DNA of 35,629 nt from Alphaproteobacteria bacterium MarineAlpha5_Bin3. Lineage in GTDB: Bacteria > Pseudomonadota > Alphaproteobacteria > HIMB59 > GCA-002718135. The stretch lies in assembly GCA_002938255.1 (NCBI GenBank), contig PTLB01000002.1:1-35629 (forward strand), read 5' to 3'. The position numbers and the translations under genes are program-made. The stretch's first letter is position 1, and each line of letters begins with the position of its first letter. The notes beneath the pieces were generated by a model. It was not told where the DNA came from. It saw nothing but the letters and a program-made list of their open reading frames with translations, and did not search any database. Positions 1 to 35,629 of the stretch are shown one piece after another.

Positions 1-188
1 ATGAAAATACAATATATAAATATAATAAAAGTATTATTTTTCTATTGCTAAAATTTTTATAAATTTCATAGAATATAATTAAATAAATGATAAAAAATAA
101 AGGTCTAAAAAAATAATCATTGAATAAATAAATATAAAAAAATACAATTAATAAAAAAAAAGTTGATAATATTCTTATAATAAAATGA

Positions 189-863
189 TTATAATCCATA
201 ATTTCTATTCACCTTAGAAAATTTTAAAAGAATAGATTCTAGTTCATTGTGACTAAAATCTGGCCACAAAGTATTAGTAAAAAACAGCTCTGTATATGAT
301 AAATTTAAAAGAATAAAATTGCTTAACCTTTGATAACCTCCTGTTCGAATTAATATATCAGGATCAGGTATGTTTCCTAAGTACATAGAAGATCTAACTG
401 AATTTTTATTAATTTTTTTATTTTTATTTATTATAAAATTATTAACAATATATACTATCTCATCTAATGATCCATAATTAAAAACTATATTTAAATTAAT
501 AGTAGGATTTTTTTTCTTAATTAGGGATTTAAAAATATTTAAAATATCTTTTGGAATGTTTGTTTTTTCTCCAATAATATTAATATTGATAATATTATTT
601 TTTAATAATTCTTTTAAAAATTCTTTATGTTTATCTATAATTAAATTAAATATAATTTTTGATGAAGCTCTTTTAATATTTTCTGAAGAAAGTGCGTAAA
701 CTGTTAAATTTTTTATTTTTTTTTCAATACATTTATCTATAATGAACTTTAAATTATTTAGTCCAGCCAAATAGCCCTCAAGTTTATTTTTTTTATTTAT
801 TAAAGCCCATCGCTGATTGCCATCCATAATTAATGCAAGATGATTTACCTTATTAAGTGACAA
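189..863 (-). CDS. uppS: ditrans,polycis-undecaprenyl-diphosphate synthase
   Basis: 224-aa ORF. It has HLALIMDGNQRWA (cis-prenyltransferase IMDGNxRWA signature) and RTGGYQRLSNF...LWPDF near the C-terminus. The start reads TTG (rev-comp of caa 861-863), 1 nt after the frr stop. The order pyrH-frr-uppS is standard. Confidence 0.93.
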   Translation of the reverse strand: MSLNKVNHLALIMDGNQRWALINKKNKLEGYLAGLNNLKFIIDKCIEKKIKNLTVYALSSENIKRASSKIIFNLIIDKHKEFLKELLKNNIININIIGEKTNIPKDILNIFKSLIKKKNPTINLNIVFNYGSLDEIVYIVNNFIINKNKKINKNSVRSSMYLGNIPDPDILIRTGGYQRLSNFILLNLSYTELFFTNTLWPDFSHNELESILLKFSKVNRNYGL

Positions 864-864
864 A

Positions 865-1413
865 TTAAACTTGAGTTATTTCTTTTTGCTTTATTAAAAC
901 TATTGAGTCAATATTTTTAATAAATTCATCGGTAATTTGTTGTATTTCTGAAGAATTTTTTTTTAATTCATCTTGAGAAATTATTTTTTCTTTTTCATCA
1001 AATTTTAAATCATCTAAAGTATCTCTTCTAATATTTCTTATTGAAATTTTAGCATTTTCTCCATATTTAGAAACAATTTTAGATAATTCAAATCTTCTTT
1101 CTTCACTTAATTTAGGTATTGGTAGTCTTATTAAAGAACCGTCAGATTGAGGGTTAATTCCTAAATTTGATTTAATTATTGAATTTTCAATATATTTTAA
1201 AAGAGAGGTATCCCAAACTTGAATAGTTAAAGTATTAGGATCAGAAACATTAATATTTCCAAGCTGATTAATTGGTGTTTTAGTGCCATAAGCTTCCACC
1301 ATTAAATTATCCAACATAGTAGATGAAGCTCTCGCAGTTCTAACAGATAATAGTTCTTTTTCGAAATGTGATATAGCTTTGTCCATTCTTGATCTTAATG
1401 TATTACTATCCAT
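865..1413 (-). CDS. frr: ribosome recycling factor
   Basis: 182-aa ORF. RMDKAISHFEKELLSVRTARAS..MLDNLMVEAYG and overall length are typical of RRF. It sits between pyrH and uppS. Confidence 0.95.
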   Translation of the reverse strand: MDSNTLRSRMDKAISHFEKELLSVRTARASSTMLDNLMVEAYGTKTPINQLGNINVSDPNTLTIQVWDTSLLKYIENSIIKSNLGINPQSDGSLIRLPIPKLSEERRFELSKIVSKYGENAKISIRNIRRDTLDDLKFDEKEKIISQDELKKNSSEIQQITDEFIKNIDSIVLIKQKEITQV

Positions 1414-1421
1414 ACCTCTTT

Positions 1422-2129
1422 TTAACTAATTTTACTAAATTTTCCTATACCTTTAATTGATTCCAATATTGAATTTTTTCTATTTATGTTAGTAATTAAT
1501 ATGGGTATTTGAGATTCTTTTGCTAGGCTTATAGCTGTACTGTCCATTACTTTTAAGTTTTTATTTAAAACTTCATCGTATGAAATATTTTTATAATGTT
1601 TTGCTTTAGTATTATTAACAGGATCTTCATCATATATGCCGTCAACTTTAGTTGCCTTAATTATAAGTGAACAATTCATTTCAGAAGCTCTTAAAGAGGC
1701 AGCTGTATCAGTAGAAAAAAATGGATTGCCAGTTCCAGCAGCAAAAATAACAATTCTATTTTTTTCTAAGTGCCTTACTGCTTTTCTTCTAATATATGGT
1801 TCGGCGATTTGAGACATATTAATTGCCGACTGAACTCTTGTAGGCACTCCAATAGTTTCCAGTATACTTTGCATAGATAAAGCATTCATTATTGTTGCTA
1901 ACATCCCCATATAATCTGAAGTTGATCTATCTATGCCTTCTGCTGCGCCTCTAATTCCTCTAAAAATATTGCCTCCTCCAATTATTAAGCAAATTTCAAT
2001 ATTGGAATTAAAAATTTTTTTTATTTCATTGGCAATAAATTTTGTTGTAGAAACATTTAAACCATAATTAGAGTCACCCATTAATGACTCTCCTGATATT
2101 TTTAATAATATTCTTTTTTTTTCTTTCAT
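1422..2129 (-). CDS. pyrH: UMP kinase
   Basis: 235-aa ORF. It has the RILLKISGESL N-terminus plus GGGNIFRG and FAAGTGNPFFSTDTAA amino-acid-kinase motifs. Its start overlaps the tsf stop as TAATG. Confidence 0.95.
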   Translation of the reverse strand: MKEKKRILLKISGESLMGDSNYGLNVSTTKFIANEIKKIFNSNIEICLIIGGGNIFRGIRGAAEGIDRSTSDYMGMLATIMNALSMQSILETIGVPTRVQSAINMSQIAEPYIRRKAVRHLEKNRIVIFAAGTGNPFFSTDTAASLRASEMNCSLIIKATKVDGIYDEDPVNNTKAKHYKNISYDEVLNKNLKVMDSTAISLAKESQIPILITNINRKNSILESIKGIGKFSKIS

Positions 2130-2995
2130 TAAGAATTAAGAACAATCAATTTATAATCAATAATTTCAAAATTATTTCTTTTTGAAAATTCAGTAATTAT
2201 TTGTTTCACTGTTTTATCTAAATCTAAAATATATGGTTGTTCCAATAATACTGAATCCGAGTAAAATTTTTTCATTTTTCCTTCTAATATCTTTTCTAAA
2301 ATATTATTCGGTTTTCCACTAGATTTAATTGTTTCTATTTGTATTTCTCTTTCTTTTTTAATTAAATTTTTATTTAATTTTTCAATACTCAAAGCAAAAG
2401 GTTTACTTGCAGCTATGTGCATACATAGATTTTTTCCTAAAATTTTTGATTCTTCATCTATTTCATTTATTTTTGATTTCAAAACCACTGCTATTTTTCC
2501 AATATTTTTTTTATATGCATTATGAATATAAGTGGAAATCATACAGCCATCATTATTTGGAACTATGATTAATTGACTTAATATTATATTTTCACCAATT
2601 TTAGTAATTATATCTGTAAAATATTCACTTATGATTTTATTTCGAAATGAAAGTTTAAGAAAACTTTCGAGGGATATATTGATATTATCAACTACTAATG
2701 CAAATCCACCAATTTCATTCATAAAATTTAGAAAAACCTCATTTTTAGCTGCAAAATCTGTTTCTGTGTTAATTTGAATTAACACTGTTTTTGCTTCATT
2801 TGAATATAATCCAATAGCTCCCTCATTTGTTTGTCTTGAAGATTTTTTGTTAGCTTTTACCAAACCTTTTTTTCTTAAATAAACAATAGACTTTTCAATA
2901 CTTTGATCGTTTGCTTCAAGTGCTTTTTTACAATCCAAAAAACCTGCCCCTGTCATATCTCTAAGATTCTTAACATTAACCATTATATTATTCAT
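2129..2995 (-). CDS. tsf: translation elongation factor Ts
   Basis: 288-aa ORF. N-terminal VKNLRDMTGAGFLDCKKALE is the EF-Ts UBA-like signature. An AGGAGA motif lies upstream of the first ATG, and the gene is immediately downstream of rpsB. Confidence 0.95.
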   Translation of the reverse strand: MNNIMVNVKNLRDMTGAGFLDCKKALEANDQSIEKSIVYLRKKGLVKANKKSSRQTNEGAIGLYSNEAKTVLIQINTETDFAAKNEVFLNFMNEIGGFALVVDNINISLESFLKLSFRNKIISEYFTDIITKIGENIILSQLIIVPNNDGCMISTYIHNAYKKNIGKIAVVLKSKINEIDEESKILGKNLCMHIAASKPFALSIEKLNKNLIKKEREIQIETIKSSGKPNNILEKILEGKMKKFYSDSVLLEQPYILDLDKTVKQIITEFSKRNNFEIIDYKLIVLNS

Positions 2996-3022
2996 GAATA
3001 TCTATCTCCTATAGATTAATAG

Positions 3023-3805
3023 TTATTTAGAGCTTGTTGCAAGCTTTGCAGGCATTTCTTTTGTTTCAGTATCAATTTTATTATTCTTATTTTTTTCTAA
3101 TTCAAAATCTTTTGAAACTTCTTTAGCATCGGACAATGTTTCTCTAAAAAAATTTGCATATATATTTATAGATCTAATAGCATCATCATTGCCTGGAATA
3201 ACAAAATCAATAGGTTCAGGATTAGAATTAGAATCAGATATTGCAATAATTGGAATAGAAAGTTTTTTAGCTTCTAAAACGGCTAATTTATCTTTAACAA
3301 TATCAAAAATTACTAAAAGATCGGGTTTACCTCCTAGGTTTCGTATACCTCCAATATTGGATAACAATTTATCTTTCTCTCTAGATAAATTTAATAATTC
3401 TTTTTTTGAAAGATTTTGAGTTGAAATATTTTCACTCAAAATTAATTCTAATTCATCTAAGCGATTTATTGATTTGGAAATAGTTTTCCAATTTGTAAGT
3501 GTGCCACCTAACCATCTTTTATTTACATAAAACTGGTTATGCTCAAGAGCGATTTCTTTTATAATGGATGAACATTGTTTTTTTGTTCCAACAAATAATA
3601 CTTTACCAGATTTTGAAGCAACTTCGTGTAATTTTACTAAAGCTGAATTAATTAAAGGTAAGGTTATTCTTAAATCAAAGACATGAATATTGTTTCGTAC
3701 TCCAAAAATATATTGTTCCATTTTTGGATTCCATCTTCTAACATTATGCCCAAAATGCACTCCCGCTTCTAGTAACTGCTCAATTGTAACTTCAGGTAAA
3801 TTCAT
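3023..3805 (-). CDS. rpsB: 30S ribosomal protein S2
   Basis: 260-aa ORF with the [19 protein letters not shown] signature. A GGAG Shine-Dalgarno lies about 7 nt upstream of the ATG. Confidence 0.96.
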
Positions 3806-3890
3806 TATTGACTCCGGTTACACCTCCACAGAAACAAAAACACCGGTTTTTTCTGTGTGCTAGTATTTAATTAAAATTCCAAATACTAAA
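3806..3890 (-). promoter_or_regulatory. structured 5' leader of rpsB-tsf (two hairpins plus possible loop-to-RBS pairing)
   Basis: Minus strand reads AGTATTT-N12-AAATACT (3862-3887). This is followed by CACAGAAA-AAACCGGTGTTTTTG-TTTCTGTG (3827-3857), then GAGGTGTAACCGGAGTCAATAATG. The loop CCGGT (3842-3847) can pair with ACCGG (3814-3819), which abuts the GGAG RBS. The segment is a locally GC-rich island in an otherwise AT-rich spacer. Confidence 0.35.
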
Positions 3891-3914
3891 TAATAATTTG
3901 AATTTCAAGAAAAA

Positions 3915-6900
3915 TTATACAATTTCCAAAGAATAATCAATTTTTTTAGCATCAAGCAATTTGTCAAGATATTTATAAGAAATTACCTCAAATTTATCAG
4001 AAAAATCAAAAGATATCAGTTTATTATCCTTATCAATGTAAAGATATAATTTTTCATTCTTACGGTTAGATTTTTTAAATAATTTTTCTAAAAGGTCAAT
4101 TTCAAAATATTGCTGTAAATATATATTAATAATTTTTTTTTGATTAGAAAAAGTTTGTTCAAAATCTTCAATTTTTCTAATAATTAATCTCATATTCTCA
4201 ATATCTCTAGAAATATCAATATGAAATAATAAAAGATTACCTTCTTTGATAAGGTTTCTAAAATCATTTAATTTATCACTAAATATAGTTAATTCAATTT
4301 GAGACTCTAAGGTTGAAACTGTTAAAAAAGCATATTTTCTACCCTCCTTGTTTGATCTCTCTTTAATGTCAAGAATTGAACCAACAATTTTTGCAGACTT
4401 TATATCTTCATTTAATTTGATTTGATTCCATTCAATTATATTATTACGTCGAAAATAATTCTTTGGATATAATGATACTGGATGACTAGAAAAATAAAAC
4501 CCTATTACTTCTAGTTCATTTTTTAGTAAAAAACCCGAAGACCAATCATCAATTTGTTGATCAAATAAATTACTATCATCAAAAGAAAGTTTGTTTTCTT
4601 CAAAAAGCATTGCTTGATTTTGATCTTTAAAATTAGATCCTCCATAAATTTCTACAAATTTTGGAACATTATAGAAGAGTTTAGCTCTATTAGTTTCAAT
4701 AGAATCAAAAGAGCCTGCCTGCACTAGTTTTTCTAATTGCCTTTTATTAATTACATCTCCTTTTAATCTGTTCATAAAATCAATTATATCAATAAATTTT
4801 CCATTATTTTCTCTTTCTTTAACTAAATTAGACATTGATTTAATTCCAACTCCTTTGATTGCACCCAAACCAAAACGAATAGATTTCAATCCATTATTTT
4901 CTTCTATAGAAAACTTTGCTTGTGAATGATTAATATCGGGTTTTTTAAATTCTATATTTAAACTAGATAATTCTTTGTTTAGTAAGATAATTCGATCTGT
5001 TCTATCAATGGAATAATTGAATGTTGCTGTCATAAATTCATAAGGAAAATTTGTTTTTAAATAAGCTGTTTGATAAGCCAATAGTGCATATCCAGCTGCA
5101 TGACTTTTATTAAAACCATAACCTGCAAACTTATTAACTAAATCAAATATTTTTGAAGCTTCATTTATGCTAATTTTATTACTTTTAGCCCCTTCTATAA
5201 AACGATTTTTCTGTGCATCCATCTCTTTCTGAATTTTTTTCCCCATTGCGCGTCTCAATAAATCAGCTTCACCTAAAGTATAATTAGATAAAACTTGTGC
5301 AATTTGCATAACTTGTTCTTGGTAAACAATAATGCCATAAGTTTCTTCTAAAACTTTTTCTAATAATGGATGCAAATATTCAATTTTTTCCTTTCCATGT
5401 TTTCTATTACAAAAAGAGGGTATATGATCCATTGGACCAGGCCTAAACAAGGCTACAACAGCAATGATTTCTTCAAATTTATCAGGTTGTAGTTGTCTTA
5501 GAACACTCCCCATGCCATTACTTTCTAATTGAAATATACCAATAGCTTCTCCTTTACTTAACTGCTGAAATGTTTTCTTGTCATCCATGGGTATGTGTTT
5601 TAAGTCAAAGTTTGAATGGTTTTCTTTTATTAATTTAATTGAATCTTGAATAATTGATAATGTAGTCAATCCTAAAAAATCAAACTTAATCAAACCTGCT
5701 TTTTCAACGTATTTCATAGAAAATTGTGTTGCATTAACTGAGGTATTTGGATCTTTGTAAAGTGGGACATTATTAATAATACTTGAATCACCAATAACTA
5801 CACCAGCTGCATGGGTTGACGCATGTCGATGTAAACCTTCTAGTTTTAAACTTATATCAACTACATTTGATAATCGTTCATCACTTGCAACCATTTCTTT
5901 TAAATTTTTATCGGAATTTATAGATTCATCTAATGACAACGGATTAGCTGGATTGTATGGAAAAAGTTTAGCAAATTGATCAATTTCTGAATAAGGTATT
6001 TCCAAAACTCTACCAACATCTCTAATGGCGGCTCTCGATGCCAAAGTTCCAAATGTAATAATGTGTGCTACACACTCTTTTCCGTACTTATTGTTGACAT
6101 ATTCAATCACTTCATCTCTTCTATTTTGGCAAAAATCAATATCAAAATCTGGCATTGACACTCTCTCAGGATTAAGAAATCGCTCAAAAAGTAAGCCATA
6201 CTGAAGTGGATCAAGATCTGTAATTGATAACGACCAAGCAACAACACTGCCTGCTCCTGATCCTCTACCAGGTCCAACAGCAATTTCTTTATTTTTTGCC
6301 CAATTAACAAAATCTGCAACTATAAGAAAATATCCAGCAAATCCCATGTTATTTATGATCTCTAACTCATAATTTAATCTTTCTTGATAAATTGAAGGAG
6401 AGTTAATATTCATTTCTTGTAATCTTAGTAACAAACCTTCTTTAGATTTTAGATTTAAAAGCTCAGATTCTGAAAGGTTTTGATCACTTGAAAATTTAGG
6501 AAGTTTTGGCAAAATCTCTTTAGGATAATAATTACATTTTAAAGCAATACGAAAATTATTTTCAATAATTTCAGGGATGTCTTCAAAAATATTAATCATT
6601 TGCTCAGAAGTTTTAAAATAAATTTCCGAATTTGAAACTTTCCTATTTGTTTGATTAATTGTCAATTTTTGAGCTATACACAAAAGAACATCATGGGCAT
6701 TATAATCATTTTCATTTTCATATTTAATATTATTTGATCCAATTATTGGTATTGTAAAATTTTGTGAATATTCTAGAAATTCTTTTTCAAATCCATCAAT
6801 TTTTGGATCTTGAACTCTTTGAATTTCAAACAAAAAATCTTGACCAAACATATTTCGAAAATTATTAATAAAAACACTTATTTCTTCAATTTTATTTTGA

Positions 6901-7322
6901 TGTTTTAAAATAAGTAATGGATTATACTCGCCTCCAATATAACAAATTAAGCCATTATTATATTTTTTTAAATCTTTATGATAAACACCAATAGGGTTAT
7001 TTCCTGATGTATGAGAAATGGATGAAAGATATAAAAGATTTTTATAACCTTCTTCGTTCATCACTAAAAAATTTAATTGTGATGGATGCTCTTTAGTTTG
7101 AATATCTAAATAATTAATTGAGGTTCCAATAATTGGTTGGATGCTATTATTGATACACGCAATAGAAAACTCCAATATTCCAAACATATTATTGTTATCA
7201 GTTAAAGCTATTGCAGGCATATTATTTTTTTTTGCCAGATTAACTAATTTTTCAATTTTTAAAGCACCTTCTGAAAGTGAATAAGATGATTGGGAACGTA
7301 AATGAATAAATGGATATTGCAT
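3915..7322 (-). CDS. dnaE: DNA polymerase III alpha subunit
   Basis: 1135-aa ORF with an N-terminal PHP domain (FIHLRSQSSYSLSEGA) and polymerase core motifs (PDFDIDF, GLIKFDFLGL, GYGFNKSHAA). The length is canonical. Confidence 0.96.
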   Translation of the reverse strand: MQYPFIHLRSQSSYSLSEGALKIEKLVNLAKKNNMPAIALTDNNNMFGILEFSIACINNSIQPIIGTSINYLDIQTKEHPSQLNFLVMNEEGYKNLLYLSSISHTSGNNPIGVYHKDLKKYNNGLICYIGGEYNPLLILKHQNKIEEISVFINNFRNMFGQDFLFEIQRVQDPKIDGFEKEFLEYSQNFTIPIIGSNNIKYENENDYNAHDVLLCIAQKLTINQTNRKVSNSEIYFKTSEQMINIFEDIPEIIENNFRIALKCNYYPKEILPKLPKFSSDQNLSESELLNLKSKEGLLLRLQEMNINSPSIYQERLNYELEIINNMGFAGYFLIVADFVNWAKNKEIAVGPGRGSGAGSVVAWSLSITDLDPLQYGLLFERFLNPERVSMPDFDIDFCQNRRDEVIEYVNNKYGKECVAHIITFGTLASRAAIRDVGRVLEIPYSEIDQFAKLFPYNPANPLSLDESINSDKNLKEMVASDERLSNVVDISLKLEGLHRHASTHAAGVVIGDSSIINNVPLYKDPNTSVNATQFSMKYVEKAGLIKFDFLGLTTLSIIQDSIKLIKENHSNFDLKHIPMDDKKTFQQLSKGEAIGIFQLESNGMGSVLRQLQPDKFEEIIAVVALFRPGPMDHIPSFCNRKHGKEKIEYLHPLLEKVLEETYGIIVYQEQVMQIAQVLSNYTLGEADLLRRAMGKKIQKEMDAQKNRFIEGAKSNKISINEASKIFDLVNKFAGYGFNKSHAAGYALLAYQTAYLKTNFPYEFMTATFNYSIDRTDRIILLNKELSSLNIEFKKPDINHSQAKFSIEENNGLKSIRFGLGAIKGVGIKSMSNLVKERENNGKFIDIIDFMNRLKGDVINKRQLEKLVQAGSFDSIETNRAKLFYNVPKFVEIYGGSNFKDQNQAMLFEENKLSFDDSNLFDQQIDDWSSGFLLKNELEVIGFYFSSHPVSLYPKNYFRRNNIIEWNQIKLNEDIKSAKIVGSILDIKERSNKEGRKYAFLTVSTLESQIELTIFSDKLNDFRNLIKEGNLLLFHIDISRDIENMRLIIRKIEDFEQTFSNQKKIINIYLQQYFEIDLLEKLFKKSNRKNEKLYLYIDKDNKLISFDFSDKFEVISYKYLDKLLDAKKIDYSLEIV

Positions 7323-8002
7323 TAAATTTGCTTTAATTTTTGATTAAGAATTTGATATTTCATATTAGCTTGCTTAGCATAATGGTTATTGTGAGTGACA
7401 TAAATAAGGGATTGATTATTAATTCTAACTTGTTCTAAAAAAAAATTAAATATTGAGTCTGATATCTTTTCATCCAAATTACCTGTCATTTCATCAGCAA
7501 TAATAATGCTTGGTTTGTTTATGAGGGCTCTCGCTATAGCAACACGCTGTTGCTCTCCACCTGATAGGTTATGAGGTTTGGAAAGGATTTTATCCTGTAA
7601 GTCAAAATTTGTAAGAATTGATTTAGCTTTTTTTACTGAATCTGCTACTTTGTTACATTGTATTAAATTAGGAAGAGTTACATTTTCTAAAACATTTAAT
7701 TCAGGTATTAAATGAAAAAATTGATGGACAAAACCAATTGAATTATTTCGAATAATGTTTTTTTGGTCGTTGGATGTATATTTTATATTTTTATCTAAAA
7801 AATCATATTGCCCTTTAAATGATGAATCCAACAATCCCAAAATATTCAAAAAAGTTGACTTTCCAGAACCAGAGGGACCTACTATCGAAACAATATCTCC
7901 TTGGTATAATTTAAAAGATATATCTTTTAATATTACAACACTATTATTATTTGAAGTATATTCCTTTGATAAATTATAAATTGAAATAATATTTTTAGTC
8001 AT
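7322..8002 (-). CDS. lolD: lipoprotein-releasing ABC transporter, ATP-binding subunit
   Basis: 226-aa ORF with Walker A GPSGSGKST, ABC signature LSGGEQQRVAIARAL and Walker B IIIADE. It overlaps the upstream FtsX-type permease gene by 8 nt. Confidence 0.85.
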   Translation of the reverse strand: MTKNIISIYNLSKEYTSNNNSVVILKDISFKLYQGDIVSIVGPSGSGKSTFLNILGLLDSSFKGQYDFLDKNIKYTSNDQKNIIRNNSIGFVHQFFHLIPELNVLENVTLPNLIQCNKVADSVKKAKSILTNFDLQDKILSKPHNLSGGEQQRVAIARALINKPSIIIADEMTGNLDEKISDSIFNFFLEQVRINNQSLIYVTHNNHYAKQANMKYQILNQKLKQI

Positions 8003-9248
8003 TTTTCAATGATTTAATTGGGTCAACTTTCATAGATCTATAAGCTGGAATTGTTGTTGCTATTAAGCAAATGATAATTGATATAATTAGGACATAAAAA
8101 ACTTCCAGATTGTCAACCCTGGAAGGAAGATTGGATAAATAGTAAATTTCTTTAGCAAATAAATCAGTATGCAATATATTTTCAATAAAAAACTGAATAG
8201 ATTTGATATTTAATGAAAAAATTACCCCAACTAATCCTCCAAATATTGTTCCGATTAATCCAATTATCAATCCTATTGATAAAAAAATCTTAATCAGACT
8301 TTTGTTGCTTAAGCCAATTGTTTTCAAAATCCCTATGTCTTTATTTTTTTCTTTTACAAAAATTATTAAACCTGAAATTATATTCATAGAAGCTACTAAA
8401 ATAATCAAAGTAAGTATAAGAAACATTACATTCTTTTCTACATTTAATGCATTAATCAATGTCGAGTTATTTTCTTTCCATGATGAAGTATATAATCTAA
8501 AATTATTAGCGATAATTCTTCTATTAACTTTATCCTGGATAATTTCAATATTATTGGGTGATTGTGTGAATATTTCTATTAGGTTAAAGTTTTGATCTTC
8601 AAGTACTAGTAATTTCCTCGCAATACTTATATTTGAAAATACAAAACTTGAATCATATTCGTACATGCCTAAATTAAGAATACCTGATACTGTTAAAGTT
8701 TTAAAACGAGGAATATTTCCAAAAATAGTATTATCAGTTTTAGGGATAGCAATTTTAATTTCATCACCAACTGATAATCCGAACTTGTTTGCTAATACAT
8801 AGCCAATAACAATATCGTTTATATTGTTTCCAAATAATTTACCTTCTACAATGTTCTTTTTAAGAAAATGTAAGTCATCTAAATATTCATTATCATAACC
8901 TCTTAAAAATACACCTTTTGAGAATTCGTTGCTTATTACTAAAGCCTGAGTTTGAATTAAGGGAATTAATTGATTGTCAGAAAAATCAGATTTAATGATA
9001 TTGACTTCTTCTTTAGTTATTTGTCCTGAATTACTGTAAATATTTAAATGTCCATTAATACCCAACAATCTTGAAATTAATTCTTCTCTAAAACCGTTCA
9101 TTACAGCCATCACTATAATAATTGCGGCAACACCGATTGCAATGCCTATGATTGAAAACCAAGAAAAAATAGAGATAAACCCATCCGTTTTTTTAGAAAA
9201 AAGAAAACGTTTAATTAATAATATTTCATAGGATGAGAACAACATCAA
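7995..9248 (-). CDS. lolC: lipoprotein-releasing system permease (LolC/LolE family, FtsX/MacB-type)
   Basis: 417-aa ORF with an N-terminal TM helix, a large periplasmic loop and a C-terminal 3-TM FtsX bundle. It is translationally coupled to lolD. Only one permease gene is present, so assigning it to C rather than E is not resolvable by eye. Confidence 0.8.
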   Translation of the reverse strand: MMLFSSYEILLIKRFLFSKKTDGFISIFSWFSIIGIAIGVAAIIIVMAVMNGFREELISRLLGINGHLNIYSNSGQITKEEVNIIKSDFSDNQLIPLIQTQALVISNEFSKGVFLRGYDNEYLDDLHFLKKNIVEGKLFGNNINDIVIGYVLANKFGLSVGDEIKIAIPKTDNTIFGNIPRFKTLTVSGILNLGMYEYDSSFVFSNISIARKLLVLEDQNFNLIEIFTQSPNNIEIIQDKVNRRIIANNFRLYTSSWKENNSTLINALNVEKNVMFLILTLIILVASMNIISGLIIFVKEKNKDIGILKTIGLSNKSLIKIFLSIGLIIGLIGTIFGGLVGVIFSLNIKSIQFFIENILHTDLFAKEIYYLSNLPSRVDNLEVFYVLIISIIICLIATTIPAYRSMKVDPIKSLKND

Positions 9249-10546
9249 AAATCAGTGAGGGTTTGCTCTAATAAAAAATTTAAGGCTTCTTCAGGTGATA
9301 TTTTCTTGGTTTCATTATTTAATCTATTTTTTAATTGAACAATGTTATCTTTTAAGTCTCGTTTGCCAATAATAACTTGATAAGGAATTCCGATTAAATC
9401 ATTATCAGATAATTTTTTTCCAATGCTGCAATCTCTGTCATCATATAATACATCTAATTTTGAGTTACTTATTTTTTCGTACATTATATTGGACATCTTT
9501 GCACAAGCTTTATCATCTATCATCAAGTTAATTAAGGAAACATGAAATGGTGCGACACTAATTGGCCACTTAATTCCTTTGTCATCATGAAAGGCTTCTA
9601 TTATTGCGCCAACTAATCTCGAAATACCTATGCCATAAGATCCCATATGAACAGCTGTTTTTTTGCCTTTATTGTTTTGAACAAAAGCTGATAATTTTTC
9701 AGAATATTTTGTTCCAAAATAAAAAATATGTCCAACTTCAATACCTTTGGAAATTTTCAGTTGTTCTTTTGAAATTGGGCAATTTTTTTCATCGTGTAAA
9801 CCATCTACTGCAGCATAATATGATTGGAGTTTATCAGGATTAATAGTTTCAGGATCTATCTTTTCTAAATCCTTATCGTAATATAGTGTACTTTCTCCCG
9901 TTTTTGCTAAAATTTGAAATTCATGACTTAAATTACCTCCTATAGATCCAGTTTCAGCTCGTAAAGAAATAGGTGTCAATCCCATTCTTAGAAACGTCTT
10001 AATATAAGCAGTAAACATTTTGTTATAAGATATTTTTGAGTCCTCTTCAGTTAGATCAAAAGAATAATTATCTTTCATCAAAAACTCTCTTCCTCGCATC
10101 ACTCCGAATCTGGGTCTAACCTCATCTCTAAACTTCCACTGAATATGATATAAATTTTTTGGAAGATCTTTATATGAAGTAATGTAAGATTGAAAAATAT
10201 CGGTTATTAATTCTTCATTAGTCGGGCCATATAGCATTTCTCGACCACTGCGATCTTGTATTCTAAGCATTTCTTTTCCATAATCCTCATAGCGACCAGA
10301 TTTGATCCACAAATCTGCAGATTGAATAGTCGGCATTAAGACCTCTATTGCTCCAGCTTTATTTTGCTCATCCCGAACTATGTGTTCAATTTTTTTTAAC
10401 ACTTTTAATCCAAGAGGAAGCCAAGAATATATGCCCGCACTTGCCTGTTTTATCATTCCTGCTCTAATCATTAATTGATGTGAAATAATTTCCGCTTCTG
10501 CCGGTATATTTTTAAGGGTGGGGATAAAAAAACTAGAAAATTTCAT
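9245..10546 (-). CDS. proS: prolyl-tRNA synthetase
   Basis: 433-aa ORF. The N-terminus FIPTLKN.P.EAEIISHQLMIRAGMIKQ.ASGIYSWLPLG is typical of ProRS. The short length is consistent with the form lacking the large editing insertion, which is a length-based inference. Confidence 0.92.
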   Translation of the reverse strand: MKFSSFFIPTLKNIPAEAEIISHQLMIRAGMIKQASAGIYSWLPLGLKVLKKIEHIVRDEQNKAGAIEVLMPTIQSADLWIKSGRYEDYGKEMLRIQDRSGREMLYGPTNEELITDIFQSYITSYKDLPKNLYHIQWKFRDEVRPRFGVMRGREFLMKDNYSFDLTEEDSKISYNKMFTAYIKTFLRMGLTPISLRAETGSIGGNLSHEFQILAKTGESTLYYDKDLEKIDPETINPDKLQSYYAAVDGLHDEKNCPISKEQLKISKGIEVGHIFYFGTKYSEKLSAFVQNNKGKKTAVHMGSYGIGISRLVGAIIEAFHDDKGIKWPISVAPFHVSLINLMIDDKACAKMSNIMYEKISNSKLDVLYDDRDCSIGKKLSDNDLIGIPYQVIIGKRDLKDNIVQLKNRLNNETKKISPEEALNFLLEQTLTDF

Positions 10547-10648
10547 TATTTAAAAATATACTTATATCAATTTAATAAAGATTCAGATTAACATAATTAA
10601 CAAATATTCATCAGTAGCTACAATAACTTTTTGACTGATATATGTCAT

Positions 10649-12322
10649 TTATAGTCGAAAAATATGGAAATTTACTTCGGGTTTCTTATCTAAATGACTT
10701 TTAATTGACAGCCTAATTGATTTTTTAATCAATTTACCAACGAATTGATCGGATGACTTTTTTTCTTCATTTAATTTAAGGTATTCGTATATAAAATTTT
10801 CTTTAAAATCAGTAGTTAACTTTATGATGTCAAATTCTGGTAAACCATTAGATGATATTCTAATATCCTTATGGATTGAAAAATCTTTCTGAATTATTAT
10901 TGATATTAAAATAATTCCTTCAAATGAGTAACGTCTTCGATCTTTAATAAAATTCGATTCTGAATCATAAAGATTGTTACCTTCTACTATCATTTTTCCT
11001 GTCTTAACAAAACCATATATCTCAGGATCATTTGGAGCTAATTTAATACATTTTCCATTTTCTAAAATCTTTGTAAGCGGTACCTGACTCGCCTGAGCCA
11101 ATTTTGCATGGGCTACAAGATGCTTGGCCTCACCATGAACCGGTATTGCAATATATGGCCGTGTCCAATCATACATTTTTTTAATTTCTTCAGCATAGCC
11201 ATGTCCGGAAACATGAACCAAATCATCATCTGAAGTAATGACTTCTACTTTTTGTCTAACCAATAAATTCTTTAAATTATTTATTGGTTTCTCGTTTCCA
11301 GGAATATCTCGCGAACTAAAAATTACCAGATCTTCATTTTCTAGATGTATATGTTTGTGCGAGTTGTATGCAATACGATAAAGTGCAGATCTTTTTTCTC
11401 CTTGACTACCTGTACATATCACTACAAGATTTTCTCTAGGAATGAAGGAAGCTTCTTCTTCAGAAATAAAATTAGGGTGATCCTCAATAATGTTATTATT
11501 AATGGCAGCCTCTATAGTCTTTTTCATGCTTCTTCCAACTAAAGCAACCTTACGGTTATTTTTTTTTGCAGCAATTGCTATACTTTCCATTCTGGCGATA
11601 TTTGAAGAAAAACAAGTTATAACTATTCGTTGATGATATCGTGAAAATAGTTTTATTAATTCTTCACGAACTTCTAATTCAGACTGAGAATATCCAGGAA
11701 TGTCAGCATTAGTTGAATCACCTATAAGCGCAAGCAAACCTTCACTACCGATTTTTTTGAAAGAATTTGTATCAAAGTTAGCTCCTAAAGTTGGATTGTC
11801 ATCTATTTTCCAATCTGCTGTATGAAGCAGTTTTCCGTACTTTGTATTAATAAGAATAGAATAAGGTTCTGGGATTGAATGAGAAGTGGCAATAAATTCT
11901 AAATCAAAATTTTTTAAATGTATATTTTTTATTGGGTCAATGGAAATGAATTGTATTTTATCCATTGAATTAAATTCTTTGAGTCTATTCTCTATTAATG
12001 ATCTTGCAAAACCTGTTGCATAAACAGGACATTTAATTTTATCTGCAAAAAAAGCCACTGCTCCTGCATGATCTTCATGACCGTGGCTTATAATAATAGC
12101 TTCTAATTTATCAGTAATTGAATCTATAAAATCTATTTTTGGAACTAATAAATCAATGCCTGGAAATTTTTCATCAGCAAATGTCAATCCCAAATCGATC
12201 ATTAACCATTTATCATCACAGCAATACAAGTAACAATTCGCCCCAATTTCTCCTATACCGCCTAAAGACATGAAATAAATACCTTTGGTTGGAATTTTAA
12301 ATAAAGAATTGCTATTAAGCAT
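10649..12322 (-). CDS. rnj: ribonuclease J family metallo-beta-lactamase/beta-CASP RNase
   Basis: 557-aa ORF with the HxHxDH motif (SHGHEDHAG), a beta-CASP region and a C-terminal domain. Its length is typical of RNase J. Confidence 0.85.
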   Translation of the reverse strand: MLNSNSLFKIPTKGIYFMSLGGIGEIGANCYLYCCDDKWLMIDLGLTFADEKFPGIDLLVPKIDFIDSITDKLEAIIISHGHEDHAGAVAFFADKIKCPVYATGFARSLIENRLKEFNSMDKIQFISIDPIKNIHLKNFDLEFIATSHSIPEPYSILINTKYGKLLHTADWKIDDNPTLGANFDTNSFKKIGSEGLLALIGDSTNADIPGYSQSELEVREELIKLFSRYHQRIVITCFSSNIARMESIAIAAKKNNRKVALVGRSMKKTIEAAINNNIIEDHPNFISEEEASFIPRENLVVICTGSQGEKRSALYRIAYNSHKHIHLENEDLVIFSSRDIPGNEKPINNLKNLLVRQKVEVITSDDDLVHVSGHGYAEEIKKMYDWTRPYIAIPVHGEAKHLVAHAKLAQASQVPLTKILENGKCIKLAPNDPEIYGFVKTGKMIVEGNNLYDSESNFIKDRRRYSFEGIILISIIIQKDFSIHKDIRISSNGLPEFDIIKLTTDFKENFIYEYLKLNEEKKSSDQFVGKLIKKSIRLSIKSHLDKKPEVNFHIFRL

Positions 12323-13067
12323 ATTTTATTTTGCCAATAAGATACAAGCCATTTAAAGTCAAATTCGGTTCATGTTCAGTTTTTTTTGATATTTCCTTTT
12401 TGAAAATATTAGCTAAGCCCCCAGTTAAAATTATTGCGGGTTTAAATCGCTGTTGCTTAATAATTTTATCTATTACCCCGTTTATTAGACTTATATATCC
12501 CCAATAAAAACCACTTTGCATCGAATCTTTAGTATTTTTACCTATTAAAGTTTTAGTTCTTATTATTGGAATTTTTTTTAATTTGGAAGCATATCTAACC
12601 AGTGCATCATGCGATATAGCAATACCAGGTGCAATAACGCCTCCTTTATATTTATTATTTTTTATTACATCAAATGTGGTAGCTGTACCAAAATCAATAA
12701 TCAAACAATTTTTTCCATATTTTTGTATAGCTGCTAATGTGTTTGCTATTCTATCACTGCCTAATTCTTTGGATTCATAGTTAAATTGCACATCAAAAGG
12801 GATATTGTTAATATTAATATTTAAAACTTTAAATTTTAAAGATTTAAACAGACTTAATATTTTATTATTAATTTCTGGAACAACGGAAGATAAAATACAA
12901 ATTTTATATTTTATTTTTAGTCGATGTATATATTGATTTGTAAATCTTGATTTTATTAATTCAATTGTTTTTTTTGTTTTTGTATTAAATCTTAAAATTT
13001 TATCTAATTTATTTTTAGTATAAATGCCTATGACAATATCAGTATTGCCTATATCTATGACAATCAT
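12315..13067 (-). CDS. coaX: type III pantothenate kinase
   Basis: 250-aa ORF with the MIVIDIGNT phosphate-1 motif and DFGTATTFD. It overlaps birA by 4 nt. Confidence 0.9.
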   Translation of the reverse strand: MIVIDIGNTDIVIGIYTKNKLDKILRFNTKTKKTIELIKSRFTNQYIHRLKIKYKICILSSVVPEINNKILSLFKSLKFKVLNININNIPFDVQFNYESKELGSDRIANTLAAIQKYGKNCLIIDFGTATTFDVIKNNKYKGGVIAPGIAISHDALVRYASKLKKIPIIRTKTLIGKNTKDSMQSGFYWGYISLINGVIDKIIKQQRFKPAIILTGGLANIFKKEISKKTEHEPNLTLNGLYLIGKIKYA

Positions 13068-13813
13068 ATTTGAATTCTTCCGGAATACACGGAAGTCAAA
13101 CCATGTTCATTCTCTAGTTTCAATGAACCATCATTATTAATTCCTTTAAAAATTCCTTTAACAACAGAATTATCTCTAAGTTTAATATGAATTTTCTCTC
13201 CAACAAACATAAGTGATTTTTTATATATATCAATGAATAAATTCTTTTGAGAATTTTGAATTTTATTTAAATTTTCAAAAAATATTTTGTAAAAAAAAAT
13301 TAAAAATTCAGGCACACTCTTAACTTTAGAAAATTCTTTTAAATACGTTGTTGGATATTCAGATAAAATTGGGGATGACTCAACATTTATGCCTAATCCA
13401 ATTATCATATATTGTTTAAAATTTTTTAAACTATGCGTATCCAAAATTATTCCTGCAAATTTTTTGTTATTATAAAAAATATCATTAGGCCACTTGAATT
13501 TAATATCTTTAGTATCAAAATTTTCAAGAGCCATTTTAATGGAAATTGCAGTAATGGCACTAAATATAAAATGATCTTTGATATTGAGAAAATTATTAAC
13601 ACTTATTGAACAATATACATTTCCTTTTGGGCTTTCCCATTTATTTCCTCTCCTACCTTTGCCTTCATATTGTTGATCAGCAAGAACTACGCAATTTCTA
13701 TTATTTTGTTTTATATATTTTTTAGCATTATCCATAGTTGTGGATGTTGATTTAAGATGAATAAATTCATATCCGTAATTGTTTATTATATTTTTTACTT
13801 TAAAAAATGACAT
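13064..13813 (-). CDS. birA: biotin--[acetyl-CoA-carboxylase] ligase (group I, no HTH domain)
   Basis: 249-aa ORF with the GKGRRGNKW loop (GRGRxGRxW type). There is no N-terminal DNA-binding domain. Confidence 0.9.
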   Translation of the reverse strand: MSFFKVKNIINNYGYEFIHLKSTSTTMDNAKKYIKQNNRNCVVLADQQYEGKGRRGNKWESPKGNVYCSISVNNFLNIKDHFIFSAITAISIKMALENFDTKDIKFKWPNDIFYNNKKFAGIILDTHSLKNFKQYMIIGLGINVESSPILSEYPTTYLKEFSKVKSVPEFLIFFYKIFFENLNKIQNSQKNLFIDIYKKSLMFVGEKIHIKLRDNSVVKGIFKGINNDGSLKLENEHGLTSVYSGRIQI

Positions 13814-13816
13814 CAG

Positions 13817-15235
13817 TTACTGAAAAAAATCAAGGCTTATTGTTGTGCCTATAGTCACAAAAACAGAGGGATAAAAAACAAAGAAAGAAAGAAACAGTAT
13901 TGCACAAATTAGTAATACTAATGATTGAGAAGTAATAATTGATTGATAATTACAATCATCTACTTCATCAAAGTACAAAACTTTAATAATTCTCAGGTAA
14001 TAATAAGCTGAAATGACACTAGATATTACTCCAAGAACTGCTAAAAAAATTAAATCAGCTTCTACAGCTGCAATAAATATATAAAATTTACCAAAAAAAC
14101 CCGCAAAAGGAGGTATTCCAGCTAGAGACAACATTATTATTGCTATGGAAAGACTTATAATTGGTTTTGATTTGCTCAATCCGGATAATTCACTTATTTT
14201 TTCAATGTAAGAGTTATTGTTTTTAAGTGATAAAATGATAGAAAAAATTGCGATATTCATAACTACATAAATTAACATATAAATAATAACGCCCTTAATT
14301 CCTGCAGCATTTGCTGAAGCGAGACCTATTAATATGTAGCCAACGTGACCAATTGAGCTGTACGCCAATAATCGTTTAATACTTTGTTGGGCAATTGCTG
14401 CTATAGCACCTAAAAACATGGAGCTAATAGACAAAAAAATAATTATTTGACTCCACTCGCTATAAAAATTGCCAAATGGCTCTAAGCAAAATCTATATAT
14501 TATTGCTACAGCAGATACTTTTGGAACTATTGCAAAAAAAGCTGTGATTGAAGTTGGAGCACCTTCATAAACATCAGGTGTCCACATATGAAAAGGCACA
14601 GCTGACACTTTGAAAGCTAATCCAACCAATACAAAAACAAGGCCAAATATTATACCTAAGCTTAAATGATTGATTGAAATTAAAGATAAGCGAATTTCTT
14701 CAAAATTAGTTGTTCCGGTAAATCCATAAATTAAAGAACATCCATACAACAGAATACCAGAAGATAAAGCACCCAAAACAAAGTATTTAACACCTGATTC
14801 AGCAGATTGGATAGAATCCCTTTTAATTGCAGCAACTACATAAAGTGTTAAACTTTGTAATTCAATTCCTAGATACATTGAAATTAAATCATTCGAAGAA
14901 ATTAATATTAGCATTCCCAAAGTAGAAAATGAAATTAATACTGGTATTTCAAACCGAGAAAGCTTTAGTTCCTCAAAATAAGATTTAGAAATAATAATAC
15001 TTGCTATACTTCCTAAGACAACAATAGATTTAAAAAATTGAATTAATAAAGAGCTCTTAAAAAAATAATTGTAACTAGCAAAAGAAAACTCTCTATTCAA
15101 ATAAATTAAGAAAAATACAAAAAATAATGCAATGACGGAAAGATTGGTAACATTAGAAAAAGAATTTTTTTTTTGAAATAAGCCAATTAATAAAATGATA
15201 GTCGTAAGCAGAACTAAAGTAATTTCAGGCATCAT
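13817..15235 (-). CDS. nuoN: NADH-quinone oxidoreductase subunit N
   Basis: Polytopic antiporter-like ORF and last gene of the nuo operon. The longest ORF runs to 15274 and would overlap nuoM by 23 nt. The MMPEITLVLL start at 15235 matches the usual NuoN N-terminus, so I prefer it. Confidence 0.92.
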   Translation of the reverse strand: MMPEITLVLLTTIILLIGLFQKKNSFSNVTNLSVIALFFVFFLIYLNREFSFASYNYFFKSSLLIQFFKSIVVLGSIASIIISKSYFEELKLSRFEIPVLISFSTLGMLILISSNDLISMYLGIELQSLTLYVVAAIKRDSIQSAESGVKYFVLGALSSGILLYGCSLIYGFTGTTNFEEIRLSLISINHLSLGIIFGLVFVLVGLAFKVSAVPFHMWTPDVYEGAPTSITAFFAIVPKVSAVAIIYRFCLEPFGNFYSEWSQIIIFLSISSMFLGAIAAIAQQSIKRLLAYSSIGHVGYILIGLASANAAGIKGVIIYMLIYVVMNIAIFSIILSLKNNNSYIEKISELSGLSKSKPIISLSIAIIMLSLAGIPPFAGFFGKFYIFIAAVEADLIFLAVLGVISSVISAYYYLRIIKVLYFDEVDDCNYQSIITSQSLVLLICAILFLSFFVFYPSVFVTIGTTISLDFFQ

Positions 15236-15251
15236 AAATATAGCTAGTAAA

Positions 15252-16736
15252 TTATTTTGCATTCGCAAACTCATAATTATTAATAATCAATTCTATTGGC
15301 AAACGCATAGGATCTAAAAAAATATTAGGGAAAATACCTATTAGTATGATCATTATTATCAATGGGTATAAAATAATTTTTTCACGAAAATCTATATCTA
15401 ATATATCTTTCAATTTTACGTTGCTCATCTGTCCAAAAATAATCCTTTTATATAAATATAACATATAAACTGCTGACAATATGATACCTGTTGCGGAGAA
15501 GAGGGCTAATAAAGAACTGTATTTAAAAGCTCCCATAATAATTAAAAATTCTCCAACAAAGCCACTCGTTCCAGGCAGACCCACTGAAGCTAATACAAAA
15601 ATCATAAAAGATACTGAGTAAAGGGGCATATTATTAACTAGCCCTCCATAAAAGCTAATATCTAGAGTATGCATACGATCATAAATTACTCCTACACTCA
15701 AAAAAAGGGCTGCTGAAACTACTCCATGACTGATCATTAGTATTATAGCTCCTTCAATTCCTTGCTGGTTAACAAGAAAAATACCGATCGTCACCATTCC
15801 CATATGTGCTACAGATGAGTAAGCAATTAGTTTTTTGATATCAGTTTGAGCTAGAGCAACTAGGGATGTGTAAATTATTGCAATAATACTCATAATCATA
15901 ATCAAAGGTAAGAAAAACTCAGATGCTTCTGGAAGCATCCCAAGGGAAAAACGAATAAAACCATACCCACCCATTTTTAATAAAACGCCTGCTAAGATAA
16001 CTGACCCTGCTGTTGGGGCTTCAACGTGGGCATCAGGCAACCATGTATGAAAGGGCCACATTGGAATTTTAACTGCAAAAGAGGCAAAAAAAGCTAACCA
16101 TAAATAAATTTGAATATTTTTGGAGAAAAAATTTCCCTGAAGTTCACTGATACTCATAGAATTGGTTAACTGATAAATAAAGATAATTGCAACTAACATG
16201 AGAACAGAACCTAACAAGGTATATAAAAAAAATTTAAACGTGGCGTATATACGTCTTTCTCCTCCCCACACTCCAATAATTAAAAACATAGGAATAAGTA
16301 CGGATTCAAAAAAAATATAAAACAATAATATATCAATTGAAGAAAACATACCTAACAGAACGGTTTCTAAAAAAAGAAATGCCATCATGTATTCTTTAAT
16401 TCTCTTATTAATACTTATCCAACTAGCTAAAATACAAAAAGGGGTTAAAAAAGTACTAAGCAAAATCATAAATAATGAAATTCCATCGACTCCAATATGA
16501 TAGTTAAAATTAAAATCAGTAAACCACTGATGTTTTTCACTTAATTGATATTCAGCGATGGAATTATCGAATTGTAACCAAATCAAACAACTAAAAATAA
16601 ACGTACCAATGGAAGTCAAAAGAGCAGCCCATTTAATATTGCTTAAAGAAGTTTCTTCCTCCTTAATAAAAAAAATGATTGAGGCTCCCAATATAGGTAA
16701 AAAAATTGTTACGGTTAATATGGGCCATTCAGTCAT
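15252..16736 (-). CDS. nuoM: NADH-quinone oxidoreductase subunit M
   Basis: Antiporter-like subunit of about 494 aa. The ORF track starts at a TTG (16751). An ATG at 16734-16736 lies 1 nt after the nuoL stop and gives MTEWPILTV..., so I prefer it. Confidence 0.92.
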   Translation of the reverse strand: MTEWPILTVTIFLPILGASIIFFIKEEETSLSNIKWAALLTSIGTFIFSCLIWLQFDNSIAEYQLSEKHQWFTDFNFNYHIGVDGISLFMILLSTFLTPFCILASWISINKRIKEYMMAFLFLETVLLGMFSSIDILLFYIFFESVLIPMFLIIGVWGGERRIYATFKFFLYTLLGSVLMLVAIIFIYQLTNSMSISELQGNFFSKNIQIYLWLAFFASFAVKIPMWPFHTWLPDAHVEAPTAGSVILAGVLLKMGGYGFIRFSLGMLPEASEFFLPLIMIMSIIAIIYTSLVALAQTDIKKLIAYSSVAHMGMVTIGIFLVNQQGIEGAIILMISHGVVSAALFLSVGVIYDRMHTLDISFYGGLVNNMPLYSVSFMIFVLASVGLPGTSGFVGEFLIIMGAFKYSSLLALFSATGIILSAVYMLYLYKRIIFGQMSNVKLKDILDIDFREKIILYPLIIMIILIGIFPNIFLDPMRLPIELIINNYEFANAK

Positions 16737-16737
16737 A

Positions 16738-18645
16738 TTAGTAATAAACAAACCATGTTAAAATTATAACTAAGCCACCCAACATGACAAAGGCATAATG
16801 GTAGAGATAGCCTGACTGAAACAAGCTTAATCTCTTAGAAAAATAATTGATTAATTTTGAGATGCCGTTTGGTCCATATTCATCTATTATGTAGATATCT
16901 CCTTTTTTCCAAAAAATAGATGCAATATAAAAAAAAGGTTGAACAAAAATACTATTATATAATTCATCTACATACCATTTGTTATAGGATATTAAGTATA
17001 GTAGTTGAAAATTACGAGATAATGATTTTGTTAAACCTTTCTTGTAAAAATACAACATAGCTGCTAACAAAATTCCAGCAGCAACTGTTGATTTTATTGT
17101 CAAGGTTTGAACAAAAGGTATATTGTGTTGTGCCGTATGAATTAAAACTACGGCATGATTCCAAAAAACTTCCTGCTTGGGTCCAATAAAAAAATCAGCA
17201 AGAATTGAACCAGAAAAAATTGTTCCTATTGCGAGAATAGCTAGGGAAATGGTCATTACTTTTGGAGACTCATGAACTTGATTAAAAGTTTCTTCTGTTG
17301 CACGGGGCTTGCCATGAAAAGTCATCAACAAAAGTCGCCAAGAATAAAAAGCTGTCAACAAAGCCGTGAATACTCCTACCACATATGCATATTGTGCCAT
17401 ACCTGAGGTTGAAAAATATGCATTTTCTAAAATGCTTTCCTTCGAATAATAGCCTGAAAAGAAAGGGAAGCCAATTATAGCAAGTGAACCAATCCACATC
17501 ATTGTACCTGTGAAAGGTATTTTTATAAACAACCCTCCCATTTTTCTCATGTCTTGTTCATGTTTCATTGCTTGTATTACAGAACCTGCCGATAAAAATA
17601 ATAAAGCTTTGAAAAATCCATGGGTCATTAAATGAAATATAGCAGCATTGTAAGCTCCTAATCCTGCTGCGAAAAACATATAACCTAATTGACTACAAGT
17701 TGAATATGCAATAACTCTTTTTATATCATTTTGAGTTAAAGCTATACTTGCTGCAAAAATTGCAGTTGAAGCTCCAATAAAAATTATAAATAAATTTGTA
17801 AATTCCGCATACTGAAAAAGTGGACTCATACGAGCCACCATAAAGATACCAGCAGTAACCATAGTAGCAGCATGTATTAATGCGGATACTGGGGTAGGCC
17901 CTTCCATAGCATCTGGCAACCAAGTATGTAGTCCTAATTGAGCGGACTTGCCCATAGCTCCAATAAATAAAAGAAAACACAACGTATCTATTGTTGATAA
18001 ACTTAATCCTAAAAAATTGAATGCGTGATTTTGGTAGTTAATCGCATCTGTAAAGATAATATCGAAATTTATTGATCCAAAAATAAAAAATACCCCAACT
18101 ATTCCAAGGACAAAACCAAAATCTCCTACTCGGTTAAGAATAAATGCCTTGATTGCAGCTTTATTAGCACTATCTTTATGGTGCCAAAAACCAATTAATA
18201 AATAAGAAGATAAACCAACGCCTTCCCAACCAAAAAACATTTGAAGCAAGTTATTACTCGATACTAACATCAACATAAAGAAAGTAAAAAGGCTTAAATA
18301 ACCCATAAATCTGTTAATTGACTTATCTTCATTCATATATCCTACTGAATAAAGATGAACACAAGCTGAAACTGTTGTCACTACAACCATCATAGTTGCA
18401 GTTAATGCATCAACTCTCAGACTCCAATCTGCAGAAAAAGAGCCTGATGTTATCCAGTTCAGGATATGTATAATTGTTGTATTTGCACCTTCTAAATATT
18501 GTAAAAAAATTATCCAAGAAAGAAAAGTAGATATAGTCAGTAAGAACGTAGTAACAAGTTGTGATACACGATCATGAAAATATGATCCGACAAATGCACA
18601 ATATAAAAAACCCAATAATGGCAAAAAAACAATTAATTTTATCAA
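16738..18645 (-). CDS. nuoL: NADH-quinone oxidoreductase subunit L
   Basis: 635-aa antiporter-like subunit with a long C-terminal extension. The apparent TTG start lies 1 nt after the nuoK stop. Confidence 0.93.
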   Translation of the reverse strand: MIKLIVFLPLLGFLYCAFVGSYFHDRVSQLVTTFLLTISTFLSWIIFLQYLEGANTTIIHILNWITSGSFSADWSLRVDALTATMMVVVTTVSACVHLYSVGYMNEDKSINRFMGYLSLFTFFMLMLVSSNNLLQMFFGWEGVGLSSYLLIGFWHHKDSANKAAIKAFILNRVGDFGFVLGIVGVFFIFGSINFDIIFTDAINYQNHAFNFLGLSLSTIDTLCFLLFIGAMGKSAQLGLHTWLPDAMEGPTPVSALIHAATMVTAGIFMVARMSPLFQYAEFTNLFIIFIGASTAIFAASIALTQNDIKRVIAYSTCSQLGYMFFAAGLGAYNAAIFHLMTHGFFKALLFLSAGSVIQAMKHEQDMRKMGGLFIKIPFTGTMMWIGSLAIIGFPFFSGYYSKESILENAYFSTSGMAQYAYVVGVFTALLTAFYSWRLLLMTFHGKPRATEETFNQVHESPKVMTISLAILAIGTIFSGSILADFFIGPKQEVFWNHAVVLIHTAQHNIPFVQTLTIKSTVAAGILLAAMLYFYKKGLTKSLSRNFQLLYLISYNKWYVDELYNSIFVQPFFYIASIFWKKGDIYIIDEYGPNGISKLINYFSKRLSLFQSGYLYHYAFVMLGGLVIILTWFVYY

Positions 18646-18646
18646 G

Positions 18647-18958
18647 TTATCCCTTTAGTTTGCGTATTTTTTCTACTTCAATTGAGCCAAGATTTCTAAA
18701 AAAGACTACCAAGATTGCCAATCCAATTGCTGCTTCCGCTGCAGCAACTGTTAAAGTAAACATTGCAAATATTTGACCCGATATATCGCCAAGAAAACTA
18801 GAAAAGGCAATAAAATTAATATTTACTGCTAGTAAAATCAATTCAACGGACATTAGAATTATAATGACATTTTTCTTGTTAAGAAAAATTCCTAAAACGC
18901 CAATTGTAAATAAAATTGCTCCAAGAAAAAGGAAATGATCTATAGTTATACTTGTCAT
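18647..18958 (-). CDS. nuoK: NADH-quinone oxidoreductase subunit K
   Basis: 103-aa, 3-TM ORF with the conserved [17 protein letters not shown] segment. It overlaps nuoJ by 4 nt. Confidence 0.93.
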
Positions 18959-19566
18959 ATTCCTTCTCTTAATTTAATTTTTTTCTTTATAATAGCTTTT
19001 GAAGCGTCGGCATTATTTTGATCCGAAATGATTTGCTTCTTCGATATTTCTCTTTGCCTTAAGGTTAATGTAATGGAACCAATCATCGCAACCAATAATA
19101 TTATCCCTGATATTTGAAAAAGATAAAAATACTTAGTATATAAAACAAATCCCAATAATTTGGTATTTTCAGTAATTGTTATCTCAGGCATTTGCGCATA
19201 CTCAACGAGGCTCATTTCAGAAAATGTCTCAGTAAAAAATGCAATTCCAAGTTCAACAATCAAAACTATTCCAAGCAAAACTCCAAAGGGAAGATATTGT
19301 AAAAAACCCTCACGTAATTTTATATAATTAATGTCTAACATCATAACTACAAATAAAAATAAAACCGCAACAGCGCCTACATAAACAACAAGAAGTATCA
19401 TTGCCAAAAACTCAGCTCCTAACAGAACAAATAGTCCTGCAGCATTAACAAAACTTAAAATTAAAAACAAAACAGAGTGGACGGAGTTTTTTGAACTGAT
19501 AACCATTAGTGCAGACAATACTGCAATTGTTGAAAACAAATAAAATGAAAGAGTATAAATAATCAT
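18955..19566 (-). CDS. nuoJ: NADH-quinone oxidoreductase subunit J
   Basis: 203-aa hydrophobic ORF positioned between nuoI and nuoK. Confidence 0.9.
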
Positions 19567-19569
19567 ATA

Positions 19570-20058
19570 CTAACGGTAAGGCGAATCAGCTTTCAAATTT
19601 TGGGCAATTTCATGTTCCCACTTATCTCCGTTATCAAGAAGTTTAGCTTTATTGTACATTAGTTCTTCTCTTGTCTCTGTAGCAAATTCATAGTTAGGTC
19701 CTTCTACGATCGCATCAACAGGGCAGGACTCTTCGCACAAACCACAGTAAATACATTTACTCATATCGATGTCATATCTTGTTGTTCTACGACTGCCATC
19801 GGATCTTGGCTCAGCCTCAATTGTAATTGCTTGTGCAGGGCAAACTGCTTCACAGAGTTTACAAGCTATGCATCTTTCCTCTCCGTTTGGATATCTTCTT
19901 AAAGCATGCTCTCCTCTAAAACGAGGGCTAAGAGGACTCTTTTCATGAGGATAATTAATCGTCACCTTTGATTTAAACATATATTTAAATGTTAAAAGCA
20001 TTCCTGAAAAAAGTTCAAAAAGAGCAAAAGATTTTATTGCCTTGACTACTGAAAACAT
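19570..20058 (-). CDS. nuoI: NADH-quinone oxidoreductase subunit I
   Basis: Contains two 4Fe-4S ferredoxin motifs, [12 protein letters not shown] and [12 protein letters not shown]. The longest ORF reaches 20079. The ATG at 20056-20058 ([11 protein letters not shown]...) lies 1 nt after the nuoH stop and fits the usual N-terminus. Confidence 0.94.
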
Positions 20059-20059
20059 T

Positions 20060-21079
20060 TTAACCAGGCACCATGTCAAAAATTGTTAAAAAACTAGCAG
20101 TTACAACTACCCAAAACAATGATAGCGGCAAAAAAATTTTCCATCCCAATCTCATTAATTGGTCATATCTATAACGAGGAAAAGTTCCTCGAACCCAAAT
20201 AAATAAAAAAAGTATAAAAATAATTTTTGCAGTAAACCAAATTATCCCTGGAACAACGTTAAAAGGGAAAATATCAAAAGGTGGTAACCACCCTCCTAAA
20301 AATAAAATAACTGTCATTGCACTCATTAAAATCATGCTTGCATATTCTGCTAAAAAAAATAGAGCAAACGATGCGGAGGAATATTCAGTAAAAAATCCTG
20401 CTACTAAAGTTGCCTCATCTTCTGGCAAATCAAAAGGCAATCTATTTGTTTCCGCTAATGCAGAAATAAAAAAAACTATAAACATCGGCAATAAAGGAAT
20501 TGCAAACCAAACTGTTGTTTGTGCTTCTACTATTTTTGTTAAATTTAATGAACCTACACACAAAAGAACAGTAATAATAACAAATCCTATAGAAACTTCA
20601 TAAGAAACCATTTGAGCTGCAGAACGAAGGGCACCTAAAAAAGGATATTTGGAATTACTAGCCCATCCAGCCATAATTACTCCATAGATACTTAAAGATG
20701 AGACTGCAAATAAATACATAACACCAACATTTATATCTGAGACAACCCAACCTGGTGCAAATGGAATGACAGCCCAAGCAGCTAAACTTAAAACCATTGT
20801 AATTATAGGGGCAAGAATAAAAACAATTTTATTTGACCCGCTTGGTATAATATTTTCCTTTGTTAGAAGTTTTAATGCATCAGCAAAACTTTGAAGTATG
20901 CCAAAAGGTCCAACAATATTTGGACCTCTTCTTAATTGTATTAATGCTAAAACTTTTCTTTCTGCATACACAAGGAATGCCACAGAAACCAAAACAGGGA
21001 CTATTACTGCCATAATTTGCGCAATAATTATTGAACCTGGAGCTATGATGTCATTCATTAAAGAAAAATCTGAGGTCAT
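20060..21079 (-). CDS. nuoH: NADH-quinone oxidoreductase subunit H
   Basis: 339-aa polytopic ORF with [15 protein letters not shown] (RxGPNxVGxxGxLQ signature). Confidence 0.95.
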
Positions 21080-23122
21080 TTAAGCTACCTTATCTAATAT
21101 TTCTTTTGAGCATTTAGCCATTGTAACGGAAGATCTACTAATGGAATCTGTCATATAAAAATTTTTAATATTATATTCTAATTCTCTATTTTTGATTTTA
21201 ACTGGTAATCCAAATTTTGATAGCAACACTGAAGGCAATGAATTTATTTCTTTTAAAAAAATAAACTTTGTAATAATCTCTTGTCTTAACTCATTGAGAT
21301 TATTAAAATTTAATTTGTTTTCAAATTGATCACTTAGTGCTCTAAATATTTTCCATTCTTCTTTTGATTCTCCTATGGGATTATAGCTTTTAGTAGTTTG
21401 CATGACGCGTCCTTCCATATTTACAAAAGTAGATGTTTTTTCTGGGAAGGCCGGGATAGGCAAAATTATATCAGCAATATTAGCTGTTGCATCCCCATGA
21501 TGGCCTAAATAGACAACAAATGAATCTTGAAGTATTGAAAGATCTATTTCATCCAGACCTAATAAAAAAACAACCGGTTTGTAATTTTGAATATGTTGTT
21601 TTAATGAGTTTTTATAATCAAGATCAAAAAAATTATTATAGAAACCGATATCTAAAGCCCCTACTCGAGAAATATCTTGTTGAAGGATATTTAAGCCATT
21701 AAAATTATGGTTAGTTATTTGATATTTTTTTGCGATTTCTGCACAGACTTTTAATATATCCTTACCATCAGAGAAATTTATAGCAGAAGTGCCAATAATA
21801 ATTAAAGGTTTTTTTGCCTTCTTCAACACTGTACAAAAATCAGATTGATCATTTAAAATATCATTTAAATAATCAATGTTATTGGAAAGGTGTTTATATG
21901 TATAAGTTAAATCAATTGCTTTTCCAATTAGGCCAATTTTGCAATTGTTGTGAATATAAGCTTTTCTAATTCGTGCATTTAAAACAGTTGCTTCCCACCT
22001 TGGGTTACTTCCAATGATTAGTATAGCATCTGCATCATCTATTTTCTGGATTGAGGAATTAAAAATATAGCTATCTCTTTGGTTTTCAATAAATTGAGCA
22101 TTATCATATCTGCAGTCATAAGAAGATGATCCAATAGAGTTTAAAAATGATTTTGCTGAATAAAGAGTTTCAATATCTGTAAGCTTACCACTTAGTGCTA
22201 AAGTCTTGTTTTTATTTCTATTATTAATTTCAGTTACAATAATAGATAAGGCAGTATTCCAATCTACTATTTGAAATTTTGAATTTTTTCTCATGAAAGG
22301 TTTGTCTAGTCTTTGTTTTGTAAGGCCATCAATCGCAAAGCGTGATTTATCATTTATCCATTCTTCATTAATTTCTTCATTGAGTCTTGGTAAAACTCGC
22401 AATACAGTTTTACCAAGGGAGTCAATTCTAATACTCGAACCCATTGCGTCAAATACATCTATTGTTTCTGTTTTTTTTAGTTCCCAAGGTCTCGCCTTAA
22501 ATTCGTAAGGCTTACTTGTTAAAGCGCCAACAGGGCATAAATCTATAACATTCCCTGATAATTCTGATTTTATTGTTTTCTCAAGATATGTTGTAATTTC
22601 TGCATTTTCCCCTCTTCCTAACATACCCAAGTCATCAACTCCAGCCACCTCAGTCGAAAATCTCACACACCGAGTACAATGAATGCATCTTGTCATAATA
22701 GTACCTACCAAAGGGCCCATATGTTTATTATTTACCGCTCTTTTATTCTCTTCATATCTTGATTTATCGAAACCGTAATGAAGAGCTTGATCTTGTAAGT
22801 CACATTCTCCACCTTGATCACAGATTGGACAATCTAAAGGATGATTTATAAGTAAAAATTCCATTACTCCTCTTCTTGCACTTTTTACTAAATCAGTATT
22901 TGTTTTAATAACCATCCCTTCTCCAGCTGGCATTGCACAAGAAGCAATTGGTTTTGGAGATTTCTCCATTTCAACAAGACACATTCTACAGTTTCCTGCG
23001 ATTGACAGTTTATCATGATAACAAAATCTTGGTATTTCCACATTGGCAAGTTCACAAGCCTGCATTACTGTCATGCCATTTTCAAATTCAATTTCTCTAT
23101 TATCAATCGTAATTTTTGGCAT
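21080..23122 (-). CDS. nuoG: NADH-quinone oxidoreductase subunit G
   Basis: 680-aa ORF with an N-terminal 2Fe-2S motif (CYHDKLSIAGNCRMC) and 4Fe-4S motifs (HPLDCPICDQGGEC, CIHCTRCVRF). Confidence 0.95.
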   Translation of the reverse strand: MPKITIDNREIEFENGMTVMQACELANVEIPRFCYHDKLSIAGNCRMCLVEMEKSPKPIASCAMPAGEGMVIKTNTDLVKSARRGVMEFLLINHPLDCPICDQGGECDLQDQALHYGFDKSRYEENKRAVNNKHMGPLVGTIMTRCIHCTRCVRFSTEVAGVDDLGMLGRGENAEITTYLEKTIKSELSGNVIDLCPVGALTSKPYEFKARPWELKKTETIDVFDAMGSSIRIDSLGKTVLRVLPRLNEEINEEWINDKSRFAIDGLTKQRLDKPFMRKNSKFQIVDWNTALSIIVTEINNRNKNKTLALSGKLTDIETLYSAKSFLNSIGSSSYDCRYDNAQFIENQRDSYIFNSSIQKIDDADAILIIGSNPRWEATVLNARIRKAYIHNNCKIGLIGKAIDLTYTYKHLSNNIDYLNDILNDQSDFCTVLKKAKKPLIIIGTSAINFSDGKDILKVCAEIAKKYQITNHNFNGLNILQQDISRVGALDIGFYNNFFDLDYKNSLKQHIQNYKPVVFLLGLDEIDLSILQDSFVVYLGHHGDATANIADIILPIPAFPEKTSTFVNMEGRVMQTTKSYNPIGESKEEWKIFRALSDQFENKLNFNNLNELRQEIITKFIFLKEINSLPSVLLSKFGLPVKIKNRELEYNIKNFYMTDSISRSSVTMAKCSKEILDKVA

Positions 23123-24402
23123 TACGCAACAGCCTTTCTTTGTTGATTTTCTTCAATACGCTTCTCAATTTCTGGCCTAAAGTGCCTCATTAAACCTTGT
23201 ATTGGCCAAGCAGCGGCATCACCTAAGGCACATATTGTATGTCCCTCTACTTGTTTGGTGACATCTAATAATTTATCAATATCTTCATGTTGAACATTTC
23301 CATCTATCATTTTTTTCATAATTCTAAACATCCAACCGGTACCTTCTCGACATGGAGTACACTGACCACAACTCTCATGTTTATAAAAATATGACAGTCT
23401 TGTAATCGCCTCAACAATATCAGTGGTTTTATTCATTACAATAACTGCTGCTGTCCCTAGACCGCTTTGAACGCCTTGCAGACTATCGAAATCCATTTTA
23501 ATGTTATCACATATAGATTTTGGTATCAGTGACACACTAGCACCTCCTGGTATAACTGCTAGCAGATTATCCCAACCTCCAATTACGCCACCAGCATGTT
23601 TTTCAATTAATTCCTTTAGGGGGATACCCATTTCTTCTTCCACATTACATGGATTATTAACATGACCAGAAATACTGAAAATTTTAGTACCAGTATTTTT
23701 GGGATTTCCTATACCTGCAAACCATTGTGCTCCGCGTCTTAAAATTGTGGGTACTACAGCAACAGTCTCAACATTAGTTACAGTAGTAGGACATCCATAC
23801 AAACCAGCGCCAGCTGGAAAAGGTGGTTTTAGTCTCGGTTGCCCTTTTTTTCCTTCTAAGCTTTCAAGAAGAGCTGTTTCTTCACCGCAAATGTAAGCTC
23901 CTGCCCCTCTATGTAAAAAAATGTCAAAATCCCACTTAGAACCACATGCATTTTTTCCAATCAAGCTTGCGACATATGCTTCATCAATCGCTTTTTGTAA
24001 ATTGGATGACTCATTATAATATTCTCCCCTTATATAAATATAACAAGCATGTGCCTGCATAGCAAAACCGGCCACTAAGCATCCTTCTAGAAGAAGATGT
24101 GGATCATTTCTTAAAATTTCTCTATCTTTACAAGTTCCTGGTTCTGATTCGTCTGCATTTATTACAAGATAATGAGGTTTACCAGAATTTTTTGGCATGA
24201 ATGACCATTTTAATCCAGCAGGAAAGCCTGCTCCACCACGACCTCTTAAATCGCTTTTTTTAATTTCTTCGATAATGTAATCACTTCCTTTGGCAATTAA
24301 ATCTTTAGTGTTAGACCATATTCCACGTTTTCGAGATCCTTCAATGCCCCAATCATCATACCCATATATATTTTTAAAAATCTTATCTTTTTCTTTCAAC
24401 AT
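23122..24402 (-). CDS. nuoF: NADH-quinone oxidoreductase subunit F
   Basis: 426-aa ORF with the FMN/NADH site [13 protein letters not shown] and the N3 cluster motif [12 protein letters not shown]. Confidence 0.96.
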
Positions 24403-24403
24403 A

Positions 24404-24997
24404 TTAGTTATTTCTTTTTGGATCTGAAGTTTGTCTTCCTATTTGTGAACCTGGTTTAATACTTTTGTTAGTTTTTAAATTATTTAACAAATCTCTAAAA
24501 TTATTTTCAGTTAAATCCTCATAATAATCATCATTAATTTGAACCATGGGTGCATTACAACAAGCTCCTAAACATTCTACTTCAACAACAGTAAACTGAT
24601 TATCATTAGAAGTAACTCCAATTTTACAACCAGTTACTTCTTTAGCCACCTCTGATAACTTATCACTGCCTCGCAACCAACAAGGAGTAGTTCTGCATAT
24701 TTGAACATAATTTTTACCAACTGGGTTTAAATTAAACATAGAATAAAAAGTGACTACTTCTAAAACTCTTATAAAAGACATACTTAAAGTTTCTGCGATT
24801 TTTTCTATAGCGCTTTTATTTAACCAGCCTTTGTTTTGTCTTTGAGCCAAATCCAGAAGAGGTATTACTGCACTTTGCTGTCTTCCTGGAGGATATTTCT
24901 CAATAATAATTTGTATTTTGGCAAAATTTTTTTCTGACCATTGAAAAAAATCATTGTTATCTTTGATTACTGTATTAATCAATCCTGGGTGTTTCAT
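24404..24997 (-). CDS. nuoE: NADH-quinone oxidoreductase subunit E
   Basis: 197-aa ORF with thioredoxin-like 2Fe-2S ligands (CRTTPC ... CLGACCNAP). Confidence 0.94.
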
Positions 24998-26172
24998 CGA
25001 TCAACTTCTCCAAATACTATATCCAAACTTCCTAAAATAGCAGCAATATCAGCCATTAAATGACCTTTGGACAAATGATTTAGTGTTTGCAAATGCGCAA
25101 AACCAGGGGCTCTAATTTTACATCTGTAAGGTTTGCTTGAACCGTCTGATACTAGAAAAACGCCAAATTCTCCTTTAGGTGCTTCTACAGCACAATATGT
25201 CTCCCCTGAAGGAACTCGGTATCCTTCAGTAAATAATTTAAAGTGATGGATTAATGATTCCATTGATTTTTTCATTGTATTTCTTTTTGGTGGTGTAATC
25301 TTGTTATCATTAATAGCAATATCGCCAGGCTTAATTAGATTTAAGCATTGCTTAATAATTTCAATGCTTTGTCTCATTTCTTCAATTCTAATTAAATATC
25401 TATCAAAACAATCGCCATTTTTACCAATAGGTACATCAAAATCTACTTTGTCATAGGCATCATAAGGTTGGGAGCGCCTTAGATCCCAAGCTACTCCCGC
25501 ACTTCTTAATACTGGTCCTGTACACCCCCATTCAATAGCTTCTTGCTTGGTGATCACGCCTATATTAACCGAACGTTGACGAAGTATTCTATTATTCGTT
25601 AACAATTCTTCCAAGTCATCTAAAAATTTAGGCAGGTTGTTTACGTGATCAAAAAGCTTCTGTTCCATACCGTCGGGCATATCTTGATGTACGCCTCCTG
25701 GTCTGAAATAAGCAGCGTGAAAACGCGCTCCCGAAACAGCCTCGTGAAATTCTAGCAATTTCTCTCTTTCTTCAAAACACCAAAGAAAAGGTGTGACTGC
25801 ACCGATATCGGCAGCATAGGCAGGAACATTTAATAAATGATTAAGAATACGAGTTATTTCAGAAAAAATAACGCGAATATACTGTGCACGGATTGGGACC
25901 TTAATATTTAACAACTGTTCAGTAGCTAATGCGAAAGCATGCTCTTGACACATGGGAGACACATAATCAAGACGATCAAAGTATGGTACTGCTTGCAAAT
26001 ATGTTTTATATTCAATAAGTTTTTCAGTTCCACGATGAAGTAAACCGATATGTGGCTCTACTCTCTCAACCACTTCCCCGTCTAATTCCACAACCAATCT
26101 TAAAACACCATGTGCTGCCGGATGTTGAGGGCCAAAATTAAGAGTAGTTGAGTTAATTTCTACTTCTTTCAT
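24994..26172 (-). CDS. nuoD: NADH-quinone oxidoreductase subunit D
   Basis: 392-aa ORF with the [15 protein letters not shown] signature and a C-terminal DIVFGEVDR. Confidence 0.96.
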
Positions 26173-26792
26173 GAGTTATTTTCTTCTGAGGATTTTTCAT
26201 CTCCTATTAATTTATTATCAAACCCTTCCCAAGGGCTCATATAATCAAAATTTCTATATTCTTGTGCTAGCTTGACAGGTTCGTACACAACTTTTTTTTC
26301 AAGGTCATCATAATGAACTTCTGTATGTCCTGTTAAAGGAAAATCTTTTCTTAGCGGATGTCCTTCAAAATTATAATCTGTCATTATTCTTCGTAAATCT
26401 GGGTGATTAGAAAATTGAATACCAAATAAATCATAACATTCTCTTTCATACCAATTTGCTGCTTTATGAATAATTGTAATTGATTCCAATACTGTACTTT
26501 CATCAATAGATGTTTTAACTAAAATGCGTTGATTTAAAGTTAAACTTATTAATAAGTAAATAATATCAAATCGCTTCTCTCTTGAAGGATAGTCAATTGC
26601 TGTCACATCAATTAATTGGTCAAATAGTAGTTTTGTATCTTCCTTTAATTCTTTAATGACTTTGAATATTTTTACCGGTTCAGTTTTGATCTCTAAATAC
26701 TTATCATTATTAATTATTTCAACTCCAAGAAATCTATCAACTATAATTTTTTTTGTATCACCAATGCTTTGCATCTTATCTGTTAAATACAT
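26169..26792 (-). CDS. nuoC: NADH-quinone oxidoreductase subunit C
   Basis: 207-aa ORF with the [21 protein letters not shown] signature. Confidence 0.94.
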
Positions 26793-26987
26793 TTTTTCTT
26801 TTTATTTTCTTTTGAAGTTGCAAAATACCGTAAACCAAAGCTTTTGCTGTGGGTGGGAACCCGTTCGAGCCCAAGTTATTAATTTATCAAAGTTTGCTAA
26901 AAGAAAACCTTTAGAATTTAATTCATCTCCAAAATCATTTTCATCAATCGTGGAATCTACTCCCATTCTAGTGCGCCTTTTTTCCAT
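26776..26987 (-). pseudogene. nuoB: nuoB remnant: N-terminal ~44 codons fused out of frame to the last ~26 codons; central Fe-S (N2) domain missing
   Basis: In frame A, 26802-26987 encodes ...GFLLANFDKLITWARTGS and then the nonsense run HPQQKLWFTVFCNFKRK*. In the neighbouring frame, from about 26858 down to the stop at 26776-26778, the DNA encodes [26 protein letters not shown]. That is the canonical NuoB C-terminus, and it overlaps the nuoC start by 17 nt. The junction lies around 26855-26858 (minus strand GGTTCC/CACCC). Confidence 0.8.
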
Positions 26988-27322
26988 TCATATATAAAGC
27001 CAACAGTAAGTATTAATAAGAAAATCATCATAGACCAAAATCCAAAAATCCCAATACTACCGAGAGAAATTGCCCAAGGAAATAGGAAGGCGACTTCTAG
27101 ATCAAAAATAATAAATAAGATTGCTACTAAATAAAATCTTACATCAAACCTTCCTCTTGCGTCATCAAAAGCTTCAAATCCGCATTCGTATGCTGATAGT
27201 TTTTCACTATCTGGTTTTGAACTACCTAGAATAAAAGGTATTGCAGTCATACTGATGGCTATGACAAAACTTATAAAAATAAAGATGAGTATAGGTAAGT
27301 ATTCTAATAAGAAAGATGTCAC
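26957..27322 (-). CDS. nuoA: NADH-quinone oxidoreductase subunit A
   Basis: 121-aa, 3-TM ORF with the [10 protein letters not shown] motif. It uses a GTG start (rev-comp of cac 27320-27322) preceded by AAGGAA. Confidence 0.93.
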
Positions 27323-27428
27323 AATTTCCTTTATAAATTAAGGTTAACTAATACATTTATTAAATTATTCAAGGATAACAAAATATCTCTAAATATATAG
27401 CATATAAAATTTTAAGTTTTGAAAAAGA

Positions 27429-27505
27429 TGGCGCGAGAGACGGGATTCGAACCCGCGACCTCCGCCGTGACAGGGCGGCGTTCTAACCAGCTGAACTACT
27501 CCCGC
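27429..27505 (-). tRNA. tRNA-Asp (anticodon GUC)
   Basis: A hand-folded 77-nt cloverleaf on the minus strand: GCGGGAG-TA-GTTC-AGCTGGTTA-GAAC-G-CCGCC-CTGTCAC-GGCGG-AGGTC-GCGGG-TTCGAAT-CCCGT-CTCTCGC-G-CCA. The CCA end is encoded. Confidence 0.93.
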
Positions 27506-27585
27506 GTTAGGACAAATGGCTCAATATCACATTTTTTTTAAGATTATACAATAATCTGTAATATTTATGCACTCATCACAACCTA

Positions 27586-27607
27586 CCAAAAACAAGAGGT
27601 AACCTCT
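27586..27607 (-). terminator. weak candidate terminator downstream of ndh
   Basis: Minus strand reads AGAGGT-T-ACCTCT followed by TGTTTTTGG, starting about 17 nt after the ndh stop. The stem is short with a tiny loop, so this is only marginal. Confidence 0.3.
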
Positions 27608-27623
27608 GAATGTTTTTTTATAT

Positions 27624-28880
27624 TTATGAAGAATTTTTTTCATTTTTATTATTTGTTATCAAGCGAGCACTTTTACTAAAAGTTAGATATGACCAAACCC
27701 AATTTACAAAAACCATAAAACGGTTGCGAAAACCTATCAAAAAATAAATGTGAATCAATGACCAAAATATCCACCCAATCCTGCCTTTAAGAGTGAGCCA
27801 ACCAAAATCAACAATTGCTTTTGACCTCCCAATGGTAGCAAGATAACCCCTGTTTTTATAGTAAAATTTATTTTGAGTTTTATCGTTAAGCACATACTTT
27901 TTAATAACTCCAGCAACAAACCTGCCTTCTTGTTTAGCTACAGGAGCCAGTCCAGGTAAGGGGTTGCCATTTTTATCTTTAACATGAGAGGCATCACCAA
28001 CAACAAAAATTTTAGGGTATTTGGGAATTGACAAGTCATCATTGACAAATACCCTACCAATCTTATCTGTTTCAATATTTATCAAATTTCTAAGAAGTGA
28101 AACTTTAACTCCCGCGCACCATATAATTGTTCCTGCCTCAATATTTTCATTATTGGTTGAAACCAAAAATTCTGTAATATTTTGAACAACAGTATTACAT
28201 TTAACTTCTACCCCCATTTTTTCAAGACTATCTTTTGCATAAATAGATAATCTAAGTGAAGCTGTGGGTAATATACTAGGACCTGCTTCTAATAAAATAA
28301 TTTGTGTAGCCATTGTGTCAATGGTAGCAAATTCTTTTGTTAATACATTTTTAGACAATTCTGCTATAGCGCCGGCCATTTCCACTCCTGTCGGACCTCC
28401 ACCTATAACAACAAATTTCAAAAGTTTGTTTATTGTTTTATCATCATTTATTCTTTCGGCTTTTTCAAAAGCTTGTAAAATCTTGCTTCGTAGTAAAGTA
28501 GCATTTTCAATATTTTTTAAACCAAGTGAGAATTTTTTCCACTGATCTTGACCAAAATAACTTAGTTCTGAACCCGTAGCTAAAATAAGATAATCATATG
28601 AGTATGTGTTATTTCTAGTTCTAATTCGATTAAATTGAGGTTTAATTTCAACCAACTCATCAAGAATAACTTTAAGATTTTGTTGTGAACGAAAAATGTT
28701 TCTGATTGGCAGAGCTATATCGGCAGGAGAAAGTCCCGCTGTGGCTACCTGGTATAACAACGGTTGGAATAAATGATAATTATTTTTGTCAATAATTGTT
28801 ATATTAAATGAAGATGTAACTAACACTTTAGCTGCTTGCAAACCTGCAAAACCTGCCCCTACAATAATAATCTTATTCAA
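27624..28880 (-). CDS. ndh: type II NADH:quinone oxidoreductase (NDH-2)
   Basis: 418-aa ORF with two dinucleotide-binding motifs (IIIVGAGFAGLQAA at the N-terminus and VVIGGGPTGVEMAGA) plus VVGDAS. It has the hydrophobic or amphipathic C-terminal tail typical of NDH-2. The start reads TTG (rev-comp of caa 28878-28880). Confidence 0.85.
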   Translation of the reverse strand: MNKIIIVGAGFAGLQAAKVLVTSSFNITIIDKNNYHLFQPLLYQVATAGLSPADIALPIRNIFRSQQNLKVILDELVEIKPQFNRIRTRNNTYSYDYLILATGSELSYFGQDQWKKFSLGLKNIENATLLRSKILQAFEKAERINDDKTINKLLKFVVIGGGPTGVEMAGAIAELSKNVLTKEFATIDTMATQIILLEAGPSILPTASLRLSIYAKDSLEKMGVEVKCNTVVQNITEFLVSTNNENIEAGTIIWCAGVKVSLLRNLINIETDKIGRVFVNDDLSIPKYPKIFVVGDASHVKDKNGNPLPGLAPVAKQEGRFVAGVIKKYVLNDKTQNKFYYKNRGYLATIGRSKAIVDFGWLTLKGRIGWIFWSLIHIYFLIGFRNRFMVFVNWVWSYLTFSKSARLITNNKNEKNSS

Positions 28881-29077
28881 AACTAATCTCGCCTGGTAAA
28901 AAAAACGGAGGTATGTTTTTCATAAACATATCTTAACATGGTTGTTATAAAAGTAGAGTAAATAGACCTCATAGCTAAGAACGAAATTCCCTAATTAACA
29001 AAAATTATCTAAGAGTATTACACAAAGTAATACAATCGTACAAATTAACAAAAGAGTAAAAAATAAATGGCGGAAAA

Positions 29078-29153
29078 TGGTGGGTGTTGAGAGACTCGAA
29101 CTCCCGACCCTCTCGGTGTAAACGAGATGCTCTACCAACTGAGCTAAACACCC
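29078..29153 (-). tRNA. tRNA-Val (anticodon UAC)
   Basis: A hand-folded 76-nt cloverleaf on the minus strand: GGGTGTT-TA-GCTC-AGTTGGTA-GAGC-A-TCTCG-TTTACAC-CGAGA-GGGTC-GGGAG-TTCGAGT-CTCTC-AACACCC-A-CCA. Confidence 0.93.
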
Positions 29154-29191
29154 AAAAAGAAACCGGCTGTTAATGTTATTTAACAGCCGGT
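29154..29191 (-). terminator. rho-independent terminator downstream of hupB
   Basis: A perfect 12-bp stem on the minus strand, ACCGGCTGTTAA (29180-29191) - ATAACA - TTAACAGCCGGT (29162-29173), is followed directly by TTCTTTTT. Confidence 0.8.
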
Positions 29192-29213
29192 GCAACAAAA
29201 AATTCTTTGTAAT

Positions 29214-29489
29214 TTAAATGTTCACAGCATCTTTTAAAGCTTTACCTACAGTAAACTTTGGTCTTTTGGACGCAGGAATTTGGATAGATTCACCTGTTCT
29301 AGGATTTCTACCTACAGTGGCTTTTCTGTGGCTAATACTGAAATTACCAAAACCAACAATACTAACTTTTTCATCTCTTTTAAGAGAGTTTGTAACTGCA
29401 TCTAAAAGGCTTTCAATTGCCCTTGTTGAATCAGATTTGGATAAACCAGCAGAAGAAGCGACAGAAGCTATTAAATCATTTTTGTTCAC
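29214..29489 (-). CDS. hupB: DNA-binding protein HU
   Basis: 91-aa ORF of the HU/IHF family with GFGNFSISHRKATVGRNPRTGESIQIPA (beta-arm with RNPxTG). It uses a GTG start preceded by AAGGAG. Its position downstream of lon is the conserved one. Confidence 0.92.
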   Translation of the reverse strand: MNKNDLIASVASSAGLSKSDSTRAIESLLDAVTNSLKRDEKVSIVGFGNFSISHRKATVGRNPRTGESIQIPASKRPKFTVGKALKDAVNI

Positions 29490-29612
29490 TTTAGACTCCT
29501 TTTATTATGTAGATTCATTGATATTATTTAGTATAGTTGTTAGTCAACGATAATATTACAAATTTCCCCAGAATATAAGGAAATAATTAAAATAATGGCT
29601 AAATATAAAGGT

Positions 29613-32006
29613 TTAATGAGTAATTGATTCTTCAATATTTGTGGAAGAAATAACTGATTTTTGAGATTTAATTATCTCTGATTCGCTTAAATTTAGGGCA
29701 ACAATTGGTTTTGCAAGTGTATATTCTAAAATTGACTTGGCTTCACTAATCGGAATTATTGTTAAATTTTTCAATACATCCTTATCTATCTCAGATAAAT
29801 CTTTTTTGTTATCTTCAGGTATTAAAACGGTTTTGATACCAGCACGTAACGCTGCATAAAGTTTTTCTTTTAAACCACCGATTGGAAGTACTCTTCCCCT
29901 AAGAGTAATTTCACCTGTTAAAGCCACATTTCTTTTAACTTTATTACCTGTCAAAGATGAAACAAGAGAATTAAAAATTGCTATGCCTGCACTAGGTCCA
30001 TCTTTTGGGGTTGCTCCTTCTGGAACATGTACATGAATATCGTATTTGTCAAAATCGATAGGATTAATTCCAAGATTTAGTGACTGCGATCTAACATAAG
30101 AGGAAGCAGCTTGGATAGATTCTTTCATTACATCACCAAGCTTTCCGGTAATAGTTAATTTACCCTTACCAATTGATAAAAGTACTTCAATGGACAAAAT
30201 TTCCCCTCCAACTTCTGTCCAAGCGAGACCGTTGGTGATTCCTACTAGATTTTTCTTTTCTATTTCGCTATTTTTAAACTTTTCAACCCCTAAATATTTT
30301 TCAATTTTTTTCTTATCTAAACTAATTTTAGTCAAGGATGAAGTTTCAAGAATTTTAACAGCCTTTCTACAAACTTTAGCAATTTCTTTTTCAAGATTCC
30401 TAACTCCTGCTTCTCTAGTATAATAACGAATAATTTGATTTAAAGTTGAAGCACTAAAAACAATTTCCTTATTCTTTAATCCATGATTCTTTATTTGTTT
30501 AGGAGCTAAGTATTTCTTAGCAATTTGATATTTTTCTTTTTCAGTATAGCCAGGTATTCTTATTATCTCCATTCTATCTAATAGTGCTGCCGGAATGTTT
30601 AGAGTATTTCCAGTACACACGAACATCACATTAGATAAATCATAATCTAATTCTAAATAATGATCATTAAACTTACTATTTTGTTCAGGATCCAAAACCT
30701 CTAAAAGAGCTGAAGAAGGGTCACCTCTCCAATCAGAACCTAATTTATCAATTTCATCCAAAAGAATAAGAGGATTAGATGTTTTTGACTTTTTCATTAC
30801 CTGTATGAACCTACCAGGCATAGAACCAATATATGTTTTGCGATGTCCCCTAATCTCTGCTTCATCTCTTATGCCCCCAAGAGACATTCTAACAAAGCTT
30901 CTGCCAGTGGCAGATGCAATTGACTTGCCTAAGGACGTTTTTCCTACGCCCGGAGGTCCGACTAAACATAAAATGGGACCTCTAATTCTTTCTATTCTTT
31001 TCTGAACAGCAAGATATTCTAGGATTCTATCTTTCACTTTATCTAATCCGTAGTGATCAGCTTCTAAAATATTTCTAGCTTTATTTATATTTTTAGAAAC
31101 GGTTGATGGGTTATTCCAAGGAATGCTTAAAACCCAATCAAGGTAATTTCTTATAACTGTTGCTTCTGCTGACATTGGACTCATATTTTTTAATTTTTTT
31201 AACTCAGATTTACATTTGTCTAAAGCTTCTGGTGAGAGTTTAACTTCTTTTAACTTTGACTCAACTTCAGTAATGTCATCAATATCTTCAATATCTCCAA
31301 GTTCTTTCTGGATGGCTTTCATTTGCTCATTTAGATAATACTCTTTTTGAGTTTTTTCCATTTGACGTTTAACTCTTCCTTTGATTTTTTTTTCAACTTG
31401 AAGTGCGTCAATTTCAGAAACGAGATATCCATAAATCTTATCTAAACGCGATTCAAGTGATTTGGTTTCAAGAAGTTTTTGTTTTTGAGGTAGATTAATA
31501 TTAAGGTTTGCTATTACAACGTCAGCAAGTTTATTAAAGTCATTGTAAGTTTTGATATTATTTACAAGGTCAATAGAAACTTTTTTATTTATTTTTTGAT
31601 ATGATTCAAATTGATCTTTAATTATTTTTGCAAGAGCCATTATATTTGCTGTGTTTTTTTCTTTAACACTTAAAATAGAATATGATGCTCTTAAAAAATC
31701 TCCTGAATCTTCTATTGATAAAATTCTAACTCTTTCAAATCCTTCAACCAAAACCTTAATTGTTCCGTCAGGTAGCTTTAACAACTGAAGTACTTTTGCT
31801 AATGTCCCGCATTTATACAAATTTTCTGGTTTAGGACTATCAACTTCTGAATTCTTTTGTGTTATTAGCAATATCTTTTTATCCTTTGTCATAACATTGT
31901 TAAGAGCTTTTACAGATGGTTGTCTACCTACAAATAGTGGAGCTACCATATGAGGAAAAACAACTATGTCACGAAGTGGAAGAACTGGTATTTGTTGCTT
32001 AATCAT
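29613..32006 (-). CDS. lon: ATP-dependent Lon protease
   Basis: 797-aa ORF with a Lon N-domain, Walker A GPPGVGKTS and the catalytic-serine motif PKDGPSAG. Confidence 0.96.
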   Translation of the reverse strand: MIKQQIPVLPLRDIVVFPHMVAPLFVGRQPSVKALNNVMTKDKKILLITQKNSEVDSPKPENLYKCGTLAKVLQLLKLPDGTIKVLVEGFERVRILSIEDSGDFLRASYSILSVKEKNTANIMALAKIIKDQFESYQKINKKVSIDLVNNIKTYNDFNKLADVVIANLNINLPQKQKLLETKSLESRLDKIYGYLVSEIDALQVEKKIKGRVKRQMEKTQKEYYLNEQMKAIQKELGDIEDIDDITEVESKLKEVKLSPEALDKCKSELKKLKNMSPMSAEATVIRNYLDWVLSIPWNNPSTVSKNINKARNILEADHYGLDKVKDRILEYLAVQKRIERIRGPILCLVGPPGVGKTSLGKSIASATGRSFVRMSLGGIRDEAEIRGHRKTYIGSMPGRFIQVMKKSKTSNPLILLDEIDKLGSDWRGDPSSALLEVLDPEQNSKFNDHYLELDYDLSNVMFVCTGNTLNIPAALLDRMEIIRIPGYTEKEKYQIAKKYLAPKQIKNHGLKNKEIVFSASTLNQIIRYYTREAGVRNLEKEIAKVCRKAVKILETSSLTKISLDKKKIEKYLGVEKFKNSEIEKKNLVGITNGLAWTEVGGEILSIEVLLSIGKGKLTITGKLGDVMKESIQAASSYVRSQSLNLGINPIDFDKYDIHVHVPEGATPKDGPSAGIAIFNSLVSSLTGNKVKRNVALTGEITLRGRVLPIGGLKEKLYAALRAGIKTVLIPEDNKKDLSEIDKDVLKNLTIIPISEAKSILEYTLAKPIVALNLSESEIIKSQKSVISSTNIEESITH

Positions 32007-32037
32007 AATTATTAAAATGATTATAATAATTCATAAA

Positions 32038-33300
32038 TCAAGACTTATTTACTGCTATTTTTCGATTATTATCCTTATGGGTAAATAACAACATTGGTTT
32101 TGTTTTTTTAATTAGAACATCTCTATTAATAATAATCTTTTTTAGCTCTGTTTGATCAGGTGTTTCATACATTAAATCTACTAATAAATCTTCCATTATA
32201 GATCTAAGGCCTCTAGCCCCAGTTTTTCTTAAGACTGCCAATTTAGCAATTTCATCTAGGGCTTCATTTTTAATTTCCAATGCAATATTATCCATTTTAA
32301 ATAAGACTTCAAACTGCTTGATAATAGCATTTTTTGGTTCTTTCATAATTCGTACAAGCATTTTTTCATCTAATTCATGCAAAGTAGTACATACTGGTAA
32401 ACGTCCAATAAACTCAGGTATCATTCCAAATTTCAATAAATCTTCATTTTGTAAGTTAATAAGAGATTCTCCAATTTTTTTATCACTATAATTTGATAGG
32501 GTAGCATTGAAACCAATTGAAGAGCCTTTCAGGCGACTATTAATAATATGTTCTAAACCAGAAAAAGCACCTCCACAAATAAATAATATATTAGATGTAT
32601 CGATATGTAAAAATTCTTGTTGAGGATGTTTTCTTCCTCCCTGAGGTGGAACACTTGCTACAGTTCCTTCCATAATTTTAAGCAATGCTTGCTGTACACC
32701 TTCTCCAGAAACGTCCCTAGTAATAGATGGATTGTCACTCTTTCTACCAATTTTATCTATCTCATCTATGTAAACAATACCTTTTTGCGCTCTTTCAACA
32801 TTATAATCAGAAGCTTGCAATAATTTTAATATAATATTTTCAACATCTTCACCCACATAACCAGCTTCTGTTAAACTAGTTGCGTCTGCCATTGTAAATG
32901 GAACATCTAAAATCCTAGCTAAAGTTTGTGCCAACAAAGTTTTTCCAGTACCGGTTGACCCAATTAAAAGAATATTAGATTTTGAAATTTCCACATCTGA
33001 GAAAGTATTATTGGATAACCTCTTATAATGATTATATACTGCCACAGATAAAGTTTTTTTTGCTTTTTCTTGTCCGATTACATAATCATTTAAAATAGAA
33101 TTAATTTCTTTTGGTTTTGGTATGTTTTGTTTAGCTTTTATTTTATTATTTTTACTATCTTCCTTGATAATGTCCATACAAAGCTCAACACATTCATCAC
33201 AAACAAATACTGTTGGGCCTGCTATTAATTTTTTTACTTCTTTCTGACTTTTCCCACAAAAAGAACAAAAAAGTGAATCTTTGTCATTTTTTTTATTCAT
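32038..33300 (-). CDS. clpX: ATP-dependent Clp protease ATP-binding subunit ClpX
   Basis: 420-aa ORF with an N-terminal zinc ribbon (CSFCGK...CDEC), Walker A GSTGTGKT and the pore loop GYVGEDV. Confidence 0.96.
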
Positions 33301-33911
33301 TATTTTCTGTCCTCTACAATTTTGTCAATTAATCCAAATTCTATTGCCTCTGCTGGAGAAAAATATTTATCTCTTTCCATTATGAGCTCAACGTTTGTAA
33401 TATCTTTGCCTGTATGCTTTGCATAGATTTCATTTAACCTTTTCTTAATCTTAATTATTTCTTTTGTTTGTATTTCTATATCAGTGACTTGGCCTTCATA
33501 ACCACCACTTGGTTGATGAACCATAATGCGTGAATTAGGTAAAGAAAAGCGTATTTCTTTCTCACCAGCTGTTAACAACAATGAAGCAGCTGAAGCAGCT
33601 TGACCGATACATATTGTCATAATTTTAGAGGAAATATATTGCATAGTATCATATATTGCCAAACCGGACCAAATTATACCACCTGGAGAATTTATATAAA
33701 ATGAAATTTCTTTTTTTGGATTCTCAGATTCTAGAAATAATAGTTGCGCACAAACTAAACTTGCTACATTGTCGTCAATTGGTCCTGTTAGAAAAATTAT
33801 TCTTTCCTTCAGAAGTCTGGAATAAATGTCATAAGCTCTCTCGCCTCTTGAAGATTGCTCAACCACCATTGGTATTAAATTATTGGTTAAATTTTCTAGA
33901 GGGTCCTTCAT
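33300..33911 (-). CDS. clpP: ATP-dependent Clp protease proteolytic subunit
   Basis: 203-aa ORF with GQAASAAS (active-site Ser region) and MVHQPSGG (His region). It overlaps clpX by 1 nt and tig by 4 nt. Confidence 0.96.
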
Positions 33912-35260
33912 CCTGTTTCCTTATTATTAATAAATGTTTCTTCTTGCAATTTCTTAAACTTCTTAACATCAATAGTTACATTTTTTAACTTAACTTTTGA
34001 TAAAATATGATCAACTATTTTTTGCTCGAATATTGGGCCGCGAATAGTCTCAACACTTGGTGGGTTTTTTTTAAAATAATCTAAAATTTGCTTTTCTTGA
34101 CCAGGATATTGAGTAGCATAATTTAACATCCCATCTGTTAATTCTTTTTCCGTTACTAAAATTTTTTCTTCATTTGCTATATGTTGCATTAAAATCGCTA
34201 GCTTCACTCTTCTTAGAGCAATTTTCTCATATCTTCTTTTCAATGCAGCATCGGATACATTTTTATCATCTTCATCAAGCTTACCTTCTTTCTTAGCGTG
34301 CTCTAACCTATGCCAAATAGAATTAATTTCCTCATTTAGCATACCTGCGGGCACATCAAATTTATTTTTAACATCTAAGATATCCATTAATTCTTTTCTC
34401 TCAATTTGCTTGAGTTGATCTTCATATTGTTTTATTAAATTGTTTTTAAGATTGTCATTTAGTTCTTTTTCATCCTTTAAGTTATTCTTTTCTAGAAATT
34501 CTTTAGTGATCATAAACTCATGACTATATTCTAAGGATAAAATTTCAATAAGAAACTCAACTTCTTTTTTGTTTTTTTCTTTTAATATCTCTCTTAAATC
34601 AAACTTTAAATTAACCTTGTCTCCAACCTTAACATTCATACTAATAAGTTTCGTGCTAATATTTGGGAGTACTTGGTAATCTGAATCTGTAATTATGGGT
34701 AAATTTTTTTGAGATTTTAAAAAATCTGGTACTGACATATCTTCCGTCGAAATATTTACTATGATTTTGTCAGACAATTTAGCAGGCCTTGAATCACTAA
34801 CTTTATGATAATGTTTTTGTGACGAAATAAAATTTTTATAATTTTCTTTCAATGTTTTTTGATCTAATTCAATAGATCTTTTTTTTAATTCTAATTCACT
34901 GAAAGGAAATATTTTAATTGAAGGATCTAAATCTATTTTTATTGAAATTTCTATAGGTTCATTTTTTTCATATTTCTTAATTTCAACCTTTGGCTGTCTG
35001 AATGGTTTCAGTTTTTTTTCTTCTAATAATTTTTTAGTTTTATCCTCAACTAATTTTTCAATTACCTCAGATAAGACATTATTTTCATATTTCTTTTTTA
35101 CAATATTGAGAGGGGCTTTGCCTTTACGAAAACCAGGAAGAGATACAGTAGGGATGATTTCTGCAATTTTAGCATTAATTGAATTGTCAACTTCTTTATA
35201 CGGAACTTGAACTTCAAATTCTTTAAACAATATTTTTGAATCAATTTCTTTTATATTCAT
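33908..35260 (-). CDS. tig: trigger factor
   Basis: 450-aa ORF with the N-terminal ribosome-binding signature [16 protein letters not shown] motif lies upstream of the ATG. The order tig-clpP-clpX-lon is conserved. Confidence 0.93.
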
Positions 35261-35270
35261 ATGTTCCTCA

Positions 35271-35328
35271 TGGTAGGCCGGAAAGGACTTGAACCTTCAC
35301 ACCTCGCGGCACGAGATCCTAAATGTCG
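35271..35328 (-). pseudogene. tRNA-Leu-like 3' fragment (anticodon arm through CCA) lacking a 5' acceptor strand and D arm
   Basis: Minus strand reads CGACA-TTTAGGA-TCTCG-TGCCGCGAGGTGT-GAAGG-TTCAAGT-CCTTT-CCGGCCT-A-CCA. That is an anticodon arm with UAG (one C.C mismatch), a 13-nt class II variable arm, a T arm, a 3' acceptor strand, a discriminator and CCA. I could not find a complementary 5' acceptor strand (AGGCCGG or wobble variants) or a GG-containing D arm in the 120 nt upstream. Confidence 0.5.
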
Positions 35329-35446
35329 AGTAAGCATATGTATCTGCGACATCCGAAGTTTTTAGTGTAAACTATCAAACATAAATTCGCTGATACTAAT
35401 TTTTTGAAAAATGTAAAAGGAAAAAAAACCTTTAATTTATAAGGCT

Positions 35447-35531
35447 TGGTAGGGCGCAAGAGACTTGAACTCTCATGTCCGAAGACACTGGTACCTAAAA
35501 CCAGCGCGTATACCAATTCCGCCAACGCCCC
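35447..35531 (-). tRNA. tRNA-Leu (anticodon UAG), class II
   Basis: A hand-folded 85-nt cloverleaf on the minus strand: GGGGCGT-TG-GCG-GAATTGGTATA-CGC-G-CTGGT-TTTAGGT-ACCAG-TGTCTTCGGACAT-GAGAG-TTCAAGT-CTCTT-GCGCCCT-A-CCA. Confidence 0.9.
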
Positions 35532-35538
35532 ACAAATT

Positions 35539-35577
35539 TGCAACAAGTGCAACATCCGCAACGCATCTGCAACATTT
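35539..35577 (-). repeat. four phased GCAAC (minus strand GTTGC) pentamers directly upstream of tRNA-Leu
   Basis: On the plus strand, GCAAC occurs at 35540, 35549, 35558 and 35569 (spacing 9, 9 and 11 nt) in the contexts tTGCAACAag, gTGCAACATCC, cCGCAACgCATC and cTGCAACATtt. An inverted copy, GATGTTGC, lies at 35617-35624. Function is unknown. Confidence 0.5.
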
Positions 35578-35629
35578 TTCATAAAGAAACCCTTCATGTG
35601 TTTCAGAGTAGAGCAAGATGTTGCGTGTC

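Follow-up and report, generated by a model that had tools for sequence, protein, structure and literature searches.

In Alphaproteobacteria bacterium MarineAlpha5_Bin3, nuoB of the complex I operon is a unitary pseudogene, a deletion remnant lying between an intact nuoA and an intact nuoC. The remnant is a genuine feature of the lineage and has reached fixation in an abundant HIMB59/SAR11-like clade of marine bacteria, in which the other complex I genes remain under strong purifying selection. The probable explanation is that the operon nuoB became redundant and decayed while NuoB was supplied in trans by a standalone nuoB, and a gene family suited to this role was found in marine metagenomes.

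The stretch of DNA analyzed, referred to here as the window, comprises 35,629 nt (GCA_002938255.1, contig PTLB01000002.1, positions 1-35,629 of the forward strand). Few bacterial gene clusters are as conserved as the complex I operon, and 13 of the 14 genes of a complete nuoA-N operon are intact in the window, nuoB being the exception. The features of the locus are as follows.

13817..26172, minus strand: nuoD, E, F, G, H, I, J, K, L, M and N, all full length, with Pfam matches
26792..26169, minus strand: nuoC, intact (PF00329)
26776..26857, minus strand: nuoB tail remnant, in the other frame, with its stop codon at 26778-26776 (tblastn and L119 alignment)
26858..26966, minus strand: nuoB head remnant, from the ATG at 26966-26964 through codon ~36 (..TWARTGS) (sequence, tblastn and L119 alignment)
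26802..26987, minus strand: mechanical 61-aa ORF from the ORF list, consisting of the head and an out-of-frame read-through, without a Pfam family
27322..26957, minus strand: nuoA, intact (PF00507, E 2e-40)
27429-27505: tRNA-Asp, flanking the NDH-2 gene
27624..28880, minus strand: type II NADH dehydrogenase (NDH-2) (PF07992, PF22366)
29078-29153: tRNA-Val, flanking the NDH-2 gene

The first-pass annotation had described a head and a tail of nuoB joined out of frame within the roughly 165 nt between the nuoA stop (26957) and the nuoC start (26792), with the remaining 13 nuo genes full length. This description holds: the spacing is 164 nt, both the sequence and tblastn identify the two pieces, and full-length Pfam matches were obtained for nuoA and nuoC-N. 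The head starts at an ATG overlapping the nuoA stop, as it does in relatives, and the NuoB reading can be followed as far as ...LITWARTGS, after which an out-of-frame stretch runs to a stop at 26802. The resulting 61-aa ORF has 44 amino acids followed by HPQQKLWFTVFCNFKRK and the stop. The reading frame of the tail spans 26874..26776 (minus strand) and ends 17 nt past the nuoC start at 26792, also as described, and the native nuoC start is more likely the ATG at 26774, which gives the 201-aa form called in relatives. When the window was searched by tblastn with the intact NuoB of a close relative, the head matched at 78% over 55 aa (E 2e-23) and the tail at 93% over 28 aa (E 2e-12), with no further NuoB match in the 35.6 kb. 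Neither the 61-aa nor the 32-aa remnant ORF matched PF01058 (Oxidored_q6) in Pfam.

The extent of the deletion was defined by alignment to the closest intact locus, L119 (GCA_035092285.1, contig JAYKCC010182447.1). The alignment ends at 26860 and picks up at 26857, placing the junction at ~26860-26856, and L119 nt 442-759 are missing, a net loss of 316 nt, or ~105 codons, with a shift of frame; about 100 middle codons had first been thought absent. The head breaks off at TWARTGS and the tail begins at PPTA, the cysteine codon of GCPP being gone, and none of the four cysteine ligands of cluster N2 (CCxxE, GSC, GCPP) is kept, in agreement with the loss initially proposed. The remnant shares with NuoB/PSST proteins its position between nuoA and nuoC and its residual homology and no other feature. 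The 61-aa ORF is not conserved among the deletion alleles described below, in the others of which the corresponding ORFs are 50, 67 and 30 aa long. When scanned for promoters and terminators, neither the remnant nor the standalone locus gave a signal above shuffled expectation.

The junction GGGTTCCCACCCACAGC was identical in 19/19 fetched loci, all from independent assemblies and 99.5-100% identical to the window. These loci were retrieved by exact-sequence look-ups of the window NuoC and NuoA and derive from ENA/SPIRE Station ALOHA samples, other ENA studies and one JGI metagenome, assembled with different assemblers. Recurrence of the same junction across studies and assemblers, together with related alleles in many more loci, excludes for all practical purposes the earlier suggestion that the deletion arose artificially during assembly or amplification of one SAG or MAG, to which we attach a negligible probability. 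The exact NuoA and NuoC of the window occur on 208 and 144 contigs, respectively, and NuoD of its lineage on 95. NuoC homologues form a continuum from 99% to 86% identity, and close relatives at 90-98% carry three further deletion alleles with different endpoints, so that four types can be listed.

Type 1: the window and L081-L099; NuoC 100% identical to that of the window; nuoA-nuoC gap of 164 nt; L119 nt 442-759 missing
Type 2: L108-L111; NuoC 98%; gap of 156-157 nt; L119 nt 482-805 missing
Type 3: L100-L103 and L112-L117; NuoC 90-93%; gap of 70 nt; L119 nt 403-829 missing
Type 4: L118; NuoC 92%; gap of 95 nt; L119 nt 391-794 missing

Types 1 and 2 each hold sequence absent from the other and must therefore have arisen separately, by deletion from a longer gene. 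The same mutual independence applies to types 3 and 4. Short microhomology is all that is apparent by eye at the junctions, whose endpoints had been singled out for alignment with relatives at the outset. The type 4 locus (L118, positions 1-341) is a mosaic, with a nuoA ~79% identical in nucleotides to all relatives but a nuoC 99% identical to that of L103. The switch point lies at the nuoB remnant, which indicates a recombination breakpoint coincident with the deletion and, as recombination is evident, the number of independent deletions is put conservatively at at least two. In one type 2 locus (L109, 2814-3017) the loss of one more base brings head and tail into frame as a 67-aa mini-ORF without a Cys ligand, and this remnant differs from that of L108 at several positions.

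Intact nuoB is the rule outside the clade. It was found at the operon position in 78/80 reference-genome relatives, the other two loci lacking upstream DNA, and it is kept by the nearest outgroups, L119 and L104-L107 (SUTE22-1 metagenomes; NuoC 86-87% for L104-L107). These outgroups resemble the window in synteny and in nuoA and nuoC genes that are 87-94% identical in nucleotides, and L104-L107 also have NDH-2 upstream, but all retain a 175-aa nuoB with PF01058. Nucleotide identity of nuoC is at least 91% among the nuoB-less alleles and at most 89% to the intact outgroups. The nuoB-less forms are far commoner than their intact sisters (hundreds of contigs versus 1-11 for L119 and L104-L107). 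Among species representatives of the reference genomes, queried with NuoC and NDH-2, no clade member was found and NuoC matches did not exceed 73%; the sole NDH-2 match of 83% was dropped as a 1,974-nt mis-binned contig. Near homologues of the sister's NuoB were likewise dropped as candidate standalone copies, since all begin MEKR..MGV or MG[VI], the signature of the nuoA overlap, and are thus canonical, and proteins of 216-238 aa among the NuoB homologues are chimeric assemblies. Two HIMB59/SAR11-like nuo or NDH-2 contigs (L001 and L298) are filed in Marinimicrobia/Dehalococcoidia-labelled MAGs, probably through binning errors.

Selection on the partner genes has persisted. For nuoC-F, Nei-Gojobori dN/dS was 0.07-0.15 when the alleles were compared with one another and 0.06 relative to the intact sister, and NuoD was the most constrained (0.02-0.05). 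Within alleles, synonymous and nonsynonymous polymorphisms stood at 18:7 (type 1), 36:9 (type 2), and 27:10 and 88:15 (two type 3 groups), corresponding to pN/pS of 0.04-0.10 (P versus neutrality, 6e-8 to 6e-45). Polymorphism among loci with one common deletion allele originated, barring recombination, after the deletion. A relative-rate test against the intact sister gave 26 versus 20 unique amino-acid changes, which is not significant and shows no acceleration. In the type 2 remnant itself, by contrast, variation exceeded that at synonymous sites, with 13/182 sites polymorphic compared with 36/~833 synonymous sites in flanking genes, in keeping with evolution free of constraint. Repeated deletions within 0.5 kb of a 14-kb operon, combined with constraint on the other genes, indicate that nuoB alone, and not complex I, was dispensable. 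Two rare frameshifts were seen in the partner genes, each in one assembly: an 11-nt deletion in the 3' part of nuoD truncates the product to 370 aa (L115), and a 13-nt deletion at the end of nuoE creates a nuoE-nuoF fusion with a 620-aa product (L087/L096). These may be assembly errors or early or low-frequency decay.

A candidate source of NuoB in trans lies outside any nuo operon. P0208, a NuoB homologue with a non-canonical N-terminus, is encoded on a 52-kb contig of SAG AG-464-G03 beside a rhodanese, a Cys/Met PLP enzyme, a RimK-like gene and a sulfur transporter, and AG-464-G03 is the sole reference genome bearing its N-terminal signature. Related to P0208 is a metagenomic standalone NuoB family, MDKTGTEYLLEE[AT]SNSNNKDGSAGIITTQF...TLCNKMAPAL...KKIRRQAKEKLAQT, at a locus syntenic with that of AG-464-G03, where the order is SufE, fatty-acid desaturase, metallo-beta-lactamase-fold protein, rhodanese, PLP enzyme, RimK-like protein, nuoB, 7Fe ferredoxin, NfuA and 2Fe-2S ferredoxin. 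The standalone protein (MDKTGTEYLLEEASNSNNKDGSAGIITTQF...KKIRRQAKEKLAQT, beginning with MDKTGTEYLLEE) matches PF01058 (E 6e-28), has all four Cys motifs (CCGVE, GSCANGGG, GCPP) and aligns over the entire length of solved NuoB/PSST chains, its residues 23-167 matching 7ar7_B at E 2e-83 and Paracoccus 8qby_B at E 9e-79. Judged by its sequence, it is a bona fide NuoB. An intact nuoB paralogue elsewhere in the genome, which by the first-pass annotation's own standard would refute its interpretation, is probably represented by this family.

The standalone genes can be linked to the clade by similarity and by occurrence. Among 226 nuoB cores from the fetched loci, the nearest relative of the standalone core is the canonical nuoB of L119 (88% of nucleotides, 74-76% of third positions), followed by those of L104-L107 (84-86%), with all others at or below 83%; reciprocally, the nearest relatives of the L119 nuoB are the standalone genes. 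This is where the gene missing from the nuoB-less operons would be expected to fall. The tail remnant of the window also shares an identical 39-nt block with both L119 and the standalone gene. The consensus protein of the standalone family is present on 134 contigs versus 144 for the NuoC of the window, and the canonical NuoB proteins of intact sisters on 1, 1 and 16. Standalone contigs come from LUOE20-1 (Station ALOHA series) and the ERZ237968xx study, both of which also yielded nuoB-less operons. The N- and C-termini of the standalone protein are unrelated to those of the operon copy and similar to those of AG-464-G03, the nuoB core of which is similar to other canonical lineages; such termini call for an older paralogue and gene conversion and not for simple transposition. 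None of the contigs or genomes examined held both a nuoB-less operon and a standalone nuoB, and no standalone nuoB variant matched the NuoA, NuoC or NuoD of the clade in its longest contig, the standalone consensus reaching 35,257 nt and the NuoA and NuoC of the window 169,382 nt, on different contigs.

Other NuoB homologues outside canonical operons were considered. P0150 (longest contig 7,109, as for L117) was dropped because it has a canonical N-terminus and would not fit into L117. Canonical operon copies dominated the matches listed in a JGI metagenome scan with NuoB and a genome scan with the standalone NuoB, and the one non-operon NuoB of interest among those listed (L126) proved to be viral. 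NuoB-like genes of 168-171 aa, with PF01058 and all Cys motifs, occur on viral contigs (L126, 1266-2998; L204, 5992-7748; L210, 5968-9175; also L205 and L206), which are IMG/VR UViGs of up to 45.7 kb with a GC content of about 0.37. There nuoB adjoins cytochrome b, SufB-like and PyrD-like genes amid phage DNA methyltransferase, DnaB-like helicase and polymerase fragments, and neither the viral NuoB nor the cytochrome b belongs to a PHROG family. These genes are possibly respiratory-chain auxiliary genes of marine phages; a pairing of nuoB with auxiliary metabolic genes was not found in the literature searched. Finally, a metagenome contig with a GC content of 0.51 carries a NuoB gene (L160, 262-783) with no nuoC or nuoD within 2.5 kb downstream, possibly another standalone nuoB from an unrelated organism.

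A second NADH dehydrogenase adjoins the damaged operon. The NDH-2 gene lies just upstream of nuoA, where it separates the two tRNAs of a conserved lon-hupB-tRNA-tRNA-nuoA arrangement, and at this site it was found only in the nuoB-less clade and its intact sisters. A 75% homologue is present at a different location in other HIMB59-like genomes, and the next relatives, at most 51% identical, are in Ignavibacteria/Bacteroidota, suggesting a horizontal origin. In nuoB-less L108 and L110, the gene is frameshifted by the same 1-nt deletion (nt ~867) in two independent assemblies, and in nuoB-less L094 a nonsense mutation interrupts it at codon 117, losses that would be hard to tolerate were complex I dead too.

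The most plausible reading of these data is that, besides the operon copy, the lineage has a standalone nuoB at a different locus, which would supply the N2 subunit in trans and render the operon copy redundant. The operon nuoB would then have been removed piecemeal by several independent short-microhomology deletions, with nuoA and nuoC-N kept under selection, presumably still as one transcription unit, and complex I most likely still functional. The standalone copy would most likely go back to an older second locus, in which gene conversion homogenised the core with that of the operon nuoB before the latter decayed in the clade. We infer that genomes with the nuoB-less operon also encode the standalone nuoB and that the product of the standalone gene is assembled into complex I.

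Recent inactivation of complex I had been proposed at the outset, and a functional loss in which the adjacent NDH-2 took over NADH oxidation, with nuoB struck first and the other 13 genes yet undecayed, would account for the position of NDH-2 in the clade and its sisters, for the rare frameshifts in nuoD or nuoE and for the failure to find nuoB in the same genome among the contigs and genomes examined. It is nevertheless disfavoured and in our judgment rather unlikely. The loss is clade-wide, with four deletion alleles that affect nuoB only, and none of the several deletions became fixed in the other ~13.5 kb; polymorphism within each allele is strongly skewed to synonymous changes, with no acceleration relative to the intact sister; nuoB-less forms far outnumber intact relatives; and NDH-2 is itself broken in some nuoB-less strains.

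Continued purifying selection on nuoA and nuoC-F after loss of the operon nuoB could also mean that the 13 subunits are kept for a NuoB-independent role, e.g., as a membrane-arm antiporter with an NADH-oxidizing module or as a modified complex lacking N2. NuoB and NuoD together form the quinone site, and the strongest constraint falls on NuoD, the partner of NuoB there. NuoB is, to our knowledge, indispensable in every characterized enzyme, and we know of no complex I relative without a NuoB homologue. As a fitting standalone nuoB also exists, such a role is very improbable. There is a slim chance that the lineage is without any functional NuoB despite strong purifying selection on its other 13 complex I genes. 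It would then possess a complex I-derived machine that works in the absence of the N2 subunit, or the remaining subunits would have taken on a new function.

Supply of NuoB in trans, the reading preferred here, would make the clade a natural case in which the last Fe-S subunit is uncoupled from the remaining complex I. A globally abundant marine lineage has erased its operon nuoB several times and preserved the other genes, and the likely replacement is situated among Fe-S/sulfur-handling genes. With an Fe-free NDH-2 adjacent to the operon, and provided that the trans-copy model is true, NADH oxidation could, speculatively, be controlled according to the supply of iron or sulfur; if there is no trans copy, the accepted minimal architecture of complex I would be challenged. 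Metabolic calls of complex I as "incomplete" or "inactive" are probably wrong for this clade. No report of nuoB-only loss with a standalone replacement in SAR11, HIMB59-like or AEGEAN-169 bacteria was found in the literature searched.

The window matches the canonical nuoA-N operon of the Paracoccus denitrificans type (PDB 8qby chain B) in gene order, in having a nuoB start that overlaps the nuoA stop and in the 13 other subunits, and the head and tail of its remnant are clearly those of NuoB in a canonical alphaproteobacterial operon. It differs in the deletion of the ~105-codon nuoB core with all four N2 cysteines and in the shifted frame. In the Mycobacterium leprae type of loss, the nuo operon is gone and NDH-2 is kept; the presence of NDH-2 beside a damaged nuo locus is similar, but there the whole operon decays, whereas 13 genes are intact and constrained in the nuoB-less clade. 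In Rickettsiales, complex I genes are dispersed over several loci, and the likeness is to a complex I subunit encoded outside the main cluster and supplied in trans. Unlike in Rickettsiales, only nuoB would lie outside the cluster in the nuoB-less clade, and the operon copy can still be recognized there as a decaying remnant, which exists in four allelic states.
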